A stretch of DNA of 64,000 bases from sequence record PV357172.2; one strand, 5' to 3'. Positions within the stretch are counted from its first letter, which is position 1. Every line of letters begins with the position of its first letter. Shown in pieces: positions 1 through 64,000 of the stretch. The position numbers were made by a program, and so were the translations under genes. The stretch is from a phage. The notes under the pieces are model-generated. The model was not told the DNA's origin. It saw nothing but the letters and a program-made list of their open reading frames with translations, and ran no database searches.

Positions 1-119
1 GTATGGCTGAACGTCAATCAGGTATCCAGAAAATCTTTGATCTGTTAAATCGTGCTAATCCTAAAATTGATAACAGTAAAGATACTGTTCTGCGTACCTT
101 ACTGGCAATGGGTCTGTAA
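1..119 (+). CDS. 3' end of an upstream gene (partial)
   Basis: Open frame entering the window and ending at TAA 117-119; function unknown. Confidence 0.3.
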   Translation, partial: MAERQSGIQKIFDLLNRANPKIDNSKDTVLRTLLAMGL

Positions 120-171
120 TAGACCAACTTTAAACAAATTCAAATCTTAAACTTCATATAAGGAAGAAACA

Positions 172-810
172 ATGACTACTCGTATTTCTAAAACTCGCGA
201 TCTGGCAACTATCAAATCTCTGGAAGCTAAAATCCGTAAAGCTACTGAACAACAGCTTCTGATCGCTGTTGGTGAAGGTAAGGATAAAAATAAGGTTGTA
301 GTTGGCGCTGCAATCGAAGTAGACGATCTGTCTGCTCGTATTAAGGCAGATTTCCAATCTCTCCTAGATATGATGTCCCAGCGTGATCGTATCAAAGCTG
401 CTCTGATTAAGAGCAATGCGGAAACAGTAGTTGAGATTGGTTCTCGTAAAATGACTGTTGCAGAAGCAATTGAAGCTAAGCGTTCTATGGAGCTTAAAGC
501 TCAGTTGCTGGCTAATATGCGTAAGCAGTTCCATGCCGCTACGGTTAAGTTTAATACGCAGAAAGCACAGTTTGATGCTAAATATGAGCGTTTGCAGGAT
601 AGCATGGCTACCCGCGATAAGAAAACTTCCGAAGATGAAGTTAAAATGCAGCTCAACCTGCTGGAACTCAAGAATACTCCATTCTTGATTGATCCGCTGG
701 AGCTGGAGAAGCTGATCAAGCAGCACGACGAAGAATATCAGGACTTTGCAACTAATGTTGACTTTGTTCTGTCTGAGTCTAATGCCTCTACTTTCATTGA
801 AGTAGAGTAA
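172..810 (+). CDS. hypothetical protein (212 aa, helical)
   Basis: Track ORF with GGAAG SD-like motif upstream; no recognisable domain. Confidence 0.55.
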   Translation: MTTRISKTRDLATIKSLEAKIRKATEQQLLIAVGEGKDKNKVVVGAAIEVDDLSARIKADFQSLLDMMSQRDRIKAALIKSNAETVVEIGSRKMTVAEAIEAKRSMELKAQLLANMRKQFHAATVKFNTQKAQFDAKYERLQDSMATRDKKTSEDEVKMQLNLLELKNTPFLIDPLELEKLIKQHDEEYQDFATNVDFVLSESNASTFIEVE

Positions 811-1193
811 TAATTTAAAAGCTAGTAAATCGGTAGACGAAAGCCCAAGCATCTTACCTCGCAGCAGCGGTTGAAATACGAGGTTAAATAAGACCGCTGA
901 CCATACTATAAAGTATAATCTATTGGAGATTATGTTTATTACATCAGACATTTAATCTGACACGTAAAAACAAAGAGTCGTTGATATTACCGACACAACT
1001 TCAAAGATCAACATTTAAGTATGAAAGCTGAAAAGTTTAAAGAACTCAAACTTCTAAACTTCTAAAGCTAAAAGATGCAAAGTATTCGTTGATGATTCAA
1101 ACCCTAGATCAAAGGTACATGGCTCATAAGATATGGCCTGTGGCGCCTCTAGGCTGTTTATCGGTTTACTAGTTTCACAATTTAAAAATGTAT

Positions 1194-1222
1194 TTGCTAA
1201 TCTACTAAATTATATGTATAAT
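1194..1222 (+). promoter_or_regulatory. sigma70-like early promoter (TTGCTA, 17-bp spacer, TATAAT)
   Basis: -35 TTGCTA 1194-1199 and -10 TATAAT 1217-1222, upstream A-tract; first member of a repeated promoter family. Confidence 0.6.
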
Positions 1223-1252
1223 ATATTTTTAAATTGATGAAACGAGGCTATT

Positions 1253-2074
1253 ATGGGTAAATTACAAAAACAAATACTACCACATATAGATTATATTCGA
1301 GAAATTATAGAGTATAATCCTTATACTGGTAAATTATTTTATAAGCCTAATAAATACAAGAATAAAACTTGGCACACCCTATATGCTGGGAGAGAAATAT
1401 GTAGTAAGAACTCTGATGGGTATATCAGAGTTAGTTTGCTCTTAGATAATAAACCCACAATTATTTATGGACACCGAATAGCGTGGTTGCTCCATTATGG
1501 TGAAGAGCCTCCTTATATGATCGACCATATAAATACCATACCGTGGGATAACAGAATTGTTAATCTAAGAGAGACAAATTTTAAGTTAAATAGGATTAAT
1601 ACTAATAAAACCGTAGGTGTAGAACTCCTCCCCGAGGGTTTTGTGTATAGCATTACATTAGGTGGAAAGTTTTTCGTATCTCCTGGCTTCACCACTTTCG
1701 AACAAGCTAAAGGGGAAAGAGAAAAACTAGTAAATGGTTTATGTAATGCAGAAATTGGGAAGCAGACCAATATTCTAATAGACGATGTTAGAGATCTACC
1801 TGAAATGTCCATTATTTGTCGTACAGTTATAGGTGCGCTGGAACTATCAGATATGTTTAGTTTTACTGGTTCCTACCTATTTATGGACTCAGATCTAGGA
1901 GACCCAGAAGTACAAGGAAAAGACTTATTAGATTATATACTCTTTTTAGGTCAAAGACCTTTGAAAGTAGTTCTAGTAACATCCAACCCTGTTGACGCAG
2001 AGTACATGAGAGGTACTCTTACGTCTTATGGTTATCGAGAAAATCCCAATAGGTTAGAATATGACCTATTTTAA
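1253..2074 (+). CDS. HNH homing endonuclease
   Basis: Motif GHRIAWLLHYGE...IDHIN...DNRIVNLRETN typical of the HNH family; sits beside the tRNA cluster. Confidence 0.8.
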   Translation: MGKLQKQILPHIDYIREIIEYNPYTGKLFYKPNKYKNKTWHTLYAGREICSKNSDGYIRVSLLLDNKPTIIYGHRIAWLLHYGEEPPYMIDHINTIPWDNRIVNLRETNFKLNRINTNKTVGVELLPEGFVYSITLGGKFFVSPGFTTFEQAKGEREKLVNGLCNAEIGKQTNILIDDVRDLPEMSIICRTVIGALELSDMFSFTGSYLFMDSDLGDPEVQGKDLLDYILFLGQRPLKVVLVTSNPVDAEYMRGTLTSYGYRENPNRLEYDLF

Positions 2075-2086
2075 GGAGTAAAAAGA

Positions 2087-2536
2087 ATGAAGGCAGCTTT
2101 GCTTTTAGTAGCTGCCCTTACCTTCAGCTTTAGTAGTCAGGCATCGCACGATGCAAAAGAAATAGATTGCATTGCTAAAAATATCTATTTTGAAAGTCGT
2201 GGTGAGGGCATAAATGGAATGATGGCGATTGCACATGTTACTAAAAACCGTGTAAACTCCGGTAAATTCCCAGATTCCTACTGTAAAGTAGTATATCAGT
2301 CTACCCAGTTCTCTTGGGTATCTAAGAGACCAAAAGTTGATAAAACGGATGAGGCTTGGCAAACCGCTAAGAATTTAGCTAGAGTGATATACTACGTTGA
2401 TTTACCACAAGATCCAACACATGGAGCACTATACTTCCATAGTGGTAAAGATAAACCTTACTGGACAAAGAAGTTTAAGAAAACAACGAAGATTCAAGGC
2501 CATACGTTCTACAAGCCTGCGGTCACTAAAACTTAA
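2087..2536 (+). CDS. SleB-like cell wall hydrolase with signal peptide
   Basis: N-terminal signal peptide; pattern NIYFESRGE...AIAHVTKNR...QFSW resembles the SleB / Hydrolase_2 family. Confidence 0.6.
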   Translation: MKAALLLVAALTFSFSSQASHDAKEIDCIAKNIYFESRGEGINGMMAIAHVTKNRVNSGKFPDSYCKVVYQSTQFSWVSKRPKVDKTDEAWQTAKNLARVIYYVDLPQDPTHGALYFHSGKDKPYWTKKFKKTTKIQGHTFYKPAVTKT

Positions 2537-2544
2537 AAATTTAT

Positions 2545-2573
2545 TTGCTTAAATACTTAAACTTCTGTATAAT
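2545..2573 (+). promoter_or_regulatory. sigma70-like early promoter
   Basis: TTGCTT 2545-2550, TATAAT 2568-2573, 17-bp spacer. Confidence 0.6.
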
Positions 2574-2604
2574 ACTTTCATAAATTAATGAGAGGAAGCG
2601 AAAT

Positions 2605-2775
2605 ATGAAGAACTTGATCGTCATTGGTGTTAACACTCGCGGTATTCGTACTACGAAAACTATTAAAACTTCTAACGTTGCTGAAATCACTACGAACCCT
2701 AAAAAGTTTGATTTCGCCAAAGTCTCAGCAGTTATGACGGAGCAATCTTTTAACCAAGCGTTAGGACTGAAATAA
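2605..2775 (+). CDS. small hypothetical protein (56 aa)
   Basis: ATG 2605 after promoter and GAGAGGAAG SD; stop overlaps next start (TAATG); below the track length cutoff. Confidence 0.4.
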   Translation: MKNLIVIGVNTRGIRTTKTIKTSNVAEITTNPKKFDFAKVSAVMTEQSFNQALGLK

Positions 2776-3218
2776 TGGAAGAGAATATTTTAGATGTTTT
2801 GCGTAGAGCTTTGCAGGATTCTAAGTTTAATGGTTCTGATAAAGAAGTCGCTAAAAGCTATCAGACCATAATCGGGGATCTTCAGCGTATTGATAAAGAT
2901 TTCATCACTTCTGAACAATTTGTGTCTTATCTCAAAGCTCAACTAAAAAGCATTAACCAGATGAAAGCTAAACTTCATGGTCAAGATCTTGATAGTTATA
3001 GCTTGCAGTCCGCTCAGTATGAATACATTCTAAATAAGTGGTTGCAGGAGTATCTGCCTCCTCAGTTATCTGATACTGAGATTCGTAAATACTTTGCAGA
3101 ATTAGTTAAGCTAAACCCTGGAATTACAAAAGGTATGCTGATGAAAGCGATTAAGGAAGAATTTCCTGGGCGTTATGATGGTGGTACTGCTGCTCAGATT
3201 GCTGGCGAATTTAATTAA
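2775..3218 (+). CDS. GatB/YqeY-domain protein
   Basis: C-terminal pattern EYLPPQLS...G...GMLMKAI......DGG matches YqeY/GatB-like domain proteins. Confidence 0.6.
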   Translation: MEENILDVLRRALQDSKFNGSDKEVAKSYQTIIGDLQRIDKDFITSEQFVSYLKAQLKSINQMKAKLHGQDLDSYSLQSAQYEYILNKWLQEYLPPQLSDTEIRKYFAELVKLNPGITKGMLMKAIKEEFPGRYDGGTAAQIAGEFN

Positions 3219-3226
3219 AAATTTAC

Positions 3227-3255
3227 TTGCTAAATGCTTATAAATTCTGTATAAT
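3227..3255 (+). promoter_or_regulatory. sigma70-like early promoter
   Basis: TTGCTA 3227-3232, TATAAT 3250-3255. Confidence 0.6.
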
Positions 3256-3262
3256 ATATTCA

Positions 3263-4050
3263 TAAATTAGGGAACAGCGAGCCGATTACGCTGAGTGCAG
3301 AATCCCAACCGGAGCGCATTGAATAGAGTCGGTGGGTTAGTTGTAAAACTAGTACACAGGGGGCGGCAATCCCGGTTAGTGGCTAGAACGTGTAAAATGA
3401 GGCGTCTGAAACCTCTCCCCTAAACTCTTCTCTAATTTATAAATAGTGGGGTGTGGAAATCACTTATGTAGTAACACTGCCGTCCTAGTATAATTGGTAT
3501 TATCAAGCCGTAACTGGTGGAAGATGTAGGTTCGAATCCTACGGTCGGTAAGAACTGGATAACTGATGCTTTTAACGTAAAAGCTTCCGAGGTTAGTTGC
3601 GCACTGCCTAAACCACGCGGTAGTTGGTTCCAGACTAACCAACCAGTCTGCTGAATAGTTTTATTACGATTTAACTATGCCCAGGCTAAAGAAGAACTTT
3701 AGAAGGTATTCTAGGATAGTGAAGTTCTTTCTCCATATCGGAGTAGTTTTTCAAGCTATCCACAAAGTGGGAAATGCTGACATGAGAGATGTCACTAATG
3801 GTGCACAATAGCACAGGTAATTCGCGATAACCCCTGTTGAGTAGCAGCAAAAGGCGGGAAGTCATGACCCCAAGCCTAACCGAGTCCTCAATATACCGCA
3901 GGACATAACCACTAAGTCCCCCTGACTTAAACTGGAAAATAATAGACGTTACTGTATTTTGTCTTGAAATACTTAATGAGTGAGACTTATGACTCTCCCG
4001 GTATCGTCTGTATTTTTAAGAGTTTTTACGAGAGTTCTTAAAAATACTTA
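3263..4050 (+). ncRNA. promoter-driven untranslated region upstream of tRNA-Arg; candidate structured RNA(s)
   Basis: About 790 nt between a consensus promoter and tRNA-Arg with no plausible ORF; contains one tRNA-like T-arm. Confidence 0.3.
3479..3550 (+). tRNA. tRNA-like element (T-arm and acceptor stem only)
   Basis: GTAGG-TTCGAAT-CCTAC T-arm with 6/7 acceptor pairing; D and anticodon arms weak. Confidence 0.25.
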
Positions 4051-4052
4051 AA

Positions 4053-4124
4053 CGGGGTGTAGTCTAAGGGAGAGGCAGGAGTCTTCTAAATTCCTTTATG
4101 CAGGTTCGAATCCTGTCACCTCGG
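4053..4124 (+). tRNA. tRNA-Arg (anticodon TCT)
   Basis: Acceptor CGGGGTG/CACCTCG, anticodon loop CTTCTAA, T-arm GCAGG-TTCGAAT-CCTGT, encoded CCA. Confidence 0.8.
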
Positions 4125-4161
4125 CCAATTTTATTAACTGTAGCTAAAACAAAGGAAATAT

Positions 4162-5109
4162 ATGTTTAATACTAAAAATATGAAAGAACTGACTTCTGAG
4201 CAGAAAGTAATTCGTACTATTAAACGTTGGGGTATTGGTGCTGTAGTTGGTTTAGCAGGTTTAATCCTAGCTTTTAATTCATATACTGTTGTTCAAGACG
4301 GTACTGTTAAAACCCAGACTTTCCTGGGTAAAGTTGACCCTAGCCCAGTATTACCCGGCTTTCATATTGTAAATCCTTTTGCTTCTTTCGATACTTTTAG
4401 TACTAAAGATATTGCCCTAAAATTAGATAAACTTCAGGTTCCTAGCCAGGATAAGTTTAAATCCACTGTTGACCTGACTGTTATGTTGCAGTTTGATGGT
4501 TCTAAGGCACCAATTAACCGTATTAACGCAGGTACTCAGGATCAGGCGTTAGACAAGTATGTAACTGAAAAATTACTGTCTACTATTCGTGAGTTTGGTA
4601 AGTCTGTACCTAAAGCACAAGATTTGTTTGATGCTAAAATTCAGGCTCAATTGCAAACTGCAATTCAACAGGAAGTTGAAGAGTATGCACGCCCATATGG
4701 TTACACAGTTAAGCAGGTATTCCTTCAGGATATTACTTTGCCACCGGTAATCATGGAACAGGTACAGAATACCAAAGTTCGTGAAGAGCAAGTTAATGCT
4801 GCGAAAGCTGAACTGGCCCGCGTTGAACAAGAAGCGCAGCAAAAGGTTAAACAAGCAGAAGCAGACCGTGAAGCTCGCAACAACCAAGCTATTGCTAATG
4901 AACGTGACGCAGATGCTAAACTGTACGCAGCTAAGAAAGAAGCTGAAGCTAACGCCGCATTGCAACGTACCATTACTCCTGAGATGATTCGCTGGAAGCA
5001 ACTGGAAGTTGAAATGCTTCGTGCTGAAAAATACCAAGGTGGTGTACCGCAAACAGTAGTGGGAACTGGTTACGATGGCCAGATGATCATGGATATGCGT
5101 AATAAGTAA
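4162..5109 (+). CDS. SPFH/band-7 (prohibitin-like) membrane protein
   Basis: N-terminal TM segment then long Ala/Glu/Gln-rich coiled coil; overall SPFH-like architecture. Confidence 0.55.
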   Translation: MFNTKNMKELTSEQKVIRTIKRWGIGAVVGLAGLILAFNSYTVVQDGTVKTQTFLGKVDPSPVLPGFHIVNPFASFDTFSTKDIALKLDKLQVPSQDKFKSTVDLTVMLQFDGSKAPINRINAGTQDQALDKYVTEKLLSTIREFGKSVPKAQDLFDAKIQAQLQTAIQQEVEEYARPYGYTVKQVFLQDITLPPVIMEQVQNTKVREEQVNAAKAELARVEQEAQQKVKQAEADREARNNQAIANERDADAKLYAAKKEAEANAALQRTITPEMIRWKQLEVEMLRAEKYQGGVPQTVVGTGYDGQMIMDMRNK

Positions 5110-5133
5110 TATCCGCATGTAATCTCTGAAGTA

Positions 5134-5168
5134 AGCCCTGTGTTCCCTGGAGAGCGCAGGGCTTTTCT
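5134..5168 (+). terminator. rho-independent terminator
   Basis: GCCCTG...CAGGGC hairpin followed by TTTT. Confidence 0.6.
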
Positions 5169-5314
5169 GTATTTAAGGCAAAAGAAAAAGCCCATAAGTT
5201 ATTCAACTAAGGTCTTTAGTATTTAATTCTTTAGAATCATATAATATTATTGCAGCAACAACGTGCTAACCTTAAGTGCCCTGCAATTTTCCTCTAAAAA
5301 GTTAAAAAATTCGA

Positions 5315-5343
5315 TTGCTTGAATGCTAAATTCTCTGTATAAT
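5315..5343 (+). promoter_or_regulatory. sigma70-like early promoter
   Basis: TTGCTT 5315-5320, TATAAT 5338-5343. Confidence 0.6.
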
Positions 5344-5373
5344 ATATTTATAAATTTGAGAGAGGAATCAAAT

Positions 5374-6429
5374 ATGATTAAGACTGGTCTAGTAATTGGT
5401 AAGTTCGCACCATTAACGCGTGGTCATATTAACCTAATAAACACAGCAGCAACTATGTGTGAACGAGTTATTGTTGTAGTTAGTCATGATAATCGTTGGC
5501 TGGATAAGCAGAACACACGTGATCAGGAAGTATTACAGTTAAAGAATCGACTTCGTTGGTTAGAACAAACTTACGCGGATATTGAGCACATTTCGGTAGA
5601 GTACATTATTGAAGATGATATTCCTGAATATCCGAATGGTTGGCCGGAATATGCTAGAATCCTTAATGAAAATTACGGACATTTGCCTGAGATCACCGTT
5701 TTCTCTAGCGAACTAGACTATGATGCAGAATATAAGAAATATCTGCCGAAGTTTGGTCATTATATTGTAGATTCTGATCGGACTCGTGTTCCAATCTCAG
5801 CTACAATGATTCGTAATGATCTTATGAAGTATTGGGAGTTTCTTCCTAGCTTAGTTCGTAAAGATTACGTGCGTAAGGTTGTAATCATTGGGACTGAAAG
5901 CTCGGGAAAGACTACTTTAACAAAATACCTTGCGAAGCTATACAACACTTCGTGGGTAGAAGAATATGGCCGAACGTATTGTGAAGTTGATCTAGTTGGT
6001 AACGAAAATCTACTTACCAGTGAAGATTACAGTAAAATTGCGTTCAGACACAAAGAGCTAGAGTTTGAAGCAGAACGTACTGCAAATAAGATCATGTTTG
6101 TGGATACAAATGCTTTTATTACTGAGTTCTACCACAGACTTTATGAACATAGTAAGAACCCTGTGGTTACAGCAATTGCAAAAGTAGAACATTACGATTT
6201 AGTAATTGTTCTAGCGCCTACTGTCAAGTGGGTAGATGATGATTTACGTATTAACTCCGATCGTTCAATTACTTCTGAACTGTTCGAGCAGATGAAGAAA
6301 GAATTTCCAAATCAGTTCCCTGAAGGGCGTACTGTTTACATCGACTCTCCGGACTACAAAGTTCGTATGGACGAAGCAGTAAACGCAGTAGACTGGCTGA
6401 TTCATCACTTTAACGTTGGAGAGTTTTAA
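5374..6429 (+). CDS. nadR: NadR-like NMN adenylyltransferase / ribosylnicotinamide kinase
   Basis: N-terminal nucleotidyltransferase motif (GKFAPLTRGHINLI) plus C-terminal Walker A (GTESSGKTT); ATG 5374 after SD AGAGGAA. Confidence 0.7.
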   Translation: MIKTGLVIGKFAPLTRGHINLINTAATMCERVIVVVSHDNRWLDKQNTRDQEVLQLKNRLRWLEQTYADIEHISVEYIIEDDIPEYPNGWPEYARILNENYGHLPEITVFSSELDYDAEYKKYLPKFGHYIVDSDRTRVPISATMIRNDLMKYWEFLPSLVRKDYVRKVVIIGTESSGKTTLTKYLAKLYNTSWVEEYGRTYCEVDLVGNENLLTSEDYSKIAFRHKELEFEAERTANKIMFVDTNAFITEFYHRLYEHSKNPVVTAIAKVEHYDLVIVLAPTVKWVDDDLRINSDRSITSELFEQMKKEFPNQFPEGRTVYIDSPDYKVRMDEAVNAVDWLIHHFNVGEF

Positions 6430-6430
6430 T

Positions 6431-7108
6431 ATGACTAACTATCTCGTAAATGACTTTAAAAACTGGAAACCTCTGGAATATCTGTGGCTGCTCATAGCGG
6501 TTGTCTTCATTAGTTTAGCAAACTATAATGGTACAGCTCTAGATTGGGCTACTGCAATAACCAATGTGGTTTGTGTTATTCTGGTTGCAAAAGGACGTGT
6601 TTCCAACTATATTTGGGGCTTAGTGGGTGTTCTTACATATGGTATTACAGCTTTAAACGCAGATCTTTATGGTAACGCTGCACTAAACCTGCTATACTAC
6701 GTTCCTATGCAGTTTTATGGAATGTACTTATGGCATAAAAATAAACCAAGTAATCTGCCAGACGTTCCAACTAAGGTTCTGACTAAAGCTCAGGCTTTAT
6801 TAACTCTTGGGATTCTAGCAGTAGCTACTCTAGGCTATGGCAGCTTCCTCGCTACCACAGCAGATCCGTTCCCAATGCTCGATGCATTTACTGCGGTTGG
6901 TAGTGTAATTGCTATGTGGCTTATGGTCAAGCAGTATGCTGAACAATGGCTAATCTGGATTGCCATTAATATTGGTACTGTATACATTTGGTTTGTAACT
7001 GCTCAGTCTACAGGTGCTTCTTATGCAATCCTAGCAATGTGGCTGGTATTCTTTGGTAACTCTGTACTTGGAGCCTATAAAGGGTACTTTGTACGCGTTA
7101 ACAAATAA
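6431..7108 (+). CDS. pnuC: PnuC-like nicotinamide riboside transporter
   Basis: About 225-aa polytopic membrane protein immediately after the NadR-like gene, Trp-rich helices as in PnuC. Confidence 0.6.
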   Translation: MTNYLVNDFKNWKPLEYLWLLIAVVFISLANYNGTALDWATAITNVVCVILVAKGRVSNYIWGLVGVLTYGITALNADLYGNAALNLLYYVPMQFYGMYLWHKNKPSNLPDVPTKVLTKAQALLTLGILAVATLGYGSFLATTADPFPMLDAFTAVGSVIAMWLMVKQYAEQWLIWIAINIGTVYIWFVTAQSTGASYAILAMWLVFFGNSVLGAYKGYFVRVNK

Positions 7109-7115
7109 AATAGTT

Positions 7116-7138
7116 ATAGCCCTCAAAGCGAGGGCTAT
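7116..7138 (+). terminator. terminator-like hairpin
   Basis: ATAGCCCTC-AAAGC-GAGGGCTAT hairpin after the PnuC-like gene. Confidence 0.45.
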
Positions 7139-7155
7139 TATCCAGAAAATTTCAC

Positions 7156-7184
7156 TTGCTAAATGCCGAGATTTTCTGTATAAT
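7156..7184 (+). promoter_or_regulatory. sigma70-like early promoter
   Basis: TTGCTA 7156-7161, TATAAT 7179-7184. Confidence 0.6.
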
Positions 7185-7198
7185 ATATTTATAAATTC

Positions 7199-7290
7199 GG
7201 AAGATTAACCCTAATTGGTAAGGGAGCATCTTGCTAAGTTGCCAGTAGCTGTGGAAACACGGTGTATCGGTTCAAGTCCGATATCTTCCT
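7199..7290 (+). tRNA. tRNA-Ser (GCT), long variable arm
   Basis: Perfect acceptor GGAAGAT/ATCTTCC, anticodon loop TTGCTAA, T-loop TTCAAGT, encoded CCA. Confidence 0.75.
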
Positions 7291-7298
7291 CCAAATTT

Positions 7299-7373
7299 GG
7301 TTCTCAAGCTCATTTGGTATGAGCCGTCGCCTCATAAGCGAAAGGTAGGTAGGTTCGAATCCTCCGGGAGCCA
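7299..7373 (+). tRNA. tRNA-Met/fMet/Ile2 (CAT)
   Basis: D-stem GCTC/GAGC, anticodon loop CTCATAA, T-loop TTCGAAT, encoded CCA. Confidence 0.7.
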
Positions 7374-7393
7374 CCAGATAACTAGGAGACTTT

Positions 7394-7582
7394 ATGTCAC
7401 GCTTTCACGAAATTAAGCAAGAACTGGAAGAACTCGCCTGTCCTGAATGCTTTGGGACAGGTGAATGGAATGATGCTGAACCCGGGGATACGCGGTTTAA
7501 CACTTACGTTTGCACTCACTGTGAAGGTACTGGTGTAAACCCTCTTTACACTATTTCTCTTTTTGTAGGGGTTGCTAAATAA
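7394..7582 (+). CDS. small zinc-ribbon protein (CPEC...CTHCEG)
   Basis: 62-aa ORF with two CxxC pairs and AGGAG SD. Confidence 0.5.
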   Translation: MSRFHEIKQELEELACPECFGTGEWNDAEPGDTRFNTYVCTHCEGTGVNPLYTISLFVGVAK

Positions 7583-7588
7583 TGCACT

Positions 7589-7936
7589 TTGAAGATGATG
7601 AAAAAAGAAGCGTTCTACACTGTCCCAGCAATTAATCTGCTCGGTACTGTACTATTTCAGATTAAGTTCTACCTGCGAGACGACTACACTGAAGTGGTAA
7701 ACGCTATTGTACCTGAGTTCTTCGTAAATAATTTCCAAAAGGACTTTAAGTTCTTTATTGATGATGTTTACGATGGTGTGGTTGATCCGGCAGTAGCTCC
7801 AGCTATATACAATGTATTTAATTCTCTGCCAGATCTAGATTTTGATCTAGGACTTATTGAGTCTGGTGAGATTATCTGGGCACTTAATGTTCCAGTGACT
7901 GGATTCCCTGGTTGGCTGCAAGGTTACGAACTCTAA
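7589..7936 (+). CDS. hypothetical protein (115 aa)
   Basis: Track ORF; alternative start codon; no domain recognised. Confidence 0.45.
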   Translation: MKMMKKEAFYTVPAINLLGTVLFQIKFYLRDDYTEVVNAIVPEFFVNNFQKDFKFFIDDVYDGVVDPAVAPAIYNVFNSLPDLDFDLGLIESGEIIWALNVPVTGFPGWLQGYEL

Positions 7937-7944
7937 CAAAATTT

Positions 7945-8027
7945 GGATCTGTGGTGGAATTGGCAATACACACCATGCTTAAAACGTGGCGCTTAAATGA
8001 TTGAGGGTTCGAGCCCCTCCAGATCCA
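7945..8027 (+). tRNA. tRNA-Leu (TAA), long variable arm
   Basis: Acceptor GGATCTG/CAGATCC, anticodon loop CTTAAAA, T-arm GAGGG-TTCGAGC-CCCTC, encoded CCA. Confidence 0.7.
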
Positions 8028-8182
8028 CCAAATTAAGGAAGTAAAAATGAAATCTATTAAGAAAGCACTGCGTAAATTTATGTATTGTCGTTTTCATAGC
8101 ATCAAGGCTTCAACTAATGGTACTACTTACGATCGCTATGATCCTAAGTTTGGCTTACATTCTAAATAACTGGAGAAAACAA

Positions 8183-8389
8183 ATGGCTAATCCTGAAATT
8201 ACGGCACAACGCTTTATGCTGAAAGGAATTATTGCTGAAGCAGGCATGACAGAAGAAGTTGCAGATTTTCAAAAGCAATTCCTCAATATTCTCACTCAAG
8301 CCAAAGAGCTAGGAGAGAAAGAACATGGCGCGGCTATTATGGCAATCACATTGGTTGGGCTTGATCTGGCTGAAGAATCAGGAGTTTAA
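8183..8389 (+). CDS. hypothetical protein
   Basis: ATG 8183 preceded by GGAG; in frame with track ORF 8117-8389. Confidence 0.45.
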   Translation: MANPEITAQRFMLKGIIAEAGMTEEVADFQKQFLNILTQAKELGEKEHGAAIMAITLVGLDLAEESGV

Positions 8390-8419
8390 CTCCTCCAAGC
8401 AGAAATTTTAAAAATGTAC

Positions 8420-8449
8420 TTGCTTTTTACTTAAGATTTCTGCTATAAT
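8420..8449 (+). promoter_or_regulatory. sigma70-like early promoter
   Basis: TTGCTT 8420-8425, TATAAT 8444-8449. Confidence 0.55.
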
Positions 8450-8478
8450 AGTTATATAAGTTGATGAGAGGAATCAGA

Positions 8479-8754
8479 ATGTTAAAACGTTTTGCAGCAA
8501 CTGGTATTGAAAGCTCAGTATGTAAATCCTGGGGTGGTTGGGAAGGTGAGATCGAGTGGCTTTATTTCTACAATGTAGAACTTCTTCCAGAGATCAAAGC
8601 TCAATGTATTGAGGCTGGTATGGCTCCTGATGCTACGGCTGATGTTGAAATCAGCATGAATAAGCTAGAGGGTCGAGTAGTCACTGTTACTGATGAAGGT
8701 GAAGAGGTATTCGAACTTCCATTCACTTTGAAAGTCACTCCTTCATTTGATTAA
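8479..8754 (+). CDS. hypothetical protein
   Basis: ATG 8479 after conserved GATGAGAGG leader; in frame with track ORF. Confidence 0.5.
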   Translation: MLKRFAATGIESSVCKSWGGWEGEIEWLYFYNVELLPEIKAQCIEAGMAPDATADVEISMNKLEGRVVTVTDEGEEVFELPFTLKVTPSFD

Positions 8755-8785
8755 CTGATACAGCACTGAGCAAGTTCTTTAAAAT

Positions 8786-8819
8786 TTGACTTGCTCAGTA
8801 CCTTAAAACTTGGTATAAT
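8786..8819 (+). promoter_or_regulatory. sigma70-like early promoter
   Basis: TTGACT/TTGCTC 8786-8796, TATAAT 8814-8819. Confidence 0.55.
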
Positions 8820-8889
8820 AGTTATCTAATTTGGAAACATATTTAAAAGTATTCAAATACTAGTTTAAACACTTTTAAATGTACATCGT

Positions 8890-8963
8890 TGGCAGAATGG
8901 CTATTGTAGCGGTCTGTAAATCCGTGCCCTTCGGGATTGGTGGTTCGAATCTTACACGGCCCG
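8890..8963 (+). tRNA. tRNA-like element with Tyr-type anticodon loop (CTGTAAA); possible pseudogene
   Basis: GGTTCGAATC T-loop and CCA end are present but acceptor and T-stems do not pair canonically. Confidence 0.2.
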
Positions 8964-9068
8964 CCAAATTCTGTGTAGAGTTAAGTAAACCGGTAGCCAA
9001 CCAGCTATCATTGCTGACATCGAATTCAGCCACAGATACCATTTTCATTAATAACTGAGGAAATAGAT

Positions 9069-9254
9069 ATGACAACTCGTGCAATTGCTCGACTAGAAGC
9101 TGATCGTGATAATCTGATTAATAATATTAAGGTTCGTGGTAATATTATTAAGGCTCTGAAAGCTGAACTTCTTGAAGAACTTCAAGGTCAAGTAGAGCGT
9201 CGTGAAGCTCTAAAAGAGGTTGAGGAAGCTATCGAAAAACTCAAAGCTGAGTAA
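9069..9254 (+). CDS. small coiled-coil protein (61 aa)
   Basis: Track ORF with GAGGAAATAG SD-like sequence. Confidence 0.45.
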   Translation: MTTRAIARLEADRDNLINNIKVRGNIIKALKAELLEELQGQVERREALKEVEEAIEKLKAE

Positions 9255-9257
9255 ATT

Positions 9258-9839
9258 ATGCACGGAATATCCTTACCAATTCCAGGGTTTGAGGAGTACT
9301 TAGTAAGTTTGGATGGGTTAGTATTTAGTATCAAATCAAACAAAATACTAACCCCAATAACCAGTAATTACGGATACTTATCTATACGTCTCCATAAAAA
9401 TGGTCAACAGAGAAATACCGGTGTACATAGGATTTTAGCATGTGCATTTAAGAAATTACCAAGTCTAGACTCTGAACTAGAAGTTGACCATATTAACACA
9501 GACATTACTTATTGGGGTCTTAATAACTTACAAGTGCTCACAAAAGAGCAGCATCTAGAAAAGACTTTAAAAGATAAAGGATTTAGTAAACTAAACCATG
9601 ATAATTGTTGTAAGGATTGTGGTAAAGCTATTTCTTTAAAAGCTGAAAAATGTCAGGAGTGCTCTTCACATAAACCAAAAGATATCTCTATAACTAAAGA
9701 AATAATCGAGGTTACAGTAAGAGAGCTAGGCTGGTCAGGTGCAGGGAGAAAGTTAAGTTATTCAGATAATGGGTTGCGTAAAAGATACACTTCTTTAGGA
9801 GGCAATCCTAAAGAACTTAAAAAGTTAAAGGTACTATAG
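9258..9839 (+). CDS. HNH homing endonuclease
   Basis: LEVDHINTD...NNLQVLTKEQH HNH motif plus C-terminal Cys-rich region; stop codon overlaps the start of tRNA-Asp. Confidence 0.8.
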   Translation: MHGISLPIPGFEEYLVSLDGLVFSIKSNKILTPITSNYGYLSIRLHKNGQQRNTGVHRILACAFKKLPSLDSELEVDHINTDITYWGLNNLQVLTKEQHLEKTLKDKGFSKLNHDNCCKDCGKAISLKAEKCQECSSHKPKDISITKEIIEVTVRELGWSGAGRKLSYSDNGLRKRYTSLGGNPKELKKLKVL

Positions 9840-9901
9840 TCTAACGGTTAGGATACTCCCCTGTCACGGGAGAGGTAGGGTTTCGATTACCCTTAGTACC
9901 G
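9830..9901 (+). tRNA. tRNA-Asp (GTC)
   Basis: Perfect acceptor GGTACTA/TAGTACC, anticodon stem CTCCC/GGGAG, loop CTGTCAC, T-arm AGGGT-TTCGATT-ACCCT, CCA. Confidence 0.85.
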
Positions 9902-9910
9902 CCAAATTAT

Positions 9911-9984
9911 ACATCCATAGCTCAATTGGTTAGAGCTACCGCCTCTTAAGCGGTAGGTTCTAGGTTCAAGTCCTAGTGGGTGTA
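9911..9984 (+). tRNA. tRNA-Lys (CTT)
   Basis: D-stem GCTC/GAGC, anticodon stem ACCGC/GCGGT, loop CTCTTAA, T-arm CTAGG-TTCAAGT-CCTAG, CCA. Confidence 0.85.
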
Positions 9985-10114
9985 CCAAACATCAGAGCAG
10001 CGTGATGTACTGCAAAGACCCAAAGTCCGGGGTGGACTTCTTGATTCAAAGGAGCAGGCACTAATTATCATTCTAGCGTGGTGGAGAGGGGACACCAGCT
10101 TGCCGAGGGTAGAA

Positions 10115-10191
10115 GCTCGTTCGATTCGAGTGAAAGAATGGTTCTCGTAAATCCGCACAAGTGATAGCAGGTTCAAGTCCTGCCTAGATTG
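10115..10191 (+). other. two tRNA-like T-arm elements without canonical acceptor stems
   Basis: GCTCG-TTCGATT-CGAGT and GCAGG-TTCAAGT-CCTGC; no complementary 5' acceptor found. Confidence 0.2.
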
Positions 10192-10200
10192 ACTTATTAT

Positions 10201-10271
10201 GCGTTCGTAGTTAAAAGGTATAATTTTTGGTTGCCAACCAGAAGTTGAGGGTTCGATTCCCTCCGACCGCA
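10201..10271 (+). tRNA. tRNA-Gly (GCC)
   Basis: Anticodon loop TTGCCAA, T-arm GAGGG-TTCGATT-CCCTC, acceptor 6/7 paired, CCA. Confidence 0.75.
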
Positions 10272-10527
10272 CCAAATTTAGGTTTCTGCTTCCTAGAGAA
10301 CGGACTCCTAGATAAACAAGGCGATGAGTTTCCGGCCGGTTCTAGTCGCTGAAAATCCTCCCGACCAGGTAGGTGTAAGTAAATGAAAGTTTACTTATTG
10401 AGTAGGTTCCGATAGACCGGCGGGTCTATTCTGGCATTTAAGAGAGGTCTCGCAAACTTCTTTGTCAGCCGTGGGGTTGGTAGCCTCCAGGTGGCCTACA
10501 CAATAAGTAAATTTATTAAAAATTCAT

Positions 10528-10556
10528 TTGCTATTCTGCTTAATTCTCTGTATAAT
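10528..10556 (+). promoter_or_regulatory. sigma70-like early promoter
   Basis: TTGCTA 10528-10533, TATAAT 10551-10556. Confidence 0.6.
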
Positions 10557-10587
10557 ATATTTTATAAAGTGAGTTAACAAAAATTAA

Positions 10588-10660
10588 CAGTGCGTAGCGC
10601 AGTTGGTAGCGTGGGAGCCTTGGGTGCTTCGGGTCGCAGGTTCGAGTCCTGCCGCACTGA
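10588..10660 (+). tRNA. tRNA-Pro (TGG)
   Basis: Perfect acceptor CAGTGCG/CGCACTG, anticodon loop CTTGGGT, T-arm GCAGG-TTCGAGT-CCTGC, CCA. Confidence 0.85.
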
Positions 10661-10669
10661 CCAAACAAT

Positions 10670-10744
10670 TGCGGGTTAGATCTCTGGTAGAGATCGCTAG
10701 TCTCATAAGCTAGAAAGAGGTAGGTTCGATTCCTGCACCCGCTT
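10670..10744 (+). tRNA. tRNA with CAT anticodon (Met/fMet/Ile2)
   Basis: Anticodon stem CTAGT/GCTAG, loop CTCATAA, T-loop TTCGATT, 1:72 U-U mismatch, CCA. Confidence 0.75.
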
Positions 10745-10921
10745 CCATTTTAATAGAGGATTTCGAAATGAAAGTATTTCGATTAGTAGTAAGTGACAAA
10801 CGGTTAGGTAAGAATACATCAAAATCCTTACTTGCTCATTATGGTAAAAATTGGGATGAAGTAATGGCAGAGTTTAATACTAATCACCCTTACTTGAAAG
10901 TTCACTCTATTAAGGAAGTTT

Positions 10922-11395
10922 ATGCTTATTAACAGGGTGCTTCAAGCTCTAGATCTTCCAGAGCTCTTTACTATTACCGACCCCTTAATACATCGGTATA
11001 TGGAAAAGTATAATGAAATCTCTGGTAAAAAAGGGAAACTAAAATCCTCAGAATTTAAGTTCTGTTATAGAATGGCAGCATTAAACCTCTTAAAGTACAA
11101 GAGGGAGCATAAAATCCCTATAACAGAAGGATTTGTCTATGTAATAGGTAGTCCAGCATGGCCTGGACTATATAAGATAGGTATGACAGTAGATGTGAAT
11201 GAAAGACTGTCTAGTTATCAAACATATTCGCCTTATCGTGATTACAAGTTATACCATTTCAGATTCTCCTCGGACAAGAGAAGAACTGAAAAAGCATTAC
11301 ATAACCTTCTGAAGGACTACAAAGTATCAGGAGAATGGTTTGAAGTACCTCTGTTAGACGCCTTCAAACTATTAGTAGAAAATTTGGATTGCTAA
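10922..11395 (+). CDS. GIY-YIG-like (T5orf172-domain) homing endonuclease
   Basis: GFVYVIGS...YKIGMT...ERLSSY...EWFEV matches the T5orf172 pattern; stop overlaps tRNA-Lys start. Confidence 0.65.
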   Translation: MLINRVLQALDLPELFTITDPLIHRYMEKYNEISGKKGKLKSSEFKFCYRMAALNLLKYKREHKIPITEGFVYVIGSPAWPGLYKIGMTVDVNERLSSYQTYSPYRDYKLYHFRFSSDKRRTEKALHNLLKDYKVSGEWFEVPLLDAFKLLVENLDC

Positions 11396-11460
11396 CTCAA
11401 CTGGATAAGAGTACCGGACCTTTAATCCGTCAGTTCTGGGTTCGAATCCCAGGCAATCCA
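11386..11460 (+). tRNA. tRNA-Lys (TTT)
   Basis: Perfect acceptor GGATTGC/GCAATCC, D-stem ACTC/GAGT, loop CCTTTAA (unusual C33), T-arm CTGGG-TTCGAAT-CCCAG, CCA. Confidence 0.75.
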
Positions 11461-11481
11461 CCAATTTCAAGAAAAACTCAG

Positions 11482-11511
11482 TTGCTTGATGCTTAATTTC
11501 TTGTTATAATA
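11482..11511 (+). promoter_or_regulatory. sigma70-like early promoter
   Basis: TTGCTT 11482-11487, TATAAT 11506-11511. Confidence 0.55.
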
Positions 11512-11748
11512 TTTATATAAATTGATGAGGAGAAATCCTCATCATAGTTCACTAAGGTATTAGCTCGACCTAGGACTGGCTGCCAAAAAGCACGATCCCT
11601 ACGATTTGGGAGAAGTTCTAGATTAGTCCACTAGATTCAGCGGCAACTGAATAGTGTATCGGTTTTGCGAGATGACGCGGTTCCTTCCGCTCGAAGCGAA
11701 GGTGCTGTAGTTACGCCGAGCTAATAGCCTTAGTAAACTAAGGAATTT

Positions 11749-11819
11749 GGGGATATAGTTTAATGGTAGAACATCTGCTTTGCACGCAGAAGACGAGGGT
11801 TCAACTCCCTCTTTCTCCA
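11749..11819 (+). tRNA. tRNA-Ala (TGC)
   Basis: Anticodon stem TCTGC/GCAGA, loop TTTGCAC, T-arm GAGGG-TTCAACT-CCCTC, CCA. Confidence 0.75.
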
Positions 11820-11827
11820 CCAAATTT

Positions 11828-11909
11828 GGGGCTATGCTGGAACTGGTAGACAATACGGCCTTAGATTCCGTAGCTTAAATGCGTGGGAGTTCGAGTCTCC
11901 CTAGCCCCA
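11828..11909 (+). tRNA. tRNA-Leu (TAG), long variable arm
   Basis: Perfect acceptor GGGGCTA/TAGCCCC, anticodon TAG in the loop, T-arm GGGAG-TTCGAGT-CTCCC, CCA. Confidence 0.65.
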
Positions 11910-11928
11910 CCAACTTATAGGGTAATGT

Positions 11929-12513
11929 ATGCAGTTTGTACCAATAAAAGATGCACCAGGGTATTTAGTAAATGAAACAGGGGATGTGTTATCTACATTT
12001 ACTAATAAAATCTTATCAAGATATATAGTTGATGGGTACCCTGCTGTAAAATTACAGATAAATGGTAAGCAAACTTCGGTACTTATACACCGAATTATTT
12101 CTCATGTATTTGGGGACTTATATAATCTATTTGACCCTGAATTAGAAGTAGATCACAAGGATAGAGATAGGCTGAATCTATCTAAAGATAATCTTCAAGT
12201 TTTATCAAAAATAGAACATCAGAAGAAAACTAATAAAGATAATGGATGGTCTGATAGTAGAGTACCTTGCCCCTTATGTGGAAATCTAATGCTTCAGAGA
12301 TCAGTAACATGTACAAATTGTAAGCCAAAACCTACAGGAAAGTTAATAAAACCAGAATTGTCCTTAGAAGACATAACTGAAAAGGTTTTATTAATGGGGT
12401 GGGTTAAGGCAGCTAAAGATCTAGAAGTATCAGAGTCCACTTTACGTAGACGATATACTAAACTAACCGGATTAAGCCCGAAAGTATTAACAGAACAACG
12501 GAAAAGCAAATAG
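11929..12513 (+). CDS. HNH homing endonuclease
   Basis: HRIISHVFG...LEVDHKDRDRLNLSKDNLQVL HNH motif plus CxxC pairs; 3' end overlaps tRNA-Ser. Confidence 0.8.
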   Translation: MQFVPIKDAPGYLVNETGDVLSTFTNKILSRYIVDGYPAVKLQINGKQTSVLIHRIISHVFGDLYNLFDPELEVDHKDRDRLNLSKDNLQVLSKIEHQKKTNKDNGWSDSRVPCPLCGNLMLQRSVTCTNCKPKPTGKLIKPELSLEDITEKVLLMGWVKAAKDLEVSESTLRRRYTKLTGLSPKVLTEQRKSK

Positions 12514-12590
12514 ACTGGTGACTAAACCCGATTGGAAATCGGTTGAGTGGTAGCAATACCGCCTTATGGGTTCAACTCCCATCTTTTCCG
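12500..12590 (+). tRNA. tRNA-Ser (GGA), long variable arm
   Basis: Perfect acceptor GGAAAAG/CTTTTCC, anticodon loop TTGGAAA, T-arm ATGGG-TTCAACT-CCCAT, CCA. Confidence 0.7.
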
Positions 12591-12605
12591 CCAAACAATT
12601 TATAT

Positions 12606-12697
12606 GGTAGGTCAATCCAATGGCTGGCGCTGGACTCCGACTTGAAATCGGTTGATCGTAGTGATACGGTGTAAGGGTTCGATCCCCTTACCTACCT
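12606..12697 (+). tRNA. tRNA-Ser (TGA), long variable arm
   Basis: Perfect acceptor GGTAGGT/ACCTACC, anticodon loop CTTGAAA, T-arm AAGGG-TTCGATC-CCCTT, CCA. Confidence 0.7.
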
Positions 12698-12712
12698 CCA
12701 AATCTTGAAGTA

Positions 12713-12837
12713 TGCCGGAATCGGTAGACGGGGCTGCCTAAAAGGTTTATAGGGAACATCCACTCCCTGCAACATACCTCATAAAGCGGCTGAGATAAAT
12801 GGTCTATCTCGTGAAGGTTCAAGTCCTTCTGCTTCTT
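12713..12837 (+). other. tRNA-like element (type-II D-arm and a T-arm, no canonical acceptor stem)
   Basis: GGAATCGGTAGACGG D-arm-like segment and GAAGG-TTCAAGT-CCTTC T-arm separated by about 80 nt. Confidence 0.2.
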
Positions 12838-13066
12838 GATACATCTATGGCTCAAAGTGTAACGGTGCTATTTGATGCTCTTGGTAAGACTTCCCCGACA
12901 TGCGTTCGGGAGTAAGCTGCTAAGACTAGAGTAGAAGAGTTTCTGAGAGCCGCCACAATTGAAAATTCGTACTCGTCTTGAGCTGCGTGCAATAGGAGAT
13001 AACTTGATTAGTATTCTAGAACATGCTAATTGAGGATGGTTTCGCTAACCCTGCGAGTTTTCAATT

Positions 13067-13140
13067 GTGGCTATATCATAATTGGTTAATGATCCTGATT
13101 GTGAATCAGGCCTATGTGGATTCGAATTCCACTAGCCACC
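13067..13140 (+). tRNA. tRNA-His (GTG)
   Basis: Perfect acceptor GTGGCTA/TAGCCAC, anticodon stem CCTGA/TCAGG, loop TTGTGAA, T-arm GTGGA-TTCGAAT-TCCAC, CCA. Confidence 0.8.
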
Positions 13141-13168
13141 CCAAATTAACTTAAATAGGAAATAAAAT

Positions 13169-13369
13169 ATGGCTGATTTCTGCAAGCAATGCTCCCTTGA
13201 TATGTGGGGCAGAGATACTGGTGACTTATCTGGTCTGATTACAGAAGCCGAAGTCAAAGAAGGTTATAGTGCAGTTGTGATTTGTGAAGGCTGCGGTGTT
13301 ATCCGTGTAGACCACACCGGTAAGCGTTTGGAAGAACCAGTTCCAATTGCGCAAGTTCCTGTAGAATAA
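13169..13369 (+). CDS. small zinc-ribbon protein (66 aa)
   Basis: CKQC ... CEGCG Cys pairs. Confidence 0.5.
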   Translation: MADFCKQCSLDMWGRDTGDLSGLITEAEVKEGYSAVVICEGCGVIRVDHTGKRLEEPVPIAQVPVE

Positions 13370-13377
13370 AAAATTAT

Positions 13378-13450
13378 TGGAGTGTAGCTCAACTGGCAGA
13401 GCGACGGTTTCTGACACCGTAGGTTTCTAGTTCGATCCTAGACATTCCAG
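13378..13450 (+). tRNA. tRNA-Gln (CTG)
   Basis: D-stem GCTC/GAGC, anticodon stem ACGGT/ACCGT, loop TTCTGAC, T-arm TCTAG-TTCGATC-CTAGA, CCA. Confidence 0.85.
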
Positions 13451-13459
13451 CCAAACAAT

Positions 13460-13534
13460 TGGGGATTAGCTTAGCTTGGCCTAAAGCTTCGGCCTTTGAA
13501 GTCGAGATCATTGGTTCAAATCCAATATCCCCTG
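13460..13534 (+). tRNA. tRNA-Gln (TTG)
   Basis: Anticodon stem TCGGC/GTCGA, loop CTTTGAA, T-arm ATTGG-TTCAAAT-CCAAT, 1:72 U-U, CCA. Confidence 0.75.
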
Positions 13535-13545
13535 CCAAACAATAA

Positions 13546-13618
13546 GCGATTAAGCACACGGGTTGTGCCGCAGGCCTTCCAAGCCCCGCTGAGTAGGGTT
13601 CGATTCCCTCTAGCCGCT
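13546..13618 (+). tRNA. tRNA, anticodon uncertain (possibly Trp CCA)
   Basis: Good T-arm (TTCGATT), acceptor with one mismatch and CCA end; anticodon stem pairs poorly. Confidence 0.5.
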
Positions 13619-13638
13619 CCAACTTTAAGGAAACATTT

Positions 13639-13860
13639 ATGCACGTTTTTGAGTTTCGTGATAAAAGTAACAATAAACGAGTTATTGTTATTGGAGAAAC
13701 ATACCTAGCATACGAACAAACTGATGGCTCTGTTATCTTGAATGATGAGAAAGCAAATTTTAGCTTTTATCCAGAAGAACCTTATGAAGAGTTTCGTACT
13801 AAGTTTCTTTTACCAGACTGGCTAGCAGTAGCCGAGCAACGAGAATCCGAAGATGGCTGA
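13639..13860 (+). CDS. hypothetical protein (73 aa)
   Basis: Track ORF with AAGGAAA SD-like sequence. Confidence 0.5.
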   Translation: MHVFEFRDKSNNKRVIVIGETYLAYEQTDGSVILNDEKANFSFYPEEPYEEFRTKFLLPDWLAVAEQRESEDG

Positions 13861-14025
13861 TAACCTAAAATTAAGGGTTGACAAACAAAAGAAATACGTT
13901 GAGGTTGAATTAGGCGAAGAACGCTTAAAGCTAACTTTCGAGTTTCTTCAGCAGTTGGCTATGACAGTCATGACTGATAAGTCTCCTGTTATTGAAAAAG
14001 AAATCCCGTTGAAATAGGAAGCAAC

Positions 14026-14418
14026 ATGGAGTTTACTTGTTTAAATTGCGGAATCACAAAACCTAAAAGTAGGGGTTCCGCAGGTAAGTATTGTGGTGCT
14101 GCTTGTCAGCAGGAGTACCAGACAAAGCAAAAAGTATTAAAGTGGCTGGCAGGTGAAGAACCTGGTTATACTGGTAAAGCTGCACAATTAAAACCTTTTG
14201 TTAGGAAGTGGCTGTGGGATACTCGTGGTACTGCTTGTGAAGTATGTGGTTGGGATGGGAAACATCCAATTGACGGAGCAGTTTTAACTGAGGTAGATCA
14301 TATAGATGGAGATGCAACTAACTGTTCTCCAGAAAATCTAAAGATTCTCTGCCCTAACTGTCACTCTATGACACCTACGCATAGGGCCAGAAATAGAGTT
14401 TCAACAAGACAACGATAG
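14026..14418 (+). CDS. HNH endonuclease (zinc-binding)
   Basis: VDHIDGD...NLKILCPNCH HNH motif plus N-terminal CxxC pairs; stop TAG supplies G1 of tRNA-Thr. Confidence 0.75.
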   Translation: MEFTCLNCGITKPKSRGSAGKYCGAACQQEYQTKQKVLKWLAGEEPGYTGKAAQLKPFVRKWLWDTRGTACEVCGWDGKHPIDGAVLTEVDHIDGDATNCSPENLKILCPNCHSMTPTHRARNRVSTRQR

Positions 14419-14489
14419 CTCTTAAAGCATTGCTGGCGATGCAACGGTCTTGTAAACCGTGGAACCGGGTTCGATTCCTGGTGGGAGCA
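14418..14489 (+). tRNA. tRNA-Thr (TGT)
   Basis: Acceptor GCTCTTA/TGGGAGC, anticodon stem ACGGT/ACCGT, loop CTTGTAA, T-arm CCGGG-TTCGATT-CCTGG, CCA. Confidence 0.8.
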
Positions 14490-14507
14490 CCAAAATTAAA
14501 AAATTCA

Positions 14508-14537
14508 TTTGCCTTCTCTCTTATTTCTTGTTATAAT
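14508..14537 (+). promoter_or_regulatory. sigma70-like early promoter
   Basis: TTTGCC -35-like 14508-14513, TATAAT 14532-14537. Confidence 0.5.
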
Positions 14538-14567
14538 ATTTATATAAATTAATGAGAGGGAAACCAA

Positions 14568-14861
14568 ATGAAACGTTATCTTTCTGTCGTGTTCCAAACT
14601 GGTGGTCAACGCTACACTTATGAATTTCCTGAGTCCTGGAAAATTAAAGAAGGTGATCAAGTTGTTGTATTAACACCTCGTGAAGGCTTCAAAGTAGTAA
14701 CGGTTAAACAAGTATTTCCAAAAGATCACGAACCATCTAAGGCTATTCAGTACAAGATGATTCATGGTCTGGTACGAAAAGTACCTAGAACAGAAGTCGA
14801 AGTAGATAAAACTGGGGAAGCTAAATACCAGTATACCTCTTACTTAGATGAAATGATGTAA
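14568..14861 (+). CDS. hypothetical protein (97 aa)
   Basis: Track ORF after promoter and GAGAGGGAAACC leader. Confidence 0.5.
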   Translation: MKRYLSVVFQTGGQRYTYEFPESWKIKEGDQVVVLTPREGFKVVTVKQVFPKDHEPSKAIQYKMIHGLVRKVPRTEVEVDKTGEAKYQYTSYLDEMM

Positions 14862-14862
14862 T

Positions 14863-14935
14863 GCTCTGATAGTTCAACAGGTTAGAACAGACGACCGATA
14901 ATCGTCAAATCTTGGTTCGATCCCAAGTCGGAGTA
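14863..14935 (+). tRNA. tRNA-Ile (GAT)
   Basis: Anticodon stem GACGA/TCGTC, loop CCGATAA, T-arm CTTGG-TTCGATC-CCAAG, CCA. Confidence 0.8.
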
Positions 14936-14944
14936 CCAAATTAT

Positions 14945-15017
14945 AGTTAGTTGGCAGAGTGGTTATGCACCTCCTTCATACGGAGCGACTACAGTGGTTC
15001 AAATCCACTACTAACTA
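14945..15017 (+). tRNA. tRNA with CAT anticodon (Met/fMet/Ile2)
   Basis: Perfect acceptor AGTTAGT/ACTAACT, loop TTCATAC, T-arm AGTGG-TTCAAAT-CCACT, CCA. Confidence 0.8.
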
Positions 15018-15023
15018 CCAAAC

Positions 15024-15062
15024 AGAGGATCTGGTCATTGTACCAGATCTCTGTGTTTATTA
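15024..15062 (+). terminator. rho-independent terminator closing the tRNA cluster
   Basis: AGAGGATCTGGT...ACCAGATCTCT hairpin followed by a T-rich run. Confidence 0.6.
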
Positions 15063-15203
15063 AACTGAATGGGACTATCAATCCACAAGCCGGACTACGA
15101 GCGATTATCGGGTATTCACTTAATAAACAGCCTGCCCCCCAGTTTTTATCTTGCTTCTGGGTTAACAAAAAGCTGAGCCAAATTCTAATATCAGGGAGAT
15201 CTA

Positions 15204-15572
15204 ATGAAAGCATATCAAAATCTTAAATCCGGCGTAATTAACCTTGTTCATGAAAATCAGATCATTCAGCTATACTCTAAAGACGGTGAACTTAAACAGA
15301 AAGTTCTAGTTGAAGATCTAGAAGGTATCACACCTCACTTTGACCCTGAAGCCTTTCGCATTGTAGATGTGGAAGTGGTTCCCCAAGTCGAGGGTGGTCA
15401 GCACCTAAATGTCAATGTGTTAAGCCGTGATCAGCTTTTAGATGCACAGAAACATCCTGAAAAATATCCTCAGTTGACCATCCGTGTCTCTGGCTATGCT
15501 GTTCGATTTAACGCATTGACGCGTGAACAACAGAACGACGTTATTAGTCGTACATTTACTCAGGCGATATAA
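15204..15572 (+). CDS. grcA: GrcA-like autonomous glycyl-radical cofactor
   Basis: C-terminal [12 protein letters not shown]...[20 protein letters not shown] matches the glycyl-radical motif of E. coli GrcA/YfiD and the pyruvate formate-lyase C-terminus. Confidence 0.8.
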
Positions 15573-15653
15573 TGGGGTTTGGATACGATTTCTCCCAGCT
15601 ACGCAAGGTAGTCGAGCAAACTCCGTTTATCTCCCAAGTTTTAGGAGAAATGT

Positions 15654-15968
15654 GTGGATCGAGCATTAAGACGCCATCACCGGCAACGTGTGAAGAACAA
15701 CCGCAAGAAGTATTGGACAGTCTTTCCACATGAAGAAAGCCCTAAGCGATTAGGTATTATCACTACTACTCCTTGCATCTGTTCTTGCTGGATGTGTGGG
15801 AACCCTCGCAAATATTATAAGAATAGTAAAGCAGGTATGAAAACCTCGGAGATCAGGAAAATGGGAGCAATGATTATGGGCATCTCAAATGATGAATTTG
15901 ATGGCTTTGTAGGATTCGGAGAAGGAACTAGCTCAGGCTGTTTCGAATATGAACTCCCCGATCTGTGA
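15654..15968 (+). CDS. hypothetical Cys-rich protein (104 aa)
   Basis: Track ORF with CICSCWMC cluster. Confidence 0.45.
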   Translation: MDRALRRHHRQRVKNNRKKYWTVFPHEESPKRLGIITTTPCICSCWMCGNPRKYYKNSKAGMKTSEIRKMGAMIMGISNDEFDGFVGFGEGTSSGCFEYELPDL

Positions 15969-15976
15969 TTAACAAC

Positions 15977-16014
15977 AAACCCCAGCTATGGAATAAGTAG
16001 TCTGGGGTTTTTCT
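15977..16014 (+). terminator. rho-independent terminator
   Basis: AACCCCAG...CTGGGGTT hairpin followed by TTTT. Confidence 0.6.
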
Positions 16015-16089
16015 ATATACAGGTAAATAATTTATGTATAATAAAATTCACCCACATTAGGTTAATTCAAAAGACTTAATGGAGGTAAT

Positions 16090-16437
16090 ATGAGCCGTAC
16101 TTATCGTAGACAAACTGGTGATCAGTGGTGGAAGTCTAAAGCTAATTACACCCAGGGGTATACTTTCCTCAAAGCAAGTGGCTACTGGATTCGTGTTATT
16201 TATGCTAAATCCTGGGATGATGTAGAACAGGAAATGAAGGAAGCAACTGTTCGTAATGAGAAAAAGGATGGTTATAACTGGAATTCTATTAGTAAGAATG
16301 TTAAGTGGCATTCTAATAAAATGGTTCGTCAAGGGAATCGTCAAGAACTCCACCGCGTGATGAAAGATCCAGAAAATTATGATTATAATCGCGATCATGA
16401 CATGCGTAAGCGTGGATTATGGTGGTGCTATGACTAA
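16090..16437 (+). CDS. hypothetical protein (115 aa)
   Basis: Track ORF with GGAGG SD. Confidence 0.5.
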   Translation: MSRTYRRQTGDQWWKSKANYTQGYTFLKASGYWIRVIYAKSWDDVEQEMKEATVRNEKKDGYNWNSISKNVKWHSNKMVRQGNRQELHRVMKDPENYDYNRDHDMRKRGLWWCYD

Positions 16438-16454
16438 ATTCTGAAATAATTCAT

Positions 16455-16483
16455 TTGCTAAACCTCTCTTTTCTTGCTATAAT
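16455..16483 (+). promoter_or_regulatory. sigma70-like early promoter
   Basis: TTGCTA 16455-16460, TATAAT 16478-16483. Confidence 0.6.
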
Positions 16484-16513
16484 ATATTTATAAATTGATG
16501 AGAGAGGTTTGAA

Positions 16514-16795
16514 ATGAAAACTCGTCTAGACTGTGCTGTTCATGTTCTTGAACATGATGTTGTGGGAACCTGTATGTCTTACCACGAAGCAGGTCGTTTA
16601 ATTAAAGAACGTGTGGCAGATGTGTGCGGATTGAAGATTACTGCTGAGGAAGCTGATGATCTTTTAGGTCAAGCACTAGAGAAAACCGAAATGTTTCTCT
16701 GCGATTCTTGTTCTTGGTGGTGTGAAGCTCACGAACGTTCTTTCAACGATTATGATGTATGTCGTGATTGTAGTGGGGAGGATGAAGATGAATAA
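16514..16795 (+). CDS. hypothetical Cys-rich protein (93 aa)
   Basis: Track ORF after conserved GATGAGAGAGG leader; several CxxC motifs. Confidence 0.5.
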   Translation: MKTRLDCAVHVLEHDVVGTCMSYHEAGRLIKERVADVCGLKITAEEADDLLGQALEKTEMFLCDSCSWWCEAHERSFNDYDVCRDCSGEDEDE

Positions 16796-17087
16796 GTTTA
16801 TTATTGCACTGATGATCTCCGCAGTTAGTTTCGGTTCTCTGGCATCTACCAAAGTTTCTATGAAAAATGGTAATGTTAAAGTCCAACAGAACGGCATTAT
16901 TACTGAGTATGGTAAAGTTCGTGATGTTAAGGAACGTAACGGCAGAGTAGAAATATATACTAATAAAAACTTCTCTACTCCGGCTGTTACTGTTAGCAAA
17001 CGTGGTGAGATAACTACTCAACGTACTAATAGCTCTAGTTCTTTTACTTGTCGTTATGATTGCGACTTTGAAGGTGAAGATGAATAA
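16788..17087 (+). CDS. small secreted protein (signal peptide)
   Basis: ATG 16788 overlaps the previous stop; N-terminal MNKFIIALMISAVSFGSLA signal-like sequence. Confidence 0.5.
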   Translation: MNKFIIALMISAVSFGSLASTKVSMKNGNVKVQQNGIITEYGKVRDVKERNGRVEIYTNKNFSTPAVTVSKRGEITTQRTNSSSSFTCRYDCDFEGEDE

Positions 17088-17475
17088 TTTAGATCCTAGA
17101 ATTAAATTTGCAATTACAGAAATCCAAGATCAAATTGATGAGGATTTCACTGTTTGGTCAAGGTCTGGTAATGGAGAATATTGCCAGCTTTATAGCATGA
17201 AAATGGGTATCTCAATTGAGCTTAATATCAACTCTGAAGGTAGAGTAGAAGCCCAACCCATGTTCAGTGTTCCAGGCTTCTCTGGGTTTGTTGCGGGTAT
17301 GAAATTATGCCTACCAAATAACCATCTTCATCGAGTTATTTGTCAGCTAGAGACTATTAAGCATTTCTTGCCAGAAGATAATATTAATGACTACTATCAT
17401 GAAGTTGTAGCAGCTCATATGATGAAAGAATGCAAACGTCGGAGAGAAGAGCGTGAAAAAGCTAAACATCAATAG
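17080..17475 (+). CDS. hypothetical protein
   Basis: ATG 17080 with AAGGTGAAG SD; overlaps the previous stop. Confidence 0.45.
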   Translation: MNNLDPRIKFAITEIQDQIDEDFTVWSRSGNGEYCQLYSMKMGISIELNINSEGRVEAQPMFSVPGFSGFVAGMKLCLPNNHLHRVICQLETIKHFLPEDNINDYYHEVVAAHMMKECKRRREEREKAKHQ

Positions 17476-17749
17476 CACAGTGCAGATTCCAGCAACTAAG
17501 GACATCTTAACATTCCTGCGTAGTGAGAATGCACAATTTTGGCATGATCATGTTACAAAGAATGGTAGCACTCCAGATGTAGTTGCCTTTGCTAAAAAAC
17601 GTATCGAGGAGTATAAAGATCCAGAGATTAAAGATGGCATGATTACTATGCAGTTGTGGGTAGCTATGCAAACTTTTGGCCCCACCATGTGTTTAGGAAA
17701 TACTCCATTATTTACAAATATTTTAATTAATGAAAAGGATCTGAAATGA
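17453..17749 (+). CDS. hypothetical protein (98 aa)
   Basis: Track ORF, translationally coupled to neighbours. Confidence 0.45.
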   Translation: MKKLNINSTVQIPATKDILTFLRSENAQFWHDHVTKNGSTPDVVAFAKKRIEEYKDPEIKDGMITMQLWVAMQTFGPTMCLGNTPLFTNILINEKDLK

Positions 17750-18030
17750 TTGTTTCTCCATTTGCTCTTTGGTTCGTCATTGGATCTGTGGTTGCTATTT
17801 ACAGTCTAATAGATGATTTATTCATCTCCAAGAATAAAGATGTAATATTATACGTTATACATAAAACTCGACCGTTAGATCTGCCACCTCTTGATGACAA
17901 AACATTACTCAGATGTGCTAGATCTGTGATATTTATTGTGGATATTCTTCTAGGCCCAACATCTGTGTTTTTCTTTTATAGAAAAACTCGTAATATGAAA
18001 AAATTTAAAGCTGAAATGCAGAATACTTAA
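17746..18030 (+). CDS. small membrane protein
   Basis: Two hydrophobic segments. Confidence 0.45.
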   Translation: MIVSPFALWFVIGSVVAIYSLIDDLFISKNKDVILYVIHKTRPLDLPPLDDKTLLRCARSVIFIVDILLGPTSVFFFYRKTRNMKKFKAEMQNT

Positions 18031-18140
18031 AGAACTCGCGTAGGACCGAGTTGCGTCACCTGCAACTGTTACGGATAAGGGAGTCGTGCCCCTTAGTGCG
18101 GTAAGTGGTGAGGTGGCTGCTAGCCCTAACTGGAGATAAT

Positions 18141-18485
18141 ATGACTATATTACTAATTCTTGTTACAACTTGGTTTTTAATCGGTGCTGGATATGCAATA
18201 GCTATTATTAGACATTTGGATGAACATTCTGCTGAATGGTTTGTTAAATATCTACGCATTGATGATCAAGAACAGAAGTTTAAAGATGAAAAGCAGAAAA
18301 AAGCAGTAAATAATATGACAGCCAAAGAATGCTTGTTCTACATGCGTATTGTAGGGTTCTTTGGACTATTAGTTGCTGGCCCAATTGGTTCTACCATTGC
18401 TCCATATAAAGAAACAGTTGCTGACATCAAGTTGTGGAGAAATGCAGGGGTACTACGCAAAGCTAGAGAAACTAATATTACATAA
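18141..18485 (+). CDS. small membrane protein
   Basis: ATG 18141 after GGAG; hydrophobic helices. Confidence 0.45.
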   Translation: MTILLILVTTWFLIGAGYAIAIIRHLDEHSAEWFVKYLRIDDQEQKFKDEKQKKAVNNMTAKECLFYMRIVGFFGLLVAGPIGSTIAPYKETVADIKLWRNAGVLRKARETNIT

Positions 18486-18579
18486 GATTGACACTAAGTC
18501 AGCTTACTAGCAAAAGCAAATAATGACAAAGCCCAGCCTGCACTTTTGCGACTGGGCTATTTTTATAATAAAATTTTAG

Positions 18580-18608
18580 TTGCTTAGATGCCCAAACTTT
18601 TGTATAAT
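18580..18608 (+). promoter_or_regulatory. sigma70-like early promoter
   Basis: TTGCTT 18580-18585, TATAAT 18603-18608, preceded by a terminator hairpin. Confidence 0.6.
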
Positions 18609-18639
18609 ATGTTTATAGATTGAGGCAAGAGGATTAAAT

Positions 18640-19338
18640 ATGAGGATTATTTCTAAGTTCGCCGATGTGTATGATTTGCAGAACAGTTTGTTCGACCCAG
18701 ATCGTGTGTGGGAACGTAAAACTGAGGAGTTGCTGGTTAAAGTAACCGATGATGCAGAAAAGAATATTGTGCATACTCGCCAGGTATTTCGTGATGGTTC
18801 GCTATCTTTCCGTGGTGATTTCGAATACTTCGTAAACCCCCTATTTGTTGCAGGTGAAGTTTACTGGTTACATGAGCTGTACTGCTGGCATCCAGCATTT
18901 AGCTTCAAAACGTTCGACCTCGACACTATGTTCGATAAAATGGAAGAGATGGGATTGCATGCTCGCTCTTACTTAATGGATAAGAGTCGTGGAGATGTTC
19001 GTGAAACAATGCGTGATCTGCTCGCTGAAGCAAAACCTAAAGCAGAACGTATCTTATCCGAACTGCGTGTACCGATTGCATATGTGAAAGGTATTAAAAA
19101 GAACGATAACGATGATGTTCGTAACTTCGTAATTCAGACTAACATTCGTTTCCATCAGTCCGGTATTCCGTGGCAGGAAATTGAAAGTAACTTATACCGT
19201 TTACACCAAGTTCTCGAACAGTATATCTTCGGTGTACTAGGAACTGGTGAGCCTGATATGATTAAAGTATCAGATAAAGACAGGTTAGCAGCGCATGGAT
19301 TTGATACAAAAACTTCTTTCAGGAATATGGCACGGTAA
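18640..19338 (+). CDS. hypothetical protein (232 aa)
   Basis: Track ORF with GAGG SD. Confidence 0.55.
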   Translation: MRIISKFADVYDLQNSLFDPDRVWERKTEELLVKVTDDAEKNIVHTRQVFRDGSLSFRGDFEYFVNPLFVAGEVYWLHELYCWHPAFSFKTFDLDTMFDKMEEMGLHARSYLMDKSRGDVRETMRDLLAEAKPKAERILSELRVPIAYVKGIKKNDNDDVRNFVIQTNIRFHQSGIPWQEIESNLYRLHQVLEQYIFGVLGTGEPDMIKVSDKDRLAAHGFDTKTSFRNMAR

Positions 19339-19744
19339 GTGGTATATCCTGGGAGCAGGTCTAGCGATAGGCATCGGGTTCGGTGCTTATCACTTAGTAG
19401 ATAAAGTGGAGACTTTAGCAGGAGATCTTGCGGTAGCTACTAAAAAGATTTCTTCTCTAGAGACTTCCCTCAATAAGGTGAAAGCTGAAAGCGAACTTCG
19501 TGAGACTAGAATGAATCAGTATTTCACAATGAATAATATTTTGCAAGCAGATCTAGACAAAAAGATTAAGCAGTTAGACAAAGCTCTTAGTCGCCAAGAT
19601 ATTATAGCTGCAAAGCCTGGATTGGTAACATTAATTGCTAAAAAGCAGAGTAAAGAGTTCGAGGAAAGATTAGCGTGTTTAACTGGAAACTTGGAATACT
19701 GCTCGCAGCCGCAATCACAATCACAGGCTGTGCAGAAGAAATAA
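19295..19744 (+). CDS. membrane-anchored coiled-coil protein; i-spanin candidate
   Basis: N-terminal TM helix (WYILGAGLAIGIGFGAY) followed by a long coiled coil. Confidence 0.4.
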   Translation: MDLIQKLLSGIWHGKWYILGAGLAIGIGFGAYHLVDKVETLAGDLAVATKKISSLETSLNKVKAESELRETRMNQYFTMNNILQADLDKKIKQLDKALSRQDIIAAKPGLVTLIAKKQSKEFEERLACLTGNLEYCSQPQSQSQAVQKK

Positions 19745-20028
19745 AACCAGAGCCATCTCATGAGTTAAAGCAAGCTCATGTAGACTGGCCTAAAGGACTT
19801 CAGCCTTGTAGCTTTGATTTCAAATTCGAAAAGAAATTAGCTACAAATGGCGAAGATGGCGTAGTAGTTGTTGTACCATATAAAGATTGGAATGCAAAAG
19901 CAAAATGTGAGGAAGCAGTTTACTCTTACATTTCACGACTGACTGGTATGGTCTGCTTCTATCGTCAAGATTTACAAGAAAAACGTTGCTTAGTTTACTA
20001 TCCACCCATTACAAATAGGAAAGATTAA
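19675..20028 (+). CDS. lipoprotein; o-spanin candidate
   Basis: Signal peptide with lipobox ITGC; gene overlaps the 3' end of the preceding gene in another frame. Confidence 0.4.
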   Translation: MFNWKLGILLAAAITITGCAEEIKPEPSHELKQAHVDWPKGLQPCSFDFKFEKKLATNGEDGVVVVVPYKDWNAKAKCEEAVYSYISRLTGMVCFYRQDLQEKRCLVYYPPITNRKD

Positions 20029-20699
20029 TGTCAGTATTAGTCGGTTTACATGGTGAAGCTGGTTCGGGAAAAGATACCGTTGCAAAATTAATTATCGATT
20101 GGTGTAATGACACGTATCCAACGTGTTTACCCCGTCGTTACAGTTTTGCTAAGCCCGTTTATGAACTTGCATCCGTAATCCTCGGTGTAACTCCAGAGTT
20201 TCTAGGAGAGCGCAGGGGAAAAGAGATTGATCAATGGTTTACGGTCACACAATCTCAATTGGAGCGAGCCAGAGATGTGTGGTTTAAGTACGGTATCGAT
20301 AAGTTTGAAGACTTCTCGTACGTTTGGCCTATTTTTGAGGAAAAATATCTTAATCCCCAACAACTTATCTCAGAGAGTAAAGAAGACGGACTTTATAGTT
20401 TATTTATTTCTCCGAGAAAAATGTTACAGCTCGTAGGAACAGAGCTAGGAAGGCAGCTGGTGCATGAACGCATTTGGCTCATAATTCTGGAGCAATCCAT
20501 CGCTAAAGACGACCCAGACGTCGCCGTAATAACAGATGTTAGATTCCCCAATGAAGGAAAGCTACTCAGAGAAACAAACCATTTAGATATGGATTCTTTG
20601 ATAGTAAATGTAGTACCGCTGAGCAGAAGTTTACTATTAAATCAGATCATCCATCTGAAAGTGGTATTCCTGCAAATATATTACTCACGAATTAGTTAA
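20028..20699 (+). CDS. P-loop kinase, dNMP kinase-like
   Basis: Walker A GLHGEAGSGKDT at the N-terminus. Confidence 0.5.
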   Translation: MSVLVGLHGEAGSGKDTVAKLIIDWCNDTYPTCLPRRYSFAKPVYELASVILGVTPEFLGERRGKEIDQWFTVTQSQLERARDVWFKYGIDKFEDFSYVWPIFEEKYLNPQQLISESKEDGLYSLFISPRKMLQLVGTELGRQLVHERIWLIILEQSIAKDDPDVAVITDVRFPNEGKLLRETNHLDMDSLIVNVVPLSRSLLLNQIIHLKVVFLQIYYSRIS

Positions 20700-20790
20700 T
20701 AAATTCGATGGTATCAATAACCTTAAACTAGAAGTTTATAACTTCTGTGACTTAGAGCTAGAACCACTAGTTGGATAATCAAGGATCGCT

Positions 20791-21390
20791 ATGACTAATA
20801 AAAAAGAAGAAAAGACTAACCTGTTTCACTCCATTCGCCAATCTAACGAGTATACCTTTTTCTTTGATGAAGAGTTAGGCCCGCCGGATGAATACCGTGA
20901 TTTATCAATGGTACTTATGCAGGCACATGAGGACGACGAAATTAATCTGATGATTAATGGCCCGGGTGGTTATGTTGATACTGCTGCACAGTTATCTAAC
21001 TTAATTGCTAATTGCCGTGGAACAGTTATAGGACACCTGATTGGTCCTAGTGCTTCTGCTTACTGCACAATTTTCCTATCCTGTCATGGATGGGTAGTAC
21101 ATCCACATGCTACGCTAATGGGACACACGTTCTCTGGCGGATTCTGTGAGAAGGGTCAAGAAATCAAGAAAGCCTATGAATCTTACAACAAGTTCGTAGA
21201 AGATATGATGCTAGATGTCTACTATCCGTTCTTCTCAATAGACGAAATCGACGAGATGGTAAAAGACAACAAAAATATCTATCTAGATAGCAAAGAAATC
21301 CATAAGCGTATTGAAATCTTGGCAAAATATCGATCTGAGCAATATAATAAAGCCCAGTTACCTCAATCAGAGGAGCATAACGAAGAGTAA
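20791..21390 (+). CDS. ClpP-like serine protease
   Basis: INGPGG...AAQ...GHLIGPSASAY resembles the ClpP active-site region. Confidence 0.5.
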   Translation: MTNKKEEKTNLFHSIRQSNEYTFFFDEELGPPDEYRDLSMVLMQAHEDDEINLMINGPGGYVDTAAQLSNLIANCRGTVIGHLIGPSASAYCTIFLSCHGWVVHPHATLMGHTFSGGFCEKGQEIKKAYESYNKFVEDMMLDVYYPFFSIDEIDEMVKDNKNIYLDSKEIHKRIEILAKYRSEQYNKAQLPQSEEHNEE

Positions 21391-21400
21391 GTAATTTTAA

Positions 21401-21431
21401 GCCAGGGTTTAACGACCCTGGCTTTTCTTTT
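21401..21431 (+). terminator. rho-independent terminator
   Basis: GCCAGGGTTTAACGACCCTGGC hairpin followed by a T-run. Confidence 0.65.
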
Positions 21432-21546
21432 ATCTAAAATTCTTCTTGACAACGACAAAATTTTATGCTCCAGAAGTGATCTTTAAAAACACATTGTAAT
21501 TTTCCTCCAAAATTAGTATAATGGTACTGGTTAGAGGAGGTTACAA

Positions 21547-22203
21547 TTGGAAAAGTTCTTACAATTATTAACGGTACTGCTCCAAGAAGCGAAAGATCCA
21601 GCATCGCTTCTTAAACGTCTGCTAACTATCTTAGTTGCTGTCATTATTTTCTTATTTGTTAGTAATACTAGCGAGGTGATGTCATTCTTAAAGACTTTCT
21701 CCACGTCTGCGGTTCTACAGGATGTTCAAACTCAAAGGATAGATAACTTTCCTAATGTAGCTAGAGAAAAGAGCATGGTACTTTTTTCTCAAACGGGTGC
21801 GGATGCTGTTTTTGTCGTCAAGTATAAACCAGATGCTATTAATGATTATTCTAACATTATTGCATGGGAAAGCAATGCGCAATTAGATAGGGCTGACTTG
21901 GCCGATAAAGCGGTAAATAAAACGTCTGAGCTATATAGACGTCACTTGGAGGGCTTTAACTACGCATCGGATTTAAGTGTAAAAGTAAATAAATACATGG
22001 GGTTAAATATACCTGCGTTTAAGAACGTTACTTTTAATTACATATACACTTGTCCGTATTTCAATCTAAACAATATCTATGCTGGATATATTGGTATTGC
22101 TTGGAAAGATAACCCTGTAGATGCAGCCGATTCTGAGAAATTTAAGGAATATTTAACAAAGCTCTGTTCACCACAACAGAGATCTTTAGGTAGATCAATA
22201 TGA
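21547..22203 (+). CDS. holin (218 aa)
   Basis: TTG start 7 nt after GGAGG; N-terminal TM helix; immediately upstream of and overlapping the endolysin gene. Confidence 0.55.
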   Translation: MEKFLQLLTVLLQEAKDPASLLKRLLTILVAVIIFLFVSNTSEVMSFLKTFSTSAVLQDVQTQRIDNFPNVAREKSMVLFSQTGADAVFVVKYKPDAINDYSNIIAWESNAQLDRADLADKAVNKTSELYRRHLEGFNYASDLSVKVNKYMGLNIPAFKNVTFNYIYTCPYFNLNNIYAGYIGIAWKDNPVDAADSEKFKEYLTKLCSPQQRSLGRSI

Positions 22204-22613
22204 GTTTTAAATTTGGTAAAAATAGCGAAAAACAATTAGCTACCGTTAAGCCAGAGCTACAAAAAGTAGCTCGTAGAGCTTTAGAATTATCTCCATATGA
22301 TTTCACGATCGTACAAGGTATTCGTACAGTAGCACAAAGTGCCCAGAATATTGCTAATGGTACTTCATTTTTAAAAGATCCTAGTAAAAGTAAGCATATT
22401 ACTGGGGATGCCCTTGATTTTGCTCCATACATTAATGGCAAAATTGATTGGAATGACTTAGAAGCATTTTGGGCAGTTAAAAAGGCTTTTGAACAGGCCG
22501 GTAAAGAACTAGGCGTTAAACTTCGTTTTGGTGCTGATTGGAATGCTTCGGGAGATTATCACGATGAAATAAAACGTGGTACCTATGATGGCGGTCATGT
22601 CGAACTAGTTTAA
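22200..22613 (+). CDS. lys: endolysin, L-alanyl-D-glutamate peptidase (M15-type)
   Basis: 137 aa; sequence (MSFKFGKNSEKQ...DGGHVELV) matches the T5 endolysin as I recall it. Confidence 0.85.
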   Translation: MSFKFGKNSEKQLATVKPELQKVARRALELSPYDFTIVQGIRTVAQSAQNIANGTSFLKDPSKSKHITGDALDFAPYINGKIDWNDLEAFWAVKKAFEQAGKELGVKLRFGADWNASGDYHDEIKRGTYDGGHVELV

Positions 22614-22624
22614 TTAATAACTGA

Positions 22625-22647
22625 GGCGGGAATACTCCCGCCTTTTT
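22625..22647 (+). terminator. rho-independent terminator
   Basis: GGCGGGAATACTCCCGCC hairpin followed by TTTTT. Confidence 0.65.
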
Positions 22648-22690
22648 AGGCAAAGGGGGCTTTAATAATTTTTAAAGATAGGAGAAAGCC

Positions 22691-23107
22691 ATGTTTGCAG
22701 AACTATTCACTATGATGCTGCTAGGTATCTGGAAAATAAGTCTAGTAGTATTCGTTTTAATGATAGTCTTTACTATCCTTGCATTAACTACCCGAAATAG
22801 CTTATTAATAAAGGTTATTCACGGACTAGAGTATATAATTATGGGTTCATTCGGCGTTTGTAAATGCAATTGCCATAGAGATACGAAATATTGTTGGTTA
22901 TGGATGGAACTAGAGAATCCTATATCCATAGCTTTGGCTGTTTCATTCGGTATGATTCTTATGGCCCTTACTCTAGCATTAATACCTTTGATGTTAGCTG
23001 GGGGAGTTACAGCGTATTTCACCCTTTTCTCCCCGATACTTATGTACTCAATTTACCCAATAACTATGTATCTAGTTAGGAAAAGATTTATACATGCAGT
23101 AGATTAA
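22691..23107 (+). CDS. polytopic membrane protein (138 aa)
   Basis: Four hydrophobic segments; downstream of the lysis genes. Confidence 0.5.
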   Translation: MFAELFTMMLLGIWKISLVVFVLMIVFTILALTTRNSLLIKVIHGLEYIIMGSFGVCKCNCHRDTKYCWLWMELENPISIALAVSFGMILMALTLALIPLMLAGGVTAYFTLFSPILMYSIYPITMYLVRKRFIHAVD

Positions 23108-23120
23108 GATAAAAAAGTAG

Positions 23121-23149
23121 TTGACTTTTAGCCCTAGTTATTATATAAT
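23121..23149 (+). promoter_or_regulatory. sigma70-like early promoter
   Basis: TTGACT 23121-23126, TATAAT 23144-23149, 17-bp spacer. Confidence 0.6.
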
Positions 23150-23182
23150 ATATACATAAATTAGTTAAGAGAGGTATATATT

Positions 23183-23614
23183 ATGTCTGATCGTTTCTAT
23201 ACTCAAATGGCGGAACATTTTCGTATACCACATTACGAGCTAAACATTGCACTCCGTGATCATGACTCTCCTGAGTACAAAAAGCTCGAAAAGAAAGCGG
23301 AAAAATCTATTGATACAAAGGTAGGTGCATCTATGTCTAAGGGCAAAAAGTTAACTCGTCTTGATCTTAATAAAATTTTAACTGAACTTTTGGGTACTGA
23401 TATTGAAGGTGCTAAATTACCGCTTCTTGTACTAGAGACTATGATTAAAAAGGTCAAAAATAAAGAGTATAAAAAGGTAGAAGTCCCAGAAGGCAGATTG
23501 AAAGCTCCTTATCAGGAGGCATTAACCGAGTGTTTGGGTGTAAATCTTGATCTAAGCACCGCAACCGTAAAAACTATGAGAAACTTCTTAGAGGCCATTA
23601 ATAACTATGAGTAA
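23183..23614 (+). CDS. hypothetical protein (143 aa)
   Basis: Track ORF with GAGAGG SD. Confidence 0.5.
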   Translation: MSDRFYTQMAEHFRIPHYELNIALRDHDSPEYKKLEKKAEKSIDTKVGASMSKGKKLTRLDLNKILTELLGTDIEGAKLPLLVLETMIKKVKNKEYKKVEVPEGRLKAPYQEALTECLGVNLDLSTATVKTMRNFLEAINNYE

Positions 23615-23897
23615 ATTAGTATATCTATTAAAAGGTTCCACCTGTAACCCGTGTAAACTTTTCGAGCCAGTATTTGATAAAGTAGTCAATGAATATAATT
23701 TGGAAGTCCATAAAGAGACTGATAATACAGAATTAATGCAGAAATTTGGCGTACGCCAAGTTCCTGTAGTAGTTCTGGCGGATCGCTTACCTAATGGTCG
23801 AGTAGAAGCTAATCATATTTTGATTGGACGTCAGCTTCGTAAAGAAACTATGCACGAAGCTATTAAAAATTTCCTGGATGATAATCCAGAGGATTAA
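23607..23897 (+). CDS. thioredoxin/glutaredoxin-like protein (CxxC)
   Basis: CNPC redox-type motif near the N-terminus; 96 aa. Confidence 0.5.
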   Translation: MSKLVYLLKGSTCNPCKLFEPVFDKVVNEYNLEVHKETDNTELMQKFGVRQVPVVVLADRLPNGRVEANHILIGRQLRKETMHEAIKNFLDDNPED

Positions 23898-23902
23898 TAA
23901 AC

Positions 23903-23936
23903 CAAGCCTGATCTTAGCGGATCAGGCTTTTATTTT
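23903..23936 (+). terminator. rho-independent terminator
   Basis: AAGCCTGATC...GATCAGGCTT hairpin followed by a T-run. Confidence 0.65.
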
Positions 23937-23938
23937 AC

Positions 23939-23967
23939 TTGCTTTCAGCTAAAAATTTTGGTATAAT
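23939..23967 (+). promoter_or_regulatory. sigma70-like early promoter
   Basis: TTGCTT 23939-23944, TATAAT 23962-23967. Confidence 0.55.
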
Positions 23968-23994
23968 ACTTATATAAATTGATAGGAGGATTAA

Positions 23995-24240
23995 ATGTTA
24001 GCGGAACAAGCAAAACGTTTAGCTAGGATAAATAGAGCCGCGTCCCTCAAGAGCCGAAAGAAAACGTATAGATGGGTTAAGCGGAGGATAGTATCTTCTG
24101 TCGAGATTGGAGGTTCTTTTGTACAGCTTAATCGTGACGAAATTAGTTATGAAGCTATAAAAGCCCTCAATAAAGAGGGTTATACTCTCAAACTATCAAA
24201 TAATTATGGTACAACTATTTTAAATGTTATTTGGGAATAA
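23995..24240 (+). CDS. hypothetical protein (81 aa)
   Basis: Track ORF with GGAGG SD. Confidence 0.45.
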   Translation: MLAEQAKRLARINRAASLKSRKKTYRWVKRRIVSSVEIGGSFVQLNRDEISYEAIKALNKEGYTLKLSNNYGTTILNVIWE

Positions 24241-24242
24241 TT

Positions 24243-25106
24243 ATGAAAAAAGAATTTAATGTGCATAAAACACTAGTAGTACCTGATGATGTTAACTTAT
24301 TCTTTGTTGGTGATATTCATGGATGCAACGATTTACTAGAAGATGCACTACAATTAGCTGGCTATAACGGCAAGAAAGATTGCGTTGTATGCGTGGGAGA
24401 TTTAATTGATCGAGGCACGCAGAACCTACAAGTTTTAGCCAAATTCCTGTATAATCCACGCTTTATCAGTGTACGTGGTAATCATGACCAATTTATGATT
24501 GTGGGAGATTGGGCTAACTGGATGTATAACGGTGGTATGTGGGCCATGAATGAACTAGATGCAGATACCATTAAAAATATTGCTGAAGACATGGCTGAAA
24601 AAATGCCAGTATTTCTGACTGTATTGCATCGTGGTAAAAAGTATGGTGTTGTTCATGGTGGTGTACCTTTTACGTACAAAGAATGCGGTAACGAAGTAGA
24701 AACCCCAGTATGGGATAGCCTTATTGCACAAGTAGAAGCAGCTAAGGAAGACCCACATGACCATCCTGGATACCATGTTGAGCCATACTTATGGGATCGA
24801 GATGTAATCCAAGAAATAGGTTTTCACTTAGCTAAAAATGGTGAAGAACACTCACATTTCCAGCGTTATGCAGGGTTTAAAGAGAAATACATGGTAGAAG
24901 TACCTCCGGTTAATGGAGTAGACTTTGTATTTCATGGGCATACCGGAGTACCTTACCCGATTTTATACCAGAACCGTGTTTACCTAGATACTGGCGGTGT
25001 TTTCAACGGGCAGTTGACGGTTGCGCAGGTTAACGATGAAACTGGCAAAATCACCACATTTACCACAGACAAAAATGATAGCTGCGGTGTACAGAGGATC
25101 CTTTAA
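24243..25106 (+). CDS. serine/threonine protein phosphatase (calcineurin-like)
   Basis: GDIHGC, GDLIDRG and GNHD metallophosphatase motifs in the canonical order. Confidence 0.7.
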   Translation: MKKEFNVHKTLVVPDDVNLFFVGDIHGCNDLLEDALQLAGYNGKKDCVVCVGDLIDRGTQNLQVLAKFLYNPRFISVRGNHDQFMIVGDWANWMYNGGMWAMNELDADTIKNIAEDMAEKMPVFLTVLHRGKKYGVVHGGVPFTYKECGNEVETPVWDSLIAQVEAAKEDPHDHPGYHVEPYLWDRDVIQEIGFHLAKNGEEHSHFQRYAGFKEKYMVEVPPVNGVDFVFHGHTGVPYPILYQNRVYLDTGGVFNGQLTVAQVNDETGKITTFTTDKNDSCGVQRIL

Positions 25107-25393
25107 TGAATGATAGAATGAAAGAAGTACAAGAAGAATTACGAGCAATGCGTATTGATGCCCTTCGTTGGAGGGCATTAGTTAATGCTTTCGTCAAAGG
25201 AGATACCGGAGTAATATATTCTGGAATAGCAGTCAATTTTTGTTTTAATTCTCCTGCTGAAATAGAGATAGAAACAAGGCTTACTACCTACCTTAATGAG
25301 GTAGACCTTAAGGAAGGAGAGACTCCCGAGGAGTTTAAAACTAGAGTATTAACTACCTGGGTTGATAATTTAATACAAAAAAGGAGTAAGTGA
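25106..25393 (+). CDS. hypothetical protein (95 aa)
   Basis: Track ORF, translationally coupled. Confidence 0.45.
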   Translation: MNDRMKEVQEELRAMRIDALRWRALVNAFVKGDTGVIYSGIAVNFCFNSPAEIEIETRLTTYLNEVDLKEGETPEEFKTRVLTTWVDNLIQKRSK

Positions 25394-25983
25394 TGAAGGT
25401 TAAATTCTGGTCAGACTTGCACTTAGACCACCCTGGAGCACTACGTTTCCGTCCGTGGTTTAAGAACATGAAAGAGCACGATGAGTATATTCTAGATACT
25501 TTGTCCAAGCATATTGGTAAACGAACAAAACTTATTTTGCTAGGAGATATTGCAGTAGGTCGTGAAGGTCTGGCCAAATTAAAGTCGGTTATCCACAATG
25601 TCCCTAATCAACTCATTATGGGTAATCATGATGCGGAGCGTCAAGGACTGAGTATTAGGGACTTAGCGGAAGTTTATGATGATATTCAGGCTCTAGGTAA
25701 ACAGACTGGAGGTGGCAAAAAGTTTTGGCTATCTCACTGCCCTTTGCATCCCAATGAACTTCGTGGCAAACTAAATATTCATGGACACGTACATACTACT
25801 TCTCTACGTGATCCACGTTATATCAATGTTTCATTTGAAATGAGTAAAACTCCAATTCCTCTAGAGGATATTGTGTCTGGTAAGTTTACTAGCTATGATA
25901 AAGTAGTTAATTGTACTACCGGCGAGGTATTACAAATAGGGGAAGACGTAGCTGCTGTATTACGTGGGGATATAAATGTCTGA
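25393..25983 (+). CDS. metallophosphoesterase
   Basis: GDIAVG, MGNHD and HGHVH motifs. Confidence 0.6.
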   Translation: MKVKFWSDLHLDHPGALRFRPWFKNMKEHDEYILDTLSKHIGKRTKLILLGDIAVGREGLAKLKSVIHNVPNQLIMGNHDAERQGLSIRDLAEVYDDIQALGKQTGGGKKFWLSHCPLHPNELRGKLNIHGHVHTTSLRDPRYINVSFEMSKTPIPLEDIVSGKFTSYDKVVNCTTGEVLQIGEDVAAVLRGDINV

Positions 25984-26091
25984 GTATATAGCTGAGGCTA
26001 TTATTAAACGAATCATACAAGCGATAGCAATACTTATAATCATTTGTATTGCTATTGGTACAGGATTAGGCATTTTAATTAAAAGTTTTAT

Positions 26092-26120
26092 TTGCTAAAA
26101 TGCTTAAGTTTCTGTATAAT
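26092..26120 (+). promoter_or_regulatory. sigma70-like early promoter
   Basis: TTGCTA 26092-26097, TATAAT 26115-26120. Confidence 0.6.
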
Positions 26121-26150
26121 TACTTTATAAATTGATGAGAAGGAATCAAA

Positions 26151-26582
26151 ATGAACAAAGTTGATAAAGCTCTAGTTTTCGCAGCAGCAGATAAGTTTGA
26201 ACAAGTTAAGGCAACTTTCCGAACCTTGTTCCAGTCTTACGTTCAGGATAAGTCTAATCCTATCTCTGAACGTTTGATGGTCTGGGAATGTCATGCTTGC
26301 AATGCCCTATTAATTGCGGATTATCGTAGCGATATAGATAAAGATCTGTGCGAAATTCTTATCGCTGAGGAGGCAGAACGTTATCAGTTAATCTCTTTCC
26401 AAGATTTGGCGGAGCATATCATTCCTGATGATCTTTGGGATAAATACTACGGTGATCCTGAGGACGAAGGATTGACTCCAGAAGCCTGTATTGAGCTAAT
26501 CTGCAAAGATCATCCTGAAATTGCAGAGAAATTTGAAAAAGTTTTTGCTTCTGAGTTCTCCGGCGTTGTTAACGATTGGTAA
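26151..26582 (+). CDS. hypothetical protein (143 aa)
   Basis: Track ORF after conserved GATGAGAAGG leader. Confidence 0.5.
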   Translation: MNKVDKALVFAAADKFEQVKATFRTLFQSYVQDKSNPISERLMVWECHACNALLIADYRSDIDKDLCEILIAEEAERYQLISFQDLAEHIIPDDLWDKYYGDPEDEGLTPEACIELICKDHPEIAEKFEKVFASEFSGVVNDW

Positions 26583-26599
26583 GTAATTAAAAAATTCAG

Positions 26600-26628
26600 T
26601 TGCTTTAAGCCTTAAAATTCTGTATAAT
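26600..26628 (+). promoter_or_regulatory. sigma70-like early promoter
   Basis: TTGCTT 26600-26605, TATAAT 26623-26628. Confidence 0.6.
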
Positions 26629-26660
26629 AAGTTCATAAATTAATGAGAGAGGAAATTCTA

Positions 26661-26939
26661 ATGGAAAACATGACTAAAGACTTCGACGCCTCTAACCTTA
26701 CCAAGACTGAAATGGCCAATGTATTAGCAATTCTCCTCGACATGCAAGGATTTGAGGGGCAACTGATGAAAATGTCTATTCCGGCGATGAAGAAGATGTA
26801 TGATTCTCTTAACAAGAACGCTATGGCCTTTAACTTAGCAAAACAAGAGGCACGCTTTGCTAAGGAGCATCAAGCAGTGGCAGAACGCCGAGCAGCTAGC
26901 TTTGAGCGTGAAGTCAAGCAATTAAAGAAAAAATGCTAA
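26661..26939 (+). CDS. hypothetical protein
   Basis: ATG 26661 after AATGAGAGAGG leader. Confidence 0.45.
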   Translation: MENMTKDFDASNLTKTEMANVLAILLDMQGFEGQLMKMSIPAMKKMYDSLNKNAMAFNLAKQEARFAKEHQAVAERRAASFEREVKQLKKKC

Positions 26940-27346
26940 CACAAGAAAGATTAAAAGAGTTATTTGAATACCGCCCGGAAACGGGCGAGTTTATAAGGAA
27001 AGTCAGTAGAGGACGAGGTAAAGCAGGTAGTATTGCTGGTAGTCCTGATAGGGATGGTTATATATTTATTGGGATAAATAGAAAAAGATATGCAGCCCAT
27101 AGGTTAGCCTTTTTGTACATGGAGGGGTATATTCCAAATCTAGTACACCACTTAAATAATATAAGAAAAGATAATAGATGGTGTAATTTAAAAGATTGTA
27201 CGTCCCAAGAAAATAATCGTAGCAAAATCGCTCAATCTAATTCGGGGTACTTAGGAGTTACCTGGAAAAAGATCGACAACAATGGAGAGTCCAGGCCAGA
27301 AGCGCCGAAAGCATTACAGTACACGGAGGCTATTTTAGGTATCTAG
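26933..27346 (+). CDS. HNH homing endonuclease
   Basis: YAAHRLAFLYMEG...HHLNNIRKDNRWCNL HNH motif. Confidence 0.75.
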   Translation: MLTQERLKELFEYRPETGEFIRKVSRGRGKAGSIAGSPDRDGYIFIGINRKRYAAHRLAFLYMEGYIPNLVHHLNNIRKDNRWCNLKDCTSQENNRSKIAQSNSGYLGVTWKKIDNNGESRPEAPKALQYTEAILGI

Positions 27347-27464
27347 ATTTAGAGTTGGCAGTTCAAAGAGCTAATGAACTACGTTTAGAACTACATGGGC
27401 CTAATGCTGTTATAGAAACTTTTGATCATACAAAACCCTTACCTACTTTAGAGGACTTAAATAA

Positions 27465-27746
27465 ATGATTACAGAAATTCTCATTGGATTGCTAGTTCTT
27501 ACTACACTAGTAGCGATTGGCGGAGTTATTGGGATTGTGAATGCACGAAAAAGCATGGAAAATATGCTTATTACTAATGATGGACTACACCACCGTTTGC
27601 TAGAGCAAGAGCAGGATATTGAATTAGCACAAAGACGCTCGGATATTCTTAAGGAAAAATTAAATAATATAGAAGCAATAGTTGGGAATAATAAATTACC
27701 TGCTAAAGTAATGCGTACCCAGATAATCACGGAGATTAAAAAATGA
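27465..27746 (+). CDS. membrane-anchored coiled-coil protein (93 aa)
   Basis: N-terminal TM helix. Confidence 0.45.
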   Translation: MITEILIGLLVLTTLVAIGGVIGIVNARKSMENMLITNDGLHHRLLEQEQDIELAQRRSDILKEKLNNIEAIVGNNKLPAKVMRTQIITEIKK

Positions 27747-27988
27747 TGATGTTTATTCTAGCACTTTACCTAATCGTGGTGGGAGTTCTAGTTACTAAGT
27801 ATCACACATGGACACCAAAGAATATAGCTAAGGTAGCATTATTTGTTATTCCAGTACCACTTATTATCTTTTCTATGTTACTGGTGATGTTAATTGGTAG
27901 AGTAACAAAGACCGATGTTAAGCGCATTGCTGACGAATTGCAACAGTCCTGTGATATGATTGAGGATATTATTAAAGATGAAACTTAA
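27743..27988 (+). CDS. small membrane protein (81 aa)
   Basis: Two TM helices; overlaps the neighbouring gene. Confidence 0.45.
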   Translation: MMMFILALYLIVVGVLVTKYHTWTPKNIAKVALFVIPVPLIIFSMLLVMLIGRVTKTDVKRIADELQQSCDMIEDIIKDET

Positions 27989-28304
27989 TTTCAATGAGTT
28001 AAATACTTTGCATGAGCTGTTACAGTTTGTAAATAATAATATTAGTATTCCAGATGATACACTAGAAGTTCTCATGTTAATCGAGAAAAAGGTAGGGGTT
28101 GAAATTGAGGATTCTTGGAAACCACTTTCTACATTAACACCTCTTAATATGAAAGTGATTGTTAAAAATATTCATACTGGTGAAGAGTATGAAATGACTC
28201 GTAAAGAATTAGCTAACAGCTATTCACCAGAGTCTGTAGTGATGCACCATAGTGATACCCCTACGGTTCTACAGACAGCTAATTACGTATGGCGTCTCCC
28301 ATGA
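27978..28304 (+). CDS. hypothetical protein
   Basis: Internal ATG of track ORF 27960-28304. Confidence 0.4.
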   Translation: MKLNFNELNTLHELLQFVNNNISIPDDTLEVLMLIEKKVGVEIEDSWKPLSTLTPLNMKVIVKNIHTGEEYEMTRKELANSYSPESVVMHHSDTPTVLQTANYVWRLP

Positions 28305-28403
28305 TTGATTTAGTACCAATTACTGCGGGGCTAATAGCACTATTAGTGCTCACAGTTTTCATTATTGTGGAGCAGGCCAAAGTAATAAGGAGACTTAAAA
28401 ACA

Positions 28404-28604
28404 ATGATAAAACGTCTTGTTTATCAGGCACCAAAGATTGTAACTGAGTATTTTGTATTACTGCCTCAGATTGTATTTCTAACAGCGTTATTTAACATAC
28501 TTTTTCGACATCTAGGAATAACGGAAAATATATTCTATACTTCTGGGTTACTTCCTTTTATGTATGAAGGCATTATCATGGCAATTAACGGGGTTCGTAA
28601 ATGA
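28404..28604 (+). CDS. small membrane protein (66 aa)
   Basis: Hydrophobic core; GGAG SD. Confidence 0.4.
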   Translation: MIKRLVYQAPKIVTEYFVLLPQIVFLTALFNILFRHLGITENIFYTSGLLPFMYEGIIMAINGVRK

Positions 28605-29062
28605 CAGCACTACAACAACTACAGAATTACTGGTTTGATAACCAATTTAACGATCTTTTCATCCAGTTGTTTGTCGAAACGAACGGACGCTTCAACTACC
28701 GATTCTTTAATAAGTTTCATGAAACAAAATTCTCACATACGGAAATTAACGCAGCGATCCAAGACCTAACTGGTTCTAAAGTAGTTCAATATCGCGAAGT
28801 AGACTTTACTCCAGATTGTTTTGGATTTGAATTGTTTAAGAAAGCATATAAATTTGGTAAGTTTGAAGATGCTCGTCAATGGGTTCACGATTTTTGGTAT
28901 AACACCGATATTGTTCCTAGTCGCGTGCTGATTCTTAACTGGATTGCTAAGCAACATCCACCTAAAACGCAATCATCCTTCTTACCGACTGACACAGGAA
29001 ACCTCTACCATGACAGAAAAGAAAAATCCATTATTGGAGCAGATGAAGGAGTGGGAGAGTAA
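28601..29062 (+). CDS. hypothetical protein (153 aa)
   Basis: Track ORF. Confidence 0.5.
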   Translation: MTALQQLQNYWFDNQFNDLFIQLFVETNGRFNYRFFNKFHETKFSHTEINAAIQDLTGSKVVQYREVDFTPDCFGFELFKKAYKFGKFEDARQWVHDFWYNTDIVPSRVLILNWIAKQHPPKTQSSFLPTDTGNLYHDRKEKSIIGADEGVGE

Positions 29063-29381
29063 TATTGAAACTGGTCTAATAGACGGTGAAGATATTGTCA
29101 ACTCCATGCTAGAAGTAACAGTAGATAATATTAATCCTATTTTGGCCGGAGAAACCTCAGATCTTATAGGACTCTCTAGCACATTTGATTCTTTGGCTAA
29201 ATTAGCTTTAGACGATGAAGAGATAACCAAAGAAGATCTCGCTACAGCTATGAATATGGCTATTAATGCTTACATCAGTAAACGTACTGATGAACTTGGT
29301 AAACAGATCAATAAGCGTGATGCTACGCTAGGTCTTATGGAAACGGCCACTATGTTAAGAAGTGGTAAACAACTTCATTAA
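29010..29381 (+). CDS. hypothetical acidic protein
   Basis: Internal ATG of track ORF 28944-29381; start uncertain. Confidence 0.4.
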   Translation: MTEKKNPLLEQMKEWESNIETGLIDGEDIVNSMLEVTVDNINPILAGETSDLIGLSSTFDSLAKLALDDEEITKEDLATAMNMAINAYISKRTDELGKQINKRDATLGLMETATMLRSGKQLH

Positions 29382-29437
29382 TTTTAGGAGGCCAGGACTT
29401 ATTTGTTCTGGCCTTTTATGTTTTCAAGGAACTTCAA

Positions 29438-29641
29438 ATGCAAGTATATGTCCTTACCAGAGATATAAATGAGTATAATCAGGATGGTGAGTATTTTGTA
29501 AAAGTATTCGCTGAAAAGCCAAGTAAACAACAGTTATTAGATGCTGGAGTACCGGAAGACCAAGCTAAGTGTTTACTACAAGATAAAGAGTTTACTGGAG
29601 ATGCTTACGAATGCTTCTACCTTAACTGTGAGACTATTTAA
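29438..29641 (+). CDS. hypothetical protein (67 aa)
   Basis: Track ORF after a terminator-like hairpin. Confidence 0.45.
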   Translation: MQVYVLTRDINEYNQDGEYFVKVFAEKPSKQQLLDAGVPEDQAKCLLQDKEFTGDAYECFYLNCETI

Positions 29642-29642
29642 T

Positions 29643-30089
29643 ATGAGAGAGAAAGTAAATGAATTATTAATCGAGGAAGCTAACAACTTTCCAATAAATA
29701 GGTTCATTAAATCGGATGGTTCTATTAATAGAACTAAGATTAAGCAGCTACATCCCGACTTTCAACAAGAAGCGCTAAACCTTATATTTATCAAGAAAGC
29801 TGTTGCAGCTCATGGGGCTTTCTTCGGGTATGAGCGTGTAAATTATAAGACAATGCAACAGCAAGTCGAGATCTATTGTCCAGACCATGATGGCTATTAC
29901 TGGCAAACTGCTAGATCTCATTTAGAAGGGCATGGTTGTCGACTGTGTGCACACAAGGTTGTGCAGCGTGTCACGGATTATGGAACTTATACCGTACCAG
30001 CATGTTACCATAAATTTGTAATTGACGATAATCACATAGTTTGGTATAATAAGTTTTCAAAGCTAAGAATGGAGATAAGTAGTGAGTAG
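29643..30089 (+). CDS. hypothetical protein with C-terminal Cys/His cluster
   Basis: ATG 29643 overlaps the previous stop; CPDHDG...HGCRLCAHK motif. Confidence 0.45.
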   Translation: MREKVNELLIEEANNFPINRFIKSDGSINRTKIKQLHPDFQQEALNLIFIKKAVAAHGAFFGYERVNYKTMQQQVEIYCPDHDGYYWQTARSHLEGHGCRLCAHKVVQRVTDYGTYTVPACYHKFVIDDNHIVWYNKFSKLRMEISSE

Positions 30090-30372
30090 CTATATTATAT
30101 GGTCAAATCCATTAGCAGCACTTAGTAACAAACTATTTAAAACAACGTGGGGGTATAATGAAATAGACTTAGGTAGTCGCCCAATACCAAACAAACACCC
30201 CTTAGTTCCAGAGCTGTATAGGGTAGTAATAAATGACACAGAGTATTTGGTTGATAAATTTGACAGAAAACGTTTACTAGAGGGTATCTACGATAATTCT
30301 ATATCGATAAATGAATTAGTAGAACATGCCCAAATATACGATAAGAGCTGGATGTTAATATGGAGATCATAG
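30082..30372 (+). CDS. hypothetical protein (96 aa)
   Basis: Track ORF. Confidence 0.45.
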   Translation: MSSYIIWSNPLAALSNKLFKTTWGYNEIDLGSRPIPNKHPLVPELYRVVINDTEYLVDKFDRKRLLEGIYDNSISINELVEHAQIYDKSWMLIWRS

Positions 30373-30593
30373 TAATTATTTTAGCAGTTATGTTATTTAT
30401 TGTAACATTAGTATCGTTTGCTATTATGCGCAGAGCTAAAGAACTAGCGGAAGATCTAACAAAATTACGCGGTGAGTTAGCTGCTCTTAAATTACAGCGT
30501 GAGGCTTTAAAGTTGTTTGTGGTTCAGGGTAGCGTAGAACATACAACGGAAGACTTCATCACGTATCTCAAACGTTACATGGGAATTAAATAA
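30360..30593 (+). CDS. membrane-anchored coiled-coil protein (77 aa)
   Basis: N-terminal TM helix. Confidence 0.45.
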   Translation: MEIIVIILAVMLFIVTLVSFAIMRRAKELAEDLTKLRGELAALKLQREALKLFVVQGSVEHTTEDFITYLKRYMGIK

Positions 30594-30778
30594 TGGAAAC
30601 TCTTTTTCTTTTAATGCTAGTAGGTTCCTTGCTAGTTATATTAGCACTTCTACTGATCTGCAATATTCTTAATAATAAGAATCTAGAGCTAAAGTGTGAA
30701 AACCAAATCCTTAATCGTGAACTTAAACAATATAACATAGCAGCGCACAAGCTACTAGACAAATTGGAGAATAAGTAA
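30593..30778 (+). CDS. membrane-anchored coiled-coil protein (61 aa)
   Basis: N-terminal TM helix; same architecture as the upstream ORF. Confidence 0.45.
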   Translation: METLFLLMLVGSLLVILALLLICNILNNKNLELKCENQILNRELKQYNIAAHKLLDKLENK

Positions 30779-31383
30779 TGACTTTATATGCACAACAACC
30801 TGTTCAAGTAGTACCAGACCATGAATTAAATACATGGGATTATGATTTTAAAGACTTAACTGCCACTGTACAGTTCAAATCTATGAAATTAACCTTTGCG
30901 CACACTGATATTAAAGCCTGTAAAGATCTTGAGCATAAATTAAAAGAAGCTCGTAAGATCTTTGGCAAGGCTCGGATTCCAGCTGATAACCTTATTAACG
31001 CATTAATAGATGCTGGTTATAAACTCGTAAAGACTGAGGTGAACCGCCCTAGTACTCCTGTGACTGTTGGAGGTTCCTGGACCAAAAGTGGTATCGCATT
31101 TAATCCTAAAATAACGTCGGATTTGCACAATGTTCCATGTGGTGGCGTTATAGAAAATAATTCCTCATATCGAGTTGGTGAAGATTACGGCCCTTCTGTA
31201 CAGTTGCAACATACTCAAGAAGCTTTTGAATCTGATATGCGAAGCGTAGCACCTGTGGATACTGAAGGTTTTAGAAGTCCCAGCTATGTTACTCACTTTA
31301 ATAATCTTAGGCCTGGGAGTATAAATGATACTATCCTTGAGGCGTTGGGAGCTGCTCTTAACGAAGATAAGAGAGGTAGTTAA
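30778..31383 (+). CDS. hypothetical protein (201 aa)
   Basis: Track ORF. Confidence 0.5.
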   Translation: MTLYAQQPVQVVPDHELNTWDYDFKDLTATVQFKSMKLTFAHTDIKACKDLEHKLKEARKIFGKARIPADNLINALIDAGYKLVKTEVNRPSTPVTVGGSWTKSGIAFNPKITSDLHNVPCGGVIENNSSYRVGEDYGPSVQLQHTQEAFESDMRSVAPVDTEGFRSPSYVTHFNNLRPGSINDTILEALGAALNEDKRGS

Positions 31384-31460
31384 TCCTCTAATACATGAGC
31401 CTCTACAGAGGCTCTAAAATAAAAAGAAGGTCGTCCAGACCTTAAAAACGGGAGATAATA

Positions 31461-32345
31461 ATGTATAACTTTAAAGATAAACTAAGACAAAATGCTGGTA
31501 AAACAAAACCTAAAGAGAACAATAATGTTCCTAATGCCAAAGTATTACCATTTCCAGAACTATCCCAAGAAGAAAAAGATAAGTTAGCATTTATGTTTGA
31601 TGCACTTATAGGGCTAAATGGACGTTTATATTCCTCTCTCAATATTAATGAGAAACGTTTAGTAGAGATGTTTTGTAAACGTTACCAAGTTACTTCAAAG
31701 GGCAATTCTTATAAAGAAGGTGAGAAAGCATTTACAGTCTTAAAGATTAGCGCATATGCACATCGTTTCTTAGTTTATGGGTTGCAAATGGAATACTTTA
31801 CTATCCCATCATTTAGCTCTTTCCATATCTTTGAAGATGAACGAATGAATATTGATGATCTCTACGGGGATACATACAAATACTCAGGAAGTCCATTCCA
31901 CGATGCATTAAGGAGTTACCCATCTAACTATTTACCCATTAGAGCATCTCAAGGTAAAGCTAGCATCTTTGCTGTATACTCAGGATCTAAAGCATCGGAT
32001 CTAGAAACTTATATATTTAAAGAGCGTAAATCTGTGCTTCCAGATGAAGCATTGTATAACAATCCATTGCTTCCAGAAAAAGAACCAGAAAAAATTGATG
32101 TAACCCCACCAATACCGTCTGACTCTCAGTATTTAATTTATGAGAAACAAGTTAAGTTATCCCTAGAAATTGGATTAGTTACACCGCTTGCTGCAGCATT
32201 CATAAATAGATATCTAGAAATTCCTGATGAGTTCCACACACGTTATAATACGAATATTCAGATAACGGATGAACTAATTGCGTTAGCAAAAGATACACCT
32301 ACAGATACTGAGGCGTATCAAAAAGCATACCAAGAGTTACTATAA
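31461..32345 (+). CDS. hypothetical protein (294 aa)
   Basis: Track ORF with GGGAG SD; followed by a hairpin at about 32355-32385. Confidence 0.55.
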   Translation: MYNFKDKLRQNAGKTKPKENNNVPNAKVLPFPELSQEEKDKLAFMFDALIGLNGRLYSSLNINEKRLVEMFCKRYQVTSKGNSYKEGEKAFTVLKISAYAHRFLVYGLQMEYFTIPSFSSFHIFEDERMNIDDLYGDTYKYSGSPFHDALRSYPSNYLPIRASQGKASIFAVYSGSKASDLETYIFKERKSVLPDEALYNNPLLPEKEPEKIDVTPPIPSDSQYLIYEKQVKLSLEIGLVTPLAAAFINRYLEIPDEFHTRYNTNIQITDELIALAKDTPTDTEAYQKAYQELL

Positions 32346-32792
32346 TACTCTGCATGTCTCGGTGCACAATACCTGTACCGAGACTCAAATACAAACTCTC
32401 GTTGACAGATAGCTAAATGTATGTTATCATAACTCTATGAGTTAATAGAATTAACCATTTAGAGTTGCCACACAGAAGGTGTGGTGGTTCAGTAATTTAA
32501 AATTACTAACTTGTAGCGGAGGATACGGAGCGACAGGACAAGTTAATAAGTAATTTAATATAAATTACTAGAAACATCACGAGACCTTCTGGCGGGGGGC
32601 AAAGCTCTATATGAGAACCCTGGGGGATCTTATATTTAAAATAAAAGTAAAACTTTTGACCACATAATTTACATTCAAGATGATACACCTGTTGCCGCTC
32701 ATCTGCTAGGATGGCACAACACTTTCTTCTAGACTCCTAAGTTTCTAGGAAATTGATAAGCACAAATTCTAGAGATCACACAAAAATATTCA

Positions 32793-33529
32793 TCGGATTT
32801 GCACATATTCTAGGGCAGTTTTCACTGTTCCTAGAAACTCCAGCAATAGGCGGTTAATACAGGGCGGTTATAGGGAGGGCGGTTATTTCTAGGAGACATT
32901 TTTTGAAAACACATTTCCAGAAATTACTGTCGGATTTGCACATTGTGTTTCTAGAAATTTATGGTCGGATTTGCACAAACGCCTAAGTTTTTAGGAACTC
33001 TTACTCTCCTGAAAATAGCAGCATTATTTCGGGCCGAAGGCCCATGATTGCCTGAGTTTTTAGAGCCACAAGAATTTTCACTTGTCAAGCTATTTTGCCC
33101 CATTTTGCTAATAAAATTTTACTTTTTCTGCACCTATCTCAAATTTCCCCAAATTATCTCAACTCTTCCCCAAAATCCCCGCAAATCAGGTGCTCCGCAC
33201 CAATCCTGCGCCTACTTCCTTCTAGTCCCAAAATTTCTCTCACTCTCTCATCCTCTCCTCAAACCTATACAATCACACACCCTCTCATCGAAGTCATAAA
33301 AATCTTGTCGGATTCGCACATCTCAACACATGTCGGATTTGCACATACTCTAGCTAATCCCACAGGATTCGAACGCAGTTCGTGATTGCTGGAGTTTTTG
33401 GGAAAATTCATTGTCGGATTTGCACACTATAAAAATTTTTCGGGTCGGATTTGCACACTACCAAAAATTGTCGGATTCGCACATACACGCCCACGCGTAA
33501 TCCATGGGGGCAAATGTCGGTTTTGCACA
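32793..33529. repeat. dispersed array of 10 copies of GTCGGATTTGCACA in non-coding DNA
   Basis: Copies near 32793, 32928, 32964, 33307, 33332, 33413, 33444, 33470, 33516 (two as GTCGGATTCGCACA, one GTCGGTTTTGCACA); irregular spacing. Confidence 0.8.
33100..33300 (+). repeat. about 200-nt pyrimidine-rich (C/T) tract with strand asymmetry
   Basis: Plus strand almost lacks G across this interval. Confidence 0.7.
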
Positions 33530-33559
33530 AAAGCGCAGGGCAATTGCCCTGCTCGCCTG

Positions 33560-33735
33560 AATGCGAATAAAAATAAGAATCATTCTCATTTAAAAAGTGG
33601 AATGCGAATGAGAATCATTATCATTTAGAAAACGGAATGAGAACTATTCAAGAAGTGAAATGATTCTCATTTAAAAAGTGGAGTGATTATCGATTAGCTA
33701 GTGAAATGCGAATGATAATGATTCGCATTTAAAAA
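33560..33735. repeat. tandem about 35-bp repeats with Fur-box-like palindromes
   Basis: Four to five units such as AATGCGAATGAGAATCATTATCATTTAGAAAACGG; GAGAATCATTATC matches 12 of 13 positions of the Fur consensus. Confidence 0.6.
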
Positions 33736-33762
33736 CGGAAGTGAGAAACACTGCTATTTAAG

Positions 33763-33872
33763 TTATCCACAGACTTATTAACAGCACGATTTGACTTGAC
33801 AGAATCCTAGCCATTTTGAGGCGTTATCCACAGACTTATCCCCAGGTTATTCTACTGTATAAATATACAGTA
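33763..33872. repeat. left arm of inverted repeat carrying DnaA boxes
   Basis: TTATCCACAGACTTAT twice (33763, 33824) followed by CTGTATAAATATACAG palindrome. Confidence 0.7.
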
Positions 33873-33987
33873 TTCCTATGCAGTGAATAATTCTAATATA
33901 GGCTTAAAACGTCCTGAGTGGTGGTACTAAAACAAAGGGGTATTTATCTGAAGGACTGAAAAACTGGGATCTGCTCCCCGCTTGTTA

Positions 33988-34182
33988 TCAGTCCGGTAAT
34001 TGATGCGTGATCTTCTCCTCCTCCCCGTAGGAATCCACCAAATGCTGATAATACCCATCGTTATCATAAATCACTTTATCATAATCGCCACGCTCGACCG
34101 CTTGCCGATTTTCCAGCGTATCAGGCACAAAGAAAGTATCAACGGTAACAGTAGTTTTAGTTACAACAATTTTATCACTCAT
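33988..34182 (-). CDS. hypothetical protein (64 aa)
   Basis: Minus-strand ORF in the IR-flanked cassette; Fur-like motif in its upstream region (34196-34216). Confidence 0.45.
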   Translation of the reverse strand: MSDKIVVTKTTVTVDTFFVPDTLENRQAVERGDYDKVIYDNDGYYQHLVDSYGEEEKITHQLPD

Positions 34183-34308
34183 AACGCCATCGCCCCTAGA
34201 ATGAGAATGATTATTATTACCATTACAAGCCCGTTACTAAATCGTAAACGCTGGGAATGTTTACCAGCGGTATTATTAGATTTATGGGATTGCGTTTTAC
34301 GCCACCAG

Positions 34309-34509
34309 CTATTCACGGTAGACACGCCAGCCGTCTAGCTTCCATTCTTCCCCCTTGCGAATATTGAAAAACCAATCATTAAAATTGTAACCATCTTCTG
34401 ACATGATCACGCCGTTTTCTTTCATGTACAAAAATTCATTGCTAGTAAAATATTGATTACTAACTTTAAAACCTTGTTTCATTTTTTCTAGTGCTTCATC
34501 TTTAGTCAT
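34309..34509 (-). CDS. small protein with DUF2829-like pattern (possible Tad2-like sponge)
   Basis: EALEKMKQGFKV...DW...EEW...GW pattern resembles DUF2829 proteins as I recall them; AGGTGG SD. Confidence 0.4.
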   Translation of the reverse strand: MTKDEALEKMKQGFKVSNQYFTSNEFLYMKENGVIMSEDGYNFNDWFFNIRKGEEWKLDGWRVYRE

Positions 34510-34850
34510 TGCGCCACCTTTCGAAACGCTGTTTCAATACTATCCGCAGTGGATTGAATATACGCGCCTTTCATTATCAGGCGCTCGGTACATACCTTGC
34601 GGAAAATATTAATAAAATCATCTTCGTTTTCTGCAATTAATGCTTCACCCATAACCTGAACGTCACAAGATGCAAAGGTCAAAAATTGAAACGCTAGTTC
34701 ACGGGCAACGACCGCATTAATTTTATAGTGCGCCTTGCCCTCATAAATATTAATAACGCCCTTATATTCAGGGGAAAGCTGATTTAAATAGTTTGCTAAT
34801 AATGCCGGACGGCAATTAGCAACAAAACGATTGCCCTCATAAATTACCAT
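34506..34850 (-). CDS. hypothetical protein (114 aa)
   Basis: ATG at 34850 with GGAG SD. Confidence 0.5.
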   Translation of the reverse strand: MVIYEGNRFVANCRPALLANYLNQLSPEYKGVINIYEGKAHYKINAVVARELAFQFLTFASCDVQVMGEALIAENEDDFINIFRKVCTERLIMKGAYIQSTADSIETAFRKVAQ

Positions 34851-34851
34851 T

Positions 34852-35064
34852 TTATAACACTCCACGAAAGGCCGCGTAAAAGGTGGCAAAATGTTTAACC
34901 GTCTCAGCGATCACGTTGCCCCGTTTATCGAATTTCTTTTCTGTAACACGAAAGGCGTTTTTGTTGCGTGCTACATATTCGATTTTACAATCTGGACGCT
35001 CGAACGTGTTAACGTCCACCAGCTTAAAGCCTTTCGAACGTGTAAGGGAAACGTTACGGATCAT
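34852..35064 (-). CDS. hypothetical basic protein (70 aa)
   Basis: AGGAG SD; translationally coupled. Confidence 0.5.
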   Translation of the reverse strand: MIRNVSLTRSKGFKLVDVNTFERPDCKIEYVARNKNAFRVTEKKFDKRGNVIAETVKHFATFYAAFRGVL

Positions 35065-35066
35065 TT

Positions 35067-35255
35067 TTATTCTCCTTTACTAGTCATGCAGCCCAGCAGA
35101 TAAGAAAAAACGGCGATACCCGCGCCAATAATAACCATTGGTTTTGTATTTACTAAACCACAATAGGAATCCTGAATACCATAAGCGGTGGCGAAAAGAG
35201 TCAGAATAGCGCCCAAGATACCTGCTAGAATAGCTCGAAAAATAACCATTTTCAT
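35067..35255 (-). CDS. small membrane protein (63 aa)
   Basis: ATG 35255 after TTTCTAGGAGAATGAAA; two hydrophobic helices. Confidence 0.45.
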   Translation of the reverse strand: MKMVIFRAILAGILGAILTLFATAYGIQDSYCGLVNTKPMVIIGAGIAVFSYLLGCMTSKGE

Positions 35256-35296
35256 TCTCCTAGAAATTAGAGGCGAAAGTAACGCCCAGTTATTGG

Positions 35297-35524
35297 TTAC
35301 ATTAAAACGATTTTGGCGGCTTGTTTTTTGGTGCAATGTTCCGCTTTCAATTCATCCAGCAAAAATCCAGCTGTTTGCTGATCAATCTTGTCATTATTGT
35401 AAAGCTCCTGAATGGTAACATAAGTTTTAGCAATCCCAAATTCAGAAACCATAACGCTTACAATAGCGGGAACGGATACCCATTCCATACCATTAAAAAT
35501 TGCAGAAGATGATGAATGTACCAT
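35297..35524 (-). CDS. hypothetical protein (75 aa)
   Basis: AGGAGG SD after TTTCTAGG motif; first gene of the minus-strand cassette. Confidence 0.5.
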   Translation of the reverse strand: MVHSSSSAIFNGMEWVSVPAIVSVMVSEFGIAKTYVTIQELYNNDKIDQQTAGFLLDELKAEHCTKKQAAKIVLM

Positions 35525-35646
35525 TTTAACGCCTCCTAGAAATCAGGGAAAATTTTCAATCCACCGTTTTGGTGTAAAGGCATTATAACAAAAAAGGCCA
35601 CCATAAAAGGCGACCTTTACAAAACTTTACATTAGGTTAATTATTA

Positions 35647-35760
35647 CTCGCTTTCGGTGCTAACGGTAAAAGTAGAAATATCAATACCTTTCACCATTTC
35701 CAGCATTGCCGCCACCTGGCCGCCGCGTTGGGTCTTTACTTTAATATTACCCCACAGCGT
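35647..35760 (-). pseudogene. 38-codon gene remnant (3' end only)
   Basis: Open frame between stops encoding ...TLWGNIKVKTQRGGQVAAMLEMVKGIDISTFTVSTESE with no start or RBS; a hairpin and T-run follow on the minus strand. Confidence 0.3.
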
Positions 35761-35825
35761 TTAGCTCGTTAGAAAGCGATTTAGGCCGCTTATTTTGGGC
35801 ATCATTATAGTATGCTTCCCATTTA

Positions 35826-35935
35826 CCCTGTATATTTATACAGTGGAATAACCTGTGGATAAGTCTGTGTAAAAGTGCTGTAAAGCCTTCCTATTGTGTC
35901 AATCAAATTTACAAAATGTATAAACCTGTGGATAA
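35826..35935. repeat. right arm of inverted repeat carrying DnaA boxes
   Basis: Reverse complement of the left arm: CTGTATATTTATACAG palindrome and TGTGGATAA twice (35854, 35927). Confidence 0.7.
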
Positions 35936-36126
35936 CTTAAATGATAGTGGTTCTCACTAACTAATTTATACAGTTATTATATAACAAAATATAGTTAGTT
36001 GGCTAATAGGATTTTAAAGTGATTATGAGTCTGCTAAGTAAACCTGAAAAACTCATTAGGTAGTCTGCTAATGATTTTGATATAATATAATAGAGATTAA
36101 ACTAATAACATAAGGAAACAATAACA

Positions 36127-36645
36127 ATGGGTCTATTTAAAGATATAGATTATTCGCTTGCTAATGATAACTTTTATTATGATGAAACATCCCCATCATT
36201 TCTAAGATGGAAAGTACAGAAAGGTAATAGTAAGGTGGGGGATATTGCAGGGCATTATAGTAACACAGGTTACTATCGAGTAAAGTTAGCAGGCGAACAA
36301 TACGCAGTGCATAGAATAATATGGGTATTATTTAATGGTGAGATTGATAGCAATCTAACAATCGATCATAATGATCGTAACCGTGCTAATAATAACATTA
36401 ATAATCTTCGCTTAGTAGATCATAAGCAGAATACGAATAACAAGAAAGATTATAAGCGTGCTAATAAGTTGCCTAAGCATATCTATTATAATGGTTCTAG
36501 AGTTGATAATAACGGAAGAAACTATTTGCGCGCTATAGTTAAAGATCCTACTAGTAACAAAAGTGTTAGTAAATCAGGTTATGATTTACAAGAGTTATTA
36601 TTATGGGTAGAAACTAAAAAAGCTGAATTTGGGATTGTCAATTAA
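36127..36645 (+). CDS. HNH homing endonuclease
   Basis: HRIIWVLFNGEIDSNLTIDHNDRN...NNLRLVDHKQN HNH motif. Confidence 0.8.
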   Translation: MGLFKDIDYSLANDNFYYDETSPSFLRWKVQKGNSKVGDIAGHYSNTGYYRVKLAGEQYAVHRIIWVLFNGEIDSNLTIDHNDRNRANNNINNLRLVDHKQNTNNKKDYKRANKLPKHIYYNGSRVDNNGRNYLRAIVKDPTSNKSVSKSGYDLQELLLWVETKKAEFGIVN

Positions 36646-37033
36646 TTTATTTTATAAATTAACGCAATGCCACTTGATTTTAAAAAGTCAATACCTTTTC
36701 CAACTATTTTTCAATTTTGCTTTTGTTAAATATTTGTTAAATCGAAAATGGGCCGCCTAAAACGCCCTAGAAAGCGGTAAAATTTTCAGGTATGCCATTG
36801 CATTGCCTACCCTCGTTTATCGCTACCACGAGCTTTCTAGATTTTGTCAATATCCCCAAAGCAAATATAAATGAAAAAATTACTTGCCTATCTGCTTGGT
36901 TTTATGGTATTCACGCGCCCGTTCCTTTTAATTTAGGTGAGCGCCGCACGCCGTCCGGTGAAACTGTATTAGCCATATTGCTAATAATTTTGGTATAATA
37001 TAATAACCAAATGAAACTAATAGGAGAATATTA

Positions 37034-37375
37034 ATGATTGAGCTAACAAAAGATATTGATTTAGAAACTGTGCTAGATAATCTTTACTATGATGAAACTA
37101 GTCCCAGTTGCCTACGGTGGAAAGTATCCCGCCCCGGTTGCGCCCTTCATGGGGTAGCAGGTACTAAAAGAAAGGATGGTTACTGGTCTGTACAGCTCAA
37201 TAAAGAGCGTTACCTAGCGCATCGTATCGTGTGGTTATTATTTAATTATAAAATAGATAGCAAACTAGTAATTGATCATATTGATCGTAACCCTAGTAAT
37301 AATTTTATTGATAACTTACGGTTAGTAACTCAAGCCGAAAACAACCAAAATAAGGGAGGCTATAGAAAGGCGTAA
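37034..37375 (+). CDS. HNH homing endonuclease (short paralog)
   Basis: HRIVWLLFNYKIDSKLVIDHIDRN...DNLRLVTQAEN; upstream leader similar to that of 36127. Confidence 0.75.
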   Translation: MIELTKDIDLETVLDNLYYDETSPSCLRWKVSRPGCALHGVAGTKRKDGYWSVQLNKERYLAHRIVWLLFNYKIDSKLVIDHIDRNPSNNFIDNLRLVTQAENNQNKGGYRKA

Positions 37376-37616
37376 AACTTACGTTTCTTTACAAAAATAA
37401 GGTTGCGCCCTTTTCGGGAATCTCCTATTATTTATCACGTAGGGCGGCAATGACGAACTACACGGCGGGAAGTTTACCGCCGCGCTCTTTAAAAATTGGG
37501 TACATCTTAAAGCCTATCGGCGGTAAACTTATTCATTATAAGGAATCGACGATATGAAACAAACTTTATTGATCACTGGCAAGCCTAGCAAGGCACTAGA
37601 TAGCAAAACAAAAAAT

Positions 37617-37650
37617 TTGTTGACAGTAGCGCAAAATTCTGTAAAATGGC
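37617..37650 (+). promoter_or_regulatory. near-consensus sigma70 promoter (TTGACA, about 17 bp, TAAAAT)
   Basis: Lies inside track ORF 37554-37757, which I regard as non-coding; a second TTGACA-type promoter sits at about 37745-37775. Confidence 0.5.
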
Positions 37651-37986
37651 GATTCAAGCAATATTTGCAAGGTCGCCAGCAAGGTTTAGAAATGATCTGG
37701 CGAAACATTATGATTGACCTGAAGGAAAATCATAAAAAATCTCAAAAAATTGTTTGACAGCCTAGCCGATAGGTTTTAAGATGTACCCAGTTCGAAAAGA
37801 GCGATAACTTGATAAAATTTGACGGTCGGCACTTACCATAATGTGCCCCGCCCCCTAACGGGATATAGCGGCCTACGTGGAGTTCTTTAAATTGATTATA
37901 TTGGCGAGCGGATTGTTACTTATTACCTGCTGTTACTTTCTAGCAGGTAATGCGGAACAATCCCCAAATAACTAGGAGTTTATATT

Positions 37987-38238
37987 ATGAAAAACGTTAT
38001 TACCGCGCCTAAAATTGGTCAATCCGTTTTCATCCCTTTCGTTACTAAAACGGATGAATTAACCGGAAAAGCCGAGCGCATCAAAGGCGCAGCGCTTATG
38101 CCATTTGATACAATCGACGCGGTATACGCTGAAACGGAACGAAGTAACAACGGAAAAACTATTTACAGCGTTCGGGTTAAATCCGGCGACGTTGTAAAGG
38201 TTGTTCAACGCAACGAAAAATGGGAAGCTGTATTGTAA
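37987..38238 (+). CDS. hypothetical pre-early-region protein (83 aa)
   Basis: AGGAG SD; followed by hairpin ATCCCCC...GGGGGAT. Confidence 0.5.
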   Translation: MKNVITAPKIGQSVFIPFVTKTDELTGKAERIKGAALMPFDTIDAVYAETERSNNGKTIYSVRVKSGDVVKVVQRNEKWEAVL

Positions 38239-38336
38239 TTTAGTGTTAACTTTATATCCCCCAGTAGTTCGGGGGATATAACGATTAACATTATGTTAAT
38301 CTAATCCCTTAAATTAAACTAATAGGAGTTTTTACC

Positions 38337-38744
38337 ATGACTAACGCAAAAACCGCAAAATTCGCATGGAATGAAGAAAACACTCAGAAAGCTGTTACCA
38401 TGTACCAGCAGTTAATCAACGAAAACGGTTTAGATTTTGCAAATAGCGACGGCCTGAAAGAGATTGCAAAAGCAGTAGGCGCGGCTTCTCCTGTGTCTGT
38501 TCGCTCAAAATTGACCAGTGCAAAAGCCTATCAAAAAAGCGATAAGCCGCGTAAAGTTGGCGGCGGTAGTTCAATCCGTAAAGCGCATTATGTGCGAGTA
38601 ATTGCAAAACACGCTATCGATTCCGGCATTATCAAAGACGCCGATGATCTGGCAAGCCTTGAAAGTGCTAAACTGGAAACGCTGGACGCAGTAGCGCAAC
38701 TGTTAGGCGTTGCCGATGAAGTAAAACAGGCCGCAGGTGAATAA
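38337..38744 (+). CDS. hypothetical pre-early-region protein (135 aa)
   Basis: AGGAG SD; followed by hairpin GCCCCCT...AGGGGGC. Confidence 0.5.
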   Translation: MTNAKTAKFAWNEENTQKAVTMYQQLINENGLDFANSDGLKEIAKAVGAASPVSVRSKLTSAKAYQKSDKPRKVGGGSSIRKAHYVRVIAKHAIDSGIIKDADDLASLESAKLETLDAVAQLLGVADEVKQAAGE

Positions 38745-38832
38745 TTATATACCTTGCCCCCTTTAGTGAGGGGGCAATAATATAACTGTTTAGCGATAGT
38801 TGTTATCTTCCCTTAAATCAGGAGTTTTAAAA

Positions 38833-39030
38833 ATGATTTTCTTTCCTACTGAGTCATTAATTTTAGGCTTGTTTATTATGGCGGCCTCGTTATTGTTCGC
38901 TTATTTTCAAAATGATTTAGATTCATATTATTTTAAACGTAAATCTAAATTAGCAAAACGTTTAGGTCTGCTTTGTTTTATCGCTGCCGTTGCTTGTGGT
39001 GTTAGTTCTAGCCTAGTGCCTTTAAATTAA
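38833..39030 (+). CDS. small membrane protein
   Basis: ATG 38833 after AGGAG; hydrophobic. Confidence 0.45.
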   Translation: MIFFPTESLILGLFIMAASLLFAYFQNDLDSYYFKRKSKLAKRLGLLCFIAAVACGVSSSLVPLN

Positions 39031-39120
39031 TGTTGCAAATTATAACGCCTATTGTTCGAGGCGTTATATTTGGCAATATTGCCGTTATTAACCTAATCCC
39101 TTTAATGGAGCTTTATTACT

Positions 39121-40791
39121 ATGATTATTTCCGCAGAAAAACAAACCGTTATCCTGAAAATGGCCGCTGACTTTAATTTCTATGGTAAACGTCTGCGCGC
39201 TACTAAACTGGAGGTCTGCGACGATATATCAAAAGCAGTCTACGATACAACGAAACATTCCACCGCCATTTGTGATTGGCTGGAAGCAAACAAACCAGCG
39301 AAACCAAAAGCGGCAAAAGTAGCAAAAGCCATTAAAAACGATGAGCGCCCCGAAGCGGCGGGGATTGTTTCTAGCACGGTTGAACAGTGGGAAGTAAAAC
39401 AGGGTAAACGCTTTATTATTACGTCGATTCAGAATAATACTTTCCCGCATAAAAACTTTTTAGCCTCGCTTGAACAATTTGCTAAATATATCGGCGCTGA
39501 TTTGCTTGTTTCTAAGTATATTTATAATAAAAACGGTTTTCAAAATGGCGAGGGCGCGGATGGAATAAAGTATGATTCCGCGTTCGATAAATATATTTGC
39601 AGCAAAAACGTGTTTTTACATAACCGCCGTTTTGCTTTCATGGCTGAAATTAATGTTTTGCCAACCGCAGATTATCCGCTTTCTGGATTCGCAGAAACTG
39701 CTACCGCGCTCAATATTGAAGGGCTGGCAATTGGTCACGCTAAAATTACCGCCGAAAGCGTGCCAGCTTTAAAAGGTGAAGTAGTGCGCCGTATGTATTC
39801 AACCGGAACGGCAACGCTCAAAAACTACATTCAGCAGAAAGCAGGACAAAAGGCCGAGGCGCTGCATAACTTCGGTGCGCTTATTGTTGAGTTCGATGAT
39901 GATGGGGAATTTTTTGTTCGCCAGCTTGAAACAATGGACGAAAGCGGGGTGTTTTATGATCTGAATGTTTGCGCTACTCCTGCCGGATGCTATGAAACAT
40001 CGGGGCATGTTTTAGGCTTGCAGTATGGCGATATTCACGCCGAAAAATTAGATGAGGAGTGCGCCGCCGCATCTTGGGGGCATGGTGATACCTATGGGCT
40101 AGTAGATATTCTTAAACCAAAATATCAGTTTGTGCATGACGTGCATGATTTTACATCGCGCAATCATCATAACCGCGCATCCGGTGTATTCCTAGCGAAA
40201 CAGTATGCCGCCGGACGTGATAAAGTTCTGGATGATCTTATCGATACCGGTCGCGTGCTGGAATCAATGGAACGTGATTTTAGTCAAACAATCATTGTTG
40301 AATCGAATCACGATTTGGCGCTATCCCGTTGGCTTGATGATCGTAATGCTAACATTAAGGACGATCCCGCCAACGCCGAACTATATCACCGCCTGAATGC
40401 TGCGATTTACGGAGCTATTGCAGAAAAAGACGACACCTTCAACGTGCTAGATTATGCGCTGCGCAAGGTTGCAGGTTGTGAATTTAACGCCATTTTCCTA
40501 ACGACTGACCAATCTTTCAAGATTGCAGGTATTGAATGCGGCGTACACGGTCACAATGGCATTAACGGGAGCCGTGGCAATCCGAAACAATTTAAGAAAT
40601 TGGGCAAATTAAACACCGGACACACTCATACCGCCAGCATTTACGGCGGCGTTTATACCGCTGGCGTGGCTGGTAGTCTGGATATGGGTTACAACGTTGG
40701 CGCGTCAAGCTGGACACAAACGCATTTAATTACCTATGCAAACGGTCAACGCACTTTGATTGACTTTAAAAACGGTAAATTCTTTGCGTAA
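39121..40791 (+). CDS. A1: A1-like pre-early protein, Mre11/SbcD-type metallophosphatase nuclease (556 aa)
   Basis: Metallophosphatase motifs GDIHA, ESNHD, GHNG and GHTHT; length equals T5 A1 as I recall it. Confidence 0.65.
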   Translation: MIISAEKQTVILKMAADFNFYGKRLRATKLEVCDDISKAVYDTTKHSTAICDWLEANKPAKPKAAKVAKAIKNDERPEAAGIVSSTVEQWEVKQGKRFIITSIQNNTFPHKNFLASLEQFAKYIGADLLVSKYIYNKNGFQNGEGADGIKYDSAFDKYICSKNVFLHNRRFAFMAEINVLPTADYPLSGFAETATALNIEGLAIGHAKITAESVPALKGEVVRRMYSTGTATLKNYIQQKAGQKAEALHNFGALIVEFDDDGEFFVRQLETMDESGVFYDLNVCATPAGCYETSGHVLGLQYGDIHAEKLDEECAAASWGHGDTYGLVDILKPKYQFVHDVHDFTSRNHHNRASGVFLAKQYAAGRDKVLDDLIDTGRVLESMERDFSQTIIVESNHDLALSRWLDDRNANIKDDPANAELYHRLNAAIYGAIAEKDDTFNVLDYALRKVAGCEFNAIFLTTDQSFKIAGIECGVHGHNGINGSRGNPKQFKKLGKLNTGHTHTASIYGGVYTAGVAGSLDMGYNVGASSWTQTHLITYANGQRTLIDFKNGKFFA

Positions 40792-40847
40792 TTAAATTAT
40801 TCCCCTAGCGGCTTGAAATATAGCCGCTATTATAGGAGCTAAATTAA

Positions 40848-41105
40848 ATGAAAGTTACATTACCCAAAACATTGGACGAAAAAGTATTTATTTCACCGGA
40901 TGAAATGGAATCTGATAAAGTTTACAGCTTCGGGCCTATCCTAGCCGCCAAAACTAATACGGATGGTATTATTTCCGTCGATTCCCGTGATAACGATATT
41001 GTTCCTTTTGATGATGATGGCGCTTTTTATGAGTGGCTAAGCGATAATAATTTACCCGTAAACGGTGAATTAACGCCATACCAGATGCAGATTATTATCA
41101 AATAA
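40848..41105 (+). CDS. hypothetical protein (85 aa)
   Basis: Track ORF with AGGAG SD. Confidence 0.5.
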   Translation: MKVTLPKTLDEKVFISPDEMESDKVYSFGPILAAKTNTDGIISVDSRDNDIVPFDDDGAFYEWLSDNNLPVNGELTPYQMQIIIK

Positions 41106-41143
41106 ATTAAATCCATTATTAAACTAATTGGAGTTTTATAAAT

Positions 41144-41536
41144 ATGAAAAAGCAAAATATTCCCTTCGATCGCGCTCAGTCCTCAATTGTTCTGGTTTAT
41201 TCCAACGGCGAACGTTACCACGTCGAGGCTGGACACGTTATTGATGACCTATTAGATTTCAATGACGCTTTGCAGGTTACTACCTTTGCATATACGCAGG
41301 GCAAACTAACCAGCCATATTAAAGCAAAAGGCGTTTATGTTGACACGGTGAAACAAGAAACGATTATCATCGACGCCGTAAAATCCGGCCTAGCCTTTGC
41401 AGTTGTCGCGCCTTGCCTCGCTTGCCTTGATGATCAATTGATTAGTGCAAAGGTCTACACATGTGCGGGGATTCGTTCTAGCGTATCCGGTGAGGATGTT
41501 AGTTTTATCGCTGATGCGTTGGCTTATGGTCTTTAA
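41144..41536 (+). CDS. A2 candidate (130 aa)
   Basis: Size and position next to the A1-like gene only. Confidence 0.35.
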   Translation: MKKQNIPFDRAQSSIVLVYSNGERYHVEAGHVIDDLLDFNDALQVTTFAYTQGKLTSHIKAKGVYVDTVKQETIIIDAVKSGLAFAVVAPCLACLDDQLISAKVYTCAGIRSSVSGEDVSFIADALAYGL

Positions 41537-41616
41537 TAGTTGATTTATTATTGCCCGCTTATAAATAGCGGGTAATGCTGAATTAATCTAATCCCTTAAA
41601 TGGAGAACGTAACAAA

Positions 41617-42351
41617 ATGAATCAAGTTAAAACGAATATTACCCGTAATTTCCCGCATATTTCCCGCGTCATGATTTGGGATCTTGATGGCACTATCGTT
41701 AATTCATTCCATCGTGTCGCGCCTTGCTTTGATAGCGACGGGAATTTAAATTTAAATAAGTATAAAAATGAGGCTTGCAAACATGATTTAATAATGCAAG
41801 ATACTTTATTGCCTTTGGTGGAATATATGCGCCAATGCATGAATGACGCAAATACTTTAAACATTATTTGCACCGCTCGACTGATGAGCAAATCAGACTA
41901 TTATTATTTGCGTAAACAAGGATTGCGCGGGCGTGGTGATAGTAATATCCGTGTATTTTCCCGCGATACACTGCATAAATATTTTGAGGCTGATAAGGTT
42001 AGCGAAATATACCACAGCAAAGACGCAGTTTATAAATCGTATTATTTTGAGCTATTCAAACAACTATATCCGAACGCTGATTTTACAATGATTGATGATC
42101 ATAAAGGTGTATTATCAGCGGCAGCGTCATACGGATTTAAAACGCTGGACGCGCAAGCCGTTAATGATATTCTATCAATCGGCGTGGCATTGATAGGCGG
42201 AACCTTTATTGATGAATCTCTCGATGATGATAATGATTATCAGTTCCTAGCGGACCGATTGAAATTATGTTGGGAAAGTATGACCGAGGAAGAACGCGCA
42301 GAATATAGTTGCAGCCCGCAACAATATATTGAGAAATTAAAAGTTGCGTAA
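41617..42351 (+). CDS. dmp: HAD-superfamily phosphatase, Dmp-like 5'-deoxyribonucleotidase (244 aa)
   Basis: HAD motif I DLDGT and motif IV IDDH; same length as T5 Dmp as I recall it. Confidence 0.6.
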   Translation: MNQVKTNITRNFPHISRVMIWDLDGTIVNSFHRVAPCFDSDGNLNLNKYKNEACKHDLIMQDTLLPLVEYMRQCMNDANTLNIICTARLMSKSDYYYLRKQGLRGRGDSNIRVFSRDTLHKYFEADKVSEIYHSKDAVYKSYYFELFKQLYPNADFTMIDDHKGVLSAAASYGFKTLDAQAVNDILSIGVALIGGTFIDESLDDDNDYQFLADRLKLCWESMTEEERAEYSCSPQQYIEKLKVA

Positions 42352-42513
42352 TAATTAAAGTTGAAATAGTCACGGTGTGTAATGATAACATGCCGTGACT
42401 ATTAGCTTGCTAAGTACCGGGCGGTAATGAGACTCATTCTCATCTGGGGGGCCACTGCACCCACCCACGCGTACGTAATCCAAAGAATTTGGCAAAAGTC
42501 ATTTTAGTGCTAA

Positions 42514-43053
42514 TTAACTGTTTAATTGGGCAACGTCTGGTATACTTCCTTTGAACATCTCCTGTATTGCAAAGTCACCATGAAATGTCCTTCTTAGTAA
42601 ATTTGCATAATTTACGGCATCTTCTAATCCGCTATAGGGAAAGTACTTAGTAGTACCCCTTATCAGCCCCTGTTTATCATGTAATCTTACCATCCACTTC
42701 TGAAGTTCTTTATGCCATGTAACATTTAGATAGCCTGATGATGCTCTTGAGATTCTGCCATTATGATTATTCTCTGTAATTGAAGCCTCTCTTAAATTTG
42801 ACCATCTATTATTTAGTTTATTCCTATCTATGTGGTCTACACATTCCTCTGGCCATCTATTCTCCATAATAACAAAAGCTACTTGATGTGCATAAGCTTT
42901 AAACCCTCGATACTTAAGCTGCCTATATCCCCTATTTAAAGTACCTGCTTCTTTACCCTTACGATTGCCTCTTTTCCAGGTAAAAACTCCGGTTTCGGGA
43001 TCATAAGCAAATACTTCTTGTATTTCCTGTATGTTTAAATTATTCTTCATCAC
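42514..43053 (-). CDS. HNH homing endonuclease
   Basis: HQVAFVIMENRWPEECVDHIDRNKLNNRWSNLRE HNH motif. Confidence 0.75.
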   Translation of the reverse strand: MMKNNLNIQEIQEVFAYDPETGVFTWKRGNRKGKEAGTLNRGYRQLKYRGFKAYAHQVAFVIMENRWPEECVDHIDRNKLNNRWSNLREASITENNHNGRISRASSGYLNVTWHKELQKWMVRLHDKQGLIRGTTKYFPYSGLEDAVNYANLLRRTFHGDFAIQEMFKGSIPDVAQLNS

Positions 43054-43285
43054 TCACCTTTGCCCGAAATCTCTTCCGCGACGCCCGAGATCCATCCGAC
43101 CACTCCCGCTCAAACTCCGCACGTTTCTCGTCAAACTTCCGCTCCCTTTCCGCAATCTTCCGCTCCCTTTCCGCAATCTCCCGCGATACTTCCGCAGTAT
43201 ACTTACGATGCTTGTTAATAGCCGCAGTCATTCCGAAAACTCCCGCAAGTACCCCGATAATAAAAGCAATTATAATACTAAACAT
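43040..43285 (-). CDS. small membrane protein with charged repeat tail (81 aa)
   Basis: N-terminal TM helix then IAERERK repeated, encoded by a 21-bp tandem DNA repeat (about 43140-43185). Confidence 0.5.
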   Translation of the reverse strand: MFSIIIAFIIGVLAGVFGMTAAINKHRKYTAEVSREIAERERKIAERERKFDEKRAEFEREWSDGSRASRKRFRAKVSDEE

Positions 43286-43472
43286 CTAATTCCCTCTCAA
43301 TTTGCAGAATACGGGTACTATCACAACGTTGGAGTTCTACTAATTTTTCTAGAGCAAATTGTTGTTGTTTTACCTGAGCTTCTAGAGTTTTTAGGCGAAC
43401 ATACGCGTTATAAGAAACAATGAAAGTTGCCCAGACTAGTATTACTATTAGTGTAGCTACTACTTCCATCAT
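43278..43472 (-). CDS. TM plus coiled-coil small protein (64 aa), paralog family
   Basis: ATGATG start overlaps the upstream stop. Confidence 0.5.
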   Translation of the reverse strand: MMEVVATLIVILVWATFIVSYNAYVRLKTLEAQVKQQQFALEKLVELQRCDSTRILQIERELDV

Positions 43473-43576
43473 TTACGTTTCTCCGTTAGTAAAGTTTCAA
43501 TTCTAGCTAAGTGATTATCTAAAATACATTGCCCAATAATCATAATTCCCAGTAATGAAATAATTACCCATTCCAT
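43469..43576 (-). CDS. TM plus coiled-coil mini-protein (35 aa), paralog
   Basis: MEWVII...ARIETLLTEKRK, same N- and C-terminal signatures as the 61-aa neighbour; below track cutoff. Confidence 0.4.
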   Translation of the reverse strand: MEWVIISLLGIMIIGQCILDNHLARIETLLTEKRK

Positions 43577-43761
43577 TATTTACGCTCCTCTAATAAAGTT
43601 TCAATTCTAGATAACCTATTACTCAACTGCATTAATTTAACCTCTACTTGGGTTACAGAGGTATCTATTACACGTAAGCCTACAAAGAGAAGTATCAGTA
43701 GGATGAATATGCCAATAATTACCCATTCCATTAAATCCACCCCGCCATAGCTGCTAACCAA
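43576..43761 (-). CDS. TM plus coiled-coil small protein (61 aa), paralog
   Basis: ...MEWVIIGIFILLILL...RIETLLEERK. Confidence 0.5.
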   Translation of the reverse strand: MVSSYGGVDLMEWVIIGIFILLILLFVGLRVIDTSVTQVEVKLMQLSNRLSRIETLLEERK

Positions 43762-43922
43762 AAACCTACGAAGATTAGGAATAATACAAAACCAAATCCG
43801 TAAATATTAATCCACGCTTCGTACACTTCTCCGCGTCTGTTCTTTCTTTTGTTTGACATATCTTTCCTGCTCCTATAAATATAGTATTTGGAATATTTTA
43901 TAATTTGCGCATAGCCAACCAT
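43731..43922 (-). CDS. small protein with C-terminal TM helix (63 aa)
   Basis: Basic N-terminus, hydrophobic C-terminus; first gene of the minus-strand array. Confidence 0.45.
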   Translation of the reverse strand: MVGYAQIIKYSKYYIYRSRKDMSNKRKNRRGEVYEAWINIYGFGFVLFLIFVGFWLAAMAGWI

Positions 43923-44035
43923 GCTCGTGATTTCCTAGAAGGGCTTTTCACTTTCTTGCATAGTGTTTTCTGCTAGTACACCATCCAAGAAATAAAAAAT
44001 TTAGTTTACTTGGATGTCTTTTTGCTTTATACTAA

Positions 44036-44302
44036 TTACAAGTAATTAGATTGCTCTAGTTTAAATTTACAATCACCATATTTAAGGTCAAACTGACTGA
44101 GATCCCACCATCCAAACTTAGTACGGAGCTGTACTACTGGAAAGCGATCTCCCTTAATACGAACTTTTTGAACCTTGAGACCGTAATGTTCTTCTCCCTC
44201 ACCACCAAAAGATTTTACAAATCCAGTACAAAATGGTTTGGGAGCAGGTGCACAACCAGATAACATAACTGCGGCAACTAGTGTAATCACAAACTTTTTC
44301 AT
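44036..44302 (-). CDS. llp: Llp-like lipoprotein (receptor-blocking candidate)
   Basis: Signal peptide with lipobox LSGC; divergent from the RBP gene as llp is from oad in T5. Confidence 0.6.
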   Translation of the reverse strand: MKKFVITLVAAVMLSGCAPAPKPFCTGFVKSFGGEGEEHYGLKVQKVRIKGDRFPVVQLRTKFGWWDLSQFDLKYGDCKFKLEQSNYL

Positions 44303-44387
44303 ATTTATCTCTCCATTTCTAATTTATGAATATATTATAGCAAAATAGAGAGATGAAAGCAAATACATTTTTATAATAGGAGATTAT

Positions 44388-46145
44388 ATGGGTTTTTTCG
44401 CTGGAAAATATAGCGATGGTAAGACCGTACTATCTTTAAATACTGAATCTGGTGGTGACATTAATCGTCACTATAGTCCAAATACCAATAGTATTTTTCA
44501 TAGTGATATGCCATTTGTCCTAGTTGATGGTACTTATGAGTCTGGGTTAGGTGATGCCGGTAATGGGTTTTTTGTATGTCAGATGCCCTCTGACATAATA
44601 AATATTAAATCCAATGACCCCGGTAGAGTTATATTAACTGCTATTGAGATTAATGGTACTCACAGAGCTTTTCTTAATGGTACTCAGAGTAAGGTGGGTC
44701 AAACTATAGTTGCCACTCAAGCAGATCCTTTTAGATCTTTTGCTAGTGTTTCCCAGACTAGTGGATTTGCATTTGGTAATAGCCTGGCATCTGGTACATA
44801 TAACTATAATCCATCTATAGGGCATGAAGAATCTATTTCTAGGAATGGTACAGGGGGTACTACCTTACATAGTACGTATCATGGTATAGTTAGGCCGGGT
44901 GCAGGAGCTCCAGTAGGTATTACTGTTGCAGAAGCTTTTGCACAGTTAGGATTCCCTACTAATAGTAGTACAGTACCTATAGATGGTAATAACCAATATT
45001 ACTGGGACCCAGGATGGATGTCTCCTTTAGGATCAGCACACAGAGGGCACGATTGGTTTTATGTTTGTAACTCTAACATACGTGGGTATGGTGGGGTAAG
45101 ACAAGGTCTTCCTGGTAATGTAAATACTATGTATCATGATGGAGGTAACAGATTTGTTTGTAGGGGGTCTACAACTAATTTAGCTAACCAATCTGGTAAC
45201 GCTACAATATTACAGGATTGGTATAACATAACCCCTACTAAAGTTATTTGGTATGTTCTGAATTTAAGATACTCAAATGGTGGTATGAGTATCTCTGGTA
45301 ATCCTTTTACTGGTTCAGATATTCTTATATCTCCTTCTAATTTCATAATTAAAGGGGTTAGTCTTCCCAATACTGGATACAAGTTTATTAACCAGAACGC
45401 TTTTGGTAACTTAGGTTATAGACCAGATATGGAGTATATAGGAAATAACGCAGCGTATACCGGGGTTTTTGGGGATACCACGGCAAGGTGTGAACTTGTA
45501 GGATCTAGTAATGGGGGTTTGTGGTCTCCTGTAGATTATGGAGGGGCTAAATCTCAAATTAGTATTTATAAATTCGGAGCTGGTAAGCAATGGTATGTAA
45601 ACTCTAGGGATAATACTATCGGTAATGAACACGGGGTTGTTTGGGGACCATCAGCAGTTCCATTACGACTTTTTGGTGGAAATGTAGGTAGCTCTTACAT
45701 GGGGGATGATATTACTCCCAGCTACCCGGGAACAGGGGATAGATACGTTGGTTTATCAACTATTGGGCTAGGTATACCGGGTGGCAATGCTACAGTAATT
45801 CTTACCACTGAAGTTATATCAGGTAACCTTAACTGTGCAGGTGTTCCTGCTAATACATGGAATAACGGTGTGTTTCAAGTGCAAGGAAGAAGAGCATATA
45901 GCTATAGTAATGGAGATGCAATATTCCACCAGATTTTAACATTACCAGTAGGGTATTTAGTACCTTTTCATACTACATCTGCTTTTAGATACACACCTAA
46001 CAATGCCCTAAGTAGAAATAGTTTTATATACACTGCTAAAAATCTGGGGAATGGAAATGTAGAGTTAGGGGTAGTTATGCACGTAAGTTTAGGTAGTGCA
46101 GTTTTCCTACCGAGATTAAGAGTAACAGTTCAACGCCTTACCTAA
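44388..46145 (+). CDS. receptor-binding protein, pb5-like (585 aa)
   Basis: N-terminus [17 protein letters not shown]...SGGDINRH...IFHSDM resembles T5 pb5 as I recall it; position upstream of terminase. Confidence 0.6.
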
Positions 46146-46155
46146 AGGAGGAAAT

Positions 46156-46638
46156 ATGGCAAATGATGTATTAGTACCAGATCTTATGTCCCCTGAAGGG
46201 ATGGATGTAATTGAAGCATATTTACAGTGTGGGAGTGATGTGCCTTCTGCCGCACGTAGTCTTGGAATGTCCGAAATTGCTTTTAGAGATATTATGAATC
46301 GTAGTGAAGTTAAGAACTACTTAAATGATATTTTTATGGAGAGTGGTTTCCGTAACAGAGATCGTTTATTTGGTGTTCTGGATGAAGTTATCAAGCGTAA
46401 ACTAGAGGAACTAGAAGAAACTGGCATGGGTTCTGACCAAGATATTATGGATATTCTCTGGAAAGCACATAAAATGAAAATGGAAGAAATGAAAATGATG
46501 GTAGAACTGGAGAAAGTTAAGGCAGCAGCCCGTACTCCAGCTAACCAGACCAACATCCAGAATAATATTATTGCTGGAGCTGGGGATCAAAACTACATGG
46601 ACTTAATTACTTCCCTAGCTACTGGAGGTAAGAAGTAA
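46156..46638 (+). CDS. terminase small subunit (160 aa)
   Basis: Directly upstream of and overlapping the large terminase gene. Confidence 0.55.
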
Positions 46639-47954
46639 TGGAAGTATCAAGACCTTACGTTAATACAGTAGATGTTATTGATTTCGGAATAGATAAACGT
46701 TTCTTTCGTCTACCTGTTTCGGGAATACTAGCACAAGAAGGTATTACACCTAATGGTCCTCAAATAGCGATTATTAATGCTCTAGAGGATCCTAGACATC
46801 GTTTTGTAACGGCGTGTGTATCACGCCGTGTAGGTAAATCCTTCATCGCATATACTCTTGGGTTCCTAAAATTGCTGGAACCTAATGTGAAGGTGTTAGT
46901 AGTTGCTCCTAACTATTCACTGGCCAACATCGGATGGTCTCAGATTCGTGGTCTTATTAAAAAATATGGCCTACAAACTGAACGTGAGAACGCTAAAGAT
47001 AAGGAAATTGAGTTAGCTAATGGTTCTCTGTTTAAACTAGCTTCCGCTGCTCAGGCTGACTCCGCAGTTGGACGTTCATATGATTTTATCATCTTTGACG
47101 AGGCGGCAATTTCCGATGTGGGTGGTGATGCCTTCAGGGTTCAGCTGCGTCCTACCCTAGATAAACCTAATTCTAAGGCTCTATTTATTTCCACCCCTCG
47201 TGGAGGTAACTGGTTTAAAGAGTTTTACGCCTACGGATTTGATGATACGTTGCCTAACTGGGTATCTATTCATGGTACATATCGTGATAACCCTCGTGCT
47301 GACCTGAATGATATAGAAGAAGCACGTCGTACGGTTAGTAAAAACTACTTCCGCCAGGAATATGAAGCTGACTTCTCTGTATTTGAAGGTCAGATTTTTG
47401 ATACTTTCAATGCTATTGACCATGTTAAAGACCTTAAGGGTATGCGTCATTTCTTTAAAGATGATGAAGCATTCGAAACGTTGCTTGGTATCGACGTTGG
47501 TTATCGTGATCCTACAGCAGTTCTTACTATTAAGTATCATTACGATACGGATACTTACTATGTATTAGAAGAGTACCAGCAGGCGGAGAAAACTACAGCT
47601 CAGCATGCTGCTTACATTCAGCACTGTATAGATCGTTATAAAGTTGATCGTATTTTTGTTGACTCCGCGGCAGCTCAGTTCCGTCAAGACTTAGCTTATG
47701 AGCATGAAATTGCATCAGCTCCAGCTAAAAAATCTGTCCTAGATGGCCTAGCATGCCTGCAAGCACTGTTCCAACAGGGTAAGATTATTGTAGATGCCTC
47801 ATGCTCCTCCTTAATTCATGCACTGCAGAACTATAAGTGGGATTTCCAAGAAGGTGAAGAAAAATTATCCCGTGAAAAACCACGTCATGATGCTAACTCT
47901 CACCTTTGTGATGCGCTGCGCTACGGAATTTACTCTATTTCCCGTGGTAAATAA
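46638..47954 (+). CDS. terminase large subunit (438 aa)
   Basis: Walker A-like VSRRVGKS and Walker B FIIFDEAA, with a C-terminal nuclease-type domain. Confidence 0.8.
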   Translation: MEVSRPYVNTVDVIDFGIDKRFFRLPVSGILAQEGITPNGPQIAIINALEDPRHRFVTACVSRRVGKSFIAYTLGFLKLLEPNVKVLVVAPNYSLANIGWSQIRGLIKKYGLQTERENAKDKEIELANGSLFKLASAAQADSAVGRSYDFIIFDEAAISDVGGDAFRVQLRPTLDKPNSKALFISTPRGGNWFKEFYAYGFDDTLPNWVSIHGTYRDNPRADLNDIEEARRTVSKNYFRQEYEADFSVFEGQIFDTFNAIDHVKDLKGMRHFFKDDEAFETLLGIDVGYRDPTAVLTIKYHYDTDTYYVLEEYQQAEKTTAQHAAYIQHCIDRYKVDRIFVDSAAAQFRQDLAYEHEIASAPAKKSVLDGLACLQALFQQGKIIVDASCSSLIHALQNYKWDFQEGEEKLSREKPRHDANSHLCDALRYGIYSISRGK

Positions 47955-48125
47955 ATAAGTATAGGATGGGATACTACTCAGTTGGTATCCCATTCCTGCA
48001 TTTTAAAATCCCCTTTACAAATTCGATATGATTATGTATACTATATTCATTGATCGGGAGAACTTCTCCCATAATAGAACGTAAACAAGAAAAATTAATG
48101 CTCTACATGAGGTGTAGGAGATTCT

Positions 48126-48764
48126 ATGGGTCGACAAAAGCTAACAATAAAAGATATAAATACTAGATTAGCTGATCGTGGAATCCAAATTGTCGGTGAA
48201 TATGTAAACCAGCGTACAAAAACAGTATTTAGATGCCAGAGAGCACACGTTTGGGAAGCAACACCACATTCTGTACTTCATATGAGGAGAGGTTGTCCAC
48301 ACTGCTCCAATAATACAATATCGTTAGATGAAGTTAGTAACAGAATATCTAATATAGGGTATACTCTGTTAAGCAGCTATACTAATGCTAAAACAAAACT
48401 ACATCTACGTTGCAATAATGGGCATGACTGTTTCATTACCCTAGATGGATTGACTCAAGGTAAAAGATGTCCTTATTGTTCTCTTAAATGGGAAAATGGC
48501 GGATTCCTCTATATCATGTCCTCCTGCAGAGGTACTAAAGTAGGCATAAGCTTATACCCTGAGAAGCGGCTGAACGAGGTTAAAAGAGAATCTGGATTTT
48601 CTGACATATACTTGTTCACCGTGTATTATCTGCCGGATAGAGAGACTGCTTTAGATTTAGAGAAGGAAGTTCACAGAAAATATTATAATAAAAACTGTGG
48701 GTTTTCTAATTTTACAGGAAGTACGGAATTTTTTAATGTTGCTCCTGAAGATGCTTTCAAATAG
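48126..48764 (+). CDS. T5orf172/GIY-YIG-like homing endonuclease with zinc-ribbon N-terminus
   Basis: CPHC and CPYC pairs then GGFLYIMSS...KVGIS...KRLNEV...TEFFNV. Confidence 0.6.
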   Translation: MGRQKLTIKDINTRLADRGIQIVGEYVNQRTKTVFRCQRAHVWEATPHSVLHMRRGCPHCSNNTISLDEVSNRISNIGYTLLSSYTNAKTKLHLRCNNGHDCFITLDGLTQGKRCPYCSLKWENGGFLYIMSSCRGTKVGISLYPEKRLNEVKRESGFSDIYLFTVYYLPDRETALDLEKEVHRKYYNKNCGFSNFTGSTEFFNVAPEDAFK

Positions 48765-48990
48765 GGAAGCATTCTACAAGAAATATGAGCATGAGTTAGT
48801 TAGGGACGTGGTAACATTGTGCCAGCACCATCACCAATTATTACATAAGGTTTACACAAAAGAACCTCCTTTATTTTCTGCTAATAAGCAAAAAGTGTGG
48901 GTTCAAAAGCAGAAAGACAAATTACAGAATCCTCAAGAAAAGACACAAGTCAAGACTGAAACAAAATCAGGATTCGCAAGGTTCTTATAA
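48697..48990 (+). CDS. hypothetical small ORF; possible frame-shifted C-terminal remnant of the endonuclease
   Basis: Overlaps the endonuclease 3' end in another frame; contains LCQHHHQLLH. Confidence 0.3.
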   Translation: MGFLILQEVRNFLMLLLKMLSNREAFYKKYEHELVRDVVTLCQHHHQLLHKVYTKEPPLFSANKQKVWVQKQKDKLQNPQEKTQVKTETKSGFARFL

Positions 48991-50090
48991 TGGGTTTTAA
49001 AAGCTGGATTACTGAAAAGCTAAATCCGGGTCAACGTATTATAAGAGACATGGAACCAGTTAGTCATCGCACTAACCGTAAGCCTTTTACCACTGGACAA
49101 GCCTACAGTAAAATTGAGATTCTCAATAGAACTGCTAATATGGTTATAGATAGTGCGGCGGAGTGTTCTTATACTACTCTCTTAAATGTACGACCTAATC
49201 CATTCATGGATATAAGCACATTCCGTAGACTTGTAGTCACTGACCTACTTTTTGAAGGTTGTGCATACATCTATTGGGATGGCACATCGCTTTACCATGT
49301 CCCTGCTGCACTGATGCAAGTAGAGGCAGATGCCAATAAGTTTATCAAAAAATTTATATTTAATAACCAGATAGACTATCGCGTAGATGAGATTATCTTT
49401 ATAAAAGATAACAGTTACGTGTGTGGCACAAATTCTCAAATTTCTGGACAATCTCGCGTTGCTACTGTTATTGACTCTCTTGAGAAGCGTTCTAAGATGC
49501 TTAACTTTAAAGAGAAATTCCTCGATAACGGAACTGTGATTGGTCTTATTCTTGAGACGGATGAAATCCTGAACAAGAAATTGCGTGAGCGTAAACAAGA
49601 AGAATTACAACTAGATTATAATCCTAGTACTGGTCAGTCCTCTGTCCTGATAGACTTTAAGGAAGACATCGAAGGATTTAATAAATCCATCTGTCTAGCC
49701 TTTGGTGTTCCGCAAGTGCTACTTGATGGCGGTAATAATGCGAACATTCGACCAAACATCGAATTGTTCTACTATATGACTATCATTCCTATGCTGAACA
49801 AGCTGACTAGTTCTCTTACTTTCTTTTTTGGTTATAAGATTACTCCTAATACTAAGGAAGTAGCTGCATTAACACCAGATAAAGAAGCTGAGGCTAAACA
49901 TTTAACCTCATTGGTTAATAATGGTATTATGACTGGTAACGAGGCTCGTTTAGAGCTGAACCTTGAACCTTTAGATGATGAGCAGATGAATAAGATTCGT
50001 ATTCCTGCTAACGTTGCTGGTTCTGCAACAGGTGTATCTGGTCAAGAAGGTGGTAGACCTCAAGGTTCCACCGAGGGAGATAAAGAATGA
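48990..50090 (+). CDS. portal protein (366 aa)
   Basis: Position between terminase and prohead protease. Confidence 0.65.
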   Translation: MGFKSWITEKLNPGQRIIRDMEPVSHRTNRKPFTTGQAYSKIEILNRTANMVIDSAAECSYTTLLNVRPNPFMDISTFRRLVVTDLLFEGCAYIYWDGTSLYHVPAALMQVEADANKFIKKFIFNNQIDYRVDEIIFIKDNSYVCGTNSQISGQSRVATVIDSLEKRSKMLNFKEKFLDNGTVIGLILETDEILNKKLRERKQEELQLDYNPSTGQSSVLIDFKEDIEGFNKSICLAFGVPQVLLDGGNNANIRPNIELFYYMTIIPMLNKLTSSLTFFFGYKITPNTKEVAALTPDKEAEAKHLTSLVNNGIMTGNEARLELNLEPLDDEQMNKIRIPANVAGSATGVSGQEGGRPQGSTEGDKE

Positions 50091-50581
50091 TTGATTATAA
50101 TGGTCTAAAGACCATTTTTGGTGAAAAACTGCCAGAATCTCATATCTTCTTTGCTACGGTTGCTGCGCATAAATATGTTCCTAGCTATGCTTTTCTGCGT
50201 AGAGAACTAGGGCTTTCATCTGCGCATACTAACCGTAAAGTATGGAAGAAATTTGTAGAGGCTTATGGTGAAGCAGTTCCTCCGGCCCCACCGGCCCCAC
50301 CATTAACTCTTTCTAAAGATTTAACTGCTAGCATGTCAGTTGAAGAGGGAGCAGCATTAACACTTTCTGTTACTGCAACTGGTGGTACTGGTCCATATAC
50401 TTATGCATGGACTAAAGATGGTTCTCCTATTCCGGATGCTTCAGGAGCTACCTATACTAAACCTACAGCAGCAGCTGAGGATGCCGGCTCTTATAAAGTA
50501 ACTGTAACAGATAGTAAGCAAGTAAGTAAGGATTCTACTGCATGTGCTGTGACAGTTAATCCTACTGTTCCTGGAGGCTAA
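50087..50581 (+). CDS. capsid decoration protein with C-terminal Ig-like domain (164 aa)
   Basis: PPAPPAPP linker then Ig-like beta-rich domain; same length as T5 pb10 as I recall it. Confidence 0.55.
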   Translation: MIDYNGLKTIFGEKLPESHIFFATVAAHKYVPSYAFLRRELGLSSAHTNRKVWKKFVEAYGEAVPPAPPAPPLTLSKDLTASMSVEEGAALTLSVTATGGTGPYTYAWTKDGSPIPDASGATYTKPTAAAEDAGSYKVTVTDSKQVSKDSTACAVTVNPTVPGG

Positions 50582-50584
50582 TAA

Positions 50585-51217
50585 ATGACACAAGCTGCTA
50601 TTGACTATAACAAGTTAAAATCAGCACCCGTTCATTTAGATGCTTATATTAAATCTATTGATAGCGAATCCAAAGAGGGCGTTGTAAAAATCCGTGGATT
50701 CGCTAATACAATTAGTAAAGATCGCGCTGGTGATGTAATTCCTGCTTCTGCGTGGAAAACATCTAATGCACTTGCTAACTATATGAAAAACCCGATTATT
50801 CTTTTCGGACACGATCATCGTCGTCCAATCGGCAAGTGTATTGATCTTAACCCTACTGAAATGGGTCTCGAAATCGAATGCGAGATCTATGAAAGTTCTG
50901 ACCCGGCTATCTTTTCTCTAATTAAAAACGGTGTACTGAAAACTTTTAGTATCGGATTCCGCTGCCTAGATGCAGAGTGGGATGAAGCTACTGATATATT
51001 TATTATTAAAGATTTAGAACTATACGAAGTTTCGGTAGTTTCTGTACCTTGTAATCAGGACTCAACGTTCAATCTCGCTAAGAGTATGAATGGTCATGAT
51101 TATACTGAATGGCGTAAATCTTTTACTGCAATAAGTTCTAAAGCTGTCCCAGCTCAAGAACGTAATCTTTCTGAACTAGAAAAACTTGCGATAGCTTTAG
51201 GCTACGTTAAAGAATAA
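50585..51217 (+). CDS. prohead protease (210 aa)
   Basis: Immediately upstream of the capsid gene; length matches T5 pb11 as I recall it. Confidence 0.6.
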   Translation: MTQAAIDYNKLKSAPVHLDAYIKSIDSESKEGVVKIRGFANTISKDRAGDVIPASAWKTSNALANYMKNPIILFGHDHRRPIGKCIDLNPTEMGLEIECEIYESSDPAIFSLIKNGVLKTFSIGFRCLDAEWDEATDIFIIKDLELYEVSVVSVPCNQDSTFNLAKSMNGHDYTEWRKSFTAISSKAVPAQERNLSELEKLAIALGYVKE

Positions 51218-51234
51218 CGGAGAATTATTTAAAA

Positions 51235-52468
51235 ATGACTATTGATATTAATAAGCTGAAAGAAGAACTTGGTCTGGGTGATCTGGCTAAATCTCTGGAA
51301 GGTCTGACCGCTGCTCAGAAAGCTCAGGAAGCTGAACGTATGCGTAAAGAGCAGGAAGAAAAAGAACTGGCTCGTATGAATGACTTGGTTTCTAAAGCAG
51401 TTGGCGAAGATCGTCAGAAACTGGAACAAGCTCTGGAACTGGTTAAGTCCCTGGATGAAAAATCTAAGAAGAGCGCAGAACTGTTTGCACAGACTGTAGA
51501 AAAGCAGCAGGAAACTATTGTTGGTCTCCAGGACGAAATCAAATCTCTGCTGGCAGCTCGTGAAGGGCGTTCCTTCGTCGGTGATAGTGTGGCTAAAGCA
51601 CTGTACGGTACTCAAGAAAACTTTGAAGACGAAGTGGAGAAACTGGTTCTTCTGTCCTACGTGATGGAAAAAGGTGTATTTGATACCGAACATGGTCAGA
51701 GACACTTGAAAGCTGTAAACCAGTCTTCTTCTGTAGAAGTTTCTAGTGAAAGCTATGAAACTATTTTCTCCCAGCGTATCATCCGTGACTGAGGTTAAAG
51801 GTGCTCTGACTGAAATCCACTTCAGTACTTACAAACTGGCTGCTAAGTCCTTCATTACTGATGAAACTGAAGAAGATGCAATCTTCTCCCTGCTGCCGCT
51901 GCTGCGTAAACGTCTGATTGAAGCACACGCTGTTTCTATCGAAGAAGCGTTTATGACTGGTGATGGTACTGGTAAACCTAAAGGTCTATTGACTCTTGCT
52001 AGCGAAGATGGTGCTAAAGTTACTACTGAAGCTAAAGCTGATGGTTCTGTTCTGGTAACTGCTAAGACTATCTCTAAACTGCGTCGTAAACTGGGCCGTC
52101 ATGGTTTGAAACTGTCCAAACTGGTACTGATTGTATCTATGGATGCTTACTACGATCTGCTGGAAGATGAAGAATGGCAGGATGTTGCTCAAGTTGGTAA
52201 TGATGCTGTTAAACTGCAGGGTCAGGTTGGTCGTATTTATGGTCTGCCGGTTGTAGTTTCTGAATACTTCCCAGCTAAAGCGGTTGATAAAGAGTTCGCA
52301 GTTATTGTTTATAAAGATAACTTCGTAATGCCACGTCAGCGTGCTGTTACTGTTGAACGTGAGCGTCAAGCTGGTAAACAGCGTGATGCATACTACGTTA
52401 CTCAGCGTGTTAACCTGCAACGTTACTTTAGTAATGGCGTTGTATCTGGTGCTTACGCTGCATCTTAA
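51235..52468 (+). CDS. major capsid protein precursor, reading frame interrupted by an apparent +1 frameshift
   Basis: Frame 1 (51235-51792) encodes a coiled-coil scaffold-like domain; frame 2 (from 51737) encodes the HK97-fold body with GDGTGKPKGLL; the frames overlap only at 51737-51789. Confidence 0.7.
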
Positions 52469-52489
52469 TACAGGCTTTTCAGCCGATAA

Positions 52490-52512
52490 GGAGAGCTTCG
52501 GCTCTCCTTTTT
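52490..52512 (+). terminator. rho-independent terminator
   Basis: GGAGAGCTTCGGCTCTCC hairpin followed by TTTTTT. Confidence 0.7.
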
Positions 52513-52527
52513 TATTGGGAAAAATAA

Positions 52528-53040
52528 ATGCAAATAATCACAGCTGAAGACTATAGATTATATGGCGGGTTAAAACGACCTGAACTAGAATCTGGAGTAG
52601 AGATGATGATTACTGCTGCCAATGCGCTGATTACTAGCCTTTTAGGTATGGATGATGCTGATGCGGTAGACCAGTTAATCAATACAAAACCTACTCGTAA
52701 AAAATACTTTTTAAGTTCTCCCTCGGCTACTTCAGTAACCAAAATGACTATTAACGACAAGGAGATAGATCCTGAACAGTATAAGTTGTATTCTGATGGG
52801 GTTATACTTCTTAAATTTAACCCTCCAGAAGGTTATATGGACGTAGAATATACACAAGGTGGATTTAATCCAATTCCTGAAGATCTCAAACTTGCAGCAT
52901 GTATGTTAGTAGATCATTGGCACAAACAGGATTATCGCCAAGCTAAAACAATTGGCGGAGAAACAGTTACTTTTAATAATACTAAGTCTGGTATTCCAGA
53001 GCATATTCGTACTATTATTGAAGTTTACAGGAGAGTATAA
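52528..53040 (+). CDS. head completion / head-tail adaptor candidate (170 aa)
   Basis: Position after the capsid gene. Confidence 0.45.
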   Translation: MQIITAEDYRLYGGLKRPELESGVEMMITAANALITSLLGMDDADAVDQLINTKPTRKKYFLSSPSATSVTKMTINDKEIDPEQYKLYSDGVILLKFNPPEGYMDVEYTQGGFNPIPEDLKLAACMLVDHWHKQDYRQAKTIGGETVTFNNTKSGIPEHIRTIIEVYRRV

Positions 53041-53807
53041 TGTCTCTTTCTGATTTAGCTACACAAATTATTAAGGAGCAGCTAGATAATGTTGGGCGTT
53101 CCGAGAACAATAAGAATACTGTTGTATATTCTGTTGAAACAGGACTGAAAGATCCTACTAGAGATGGTACTGTTGCTCAGGTATCTTTTAAATTCTCAAA
53201 ACCTGTATCCCAAGACCTCCTTAATGTTAGGACCGCTTCTATTCTAAAAGCAGTTTCTTCTAGCTTAGATCTAACAGGAGACTTAGGTGCTTTAGAAAGT
53301 CTTATTCAAGCAACCGCCGGTAAAAAATCCTCTGTAGGTAAAAAACGTTCTACTGGTAGAGTTCAAGTAAACTTTGGGGATCCTAGAGATGTAGAAGATG
53401 GATATTCTGGTGCAGTAACAGGTGCTTCTGGTCGTTTTGTATCTAATAGCAATATGAAGGTTATTCTGGAGTTGGTTGCTAAAGAATACTTAATAAAGGA
53501 TATGAAAAAAGCAGGAGCTCCACTTAAATTTAGAACAGGTCGTTTTGCAAATTCTCTGAAAATTAAGGATGTTATGCTTAGAGATGCAGAGACTAGTAAA
53601 GGTGCTCCTGAACTAAACGTGACATATAAGTATATGGTACGTCCATATTCTGTATTTAATCCAGCAGTATCTACATATCGAAGATTATCTCTACGACCTT
53701 ACCCAGGCGCTAGAAACCCCCAAAAACTTATTGGTGAGGCTATAGCAAAAGCTGCAAGAGACCTGATTCACTCTAGATATAAAATCAAGGTTAATCAAGG
53801 AACCTAA
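53040..53807 (+). CDS. head-tail connector / structural protein candidate (255 aa)
   Basis: Position; translationally coupled. Confidence 0.45.
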   Translation: MSLSDLATQIIKEQLDNVGRSENNKNTVVYSVETGLKDPTRDGTVAQVSFKFSKPVSQDLLNVRTASILKAVSSSLDLTGDLGALESLIQATAGKKSSVGKKRSTGRVQVNFGDPRDVEDGYSGAVTGASGRFVSNSNMKVILELVAKEYLIKDMKKAGAPLKFRTGRFANSLKIKDVMLRDAETSKGAPELNVTYKYMVRPYSVFNPAVSTYRRLSLRPYPGARNPQKLIGEAIAKAARDLIHSRYKIKVNQGT

Positions 53808-53810
53808 TAA

Positions 53811-54296
53811 ATGGATCATAGAACAAGTATTGCACAAGCTCTGGTTGACCGTATATCTAAACAGTTGGACGGTTCTCAACCCGACGAATATTTTAATAAC
53901 CTATATGGAAACGTTTCTCGTCAAACTTATAAATTTGAGGAAATACGAGAGTTTCCTTATGTGGCAGTTCATATCGGAACTGAAACTGGGCAGTATCTTC
54001 CTTCGGGCCAACAGTGGATGTTTTTAGAACTTCCAATCCTGGTGTACGATAAAGAGAAAACAGACATTCAAGAGCAACTTGAAAAACTCGTAGCGGATAT
54101 AAAAACCGTTATTGACACAGGTGGAAATTTAGAATATACTGTTAGTAAACCTAATGGATCGACCTTCCCATGTGAGGCAACTGATATGATCATTACATCA
54201 GTTAGTACAGATGAGGGTCTACTGGCCCCATATGGTTTAGCAGAAATAAATGTAACAGTGAGGTATCAGCCTCCACGTAGGTCACTTCGCAGATAA
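53811..54296 (+). CDS. tail completion / tail terminator candidate (161 aa)
   Basis: Immediately upstream of the tail tube gene. Confidence 0.45.
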   Translation: MDHRTSIAQALVDRISKQLDGSQPDEYFNNLYGNVSRQTYKFEEIREFPYVAVHIGTETGQYLPSGQQWMFLELPILVYDKEKTDIQEQLEKLVADIKTVIDTGGNLEYTVSKPNGSTFPCEATDMIITSVSTDEGLLAPYGLAEINVTVRYQPPRRSLRR

Positions 54297-54322
54297 GTTA
54301 CAGATTAGGAGAAAATAATTAA

Positions 54323-55720
54323 ATGTCTTTACAACTATTACGTAATACTCGAATCTTCGTGTCTACGGTTAAGACTGGTCATAATAAGACCAACACGCAA
54401 GAGATTCTAGTTCAGGATGATATTTCTTGGGGTCAGGACAGTAACTCAACAGATATTACTGTTAATGAAGCTGGTCCGCGTCCAACTCGTGGTTCTAAAC
54501 GTTTTAACGACTCTTTAAACGCGGCTGAGTGGAGTTTCTCTACTTATATCCTGCCATATAAAGATAAAACTACTAACAAACAGATTGTCCCTGACTATAT
54601 GTTATGGCATGCTCTTTCTAGTGGTAAAGCTCTTAACCTAGAAGGTGCTACAGGAGCACATAATAACGAAACCAATTTTATGGTTAACTTTAAAGATAAC
54701 GCGTACCACGAACTGGCAATGCTGCATATCTACATCCTGACTGACAAAGCATGGAGTTACATCGACTCTTGCCAGATCAACCAGGCAGAAGTTAACGTTG
54801 ATATTGAGGATATTGGTCGTGTAACTTGGTCAGGTAATGGTAACCAGCTTATTCCTTTGGATGAGCAACCATTTGACCCTGATACTGTAGGTATTGATGA
54901 TGAAACTTATATGACTATTCAGAGTTCTTATATCAAGAACAAGTTGACTATCCTGAAAATTAAGGATATGGATTCTGATAAGGCATATGATATCCCTATT
55001 ACTGGGGGTACTTTCACCATTAATAACAATATTACGTACCTAACCCCGAATATTATGTCTCGTGTTAATATTCCAATTGGTTCTTTTACTGGTGCTTTTG
55101 AATTAACGGGTTCATTAACTGCTTATCTGAATGATAAATCTCTTGGTTCTATGGAGCTGTACAAAGATCTTATCAAGACTCTGAAGGTAGTTAACCGCTT
55201 CGAAATTGCTCTAGTACTTGGTGGTGAATACGATGAAGAACGTCCTGCTGCTATTCTGGTAGCTAAACAAGCACACGTTAATATTCCTACTATTGAAACT
55301 GATGATGTACTTGGTACTTCAGTAGAGTTTAAAGCTATTCCATCTGATCTGGATGCTGGTGATGAAGGTTACTTAGGCTTCTCTAGTAAATATACCAAAA
55401 CAACTATTAATAACTTGATTGTTAATGGTGATGGTGCTACTAATGCTGTAACCGCAATTACTGTTAAATCTGCTGGTGATGCTACTACAGTAAACAACTC
55501 GGCTACTCTTCAAATGAGTGTTGAAGTTACTCCTCCTTCCGCAAAGAATAAGGAAGTTACTTGGGCTATCACCGCCGGTGATGCAGCCACAATTGATCCA
55601 GAATCTGGCCTATTAACTGCGGACACCACTAAAACTGGTGAAGTAACTGTAGAAGCTACTGCTAAAGATGGTTCTGGAGTTAAAGGTACTAAACAGATTA
55701 CTGTAGCAGCAGGTGGCTAA
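54323..55720 (+). CDS. tail tube protein pb6-like with C-terminal Ig-like (Big_2-type) domain (465 aa)
   Basis: Length close to T5 pb6 as I recall it; C-terminal 110 aa show an Ig-like pattern (TVKSAGDATTV...TWAITAGDAATID). Confidence 0.7.
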   Translation: MSLQLLRNTRIFVSTVKTGHNKTNTQEILVQDDISWGQDSNSTDITVNEAGPRPTRGSKRFNDSLNAAEWSFSTYILPYKDKTTNKQIVPDYMLWHALSSGKALNLEGATGAHNNETNFMVNFKDNAYHELAMLHIYILTDKAWSYIDSCQINQAEVNVDIEDIGRVTWSGNGNQLIPLDEQPFDPDTVGIDDETYMTIQSSYIKNKLTILKIKDMDSDKAYDIPITGGTFTINNNITYLTPNIMSRVNIPIGSFTGAFELTGSLTAYLNDKSLGSMELYKDLIKTLKVVNRFEIALVLGGEYDEERPAAILVAKQAHVNIPTIETDDVLGTSVEFKAIPSDLDAGDEGYLGFSSKYTKTTINNLIVNGDGATNAVTAITVKSAGDATTVNNSATLQMSVEVTPPSAKNKEVTWAITAGDAATIDPESGLLTADTTKTGEVTVEATAKDGSGVKGTKQITVAAGG

Positions 55721-55724
55721 TTAA

Positions 55725-56624
55725 ATGTACTACTCTCTAATGAGAGAGTCAAAAGTTATAGTTGAGTATGATGGTAGGGCATTTCATTTTGATGCCCTAT
55801 CAAACTATGATATACAGACTTCCTACGAGGAATTCAAGACTCTTCGTAGGACTGTTCATCGTAGAACTAACTATGCAGACTCTATTATAAATGCTCAAAC
55901 CCCCTCTTCTATCTCTCTAGCAGTAAATTTCAGTAATACTCTTACTGAGGCTAACTTCTTTGAATGGTTAGGTTTTGATAGAAAAGGTAATACTTTCTTA
56001 CTCCCGCTATATAGTAGTAATATTGAACCTATTATGTTCAATATCTATATAGTAAATAAAGATAATAACTGTGTATATTTTGAAAACTGTTATGTATCTA
56101 CAGTAGATTTTTCTTTAGATAAGAACATACCAATTCTTAATGTTGGTATTGAGTCTGGGAAATTCTCAGAAGTATCTACGTATAGAGAAGCAGCTTCTAT
56201 TATACAGGGTGAAGTAATGTCTTACAGCCCAGTAATAGCTTCTACTAATGGCAGCATCTTACCCGGTCTTATTTCTGCCTCTTTATCTTTCCAGCAGCAG
56301 TGCTCCTGGAGAGAGGATAAGAGTGTTTTTGATATAAATAAAATTTATAATAATAAAAGAGCCTATGTAACTGAAATGAATGCTTCGGCAACCATTTCTC
56401 TGTACTACTTAAAACGTTTTGCAGGAGATATGGTTTATAATATAGAACCGGAGACAGATGTACCTTTAATGATAAGAAATAATAATATTTCTATAGATTT
56501 TCCTTCAGCACGTATTACAAAACGCCTAGAGTTCTCAGATGTGTATAGAGTTGAGTGGGATATTATACCTATTGCTTCTTCAGACCCAGTGAGAATAGAT
56601 TTCTTTGGAGAAATTAAAAAATGA
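55725..56624 (+). CDS. tail structural protein (collar p140-like candidate, 299 aa)
   Basis: Position between the tube gene and the chaperones. Confidence 0.4.
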   Translation: MYYSLMRESKVIVEYDGRAFHFDALSNYDIQTSYEEFKTLRRTVHRRTNYADSIINAQTPSSISLAVNFSNTLTEANFFEWLGFDRKGNTFLLPLYSSNIEPIMFNIYIVNKDNNCVYFENCYVSTVDFSLDKNIPILNVGIESGKFSEVSTYREAASIIQGEVMSYSPVIASTNGSILPGLISASLSFQQQCSWREDKSVFDINKIYNNKRAYVTEMNASATISLYYLKRFAGDMVYNIEPETDVPLMIRNNNISIDFPSARITKRLEFSDVYRVEWDIIPIASSDPVRIDFFGEIKK

Positions 56625-57025
56625 TTAATTTAAAAGATATTACTCTTGATACTCGTACTATTACTCTTTCCTACCCAGGTATGCCGAACTTTAAACTAGA
56701 ACTTAACTATATGTCTCGTGCTACCTCTAAACGTGTTATTTCTTCTGCTAAACGCGATGAATGGGTTAATGGTACTTTGGTTCAGGTACAGGATGATGAT
56801 AAGTTCATTGAAGCCTTTGTTGACGCAGCTATTAAAGGTTGGACTGGTTTGACTGTAGGTGACGTTGAAAAACTGATGCTGATTGAAACAGACGCTGATC
56901 CTGCTACTGAAGTTCCATTTAGTCGTGATAATGCTGTAATGCTTATGCAGAACTCTGCTGCGTTTGATTCTTGGATCAACCAGACAGTGTTCCATTTAGA
57001 CACTTTTCGTAGCTCAAAAGCGTAA
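56621..57025 (+). CDS. tail assembly chaperone candidate (134 aa)
   Basis: Position upstream of the tape measure gene. Confidence 0.5.
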   Translation: MINLKDITLDTRTITLSYPGMPNFKLELNYMSRATSKRVISSAKRDEWVNGTLVQVQDDDKFIEAFVDAAIKGWTGLTVGDVEKLMLIETDADPATEVPFSRDNAVMLMQNSAAFDSWINQTVFHLDTFRSSKA

Positions 57026-57035
57026 AGAATTACTA

Positions 57036-57455
57036 GATGCTGTTGCTGACTTTGCTGATAAATGTATTAAAAGCTCAGCATCTAAAATGACTAAACAACA
57101 ATATTTAATACTTTGTGAATCAATGGGTATAGAACCTGATCCTAAGGCTATGCCTGTTGAACTTGAAGACTTTCCACCTATTGTAGCTATTAGTATGAAT
57201 ATTTATAATAGTCTAGTTGACTGTTTCATACCTGGCGACTTTCCTATATTTATAGGTAAAGACAAGGCTGCTTTAGGTGTTTTATTCGATATTTATGGGA
57301 TTACTGATCCCATAGAAAAAGAATTTGTTCTACACATTATCAATATATTTGATTCTAAAGCTGTAGACGCTGCACGTAAACGTGCTGAGAAGCATAAGCC
57401 GCAAAACGGTAGAATACCTAACGTTAAGCCACATGCTAAATCTCGAGCACGGTAA
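57036..57455 (+). CDS. second tail assembly chaperone candidate
   Basis: Frame is open from ATG 57036 (track start 57087); directly upstream of the tape measure gene. Confidence 0.45.
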   Translation, partial: DAVADFADKCIKSSASKMTKQQYLILCESMGIEPDPKAMPVELEDFPPIVAISMNIYNSLVDCFIPGDFPIFIGKDKAALGVLFDIYGITDPIEKEFVLHIINIFDSKAVDAARKRAEKHKPQNGRIPNVKPHAKSRAR

Positions 57456-57490
57456 AAGTTTCCTCCAATGGGCGTTCCACGATGAGGCTT

Positions 57491-57521
57491 GGCTCTGGGT
57501 GATTTGCCCAGAGCCTTTTTT
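57491..57521 (+). terminator. rho-independent terminator
   Basis: GGCTCTGGG...CCCAGAGCC hairpin followed by TTTTTT. Confidence 0.7.
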
Positions 57522-57538
57522 ATTGGGAAAAATAAAAT

Positions 57539-60500
57539 ATGACTGATAAGCTAATACGAGAATTACTAATAGACGTTAAACAGAAGGGGGCAACCCGTAC
57601 TGCAAAGTCTATTGAAAACGTATCTGATGCATTAGAGAACGCTGCTGCTGCTTCTGAACTAACAAATGAACAGTTAGGTAAAATGCCCAAAACTCTATAC
57701 TCCATTGAGAGGGCAGCAGATAGAGCAGCGAAAAGTCTTACTAAAATGCAAGCTAGCAGAGGTATGCTTAGTATTACTAAATCTATTAATGATATAGGAG
57801 CTAAGTTAGATGATCTCGCTATTACAATGATTGAAGTAGCAGATAAATTAGAAATCGGATTTGATGGAGTTTCTAGATCTGTTAAAACAATGGGCAATGA
57901 TGTTGCAGCTGCAACAGAGAAAGTTCAAGATAGGCTGTATGATACTAATAGAGCCTTAGGTGGTACAGCTAGAGGTTTTAATGATACTACTGGTGCCGCT
58001 GGTAGAGCTTCTAGAGCTATCGGTAATACCTCTGGCTCAGCACGCGGTGCAACTCGTGATTTCGCGGCAATGGCTAAGATAGGGGGTGGTTTACCTATCC
58101 TGTATGCTGCAATTGCATCTAATATATTTGTTCTTCAGTCCGCTTTTGAGGGCCTAAAAGTAGGTGATCAATTAAACAGACTGGAACATTTTGGCACTAT
58201 CGTTGGGACTATAACGGGTACACCAGTACAGACGTTAGCTCTGGCACTACAAAACGCTACTAACGGTGCTGTATCCTTTGAAGAAGCTATGAGACAAGCG
58301 TCTTCTGCTTCAGCTTATGGATTTGATAGTAAACAATTAGAACAGTTCGGACTAGTAGCCCGTCGTGCTGCTGCTGTTCTTGGTGTTGACATGACCGACG
58401 CACTTAACCGTGTAATTAAAGGCGTATCTAAGCAAGAAATAGAACTTCTAGACGAACTTGGTGTTACTATTCGCCTTAACGATGCGTATGCAAATTATGT
58501 TAAACAGCTAAATGCTACCAGTACAGGCATTAAATATACTGTAGATAGCCTGACTACCTACCAGAGACAACAAGCATATGCAAATGAAGTTATAGCAGAA
58601 TCTACTAGACGTTTCGGATACCTAGATGATGCTCTTAAGTCAACTTCTTGGGAGCTATTTGCTGCTAATGCTAACTCTGCCCTAAGAAGCCTACAACAAA
58701 GCGCAGCAACATACTTAACCCCTGTTGTAGACACCATCAATGCTTTCTTATATCAAACTAAATCTTCTCAGATGAGGATTTCCGCAATGGCACGCAGTGC
58801 CTCTGCTAAAACCACTCCTACTGAAAATGTTACGGCTCTCATAGAAAACGCTGTAGGTGCACAAGAAGATCTAGATACTTACCTTAAAGAAAGTGATGCT
58901 CGTGTTAAGAAAGCTCAAGAGATTAAACAGCAGTTAGATGATCTCAAGGCAAAACAAGCTGTTACTGCTCCAGTAGCTAACGCACTTACTGCTGTGGGCA
59001 TTGGAGGCGATGAAAGTAATAAATTAGTAGTACAACTTACTAATGAACTGGCTCGTCAAAACCAAGAAATAGCAGAACGCGCTAAAACCGAAAAAGTTCT
59101 CAAACAAGCAGTGGAAGATACTGGGCAAGCCTTACTGCGTAATAGTAATCTAGCTAAGCAATTAGGAGCCAATATGCAGTATGCTGCCACTGCTATTCCT
59201 GGAGAGACCGGGGTATTTAAGATTGATCCTAATAATCTTAAAGCGGCTGCAGAGGTACAGAAGAACTATGACCAGCTAAAGAAAAGCTCTAGTGATACTG
59301 CAAATAATATAAAAATGGCAGCTACTAACATTACCACTGCCAAAAAAGCATCAGGTGACTTAGTTAGCATTATAAAAGCAGTAGGAGATACTGCTAAGGT
59401 AACAGGGCAAAATACAGATACTCTAGTTAAAAATCTGAATCTAGGCTTTGAAAATCTAGATCAAATGAAGGCTGCGCAGAAAGGTCTATCAGAATATGTA
59501 ACTGCTATGGATAAGAATGAGCAGAATGCACTGGAAGTAGCTAAACGTAAAGACGAGGTTTATAACCAGACTAAAGACAAAGCTAAAGCGGAGGCAGCAG
59601 CTAGAGAGGTGCTACTACGTCAGCAACAGGAACAGCTCACAGCAGCAAAAGCACTACTGGCTGTTAATCCAAACGATCCAGAGGCTCTAAAGCAGGTAGC
59701 TAAGATAGAAACAGAGATTCTTAATACTAAAGCTCAGGGATTTGAGAACGCTAAGAAAACTAAAGATCTGACAGATAAAATTCTTGGTGTAGATCGTGAG
59801 ATAGCTCTCCTGAATGACCGCACTATGACGAGTACTCAGTATCGTCTAGCACAATTAAGGCTAGAGCTACAATTAGAGCAGGAAAAAACGGAATTATATT
59901 CTAAACAAGCGGATGGCCAAGCTAAAGCAGAACAGTCTAGACGTGCCCAAGCACAAATAAGTAGAGAACTGTGGGAAGCAGAGAAACAAGCTACTGCCTC
60001 GCATGTGTCAGCTCTCATGGATGCCTTAGAAGTTAACCAAACTCAGAGAAATGTCACTGGTCAATCCCAGATTCTTACTGAAAGGTTATCCATTCTGCAA
60101 CAACAGCTGGAGTTGTCTAAAGGTAATACTGAAGAAGAAATTAAATATCGTAATGAGATTTATAAAACTTCAGCAGCCTTAGAACAGCTTAAAAAGCAAA
60201 GAGAGAGTCAGATGCAGCAACAGGTAGGATCTTCATTAGGTGCTGTGTACACTCCTACAACTGGTCTATCTGGGGCAGATAAAGATTTTGCTGATATGCA
60301 GAATAAGATGGCTTCTTATGACCAGGCTATTTCTAAGCTGTCTGAGTTAAATTCCGAAGCAACAGCTGTAGGTCAAAGCCTTGGTAATTTAACTAATGCT
60401 ATGATTCATTTCTCACGGGGATCTCTAGATACTACGTCTATGATTGCGGCAGGTATGCAAGCTGTATCTTCCGTAATTCAGTATAGTACTAGCCAGCAGG

Positions 60501-61198
60501 TAAGTGCTATTGATGCAGCTATTGCAGCAGAGCAAAAACGTGATGGTAAATCCGAGGAGTCTAAAGCTAAACTCAAGAAACTGGAAGCGGAAAAGGTTAA
60601 GATCCAGCAGGATGCAGCTAAGAAGCAAATCATTATTCAGACGGCAGTAGCAGTAATGCAAGCGGCAACAGCTGTACCATACCCGTTCTCTATTCCTTTG
60701 ATGGTGGCGGCAGGTTTGGCAGGTGCGTTGTCTCTTGCTCAAGCATCTTCTGCATCGAGTATGTCAAGTATTGCTGATTCTGGAGCGGATACAACAAGTT
60801 ATTTAACCTTAGGAGAGCGTCAAAAGAATATAGATGTGTCCATGTCTGCTAATGCAGGTGAACTATCTTATATCCGAGGCGATAAAGGAATAGGCGGTGC
60901 TAACTCTTTCGTTCCTCGTGCTGAGGGTGGTAATATGTACCCAGGGGTTAGTTACCAAATGGGTGAACATGGTACAGAAGTAGTTACCCCTATGGTTCCT
61001 ATGAAAGCTACACCTAATGATGAGCTAAAAACCTCATCTAACTCAACTTCAGGAAGACCTATCATCTTGAATATTAGTGCTATGGATGCTGCAAGTTTCA
61101 GAGAGTTTGCTTCTAGTAATAGTAGTGCTCTAAGAGACGCAGTAGAATTAGCTCTGAATGAGAACGGTGCTAGTCTGAAAACATTAGGAAATTCTTAA
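57539..61198 (+). CDS. tail tape measure protein pb2-like (1219 aa)
   Basis: Very long helical ORF with a hydrophobic segment and C-terminal metallopeptidase-like region; length equals T5 pb2 as I recall it. Confidence 0.8.
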   Translation: MTDKLIRELLIDVKQKGATRTAKSIENVSDALENAAAASELTNEQLGKMPKTLYSIERAADRAAKSLTKMQASRGMLSITKSINDIGAKLDDLAITMIEVADKLEIGFDGVSRSVKTMGNDVAAATEKVQDRLYDTNRALGGTARGFNDTTGAAGRASRAIGNTSGSARGATRDFAAMAKIGGGLPILYAAIASNIFVLQSAFEGLKVGDQLNRLEHFGTIVGTITGTPVQTLALALQNATNGAVSFEEAMRQASSASAYGFDSKQLEQFGLVARRAAAVLGVDMTDALNRVIKGVSKQEIELLDELGVTIRLNDAYANYVKQLNATSTGIKYTVDSLTTYQRQQAYANEVIAESTRRFGYLDDALKSTSWELFAANANSALRSLQQSAATYLTPVVDTINAFLYQTKSSQMRISAMARSASAKTTPTENVTALIENAVGAQEDLDTYLKESDARVKKAQEIKQQLDDLKAKQAVTAPVANALTAVGIGGDESNKLVVQLTNELARQNQEIAERAKTEKVLKQAVEDTGQALLRNSNLAKQLGANMQYAATAIPGETGVFKIDPNNLKAAAEVQKNYDQLKKSSSDTANNIKMAATNITTAKKASGDLVSIIKAVGDTAKVTGQNTDTLVKNLNLGFENLDQMKAAQKGLSEYVTAMDKNEQNALEVAKRKDEVYNQTKDKAKAEAAAREVLLRQQQEQLTAAKALLAVNPNDPEALKQVAKIETEILNTKAQGFENAKKTKDLTDKILGVDREIALLNDRTMTSTQYRLAQLRLELQLEQEKTELYSKQADGQAKAEQSRRAQAQISRELWEAEKQATASHVSALMDALEVNQTQRNVTGQSQILTERLSILQQQLELSKGNTEEEIKYRNEIYKTSAALEQLKKQRESQMQQQVGSSLGAVYTPTTGLSGADKDFADMQNKMASYDQAISKLSELNSEATAVGQSLGNLTNAMIHFSRGSLDTTSMIAAGMQAVSSVIQYSTSQQVSAIDAAIAAEQKRDGKSEESKAKLKKLEAEKVKIQQDAAKKQIIIQTAVAVMQAATAVPYPFSIPLMVAAGLAGALSLAQASSASSMSSIADSGADTTSYLTLGERQKNIDVSMSANAGELSYIRGDKGIGGANSFVPRAEGGNMYPGVSYQMGEHGTEVVTPMVPMKATPNDELKTSSNSTSGRPIILNISAMDAASFREFASSNSSALRDAVELALNENGASLKTLGNS

Positions 61199-61205
61199 AA
61201 CTGGA

Positions 61206-61232
61206 GGAGGACTTTGAGTCCTCCTTTTCTTT
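61206..61232 (+). terminator. rho-independent terminator
   Basis: GGAGGAC-TTTGA-GTCCTCC hairpin followed by a T-run. Confidence 0.7.
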
Positions 61233-61307
61233 ATGGAAAAATAAAAATTTCTTGATAAAATTTTCTAATACTATTATAATATTGTTATTAAAGAGGAGAA
61301 ATTAACT

Positions 61308-61922
61308 ATGAGATTACCAGACCCATACACGAATCCAGAACTTTCAGGCTTAGGATTCGAAAGTGTTAACCTGATTGATAATGACCCAGTAATTCGTGAT
61401 GAGTTACCAAATGGTAAAGTTAACGAAGTTAAGGTATCTGCTCAATACTGGGGTATAAATATTTCTTATCCAGAATTATTTCCAGATGAATATAGTGTTC
61501 TAGATGCTTTTATTCTAGAATACAAAAGGACTGGTGGTTATATAGATGTTATATTACCCCAATACGAAGCTTTTAGAGTTAGAGGTAATACTAGTCTAGT
61601 AAATATACCTGCTGGACAGAAGGGTTCTAATATAACTATGGATACAAAAGGGCTTCTTACAGGTACTCCAAAACCGGGGGATCTATTTAAGCTGTCTAGC
61701 CACCCAAAAGTATATAAAATAACATCATTTAACAAATCAGGTAATACATGGTCTATAAACTTATACCCTGATTTATTTATAACTACTACTGGAGCGGAGA
61801 AGCCAGTATTCAATGGAATACTATTTAGAACAAAACTCATGAATGGTGATGCTTTTGGATCTACACTAAATAATAACGGAACATACTCCAACATCTCATT
61901 AAATTTACGGGAAAGTCTATGA
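61308..61922 (+). CDS. distal tail protein pb9-like (204 aa)
   Basis: Position after the tape measure gene; same length as T5 pb9 as I recall it. Confidence 0.65.
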   Translation: MRLPDPYTNPELSGLGFESVNLIDNDPVIRDELPNGKVNEVKVSAQYWGINISYPELFPDEYSVLDAFILEYKRTGGYIDVILPQYEAFRVRGNTSLVNIPAGQKGSNITMDTKGLLTGTPKPGDLFKLSSHPKVYKITSFNKSGNTWSINLYPDLFITTTGAEKPVFNGILFRTKLMNGDAFGSTLNNNGTYSNISLNLRESL

Positions 61923-64000
61923 AAAAAATATTAGATAGTGCTAGAAACTACTTAAAAAATAATAGCAGAATAAAAACTGCTAGTCTAATTTCTCTAGAAT
62001 TACCCGGCTCTACTGGTACTAGTACTGCTTTTATTTACTTAACTGACTATTTTAGAGATGTACTATATAATGGTATTTTGTACCAGGCCGGTAAAGTTAA
62101 GTCTATTAGCACACATAAACAAAATAGAGATTTATCTATTGGCAGCCTATCTTTTACTATTACAGGTACAGCGCAGGATGAAGTACTGAAATTAGTGCAG
62201 AATGGTGTGTCTTTTTTAGATAGATTAGTATCAATTCACCAAGCAATTATTACAGAAGATGGTTCTATTTTACCTGTAGACCCAGACACAAATGGGCCTT
62301 TATTATACTTTAGAGGTAGAATTACTGGTGGAGGTATTAAGGATAATATTAGCACTTCGGGAGTTGGAACCTCCACAATTACTTGGAATTGTTCTAACCA
62401 ATTCTATGATTTTGATAGGGTTAATGGTAGATTTACTGATGATGCTTCTCATAGAGGGCTTGAAGTTGTAGCAGGGCAATTAGTTCCATCTAACGGGGCT
62501 AAAAGACTTGAGTATCAAGAAGATTATGGGTTCTTTCATGCCAATAAAAGTATCTCTATTCTAGCAAAATATCAGGTACAGGAAGAAAGATACAAGCTAA
62601 AGTCTAAGAAAAAGCTATTTGGCCTATCTAGAAGTTATAGTCTTAAAAAGTATTATGAGACTGTTACTAAAGAAGTAGATATAGATTTTAACCTTGCTGC
62701 TAAGTATCTACCAGTAGTTTATGGTGTACAGAAAATACCGGGAATACCTATTTTTGCGGATACGGAATTACACAATCCTAATATAGTTTACGTAGTATAT
62801 GCTTTTGCTGAAGGAGAGATAGACGGTTTTCTTGACTTTTCCTTTGGGGATAACCCTATGATTTGTATGGACTCTAATGATAGCTCTGCTAGAACCTGTT
62901 TCGGTGTTAAAAAAGTAGCCGGAGACACCATGCAAAGAATAGCATCAGGAACACCTTCTAGTAGTCCTTCCGTGCATGGGCAGGAGTATAAGTATAATGA
63001 TGGGAATGGTGACATAAGAATTTGGACGTATCATGGAAAACCTGACCAAACGGCTTCTGAAGTACTAGTAGATATAGCTAAAGAACGTGGGTTCTACCTT
63101 CAGAATATGAATGGCAATGGACCGGAGTACTGGGATGCTAGGTATAAACTACTAGATACTGCATACGCAGTGGTGCGCTTCACTATTAATGAAAATAGGA
63201 CTGAGATTCCTGAAGTTAGTGCTGAAATTCAAGGTAAAAAAGTAAAAGTCTATCATTCTGATGGTAGAGTAACTGCTAATAGTACTAGTTTAAATGGTAT
63301 TTGGCAAACACTTGATTACTTAACCTCTGATAGATATGGCGCTAATATTACCATTGATCAGTTCCCCCTTCAGCAATTAATACAGGAAGCAGATATTTTA
63401 GATATTATAGATGAATCCTATCAGGTATCTTGGCAGCCATATTGGAGATACGTTGGGTGGACTGATCCACTAGCAGAAAATAGACAAATAGTACAAATGA
63501 ATACTATTCTGGATACATCTGAATCAGTATTTAAAAATGTGCAAGGTTTGTTAGAGTCCTATGGTGGGGCTATTAACAATTTATCTGGCCAGTATAGGGT
63601 TACTGTAGAAAAATACTCTAATACTCCATTAGAGATTAATTTTCTAGACACTTACGGTGATTTGGAGCTATCTGATACTACCGGTAGAAATAAATTCAAC
63701 TCAGTTCAAGCATCTATTGTGGATCCCGCCCTTAGCTGGAAAACTAATTCCATTACCTTCTATAATTCCAAGTATAAGGAACAGGACAAAAACCTGGATA
63801 AAAAACTACAATTATCTTTTGCAAATATAACTAACTACTATACTGCTAGAAGTTTTGCAGACAGAGAACTTAAGAAATCTAGGTATTCTAGAACCCTCTC
63901 ATTCTCTTTACCATATCAATTCATTGGTATTGAGCCTAACGATGCTATTGCATTTACATACGACCGTTACGGATGGGATAAGAAGTACTTTTTAGTAGAT
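61919..64000 (+). CDS. baseplate hub protein pb3-like (5' part, runs off the window)
   Basis: ATG 61919 overlaps the upstream stop; frame appears open to the window end on manual reading. Confidence 0.6.
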   Translation, partial: MKKILDSARNYLKNNSRIKTASLISLELPGSTGTSTAFIYLTDYFRDVLYNGILYQAGKVKSISTHKQNRDLSIGSLSFTITGTAQDEVLKLVQNGVSFLDRLVSIHQAIITEDGSILPVDPDTNGPLLYFRGRITGGGIKDNISTSGVGTSTITWNCSNQFYDFDRVNGRFTDDASHRGLEVVAGQLVPSNGAKRLEYQEDYGFFHANKSISILAKYQVQEERYKLKSKKKLFGLSRSYSLKKYYETVTKEVDIDFNLAAKYLPVVYGVQKIPGIPIFADTELHNPNIVYVVYAFAEGEIDGFLDFSFGDNPMICMDSNDSSARTCFGVKKVAGDTMQRIASGTPSSSPSVHGQEYKYNDGNGDIRIWTYHGKPDQTASEVLVDIAKERGFYLQNMNGNGPEYWDARYKLLDTAYAVVRFTINENRTEIPEVSAEIQGKKVKVYHSDGRVTANSTSLNGIWQTLDYLTSDRYGANITIDQFPLQQLIQEADILDIIDESYQVSWQPYWRYVGWTDPLAENRQIVQMNTILDTSESVFKNVQGLLESYGGAINNLSGQYRVTVEKYSNTPLEINFLDTYGDLELSDTTGRNKFNSVQASIVDPALSWKTNSITFYNSKYKEQDKNLDKKLQLSFANITNYYTARSFADRELKKSRYSRTLSFSLPYQFIGIEPNDAIAFTYDRYGWDKKYFLVD

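What the first reader, a model, noticed from the sequence alone, without database searches (positions are those of the whole stretch)
33763..35935. Inverted repeats with DnaA boxes flank a 2-kb minus-strand gene cassette
TTATCCACAGACTTAT (a perfect DnaA box plus extension) occurs twice on the left and twice as reverse complement on the right, each side also carrying a CTGTATAAATATACAG-type palindrome. The roughly 45-bp arms enclose the only minus-strand operon in the first 42 kb (five small genes plus a gene remnant). This could be a replication origin or injection-stop element, or the scar of an inversion or mobile insertion.
Basis: seen in the sequence. Interest (0 to 1): 0.65.

Follow-up and report, generated by a model that had tools for sequence, protein, structure and literature searches.

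The report
T5 injection-stop inverted repeats, already described
The repeats are real, but they are the already-described 131-bp inverted repeats with DnaA boxes that bracket one of the first-injected operons of phage T5 and its relatives; the palindrome in each repeat also matches the binding site of the host SOS repressor LexA, a link found in none of the papers that could be searched.

Summary
[quoted passage not shown] The finding lies in the terminal-repeat (first-step-transfer, pre-early) DNA.

The two arms (33740-33872 and 35826-35958) are orthologues of T5 elements already annotated as IRD'-spacer-IRC' and IRC-spacer-IRD. The first lies inside the annotated injection stop signal. Their DnaA boxes were noted in 1987, and Davison (2020) compared them in 25 phages. 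The finding is therefore real, far beyond chance, and already known. Its function is still untested.

What this analysis adds:
- The 20-bp palindrome in each arm matches the LexA operator consensus at or above the level of the strongest E. coli operators.
- The DnaA-box plus LexA-type-box module is conserved in Klebsiella, Pectobacterium, Proteus and Vibrio relatives.
- The left arm is the most conserved segment of the whole pre-early region (93.7%, against about 90% for A1, A2 and dmp).
- The arms do not co-evolve, which argues for protein-binding sites and against DNA pairing.
- The cassette has the same orientation in every close relative but is inverted in the Klebsiella- and Pectobacterium-phage lineages.

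Origin and mobile-element readings are not supported. The best reading is paired landing pads for host proteins, tied to the injection pause.

The parts
33740..33872 (+). Left arm, the orthologue of T5 IRC'-spacer-IRD' on the injection-stop side. In order: palindrome AGTGAGAAACACT (33740-33752); DnaA pair 1, TTATCCACA (33763-33771) and TTATTAACA (33775-33783); conserved TTGAC (33791-33801); DnaA pair 2, TTATCCACA (33824-33832) and TTATCCCCA (33836-33844); LexA-type box TACTGTATAAATATACAGTA (33853-33872).
   Evidence: Sequence; repeats; aligns to the annotated IRC', IRD' and palindrome D of AY587007; most conserved segment of the pre-early region, 93.7% mean identity in 27/27 relatives.
35826..35958 (-). 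Right arm, the orthologue of T5 IRC-spacer-IRD. All parts are on the minus strand: LexA-type box (35826-35845, core CTGTATATTTATACAG at 35828-35843); DnaA boxes TTATCCACA (35854-35862), TTTTACACA (35866-35874) and TTATCCACA (35927-35935); variant box TTATACATT (35915-35923); TTGAC (35898-35902); AGTGAGAACCACT (35946-35958).
   Evidence: aligns to the annotated IRC and IRD of AY587007; present in 27/27 relatives at 82% mean identity.
33873..33975 (+). Inner flank of the left arm. It shows weaker similarity to the inner flank of the right arm and lies just beyond the 3' end of the operon.
   Evidence: Flank alignments. The query built to mimic a flipped junction aligned about 95 nt past the box in T5.
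35720..35825 (-). Inner flank of the right arm, related to the left inner flank. It lies between the arm and the T5.011 remnant.
33988..34182 (-). Cassette gene, 64 aa, T5.017-like (80% identity), phrog_6973, function unknown.
34309..34509 (-). Cassette gene, 66 aa, sitting where T5 has T5.016. phrog_3474; weak Tad2-like Pfam match below the curated cutoff.
34506..34850 (-). Cassette gene, 114 aa, T5.015 in AY543070 numbering (95% identity), phrog_4379.
34852..35064 (-). Cassette gene, 70 aa, T5.014 in AY543070 numbering (97% identity). phrog_4227, annotated as an endonuclease that nicks abasic sites made by host Ung.
35067..35249 (-). Cassette gene, 59-60 aa, T5.013-like small membrane protein (two transmembrane domains per the T5 annotation).
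35297..35524 (-). Cassette gene, 75 aa, T5.012-like (73% identity), phrog_5145.
35647..35718 (-). Remnant: the last 25 codons of a T5.011-like gene. The 1-kb gene present in T5 is deleted here.
   Evidence: tblastn, 76% identity over residues 312-336.
35593..35618 (-). Terminator-like hairpin followed by a TATAAT-containing stretch, corresponding to T5's terminator and its putative pre-early promoter T5P5 upstream of gene 012.
   Evidence: T5 annotation.
32784..33739 (+). Outer part of the injection-stop region: nine GTCGGATTTGCACA direct repeats, all in one orientation, then AT-rich palindromic repeats (33560-33739) that include Fur-box-like TGAGAATCATTATCA.
   Evidence: T5 annotation of direct repeats C and D and of the injection stop signal.

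Best explanation
These are the T5-family IRD'-spacer-IRC' and IRC-spacer-IRD elements. They are two inverted copies of a non-coding module of about 131 bp that bracket the second pre-early operon inside the terminal repeat, which is the DNA that enters the cell first.

What is shown:
- The orthology to the annotated T5 elements.
- The motif content of each copy: two tandem pairs of DnaA boxes 3 bp apart, and a LexA operator at consensus level at the end facing the cassette.
- Conservation stronger than that of the neighbouring essential genes.
- Independent evolution of the two copies.
- No dependence on the direction of the enclosed operon.

What is inferred: each copy is a landing pad for host proteins. 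A short DnaA oligomer would sit on the tandem boxes and a LexA dimer on the palindrome. The copy next to the injection-stop repeats would be the essential one. It would take part in holding or pausing the incoming DNA after the first 8% has entered, possibly through membrane-associated DnaA as Davison (2020) proposed. The second copy would be an auxiliary partner that could be drawn together with the first to loop out the operon. [quoted passage not shown]

It is not an origin, not a programmed invertible switch and not a mobile insertion.
For: Identity with the known elements:
- The window region is 91.7% identical to T5 5258-10282.
- The arms align base for base with the annotated IRC', IRD', direct repeat B, palindrome D, IRC and IRD of AY587007, and the left arm lies inside AY543070's injection stop signal.
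- The literature describes the same 131-bp repeats, 8 DnaA boxes in pairs 3 bp apart, a constant spacer and a variable distance between the arms.

Support for protein-binding sites:
- Both arms are present in all 29 distinct relatives, with inner distances of 1573-4043 bp.
- Identity between left and right arms is the same within a genome (72.0%) as between genomes (71.6%). Columns conserved in both arms coincide with the DnaA boxes, the palindrome, AGTGAGAA.CACT and TTGAC.
- The left arm is the most conserved segment of the region: 93.7% against 89.7% for A1, 89.7% for A2 and 90.9% for dmp.

Support for a LexA operator:
- The left box has 1 mismatch to the 20-nt consensus.
- Position-weight-matrix scores are 25.5 and 21.5 bits, the top two in the window; the next best is 14.9.
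- All 30 left arms score 23.1-25.5 bits, against 12.5-23.2 for E. coli operators recalled from memory.

Depth and distribution:
- A DnaA box followed by a LexA-type box sits at the same place in Klebsiella, Pectobacterium, Proteus and Vibrio relatives whose A2 protein is only 36-66% identical.
- The composite motif gives 60 stretches in IMG/VR but only 8 in 596 Gb of bacterial genomes, about the chance level.
- The arms persist where the enclosed operon is inverted.
Against: - No binding of DnaA or LexA to these sites has been shown. The injection-stop function of the region has never been tested.
- A protein complex on DNA that is already inside the cell does not obviously stop further entry.
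- The right arm lies about 3 kb from the stop point and is partly or wholly absent in some lineages (the L040/L041 right arms).
- T5 plates on recA1 laboratory strains (my own knowledge, not tested here), so LexA cleavage cannot be required for growth.
- The position-weight matrix was built from operators recalled from memory.
Confidence: 0.45

Rival explanations
1. The arms are transcriptional control elements or insulators for the pre-early operon. LexA and DnaA bound to them would repress a promoter or block RNA polymerase. This could keep early-gene transcription from reading antisense into the operon, or make operon expression depend on the SOS or replication state of the host.
For: - The LexA-type box is of operator quality.
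- The right arm lies upstream of the operon between divergent pre-early promoters. The left arm lies between convergent transcription units: the operon ends at 33988 and the early gene T5.018 ends at 32345.
- Weak promoter-like hexamers overlap the boxes: TATACA-16-AATAAT at 33864-33891 and TTAACA-16-CAGAAT at 33778-33805.
- The operon encodes a DNA-nicking toxin-like protein.
Against: - Promoter-like sites in the region are no more frequent than in shuffled sequence (9 found, 10.7 expected), and the candidates are not conserved in most right arms.
- The experimentally mapped promoter of gene 011 lies outside the arm.
- The arms stay in place when the operon, with its promoter and terminator, is inverted in the Klebsiella-type and My1 lineages.
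- The more conserved copy is the one downstream of the operon.
Confidence: 0.25
2. The region is a DnaA-dependent replication origin. The DnaA-box clusters would act together with the neighbouring iteron-like direct repeats and AT-rich repeats.
For: - A cluster of consensus DnaA boxes in tandem pairs.
- Nine same-orientation GTCGGATTTGCACA repeats and AT-rich palindromic repeats lie next to the left arm. This layout resembles plasmid and P1-type iteron origins (my own knowledge).
Against: - T5 origins were mapped near the centre of the genome, and the replication genes are not yet in the cell during the first-step-transfer period (Davison's text).
- No marked AT-rich trough lies next to the boxes: GC is 32-37% against about 39% around.
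- The right arm has no repeats of that kind.
- The element lies in a terminal repeat, so it is present twice per genome.
Confidence: 0.05
3. The arms are recombination substrates. The cassette would be an invertible or mobile segment, and the arms would exist because of, or for, that rearrangement.
For: - The 011-017 block is inverted, with both strand and gene order reversed, in Pectobacterium My1. The evidence there is two homologues, with E-values of 8e-15 and 2e-34.
- It is also inverted in Klebsiella-type phages. There the T5.011 homologue has E = 8e-41, and a weak T5.015 match points the same way. Arms are retained on both sides.
- The spacer sequences of some right arms resemble left arms, which suggests occasional exchange.
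Against: - There is no recombinase, invertase or transposase in or next to the cassette; the neighbouring gene is an HNH homing endonuclease.
- Orientation is identical in all 28 close genomes, and 0 of 561 matching records span a flipped junction.
- The arms are only about 72-77% identical to each other and are not homogenised.
- The left arm is under stronger constraint than the coding genes, which a passive scar would not be.
- No target-site duplication can be read at the outer edges.
- The inner flanks do not show a clean swap in the inverted lineage.
Confidence: 0.05

Closest known systems
T5 inverted repeats IRC/IRD and IRD'/IRC' (Repeat Regions 2 and 3; injection stop signal). Sources: Heusterspreute 1987, Wang 2005 (AY587007 annotation), Davison 2020 bioRxiv 10.1101/866236.
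   Same: Orthologous sequence, the same position in the terminal repeat, the same four pairs of DnaA boxes 3 bp apart, the same 61-bp spacing between pairs, the same palindrome D, and the same bracketing of genes 011-017.
   Different: - Here gene 011 is reduced to a 25-codon remnant and gene 016 is replaced by another small ORF, so the inner distance is about 2 kb rather than 3.2 kb.
- All four box pairs are intact here, whereas T5 has lost one box.
- The LexA-operator reading of palindrome D and the inversion in other genera do not appear in the Davison text that could be searched.
Chromosomal DnaA-box clusters of E. coli (oriC, datA)
   Same: Consensus R-type boxes (TTATCCACA) in closely spaced, same-orientation arrays that could support cooperative DnaA binding.
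   Different: - Spacing is 3 bp (12-bp period) rather than the 2 bp of the oriC arrays (my own knowledge).
- There is no recognisable unwinding element.
- There is no sequence similarity to any E. coli genome.
- The combination with a LexA-type box occurs in bacterial genomes only at about the chance level.
LexA operators (SOS boxes) of Gammaproteobacteria
   Same: A CTGT-N8-ACAG palindrome with an AT-rich centre. The left box differs from TACTGTATATATATACAGTA at one central position, and the central four bases vary between phages while the outer bases stay fixed.
   Different: It is not demonstrably placed over a promoter, it lies in a strictly virulent phage, and binding is untested.
Invertible DNA segments (Hin/Gin/Cin type)
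   Same: Inverted repeats flank a 2-4 kb gene block that is found in both orientations across the family.
   Different: There is no invertase gene, the arms are long and only about 75% alike, and the orientation is fixed within each lineage.

Membership tests
[quoted passage not shown] | Sequence orthology to the annotated T5 elements | tested here: met
   The left arm is 93% identical over 144 nt to L002 2236-2379, which holds the annotated IRC', direct repeat B, IRD' and palindrome D. The right arm aligns to L002 5551-5681, which holds IRD and IRC.
[quoted passage not shown] | Position: one copy at the inner end of the terminal repeat within the injection stop signal, the other upstream of the 011-017 operon | tested here: met
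   Synteny with T5: T5.018, injection stop signal, left arm, genes 017 to 012, 011 remnant, right arm, hegG, 008, 007, A2, A1, dmp.
[quoted passage not shown] | Four pairs of DnaA or DnaA-like boxes, the two boxes of a pair 3 bp apart, with constant spacing between the pairs of one arm | tested here: met
   Pairs at 33763/33775, 33824/33836, 35935/35923 (- strand) and 35874/35862 (- strand). The two pairs of an arm start 61 bp apart in both arms.
Injection stop signal, as a function | Acts in cis to halt DNA transfer after about 8% of the genome | not testable with these tools
   Only position and annotation support it. The literature says experiments are lacking.
DnaA box (R-type) | 9-mer TTATCCACA, or TTWTNCACA in the relaxed form | tested here: met
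   Four perfect TTATCCACA plus one TTTTACACA in the arms. The window holds 5 perfect boxes against 0.79 expected.
DnaA box (R-type) | Bound by DnaA | not testable with these tools
   No binding data were found.
LexA operator (SOS box) | CTGT-N8-ACAG palindrome close to TACTGTATATATATACAGTA | tested here: met
   33853-33872 has 1 mismatch in 20. Position-weight-matrix scores are 25.5 and 21.5 bits, against 12.5-23.2 for recalled E. coli operators. The box is conserved in 30 of 30 left arms.
LexA operator (SOS box) | Overlaps or adjoins a promoter that it represses | tested here: inconclusive
   Only weak, non-conserved promoter-like hexamers overlap the boxes.
LexA operator (SOS box) | Bound by LexA | not testable with these tools
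   No data. No paper in the searchable library links the T5 injection stop signal with LexA.
DnaA-dependent replication origin | AT-rich unwinding element next to the DnaA boxes | tested here: inconclusive
   GC is 32-37% next to the left arm, with no distinct trough and no 13-mer-type repeats. AT-rich palindromic repeats do lie at 33560-33739.
DnaA-dependent replication origin | Replication initiates there | not testable with these tools
   Literature cited places T5 origins near the genome centre.
Site-specific invertible segment | Recombinase encoded in or beside the segment | tested here: not met
   The six cassette proteins match PHROG families of unknown function plus one nicking endonuclease. 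The neighbouring gene is an HNH endonuclease.
Site-specific invertible segment | Both orientations present among closely related genomes or within a population | tested here: not met
   All 28 close genomes have one orientation, and 0 of 561 records span a flipped junction. Within-population heterogeneity could not be tested.
Insertion sequence or transposon | Transposase gene plus target-site duplication outside the terminal inverted repeats | tested here: not met
   No transposase. The outer flanks...AAACGGA on the left and AACTAAT... on the right, are not a direct repeat.

The most novel reading that the evidence does not exclude
The arms are composite landing pads for two host global regulators: DnaA on the tandem boxes and LexA on a better-than-chromosomal operator. 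Fur-like boxes in the adjacent injection-stop repeats may add a third. On this reading the pad is an ancient cis-element, found only in phages, that T5-like viruses use to hold or organise the first-entering DNA. A similar DnaA-pair, LexA-box, DnaA-pair composite recurs in early-looking intergenic regions of unrelated uncultivated phages. Two-step DNA delivery would then depend on host DnaA and LexA, which is directly testable with host mutants and with phages whose boxes have been scrambled.
Probability: 0.3. Interest if true: 0.65.

Novelty: already known. Interest (0 to 1): 0.3.

Why it matters
How T5 stops and restarts genome injection has been an open question since the 1960s, and papers up to 2026 still call the mechanism poorly understood. 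The finding itself only rediscovers elements that have been annotated since 2005 and discussed since 1987.

The comparison made here sharpens what is worth testing:
- The arm on the injection-stop side is more conserved than the essential A1 and A2 genes.
- It carries a consensus-level LexA operator next to the DnaA boxes.
- That combination is conserved across genera and is found in phages, not in bacterial genomes.

This gives two defined host proteins and about 60 bp of DNA to mutate.

Tried and rejected
- Rfam scan of 32800-36400 at E up to 1: nothing, so there is no known structured RNA.
- Similarity of the arm to E. coli genomes: none, so it was not captured from the host.
- Sigma-70 promoter scan: 9 sites against 10.7 expected, so the arms cannot be called promoters.
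- Concerted evolution or compensatory change between the arms: none. Within-genome and between-genome identities are equal. This argues against a cruciform or arm-pairing function.
- A search for flipped cassettes among close relatives, using a query built to represent the flipped junction: 0 of 561 records. The Klebsiella-type phages, meant as a positive control, were too divergent to register.
- A clean swap of the inner flanks in the inverted Klebsiella-type lineage was expected. The flank identities were ambiguous, so no breakpoint is claimed.
- Literature linking T5 or Tequintavirus with LexA: only irrelevant hits.
- Davison's 2015 review could not be fetched. Heusterspreute 1987 and Wang 2005 were not fetched and did not surface in the full-text searches. 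Prior mention of LexA there cannot be excluded.
- A search for host-factor screens implicating dnaA in T5 growth gave nothing useful.
- Removal of LexA by SOS induction as the trigger for second-step transfer was considered and set aside, because T5 grows on recA1 strains (my own knowledge).
Full report
**What is there**

The stated repeats exist.
- The 16-mer TTATCCACAGACTTAT occurs exactly at 33763 and 33824 on the + strand. It occurs with two mismatches each at 35859-35874 and 35920-35935 on the - strand. That is 4 matches against 0.07 expected.
- The perfect DnaA 9-mer TTATCCACA occurs five times in the 64-kb window against 0.79 expected. Four of the five are in the arms, two per side.
- CTGTAT-N4-ATACAG occurs only twice in the window, once per arm, against 0.01 expected.
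- The repeat finder reports two adjacent inverted blocks: 33740-33778 / 35920-35958 (39 nt, 85%) and 33796-33870 / 35828-35902 (75 nt, 77%).

Together these form one composite arm of about 131-133 bp on each side. Weaker similarity continues about 95-110 bp further towards the cassette.

Between the arms lie six small minus-strand genes and the last 25 codons of a seventh. This is the only minus-strand coding block of ORFs of at least 80 aa before about 42.5 kb.

**Where it is**

[quoted passage not shown] Window 33000-36800 matches T5 positions 10282-5258 at 91.7% identity.

That region is the left terminal repeat, the first-step-transfer DNA that enters the cell first. The gene order matches T5: T5.018, injection stop signal, genes 017 to 012, a remnant of 011, hegG, 008, 007, A2, A1, dmp.

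The T5 record AY587007 already annotates these features:
- inverted repeats C/C' (39 nt) and D/D' (41 nt);
- direct repeat B (two copies 61 bp apart);
- palindrome D.

The window's arms align to them base for base. The left arm lies inside the injection stop signal annotated in AY543070.

**What is already published**

Davison's 2020 preprint describes exactly this pair as IRC-spacer-IRD and IRD'-spacer-IRC'.
- It traces the DnaA boxes back to a 1987 paper.
- It compares 25 T5-like phages and notes eight boxes in pairs 3 bp apart, a constant spacer and a variable distance between the arms.
- It proposes that membrane-bound DnaA binds them to stop injection.
- It argues against an origin, because T5 origins map near the genome centre.

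Papers from 2023 and 2026 state that no experiment has tested this and that the mechanism remains poorly understood. The finding is therefore a rediscovery of a described element whose function is hypothesised but unproven.

**Comparative analysis**

I anchored on the A2 protein and fetched 40 loci from IMG/VR. I also fetched annotated regions from Proteus, Vibrio, Klebsiella and Pectobacterium phages.

*Presence and orientation.* Both arms are present, in the same relative orientation, in all 29 distinct genomes from the first set. Inner distances range from 1573 to 4043 bp.

*Independent evolution.* Over the 28 closest genomes:
- left arms are 92.5% identical to each other;
- right arms are 84.2% identical to each other;
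- a left arm is no more similar to its own right arm (72.0%) than to a foreign one (71.6%).

So there is no concerted evolution and no compensatory change. Columns conserved in both arms coincide with discrete motifs: AGTGAGAA.CACT, ATTTAAG-TTATCCACA, TTGAC, and TTATC.ACAGACTTATCCACAGGTTAT.C.ACTGTAT..ATACAG. This pattern fits protein-binding sites and argues against a need for the arms to pair with each other.

*Strength of constraint.* Measured against the window, the left arm is the most conserved segment of the whole pre-early region.

| Segment | Mean identity to the window |
|---|---|
| Left arm | 93.7% (minimum 91.0%, 27 of 27 genomes) |
| dmp | 90.9% |
| A1 | 89.7% |
| A2 | 89.7% |
| Right arm | 82.0% |
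| Neighbouring non-coding repeats (33560-33739) | 80.4% |

**The palindrome looks like a LexA operator**

- The left palindrome TACTGTATAAATATACAGTA (33853-33872) differs from the 20-nt LexA consensus TACTGTATATATATACAGTA at one central position.
- I built a position weight matrix from 25 E. coli operators that I recalled from memory. It is a lead, not a curated test. The two arms score 25.5 and 21.5 bits, the two best sites in the window; the next scores 14.9.
- All 30 left arms score 23.1-25.5 bits and the right arms 16.8-25.5. The training operators score 12.5-23.2.
- The outer CTGTAT/ATACAG bases are fixed, while the central four bases vary (AAAT, ATTT, ATCC and others). That is the pattern expected for LexA recognition.
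- Davison's text contains no mention of LexA or SOS. No paper in the searchable library links the T5 stop signal with LexA. The 1987, 2005 and 2015 papers could not be read, so I cannot exclude an earlier mention.

**Depth of conservation**

In phages whose A2 protein is only 36-66% identical, TTATCCACA boxes followed by a CTGTAT-N4-ATACAG box sit at the same place, the distal end of the second pre-early operon. In several of them a second copy sits at the proximal end. The phages are:
- Proteus phage Stubb;
- Vibrio phages phi 3, D30 and Javier;
- Klebsiella-type phages;
- Pectobacterium phage My1.

The left arm of Stubb aligns over its whole length, including AGTGAGAAACACT.

The composite pattern TTATCCACA-N0-14-CTGTATNNNNATACAG gives 60 stretches in IMG/VR. 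It gives only 8 in 596 Gb of bacterial genomes, which is about my estimate of the chance level. The arm has no similarity to any E. coli genome. The combination is therefore found in phages, not in bacterial genomes.

**Orientation of the cassette**

- All 28 distinct close genomes (27 fetched loci plus the window), and by annotation the Proteus and Vibrio phages, have the T5 orientation.
- A query built to represent a flipped junction matched 561 phage records. None spanned the junction.
- In Pectobacterium My1, the homologues of genes 017 (E = 8e-15) and 011 (E = 2e-34) lie on the A2 strand and in reversed order between two complete modules.
- In Klebsiella-type phages, the 011 homologue (E = 8e-41), and weakly a 015 homologue, are likewise reversed.

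The block has therefore inverted at least once in the family's history while the arms stayed in place. I looked for a clean swap of the inner flanks as a signature of the breakpoint, and the result was ambiguous. There is no recombinase or transposase; the cassette proteins belong to PHROG families of unknown function, plus one annotated as an Ung-dependent nicking endonuclease.

The inversion shows that the arms can recombine and that their function does not depend on the direction of the enclosed operon. Fixed orientation within lineages, about 72-77% identity between arms and strong constraint on the left arm all argue against a programmed switch or a passive scar.

**Other readings**

*Origin.* Tandem DnaA boxes next to nine same-orientation GTCGGATTTGCACA repeats and AT-rich repeats do resemble an iteron origin. 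Against this, published mapping places T5 origins centrally, there is no distinct AT-rich trough, and the right arm has no such neighbours.

*Transcriptional control or roadblock.* This remains a serious rival, because the LexA-type box is of operator quality. However, promoter-like sites are not enriched, the candidates are not conserved, and the arms are indifferent to operon orientation.

*Structured RNA.* No Rfam family matches the region.

**Verdict**

The injection-stop option matches the literature. Inversion is supported only on an evolutionary scale. The origin and mobile-insertion options are not supported.
- The element is already known.
- The best-supported mechanism is that each arm is a landing pad for host DnaA and LexA, with the copy on the injection-stop side being the essential one. 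Binding is inferred from sequence only, and the link to the injection pause rests on position and on an untested published model.
- The LexA reading, the family-wide conservation and the lineage-specific inversion are modest additions that make the question more testable.

Noticed in passing
window 33560-33739 (for example 33609-33623 TGAGAATCATTATCA and 33713-33727), 34202-34216, and 42228-42242: The AT-rich palindromic repeats of the injection-stop region resemble Fur boxes (consensus TGATAATnATTATCA). There are 5 sites with up to 2 mismatches in the window, against about 0.6 in shuffles. One of them, at 42228 inside the dmp gene, is a perfect match, and it is conserved in relatives L003, L008 and L040. 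Fur-like sites also occur in the stop region of T5 and of Proteus phage Stubb, but not in the Vibrio phages. T5 uses FhuA as its receptor, and FhuA is regulated by Fur.
   Followed up: partly
window 32784-33532: The nine same-orientation GTCGGATTTGCACA direct repeats (T5 'direct repeat D') contain ATTTGCACA or TTTTGCACA. These match the relaxed DnaA box TTWTNCACA at 8 or 9 of 9 positions, so the stop region may carry a further array of weak DnaA sites.
   Followed up: partly
L095 6464-6527 (IMG/VR 3300001351_000173); the same motif occurs in L064, L069 and L078. Related composites occur in L070, L082, L085, L100, L103, L071, L079, L101, L066 and L092.: Uncultivated phage contigs with no A1, A2 or dmp in the fetched stretch carry the same kind of composite. 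In L095 a LexA-type box is flanked on each side by a tandem pair of perfect DnaA boxes. It lies between an endolysin/terminase/portal block and an early-looking promoter. A 59-nt stretch nearby matches the genome ends of Pseudomonas Bruynoghevirus phages. In L082 and L100 the composite is preceded by the same TGAGAATCATTCTCA palindrome seen in the T5 stop region.
   Followed up: partly
window 34309-34509 (-): The 66-aa ORF that sits where T5 has T5.016 gives a weak Pfam match to the Thoeris anti-defence Tad2-like domain (PF11195, E = 0.004, 18 bits, below the cutoff of 25). It also belongs to phrog_3474. It may be an anti-defence gene in the first-injected DNA.
   Followed up: no
window 36127-36645 and 37034-37375 (+); also 42514-43053 (-): Several HNH homing-endonuclease genes lie around the pre-early region. 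hegG sits directly outside the right arm, and a 52%-identical paralogue lies 400 bp further on. The presence of hegG varies among relatives.
   Followed up: no
window about 42350-42600: After dmp, the leftmost T5 gene, the window runs straight into genes that are not part of the T5 left end. The terminal repeat therefore appears to be collapsed to one copy in this assembly. In virion DNA each arm would then be present twice.
   Followed up: no
window 33075-33374: A stretch of about 300 bp in the outer stop region has a very strong strand bias (GC skew -0.5 to -0.7), with CT-rich short repeats such as TCTCTCACTCTCTCATC.
   Followed up: no

What the first reader, a model, noticed from the sequence alone, without database searches (positions are those of the whole stretch)
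34309..34509. Small DUF2829-like protein in the inverted-repeat cassette: anti-defence candidate
The 66-aa product (EALEKMKQGFKV...DWFFNIRKGEEWKLDGW) resembles, from memory, the DUF2829 family that includes Tad2-type sponges for Thoeris signalling nucleotides. It sits with other tiny unknown ORFs in the region that in T5 relatives enters the cell first. The family assignment is tentative.
Basis: inference. Interest (0 to 1): 0.55.

Follow-up and report, generated by a model that had tools for sequence, protein, structure and literature searches.

The report
Minimal Tad2-fold protein, T5-like pre-early region
A real 66-residue gene, in the part of a T5-like phage genome that enters the cell first, encodes a stripped-down version of the Tad2 fold that phages use to soak up bacterial alarm molecules; it lacks the residues canonical Tad2 uses to bind the Thoeris signal, so it is a good but untested anti-defence candidate with an unknown target.

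Summary
The ORF is exactly as described: 34309-34509, minus strand, 66 aa. It overlaps the upstream gene by ATGA, has a good Shine-Dalgarno site, and is conserved in about 71 T5-like phage records. It belongs to a family of 585 clusters at 50% identity.

- The AlphaFold2 model has pLDDT 96.9.
- Profile-profile comparison with the Tad2 family gives 90-91% probability.

Strict membership fails:
- Pfam PF11195 scores 18 bits against a cut-off of 25.
- The confident alignment covers only residues 1-31.
- The invariant W-N-G loop is F-T here.
- No S-x-T-D motif is recognisable.
- The whole beta2-beta3 insertion, which provides the dimer interface and the cyclic-dinucleotide site, is missing.
- The family has its own invariant residues (E25, E38, F21, W61).

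The gene lies in the first-step-transfer region with A1, A2 and dmp, inside the known DnaA-box inverted-repeat cassette. Its slot holds different genes, or none, in other T5-like phages.

Best reading: a short-form, Tad2-like pre-early sponge with a non-canonical ligand. Oligomeric state, ligand and target are all untested.

The parts
34309..34509 (-). 66-aa ORF encoding a short-form Tad2-fold (DUF2829-superfamily) protein, PHROG 3474
34514..34520 (-). Shine-Dalgarno-like AAGGTGG, 4 nt upstream of the ATG. The ATG overlaps the TGA of the upstream gene (ATGA), which suggests translational coupling.
   Evidence: Upstream sequence printed; sequence.
34506..34889 (-). Upstream gene, counterpart of the gene annotated T5.015 in NC_005859 (PHROG 4379). 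The PHROG match begins at residue 14, so the real start is probably the ATG at 34850, giving 114 aa.
   Evidence: T5 annotation.
33988..34182 (-). Downstream gene, T5.017 homologue (PHROG 6973) and last gene before the injection-stop region
34852..35064 (-). Homologue of the T5 pre-early protein that nicks abasic sites made by host Ung (PHROG 4227), in the same operon-like array
   Evidence: annotations.
33740..33870 (.). Left arm of the ~131-bp inverted repeat bracketing the variable pre-early cassette. It contains the DnaA box TTATCCACA.
   Evidence: Corresponds to IRD'-spacer-IRC' of T5-like phages (10.1101/866236).
35828..35958 (.). Right arm of the same inverted repeat (IRC-spacer-IRD equivalent)

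Best explanation
The ORF is a genuine pre-early gene of a T5-like (Epseptimavirus-type) phage. It is expressed from the first ~8% of the genome to enter the cell, in a translationally coupled array of small genes.

Its product is a minimal version of the Tad2/DUF2829 fold: an N-terminal helix, a small antiparallel sheet, short C-terminal helices and a final Trp-bearing strand. The ~24-residue beta2-beta3 insertion of canonical Tad2 is replaced by a tight turn (E31-N32-G33).

The most likely function (inferred, not shown) is that of a homo-oligomeric small-molecule sponge. It would sequester a nucleotide-derived immune signal before the rest of the phage DNA enters. The pocket would be formed by the structural elements that line the Tad2 pocket, which are also the most conserved parts of this family:
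- the beta1-beta2 loop, with F21 and E25;
- the beta3-beta4 turn, with E38-D39-G40-Y41;
- the following helix, with W46/F47 and R51.

The canonical gcADPR-contacting residues are replaced or deleted. The ligand is therefore probably not bound the way SPO1 or Hgm Tad2 bind gcADPR, and it may be a different signal.

Shown here: gene reality, fold, genomic position, accessory status. Inferred: oligomerisation, ligand binding, anti-defence role.
For: Fold:
- AF2 model with pLDDT 96.9 and pTM 0.82.
- The top Foldseek PDB hit is SPO1 Tad2, probability 0.96.
- BFVD hits include 60-63-aa proteins named DUF2829 or Tad2-like.

Sequence:
- PF11195 is the only Pfam hit for this protein, and it is hit by 26 of 104 family members, best E=1e-5.
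- SPO1 Tad2 is the top PDB sequence hit.
- hhalign gives P=90-91%, E=1e-6.
- A low-stringency extension keeps I63->I35, T65->S37, D67->D39, W73->W46, D79->E55, W85->W61 and W25->F21.

Family behaviour:
- Tested Tad2 homologues are sponges with widely varying specificity, covering CBASS, Pycsar and Thoeris types I, II and IV (10.1101/2025.08.24.671296).

Context:
- The gene lies in the FST region with A1, A2 and dmp.
- Only dmp, A1, A2 and T5p007 are conserved across T5-like FST regions, and FST functions include protection against host defences (10.1101/866236).
- The slot is variable. T5 has the unrelated T5.016, phiLLS has a 52-aa hydrophobic ORF, and Stitch has nothing.
- The gene is in about 71 T5-like records, against about 271 with the neighbouring T5.017 homologue.
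- In other phage groups it sits in arrays of small early-type ORFs.
Against: - No experiment or multimer model was available.
- Pfam is below its gathering score (18 against 25 bits).
- The confident profile alignment stops at residue 31.
- A broad family profile no longer retrieves Tad2 chains significantly from PDB sequences: E=0.8-1.2, N-terminal helix only.
- The residues invariant in the Tad2 alignment A3 (R22, W25, N26, G27, K28, S76, Q77, D79, D84) are mostly not conserved here. W-N-G becomes F-T with a deletion.
- Mutating W21/N22 or S90/T92/D93 in HgmTad2 strongly reduces gcADPR binding (10.1101/2023.11.15.567273).
- Helix alpha2 packs the V-shaped Tad2 dimer and, when extended, forms the cyclic-dinucleotide pocket. 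It is missing here, so the tetramer may not form.
- The family's own invariant residues are two glutamates (E25 100%, E38 97%), which is not what one expects around phosphates.
- No fusions to known sponge domains (Acb4, Sequestin) were found among 30 longer family members.
Confidence: 0.45

Rival explanations
1. Canonical Tad2: a tetrameric sponge that binds 3'cADPR (1''-3' gcADPR) and blocks type I Thoeris, exactly as SPO1 Tad2 does.
For: Same fold. The best and only Pfam and PDB sequence hits are Tad2. Some pocket residues may be conservatively retained under a low-confidence alignment: I35, S37, D39, W46, E55, F21.
Against: The W-N-G loop, which binds the diphosphate in HgmTad2, is F-T with a one-residue deletion. 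S-x-T-D is absent. Mutating either motif in HgmTad2 markedly reduces binding. The beta2-beta3 insertion with helix alpha2, needed for the V-shaped dimer, is deleted. Pfam is below its gathering score. These motifs are invariant in 58 Tad2 homologues but not in this family.
Confidence: 0.12
2. The Tad2-like fold serves as a scaffold for a protein-protein inhibitor or host-takeover factor. The protein would bind and neutralise a host enzyme or defence protein directly, as the neighbouring pre-early protein does with Ung, rather than sequester a small molecule.
For: Pre-early T5 proteins act on host proteins: the homologue two genes upstream (34852-35064) uses Ung (annotations; PMC8201957 abstract). 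The canonical ligand motifs are lost. The protein is acidic (pI 5.1) and 20% aromatic. Its invariant residues are glutamates.
Against: Every Tad2-fold protein characterised so far is a small-molecule sponge. The anti-Cas9 activity once claimed for the DUF2829 protein AcrIIA7 could not be reproduced. Conservation is concentrated in the loops that form the Tad2 ligand pocket.
Confidence: 0.25
3. A nucleotide- or metabolite-binding accessory of pre-early host takeover, for example buffering a nucleotide or NAD-derived metabolite during A1/Dmp-driven host DNA breakdown, with no role against defence systems.
For: It is co-located with dmp and A1 in the FST region. The fold is known to bind nucleotide derivatives. 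One family member hits MazG_C weakly, at E=0.006.
Against: The gene is dispensable and patchy among T5-like phages, and absent from T5 itself. That pattern fits an accessory counter-defence gene better than a core takeover function. There is no metabolic gene linkage in other phages.
Confidence: 0.1
4. A non-functional or spurious small ORF.
For: It is short and annotated only as 'hypothetical protein' everywhere.
Against: 585 family clusters, strong column conservation, pLDDT 96.9, a Shine-Dalgarno site with ATGA coupling, and 97% protein identity across many phages.
Confidence: 0.02

Closest known systems
Tad2 (Thoeris anti-defence 2; Pfam PF11195 Tad2-like/DUF2829). Solved examples: SPO1 Tad2 (8SME/8SMF/8SMG), ModTad2 (9EIB), HgmTad2 = AcrIIA7 (8KBI), SptTad2 (8WJD)
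   Different: It is 66 aa rather than 86-104 aa. The whole beta2-beta3 insertion is replaced by a 3-residue turn; that insertion carries alpha2, the V-dimer interface, and in Hgm/Spt/Mod the second pocket for cyclic nucleotides. W-N-G becomes F-T(-). There is no S-x-T-D motif. It has family-specific invariant residues E25 and E38, plus H18, which is N in this phage. It scores below the Pfam gathering score. Oligomeric state and ligand are unknown.
Short-form DUF2829 proteins of phages, for example the 60-63-aa BFVD entries A0A8S5RI74 and A0A2K9VAK2 (Klebsiella phage KpS110); PHROG 3474 and 22208
   Same: Same size and same predicted mini-fold (TM 0.65-0.9). Same phage groups, namely enterobacterial T5-like, T4-like and phAPEC8-like phages.
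   Different: None of these is characterised. Some pass the Pfam model and this one does not. I could not retrieve their sequences to compare motifs.
Other phage immune-signal sponges (Tad1, Acb2, Acb4, Sequestin, Lockin, TadIV-1)
   Same: The proposed mode of action is the same: a short protein that forms a homo-oligomer with interfacial pockets (PMC12265669).
   Different: The folds are unrelated, and no fusion or adjacency to them was found.

Membership tests
Tad2 / Pfam PF11195 (Tad2-like, DUF2829) | Sequence matches the Pfam model at or above its gathering score | tested here: not met
   18 bits against a cut-off of 25, E=0.0043, covering profile positions 1-50 of 73 only. 26 of 104 family members hit at E<0.01, best 1e-5. 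The precomputed Pfam field is empty for all close homologues.
Tad2 / Pfam PF11195 (Tad2-like, DUF2829) | Tad2 monomer fold (alpha1, antiparallel beta sheet, C-terminal helix and strand) | tested here: met
Tad2 / Pfam PF11195 (Tad2-like, DUF2829) | Remote sequence homology by profile-profile comparison | tested here: met
   hhalign of A2 against A3 gives P=90-91%, E=1e-6, but confident only for residues 1-31.
Tad2 (gcADPR sponge, strict sense) | W-N(-G) in the beta1-beta2 loop, contacting the ligand and its diphosphate (SPO1 W25/N26; Hgm W21/N22/G23) | tested here: not met
   In the confident part of the alignment, W25 aligns to F21, N26 to T22 and G27 to a gap. In the family, position 21 is F in 94% and position 22 is T or S in 63%. 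W25, N26 and G27 are invariant in 58 Tad2 homologues.
Tad2 (gcADPR sponge, strict sense) | S-x-T-D motif at helix alpha3 (SPO1 S76/T78/D79; Hgm S90/T92/D93) | tested here: inconclusive
   No such motif occurs in the sequence. A low-confidence alignment places N49, E54 and E55 there, and these columns are poorly conserved in the family. No residue-level structural superposition was available.
Tad2 (gcADPR sponge, strict sense) | beta2-beta3 insertion with helix alpha2 that forms the V-shaped dimer (and the cyclic-nucleotide pocket in the Hgm, Spt and Mod proteins) | tested here: not met
   About 24 residues (SPO1 36-59) align to a gap. The model has a tight turn, E31-N32-G33, between strands 27-29 and 35-37.
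Tad2 (gcADPR sponge, strict sense) | Homotetramer with two interfacial ligand pockets | not testable with these tools
   Only monomer prediction is offered. A natural protein with three tandem copies of the domain exists (P0055), but its geometry could not be examined.
Tad2 (gcADPR sponge, strict sense) | Binds gcADPR, His-ADPR or another immune signal and inhibits Thoeris or other signalling defences | not testable with these tools
   This needs experiments. The sequence motif and phage names I searched for did not occur in the three supplementary files of the 84-sponge screen that are held as text.
T5 pre-early (first-step-transfer) gene set | Located in the terminal-repeat/FST segment, between the left genome end and the injection-stop region | tested here: met
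   The window carries A1, A2, a dmp-like gene and a homologue of the gene annotated T5.014 in NC_005859 around the ORF. The homologue in saus176N lies inside the annotated left terminal repeat. The flanking DnaA-box inverted repeats are present.

The most novel reading that the evidence does not exclude
This is a member of a large, uncharacterised 'mini-Tad2' family: 585 clusters at 50% identity, found in T5-like, T4-like Klebsiella and phAPEC8-like phages among others. The family would have kept the Tad2 core and rebuilt the pocket around two invariant glutamates and conserved aromatic residues. It would sequester an immune signal, or another small molecule, that canonical Tad2 proteins do not bind, possibly with a different oligomeric architecture. 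In T5-like phages it would be delivered from the first-entering DNA so that signalling defences are disarmed before the bulk of the genome arrives.
Probability: 0.3. Interest if true: 0.7.

Novelty: new variant of a known kind. Interest (0 to 1): 0.5.

Why it matters
If the protein is a sponge, it would be the smallest Tad2-type scaffold known. It would show how far the fold can be pared down and re-specified. It would also add a counter-defence function to the T5-type first-step-transfer region, most of whose small genes remain unassigned.

T5 itself lacks the gene, and close relatives such as Eps7, S116 and BSP22A carry it in an otherwise syntenic slot. These phages therefore form a natural isogenic-like test set for asking which signalling defences restrict T5-like phages. 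The family's wide spread in therapeutic-candidate phages of Salmonella, E. coli and Klebsiella gives this practical relevance.

Tried and rejected
- **Broad family profile against PDB sequences.** Tad2 chains dropped to E=0.8-1.2, matching the N-terminal helix only. The sequence link therefore rests on the N-terminal third. The narrow profile also gave only E=0.045.
- **NCBIfam.** Nothing meaningful.
- **Fusion analysis of 30 longer family members.** It found only Zn-ribbon, SEC-C and DnaJ-type additions. There were no Acb4, Sequestin or canonical Tad2 domains, so no guilt by fusion.
- **Neighbourhoods.** I examined Klebsiella phage JD18, phAPEC8 and five metagenomic contigs. All were arrays of unannotated small ORFs, consistent with early or accessory regions but not diagnostic.
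- **Supplements of the 84-sponge screen.** The sequence motif and phage names I searched for did not occur in the three supplementary files held as text.
- **Tandem-domain protein P0055 as a proxy for oligomer packing.** I did not run it.
- **Second copy, or a canonical Tad2, elsewhere in the window.** None found.
- **T5.016 as a homologue.** Rejected: its sequence is unrelated.
- **Anti-CRISPR (AcrIIA7-like) reading.** Rejected. The activity could not be reproduced for HgmTad2. From general knowledge, not tested here, type II CRISPR-Cas systems are not typical of E. coli or Salmonella.

Full report
**Observation**

It runs 34309-34509 on the minus strand, from ATG to TAG, and encodes 66 aa with the quoted sequence. 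Its ATG overlaps the TGA of the upstream gene (ATGA), and AAGGTGG lies four bases upstream.

The window is from a T5-like phage. The 1.8 kb around the ORF matches 441 phage records, the best being Epseptimavirus-type Salmonella and E. coli phages at about 89% DNA identity.

The protein is 97% identical in many of these phages and matches PHROG 3474 at E=8e-28. An exhaustive HMM search of 1.8 billion cluster representatives found 585 relatives at E<=1e-3. Nearly all are 60-70 aa, with the consensus MTKxEAxxAMxxGxKVTHxYFxxxEYxxxxxxGxIxxEDGYxxxxxWxxRxxxxWxxGWxI. This is a real, widespread small phage gene.

**Genomic setting**

The window contains these genes:
- A1 (39121-40791), A2 (38337-38744) and a dmp-like gene (41617-42351);
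- the homologue of the pre-early protein that exploits host Ung (34852-35064);
- homologues of T5.012, T5.013, T5.015 and T5.017 (numbering of NC_005859) around the ORF.

Their order is that of the T5 left terminal repeat, which is the first-step-transfer DNA. In phage saus176N the homologue lies inside the annotated left terminal repeat.

The 1.5-kb non-coding stretch at 32400-33950 carries the repeats and DnaA boxes typical of the T5 injection-stop region.

The six small minus-strand genes are bracketed by ~131-bp inverted repeats at 33740-33870 and 35828-35958. These are the IRD'-spacer-IRC' and IRC-spacer-IRD elements that Davison described (10.1101/866236). That paper also notes that only dmp, A1, A2 and T5p007 are conserved across T5-like FST regions.

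The slot holding this gene varies between phages:
- T5 has the unrelated 85-aa T5.016 there, which occurs in only 10 records.
- phiLLS has a 52-aa hydrophobic ORF.
- Stitch has nothing.
- The neighbouring T5.017 homologue is in about 271 T5-like records, and this gene in about 71.

The gene is therefore an accessory pre-early gene.

**What the protein is**

Sequence evidence alone is marginal but specific:
- PF11195 (Tad2-like) is the only Pfam hit, at E=0.004 and 18 bits against a gathering score of 25, covering the first 50 of 73 profile positions.
- SPO1 Tad2 is the top PDB sequence hit, at E=0.005.
- 26 of 104 family members hit PF11195 at E<0.01.
- A profile of 104 family members against a profile of 58 Tad2 homologues gives 90-91% probability and E=1e-6, but the confident alignment covers only residues 1-31, that is helix alpha1 and strands beta1-beta2.
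- A broad family profile does not retrieve Tad2 chains significantly from PDB sequences.

Structure settles the fold:
- The AlphaFold2 model, built on the 104-sequence alignment, has pLDDT 96.9.
- The top Foldseek hit is SPO1 Tad2.
- The BFVD viral structure library returns many proteins named DUF2829 or Tad2-like, including 60-63-aa short forms.

**How it differs from canonical Tad2**

In SPO1 Tad2 the ligand contacts are W25, N26, I63, T65, D67, H71, W73, S76, T78 and D79 (10.1101/2023.05.01.538930). In HgmTad2, N22 and G23 hold the diphosphate, and the W21A/N22A and S90A/T92A/D93A mutants lose most gcADPR binding (10.1101/2023.11.15.567273).

In my Tad2 alignment, R22, W25, N26, G27, K28, S76, Q77, D79, D84 and W85 are invariant. 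In this protein:
- W25 aligns to F21, N26 to T22 and G27 to a gap, all within the confident part of the alignment.
- About 24 residues of the beta2-beta3 insertion are absent. That insertion contains helix alpha2, which builds the V-shaped dimer and, in the Hgm, Spt and Mod proteins, the second pocket for cyclic nucleotides.
- No S-x-T-D motif exists.
- A low-stringency extension of the alignment does keep I35, S37, D39, W46, E55 and W61 opposite I63, T65, D67, W73, D79 and W85, but its confidence is low.

The family has its own conserved residues: E25 (100%), E38 (97%), W61 (97%), A6, G13, F21 (94%), G40 (91%), K15, R51 and H18 (83%, but N in this phage). These lie mostly in the beta1-beta2 loop, the beta3-beta4 turn and the following helix. 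Those are the elements that line the Tad2 pocket.

**Mechanism**

The best-supported reading is a short-form Tad2-fold sponge. It would be made at once from the first-entering DNA, and it would sequester a host immune signal. Its pocket chemistry, and perhaps its oligomeric architecture, would differ from canonical Tad2.

Supporting this, Tad2 homologues have very diverse specificities: CBASS, Pycsar and Thoeris types I, II and IV (10.1101/2025.08.24.671296). [quoted passage not shown]

The canonical gcADPR and type I Thoeris reading is disfavoured by the motif losses. A non-sponge role, as a protein-protein inhibitor or host-takeover factor, cannot be excluded.

I could not model oligomers or superpose coordinates. 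Fusion analysis and neighbourhood analysis gave no functional linkage.

**Novelty and score**

No study found in the searches run here characterises this family, and all records call it hypothetical. It is best classed as a new variant within the Tad2-like superfamily. Interest is moderate: a well-founded, easily testable anti-defence candidate with a natural comparison set, since T5 lacks the gene and Eps7-type relatives carry it. It has no functional evidence yet.

Noticed in passing
window 33740-33870 and 35828-35958: Imperfect inverted repeats of about 131 bp (77-85% complementary), containing TTATCCACA DnaA boxes, bracket the 2-kb cassette of six small pre-early genes. They match the IRD'-spacer-IRC' and IRC-spacer-IRD elements proposed to be part of the T5 injection-stop signal.
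   Followed up: partly
window 32784-33532 and 33762-33839: The non-coding region between the T5.018 homologue and the cassette holds at least 7 copies of a GTCGGATTTGCACA-centred direct repeat. It also holds two exact 17-nt repeats, GTTATCCACAGACTTAT, each with a consensus DnaA box, plus several hairpin-forming inverted repeats at 33571-33729. This looks like the injection-stop (iss) repeat region of T5-like phages.
   Followed up: partly
window 36127-36645 (+): An HNH homing-endonuclease ORF (PHROG 99 and related) sits just outside the right inverted-repeat arm, on the opposite strand. No homologue of the 337-aa T5.011 gene is present between the cassette and A2, unlike in T5 and S116.
   Followed up: no
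window 34183-34308; L003 8681-8938; L007; L008 1267-1425: The slot between the T5.015 and T5.017 homologues is a variable insertion point. It holds this gene here, the unrelated T5.016 in T5, a 52-aa hydrophobic ORF in phiLLS, and nothing in Stitch, which has a 126-nt gap.
   Followed up: yes
window 34506-34889 (-): The upstream ORF is listed from a TTG (127 aa), but its PHROG match starts at residue 14. The real start is probably the ATG at 34850, giving 114 aa as in T5. That leaves a 1-nt gap to the preceding gene instead of a 38-nt overlap.
   Followed up: partly
proteins P0054, P0064, P0081, P0095, P0148: Very long repeat proteins (760-1700 aa) match only positions ~36-58 of the family profile, 6-9 times each. 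The matching motif is GYxFxGWF-like, as in bacterial surface-protein repeats. This is a local motif resemblance to the EDGYNFNDWF turn and probably not homology.
   Followed up: no
protein P0055 (L013 334-1329): A 331-aa metagenomic protein carries three tandem copies of this mini-Tad2 domain in one chain, next to a DarA_C-domain gene. It could mimic an oligomer of the single-domain proteins.
   Followed up: partly
window ~42352-42513: The dmp-like gene, which is leftmost in T5, ends at 42351, and genes of the opposite orientation begin at 42514. The genome-end or terminal-repeat junction of a collapsed or permuted assembly probably lies here.
   Followed up: no

What the first reader, a model, noticed from the sequence alone, without database searches (positions are those of the whole stretch)
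36060..37375. Tandemly duplicated HNH endonuclease cassette in the pre-early region
Two HNH genes (36127-36645 and 37034-37375) share motif order and very similar promoter/leader sequences (TTTTGATATAATATAATAG... versus TTTTGGTATAATATAATAACC...), indicating a duplication that included the regulatory region. The second copy is shorter (113 aa) and may be decaying.
Basis: seen in the sequence. Interest (0 to 1): 0.4.

Follow-up and report, generated by a model that had tools for sequence, protein, structure and literature searches.

The report
Two adjacent HNH homing-endonuclease cassettes
A T5-like phage carries two related "selfish" HNH nuclease genes side by side in the DNA it injects first; they are old relatives that arrived separately, not a fresh duplication, and the short one is intact rather than decaying, so this is an ordinary feature in an unusual combination.

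Summary
Window 36127-36645 (172 aa) and 37034-37375 (113 aa) are both Pfam HNH_3, I-HmuI-like nucleases. They are 52% identical in protein and share a promoter core (25/27 nt, 31/38 nt) found nowhere else in the window.

The window is the pre-early (first-step-transfer) region of a T5-like phage.
- Gene 1 is T5 hegG (99.4% aa; cassette 98.5% nt).
- Gene 2 is the 113-aa HNH of phages Shivani, SSP1 and LmqsSP1 (98-100% aa).

Each cassette (promoter, ribosome-binding site, ORF) occurs alone, at its own fixed site, in other phages. mar004NP2 lacks both. I found no other record or contig with both.

Each gene's nearest relatives lie in other phages. HNH1 is closest to alleles at its own site (63-69%). 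HNH2 is closest to a 113-aa Klebsiella-phage gene (74-78%). Third codon positions between the two copies are only 47% identical, so the paralogy is old.

HNH2 is not decaying. Its length is conserved across two genera, dN/dS is 0.02-0.06 and the catalytic residues are intact. It lacks the beta-beta-beta-alpha, AP2-like C-terminal domain of HNH1.

The surrounding sequence is mosaic, which suggests hegG was recombined into an HNH2-bearing backbone. Best reading: two stacked free-standing homing-endonuclease cassettes. Interest is low.

The parts
36038..36636 (+). HNH1 (hegG-type) cassette as an indel unit: promoter, leader and ORF. HNH1-less phages carry an unrelated filler of ~88 nt at this point. 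The last 9 nt of the ORF (GTCAATTAA, 36637-36645) are shared with the empty alleles.
   Evidence: blastn and alignments against Shivani, SSP1, LmqsSP1, mar004NP2 and the ERR14030889 contig. 98.5% nt identity to T5 over window 35959-36640; 99% over 36038-36636.
36066..36092 (+). HNH1 promoter core, TGCTAATGATTTTGATATAATATAATA. It has an extended -10 (TGATATAAT, 36078-36086). The ribosome-binding site AAGGAAA lies just upstream of the ATG.
   Evidence: Sequence. Unique pair in the window. T5 annotates a promoter at the equivalent place upstream of hegG. Nearly invariant upstream of all site-1 alleles. Promoter function itself was not tested.
36127..36645 (+). HNH1 ORF, 172 aa, the ortholog of T5 hegG (T5.010, 'P-TflVII'). 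It comprises an N-terminal beta region, an HNH_3 beta-beta-alpha-metal core, and a C-terminal beta-beta-beta-alpha (AP2-like) domain at about residues 119-168.
   Evidence: 99.4% aa to T5. Sequence match to I-HmuI 1U3E. AlphaFold model with pLDDT 90 whose best PDB match is I-HmuI.
36646..36960 (.). Spacer between the cassettes. It is backbone sequence shared with all T5-like phages examined, whether or not they carry either cassette, and lies at the edge of T5 'Repeat Region 1'. No gene is annotated here in T5.
   Evidence: Repeat-region coordinates are from bioRxiv 10.1101/866236.
36961..37378 (+). HNH2 cassette, a 418-nt insertion: 73 nt of promoter and leader, the 342-nt ORF, and 3 further nt. 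At this point the empty site of mar004NP2 has 10 nt (GCATTTTGTC) and T5 about 11 nt.
   Evidence: Alignments and junction sequences. 100% identical to the ERR14030889 and ERR15003728 contigs, and 97-99% to LmqsSP1 and Shivani, while the flanks are 66-98% identical.
36979..37005 (+). HNH2 promoter core, TGCTAATAATTTTGGTATAATATAATA, with an extended -10 (TGGTATAAT). The ribosome-binding site AGGAG lies about 8 nt before the ATG.
   Evidence: the scan reports TAGCCA-18-TATAAT with an upstream TG. Conserved in all HNH2 copies and partly in the Klebsiella phage GZ8 cassette.
37034..37375 (+). HNH2 ORF, 113 aa: N-terminal beta region plus HNH_3 core only. It ends 3 nt before the right junction of the cassette.
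   Evidence: 98-100% aa identity to the HNH of Shivani gp009, SSP1 gp120 and LmqsSP1. dN/dS 0.017-0.06.

Best explanation
The locus holds two separate, free-standing HNH (I-HmuI-like, HNH_3) homing-endonuclease cassettes, not a duplication made in this genome. Each is a compact unit of extended -10 promoter, ribosome-binding site and ORF. They sit at two fixed sites about 0.3 kb apart in the large untranslated repeat region of the first-step-transfer (pre-early) DNA of a T5-like phage.

Cassette 1 is T5 hegG. Cassette 2 is the 113-aa 'Shivani-type' HNH. They are old paralogs of one promoter-plus-gene unit.

Proposed mechanism (inferred from what is known of phage free-standing homing endonucleases such as T4 Seg/Mob and T5 F-TflI/II/IV):
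1. The gene is transcribed by host RNA polymerase as soon as the first-step DNA enters the cell.
2. The enzyme nicks or cuts the cassette-less allele of a co-infecting relative near the insertion site.
3. Recombinational repair copies the cassette, and some flanking sequence, into that genome.

The present combination most likely arose when a roughly 1.2-kb T5/VAH1-like segment carrying hegG was copied into a backbone that already carried HNH2. That backbone resembles the ERR14030889 contig. The conversion tract ended in the spacer between the two sites.

Shown: homology, cassette boundaries, presence/absence polymorphism, mosaicism, purifying selection and fold. Inferred: promoter activity, cleavage specificity, homing, and the direction of the transfer.
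For: (1) Identity of the region and genes.
- It is the T5 pre-early region. Gene 1 is hegG at 99.4% aa and 98.5% nt.
- Gene 2 is the 113-aa HNH of about 15 phage records and of 7 contigs that encode exactly this protein, one of which is LmqsSP1 itself.

(2) Four allelic states of the locus were seen.
- hegG only: T5, VAH1 and about 45 metagenomic contigs.
- HNH2 only: Shivani, SSP1, LmqsSP1, SHSML-45 and the Logan/ENA contigs.
- Neither: mar004NP2.
- Both: this window only.

(3) Clean junctions. HNH2 is a 418-nt insert set against a 10-nt filler.

(4) The cassettes are far more conserved than their flanks: 98-100% against 62-98%.

(5) Mosaic backbone.
- Window 34506-35520 is closest to the ERR14030889 contig (95-100%).
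- Window 35711-36636 is closest to T5/VAH1 (92-99%, against 74-77% for that contig).
- Window 36961-37560 is again closest to the ERR14030889 contig (97-100%).

(6) Relationships. HNH1 groups with site-1 alleles and HNH2 groups with the Klebsiella Sugarlandvirus gene, which sits at the same site with a homologous right flank.

(7) Both genes look functional. There are no internal stops, the catalytic columns are intact, and HNH2 dN/dS is 0.017-0.06.

(8) Fold. The HNH1 model (pLDDT 90) best matches the I-HmuI homing endonuclease.

(9) Literature.
- The HNH gene is an insertion that splits Repeat Regions 1 and 2 and is absent from most T5-like phages (bioRxiv 10.1101/866236).
- hegG is dispensable, is present in fewer than 15% of Demerecviridae genomes, and is toxic to E. 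coli with signs of DNA damage (bioRxiv 10.64898/2026.04.02.716235).
Against: No cleavage site, nicking activity or unidirectional transfer has been shown for hegG or for HNH2, here or in the papers I read.

The empty allele at site 1 is not a clean empty site. It carries an unrelated filler of about 88 nt and a weak echo of the promoter's upstream part (AGYCTGCTA). Site 1 therefore behaves more like a set of alternative alleles than like a simple insertion.

HNH2 lacks the C-terminal DNA-binding domain that I-HmuI-like enzymes use for target recognition, so its sequence specificity is uncertain.

High conservation of a cassette could also reflect selection for a function useful to the phage, rather than recent spread.
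Confidence: 0.78

Rival explanations
1. Recent tandem duplication in this genome or lineage of an HNH gene with its promoter, followed by truncation and decay of the second copy.
For: The two units are collinear, lie in the same orientation about 910 nt apart, and share promoter, leader and motif order.
Against: The copies are only 58% identical in coding nucleotides, with third positions at 47%.

Each copy has a 97-100% identical ortholog that occurs alone in other phages, and each has closer relatives elsewhere than its neighbour.

The sequence between the copies is ordinary backbone, also found in phages that carry one cassette or neither.

The short copy is under strong purifying selection and has the same 113-aa length in another genus.
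Confidence: 0.03
2. Ancient tandem duplication in an ancestor of T5-like phages, followed by differential loss. On this view the window simply retains the ancestral two-copy state by vertical descent.
For: The paralogy is old and includes the promoter. HNH2 occupies the same site in Tequintavirus and in Sugarlandvirus, so at least that insertion could be ancient.
Against: No other genome or contig searched holds both cassettes.

The hegG segment is 99% identical to T5 and VAH1, while the neighbouring backbone is closest to a different lineage whose own sequence across that segment is only 74-77% identical. That points to recent import rather than long vertical co-residence.

The patchy distribution across species fits gain better than dozens of independent precise losses.
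Confidence: 0.08
3. Assembly chimera. The source sample held both a hegG-type phage and an HNH2-type T5-like phage, and the assembler threaded through both alleles, creating an arrangement that exists in no real genome.
For: The arrangement is unique. The local sequence switches between two backbone types within about 1.3 kb. The exact HNH1 protein of the window is not on record anywhere.
Against: The T5-like tract is not T5 itself. It lacks T5.011 yet is T5-like on both sides of that deletion junction, and its hegG differs from T5 at 4 nt. It therefore does not look like a splice of known genomes.

Natural recombination among T5-like phages produces exactly such mosaics. A chimera would also need two switches, both inside short shared stretches.
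Confidence: 0.07
4. Domesticated pre-early nucleases. One or both enzymes serve the phage, for example by damaging host DNA or by attacking co-infecting competitor phages before second-step transfer, rather than acting purely as selfish homing genes. This can coexist with the main explanation.
For: Both genes have pre-early-type promoters on first-step DNA. HegG expression in E. coli is toxic and causes nucleoid supercompaction (bioRxiv 10.64898/2026.04.02.716235). HNH2 is under strong purifying selection.
Against: hegG is dispensable for T5 growth and does not degrade bulk DNA; A1 alone does that. Both genes are absent from most relatives, which is unusual for a beneficial takeover function.
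Confidence: 0.2

Closest known systems
T5 hegG (T5.010, 'putative H-N-H endonuclease P-TflVII')
   Same: HNH1 is its ortholog: 99.4% aa, the same 172-aa length, the same promoter, and the same site between the T5.011 side and Repeat Region 1.
   Different: In the window hegG sits in a backbone that lacks T5.011 and that also carries a second HNH cassette 0.3 kb downstream. T5 has an empty site there, with about 11 nt in place of 418.
113-aa HNH endonuclease of Salmonella phage Shivani (gp009), Shigella phages SSP1 (gp120) and SHSML-45, and Salmonella phage LmqsSP1
   Same: HNH2 is the same gene at the same site: 98-100% aa, 93-99% nt over the whole cassette including the promoter.
   Different: Those phages have no hegG-type gene at site 1. 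LmqsSP1 labels the gene 'baseplate wedge protein', which the HNH_3 match contradicts.
I-HmuI (PDB 1U3E), the HNH nicking homing endonuclease of Bacillus phage SPO1
   Same: Both window proteins match its HNH core by sequence (E = 8e-6 and 3e-5). The HNH1 model's best structural match is 1U3E (Foldseek probability 1.00).
   Different: The PDB entry describes I-HmuI only as an HNH homing endonuclease bound to DNA. From my own knowledge, it is intron-encoded and ends in helices plus a helix-turn-helix. HNH1 and HNH2 are free-standing. HNH1 ends in a beta-beta-beta-alpha module, and HNH2 has no C-terminal module at all.
Free-standing homing endonucleases of T-even and T5 phages (T4 SegA-G and MobA-E; T5 F-TflI, F-TflII, F-TflIV)
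   Same: Small nuclease genes inserted between conserved genes, with patchy distribution among close relatives. For SegB, preferential inheritance of the cassette and its flanks in co-infection has been shown (PMC2330249).
   Different: The T5 F-Tfl genes lie in the tRNA gene cluster, not in the pre-early DNA. Activity and homing are unproven for hegG and HNH2.
HNH_3 + AP2 (PF00847) phage endonucleases
   Same: Many more distant homologs of HNH1 carry Pfam AP2 after HNH_3 and align collinearly with the HNH1 C-terminus. The predicted three strands plus a helix matches the AP2 topology as I recall it.
   Different: The HNH1 C-terminus itself gives no Pfam hit even at E = 10. 'AP2-like' is therefore an inference, not a demonstrated membership.

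Membership tests
HNH_3 / I-HmuI-like His-Me finger endonucleases | Pfam PF13392 match above the gathering score | tested here: met
   55.9 bits (HNH1) and 61.3 bits (HNH2) against a cut-off of 24.8.
HNH_3 / I-HmuI-like His-Me finger endonucleases | Conserved catalytic and metal-binding D-H ... N ... N ... N columns of the beta-beta-alpha-metal motif | tested here: met
   D80, H81, N89, N93 and N102 (HNH1 numbering) are invariant in 29 homologs. The aligned residues are present in HNH2. Both align to the I-HmuI 'DH...N...N' segment.
HNH_3 / I-HmuI-like His-Me finger endonucleases | Fold similarity to a solved member | tested here: met
   The HNH1 model (pLDDT 90.2) has 1U3E as top PDB hit: E = 3.7e-4, probability 1.00, TM-score 0.44. 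The low TM-score probably reflects the different C-terminal domain and domain arrangement. HNH2 was not modelled.
HNH_3 / I-HmuI-like His-Me finger endonucleases | Mg2+-dependent DNA nicking or cleavage | not testable with these tools
   The only indirect evidence is that HegG is toxic and causes nucleoid compaction in E. coli (bioRxiv 10.64898/2026.04.02.716235).
Free-standing homing-endonuclease gene cassette | Presence/absence polymorphism at one fixed site between otherwise collinear relatives | tested here: met
   Four states were observed: hegG only, HNH2 only, neither, both. HNH2 always lies at the same junction.
Free-standing homing-endonuclease gene cassette | Cassette history differs from backbone history: higher conservation than the flanks, and a patchy distribution | tested here: met
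   Cassettes are 98-100% identical where flanks are 62-98%. HNH2 occurs in about 15 phage records, the site-1 cassette matches 54, and 463 records match the surrounding region.
Free-standing homing-endonuclease gene cassette | Own expression signals within the mobile unit | tested here: inconclusive
   An extended -10 consensus and a ribosome-binding site lie inside both cassettes. T5 annotates a promoter upstream of hegG. No transcript data were available.
Free-standing homing-endonuclease gene cassette | Site-specific cleavage of the cassette-less allele and biased inheritance in co-infection | not testable with these tools
   Requires enzyme assays and phage crosses.
In-situ tandem gene duplication | The two copies are each other's closest relatives | tested here: not met
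   HNH1 against HNH2 is 53%. HNH1 against site-1 alleles is 63-69%. HNH2 against Klebsiella phage GZ8 is 74% (N-terminal region; 78% by tblastn).
In-situ tandem gene duplication | Nucleotide similarity of the units above background, including non-coding parts | tested here: met
   blastn E = 1.6e-18. Promoter 31/38 identities against a background maximum of 23/38.
Decaying gene copy (pseudogene) | Disrupted frame, relaxed selection, or length that varies among orthologs | tested here: not met
   No internal stops. 113 aa in all seven copies compared, including Klebsiella phage GZ8. dN/dS 0.017-0.06.
AP2-type DNA-binding domain (C-terminus of HNH1 only) | Pfam PF00847 match | tested here: not met
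   No Pfam hit at E up to 10 for four C-terminal domains of this clade. Support comes only from collinearity with PF00847-bearing homologs and a predicted beta-beta-beta-alpha topology.

The most novel reading that the evidence does not exclude
The stacking may be functional rather than accidental. Two I-HmuI-type enzymes would be expressed together from near-identical pre-early promoters, before the rest of the genome enters the cell. They might act as a pair. One possibility is that two strand-specific nickases, or the domain-less HNH2 working with the DNA-binding HNH1, together make double-strand breaks in the first-step DNA of competing T5-like phages, which would be a pre-injection exclusion weapon. 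Nothing here tests this. The evidence only fails to exclude it.
Probability: 0.05. Interest if true: 0.55.

Novelty: new member of a known kind. Interest (0 to 1): 0.2.

Why it matters
The finding mainly corrects the record. The locus is a stack of two known, independently mobile HNH cassettes in the T5 first-step-transfer DNA. It is neither a new duplication nor a dying gene.

It has modest value for three reasons:
- It gives base-level cassette boundaries and the matching empty-site sequences for hegG and for the 113-aa HNH. These are the substrates needed to test homing, which has never been shown for either gene.
- It is a natural recombinant in which a conversion tract appears to end between two homing sites 0.3 kb apart.
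- It shows that a 113-aa HNH_3 protein without a C-terminal DNA-binding domain is maintained by selection in two phage genera.

Tried and rejected
- **Recent duplication.** Rejected on divergence, on relationships and on each copy occurring alone elsewhere.
- **Decay of HNH2.** Rejected on dN/dS and on conserved length.
- **Generic T5 promoter consensus as the cause of the promoter similarity.** Rejected. No other site in the window matches within 3 mismatches. The neighbouring strong promoter-like sites at 37620-37647 and 37754-37782 are of a different type, with a TTGACA -35 hexamer.
- **Similar target sequences at the two insertion sites.** By eye, the flanks of the two sites show no similarity.
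- **Other genomes with both cassettes.** None found. The two sets of phage records carrying each cassette do not overlap. No neighbouring HNH gene appears in 7 contigs that encode exactly this HNH2 protein (one of them LmqsSP1) or in about 45 hegG contigs. IMG/VR holds only SSP1 and SHSML-45 as close HNH2 relatives. An exact gapped pattern spanning both cassettes matched the window but nothing in the metagenome, viral or genome collections. That pattern tolerates no mismatch, so its sensitivity is limited.
- **Exact look-up of the window's HNH1 protein.** Not on record.
- **Pfam on the C-terminal domains and on the N-terminal 60 aa.** No hits.
- **First tree script with bootstrap.** It timed out. 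The neighbour-joining tree therefore has no support values, and the grouping rests mainly on the pairwise identities.
- **Mutual exclusion of the two cassettes.** Not claimed. With about 12% and 5% occupancy in about 460 records, roughly 3 doubles would be expected by chance, so finding none is not significant.
Full report
**What is in the sequence.** ORFs at 36127-36645 (172 aa, HNH1) and 37034-37375 (113 aa, HNH2) lie on the + strand. Both match Pfam HNH_3 (PF13392) at 55.9 and 61.3 bits, against a cut-off of 24.8. Both also match PHROG HNH families.

The proteins align without gaps over 112 residues at 52% identity, E = 2e-39. At the DNA level the two units are collinear with a constant offset of 910-913 nt. 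This covers a 122-nt coding block at 74%, a 38-nt promoter block at 31/38, and smaller blocks. Unit-against-unit blastn gives E = 1.6e-18 and 1.8e-11.

The motif TGCTAATRATTTTGRTATAATATAATA occurs only at 36066-36092 and 36979-37005 in the whole window, even with three mismatches allowed. The observation, including the shared promoter and leader, is therefore real and not due to chance.

The divergence is nevertheless deep. Coding nucleotide identity is 58%, with third codon positions at 47%.

**Where we are.** The region matches the left terminal repeat, the first-step-transfer (pre-early) DNA, of phage T5 and of hundreds of Tequintavirus genomes.

In T5 the homologous stretch reads as follows: T5.012, T5.011 (both on the opposite strand), an annotated promoter, hegG (T5.010, 'putative H-N-H endonuclease P-TflVII', 172 aa), T5.009, T5.008, T5.007, A2, T5.005, A1. 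No deposited phage is closer than about 90-93% over 24 kb, so the window comes from an undeposited T5-like phage.

**Each gene has a near-identical counterpart that occurs alone.** HNH1 is hegG: 99.4% aa to T5, and the cassette is 98.5% nt identical to T5 and 98.2% to VAH1. HNH2 is the 113-aa HNH of LmqsSP1 (100% aa), SSP1 (99.1%), and Shivani and SHSML-45 (98.2%), plus several short records. It is also encoded on seven contigs that carry exactly this protein, one of which is LmqsSP1 itself.

Against T5 and VAH1, the window has an extra segment at about 36951-37378. Against Shivani, SSP1 and LmqsSP1, it has an extra segment that contains HNH1. mar004NP2 lacks both.

Reading the junctions gives these boundaries:
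- HNH2 is a 418-nt insert (36961-37378): 73 nt of promoter and leader, the ORF, and 3 further nt. mar004NP2 has GCATTTTGTC at this point and T5 has about 11 nt.
- HNH1 occupies about 36038-36636, where the empty alleles have an unrelated filler of about 88 nt. The last nine bases of the ORF (GTCAATTAA) are shared with the empty alleles.

The 315 nt between the two cassettes is ordinary backbone.

[quoted passage not shown] By coordinate transfer, HNH2 lies inside Repeat Region 1. That preprint lists T5 and Shivani together as carrying the HNH insertion. In fact they carry different paralogs at different sites.

**Not a duplication made here.** I aligned 19 family members from 15 phages.

Within the N-terminal ~113 aa, HNH1 is 63-69% identical to the alleles that occupy site 1 in UTK0008, ESCO30, SP01 and SH9, but only 53% identical to HNH2. 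HNH2 is 74% identical to the 113-aa gene of Klebsiella phage GZ8 (Sugarlandvirus), and 48-53% identical to everything else. By tblastn the Klebsiella genes are 76-78% identical to HNH2.

A neighbour-joining tree groups HNH2 with GZ8, and then with a third paralog that lies downstream of A1 in Shivani, HdH2, UTK0008 and ESCO30. HNH1 joins this grouping only at a short, unsupported branch, while the other site-1 alleles form the rest of the tree (no bootstrap, because timed out).

The GZ8 gene sits at the same site, and the homology runs on into the right flank (window 36989-37500).

The promoter and leader are almost invariant upstream of all site-1 alleles. The HNH2 and GZ8 cassettes share the core TTTG-N-TATAATATA and the AAACTA leader element. 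The third-site paralog has a different upstream region.

The reasonable conclusion is that a promoter-plus-ORF unit was copied to a new site long ago, before the site-1 alleles diverged from one another. The two lineages have since moved independently.

**How the pair came together.** Segment-by-segment comparison shows a mosaic:
- Window 34506-35520 is closest to a 111-kb contig from run ERR14030889 (95-100%). That contig, like the window, lacks T5.011, has HNH2 and has an empty site 1.
- Window 35711-36636 is closest to T5 and VAH1 (92-99%), whereas the ERR14030889 contig is only 74-77% identical there.
- Window 36637-36960 is mixed.
- Window 36961-37560 is again closest to the ERR14030889 contig (97-100%).

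The T5-like tract begins near 35600 and runs straight across the T5.011 deletion junction. The donor was therefore a hegG-bearing relative of T5 without T5.011, not T5 itself.

The cassettes are 98-100% conserved where their flanks drop to 62-90%. This is the pattern expected if hegG, with roughly 1.2 kb of flanking sequence, was copied by recombination into a backbone that already carried HNH2. The reverse direction cannot be excluded, and neither can an assembly chimera.

**How rare is the double.** No overlap exists between the phage records that carry the HNH2 cassette and the 54 that match the site-1 cassette. No second HNH gene lies next to HNH2 in the 7 contigs that encode exactly this protein, or next to hegG in about 45 contigs. 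IMG/VR holds only SSP1 and SHSML-45 as close HNH2 relatives.

A gapped exact pattern joining the end of hegG to the HNH2 promoter matches the window, but nothing in the metagenome, viral or genome collections.

Given occupancies of roughly 12% and 5%, about three doubles would be expected by chance in about 460 records. Their absence is therefore not evidence of incompatibility.

Two family members within one pre-early region is itself common. Site 1 plus site 3 occurs in UTK0008, HdH2 and ESCO30. Shivani has HNH2 at site 2 and, according to a note in the HdH2 record, an HNH identical to HdH2's site-3 gene.

**Is HNH2 decaying? No.** All Tequintavirus copies examined, and the Klebsiella copy, are exactly 113 aa with no internal stops.
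- Window against SSP1: 21 nucleotide differences but 1 amino-acid difference, dN/dS 0.017.
- Window against Shivani: dN/dS 0.06.
- Window against GZ8: dS is saturated and dN is 0.20.

The catalytic D-H...N...N...N columns, invariant in 29 homologs, are present in HNH2.

What HNH2 lacks is the C-terminal third of HNH1. An AlphaFold model of HNH1 (pLDDT 90.2) shows an N-terminal beta region, the beta-beta-alpha core, and then three strands and a long helix at residues 119-168. Its best PDB match is the I-HmuI homing endonuclease, 1U3E. The same match is found by sequence for both proteins.

The C-terminal module gives no Pfam hit. It is, however, collinear with the AP2 (PF00847) domains of many more distant homologs, and from my own knowledge it has the AP2 topology. 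I therefore call it AP2-like by inference only.

Short forms arose more than once. HdH2 has a 115-aa site-1 allele, and other proteins of 110-115 aa appear.

**Function.** The published evidence on hegG comes from one preprint (bioRxiv 10.64898/2026.04.02.716235).
- It is dispensable for T5 growth.
- It is present in fewer than 15% of Demerecviridae genomes.
- It is not responsible for bulk host DNA degradation, which needs only A1.

[quoted passage not shown] Free-standing endonucleases such as T4 SegB drive preferential inheritance of their locus in mixed infection (same paper).

By analogy, and given the anatomy above, the most likely mechanism is homing. Early expression from the cassette's own extended -10 promoter would be followed by nicking or cleavage of the cassette-less allele on a co-infecting phage's first-step DNA, and then by repair from the cassette-bearing genome. 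None of these steps has been demonstrated for either gene.

**Verdict.** The locus is a previously unrecorded combination of two known mobile HNH cassettes: a new member of a known kind, of low general interest. It is useful mainly as a defined substrate set for testing homing in the T5 pre-early region.

Noticed in passing
window 35700-35711: The T5.011 gene is absent. It encodes the 37-kDa pre-early protein (Pfam DUF7566) and is reported toxic in E. coli. The junction reads ...CACCATTTCCAGCATTGCCGCCACCTGGCCGCCGCGTTGG.... Phage SP01 and the ERR14030889 contig share the same T5.011-less architecture, so T5.011 also behaves as an indel cassette.
   Followed up: partly
window 35834-35862 and 35907-35935: Two 29-nt direct repeats, each ending in TGTGGATAA, the complement of the DnaA-box consensus TTATCCACA. 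They lie in the stretch that corresponds to T5 Repeat Region 2, which Davison proposes takes part in the injection stop.
   Followed up: no
L088:1268-1777(-), L089:1342-1851(-), L090:6715-7224(+) (not in the window): A third, 169-aa paralog of the same HNH clade sits just downstream of A1 in UTK0008, HdH2 and ESCO30. It lacks the shared promoter. Its ribosome-binding site lies in an inverted repeat (CCTCCAATTA...TAATTGGAGG), perfect in HdH2 and ESCO30 and with one mismatch in UTK0008, which could occlude translation initiation.
   Followed up: no
site-1 alleles in L088-L095 compared with window 36044-36645: Upstream of site 1 the promoter and leader are almost invariant across phages, yet the ORFs behind them are only about 50-70% identical to hegG. 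The ORFs are also mosaic: the C-terminal ...AEFGIVN tail is shared by hegG, SP01, NR01 and NBEco002 despite different N-terminal halves. This suggests module shuffling among alleles.
   Followed up: partly
window 26963-27286 (+), 42754-43050 (-), 1403-1651 (+), 9363-9554 (+), 12031-12225 (+): Weak tblastn matches (28-44% identity, E from 1e-8 to 1e-3) to HNH1 or HNH2. These are probably other HNH genes of the phage; T5 is said to encode nine.
   Followed up: no
public records OR846838.1, OR848616.1 ('Listeria phage LM 4-11-1' and 'LM 4-14-1'); WP_411414726.1 and related ('Enterococcus faecalis'): Records labelled as Listeria phages or as Enterococcus proteins carry sequences 99% identical to these T5-like cassettes, or fall in the 90%-identity hegG protein cluster. 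The likely cause is contamination or mislabelling in the source data.
   Followed up: no
L005:3625-3966 (NC_104259.1, LmqsSP1): The protein identical to HNH2 is annotated as 'baseplate wedge protein', and A2 and A1 carry the same label. This is an annotation error in that record.
   Followed up: no
window 36792-36998 (+): A 68-aa ORF spans the spacer and runs into the HNH2 promoter. No gene is annotated at the corresponding place in T5, although NR01 and one metagenomic contig have small called ORFs nearby. It is probably not a gene.
   Followed up: no
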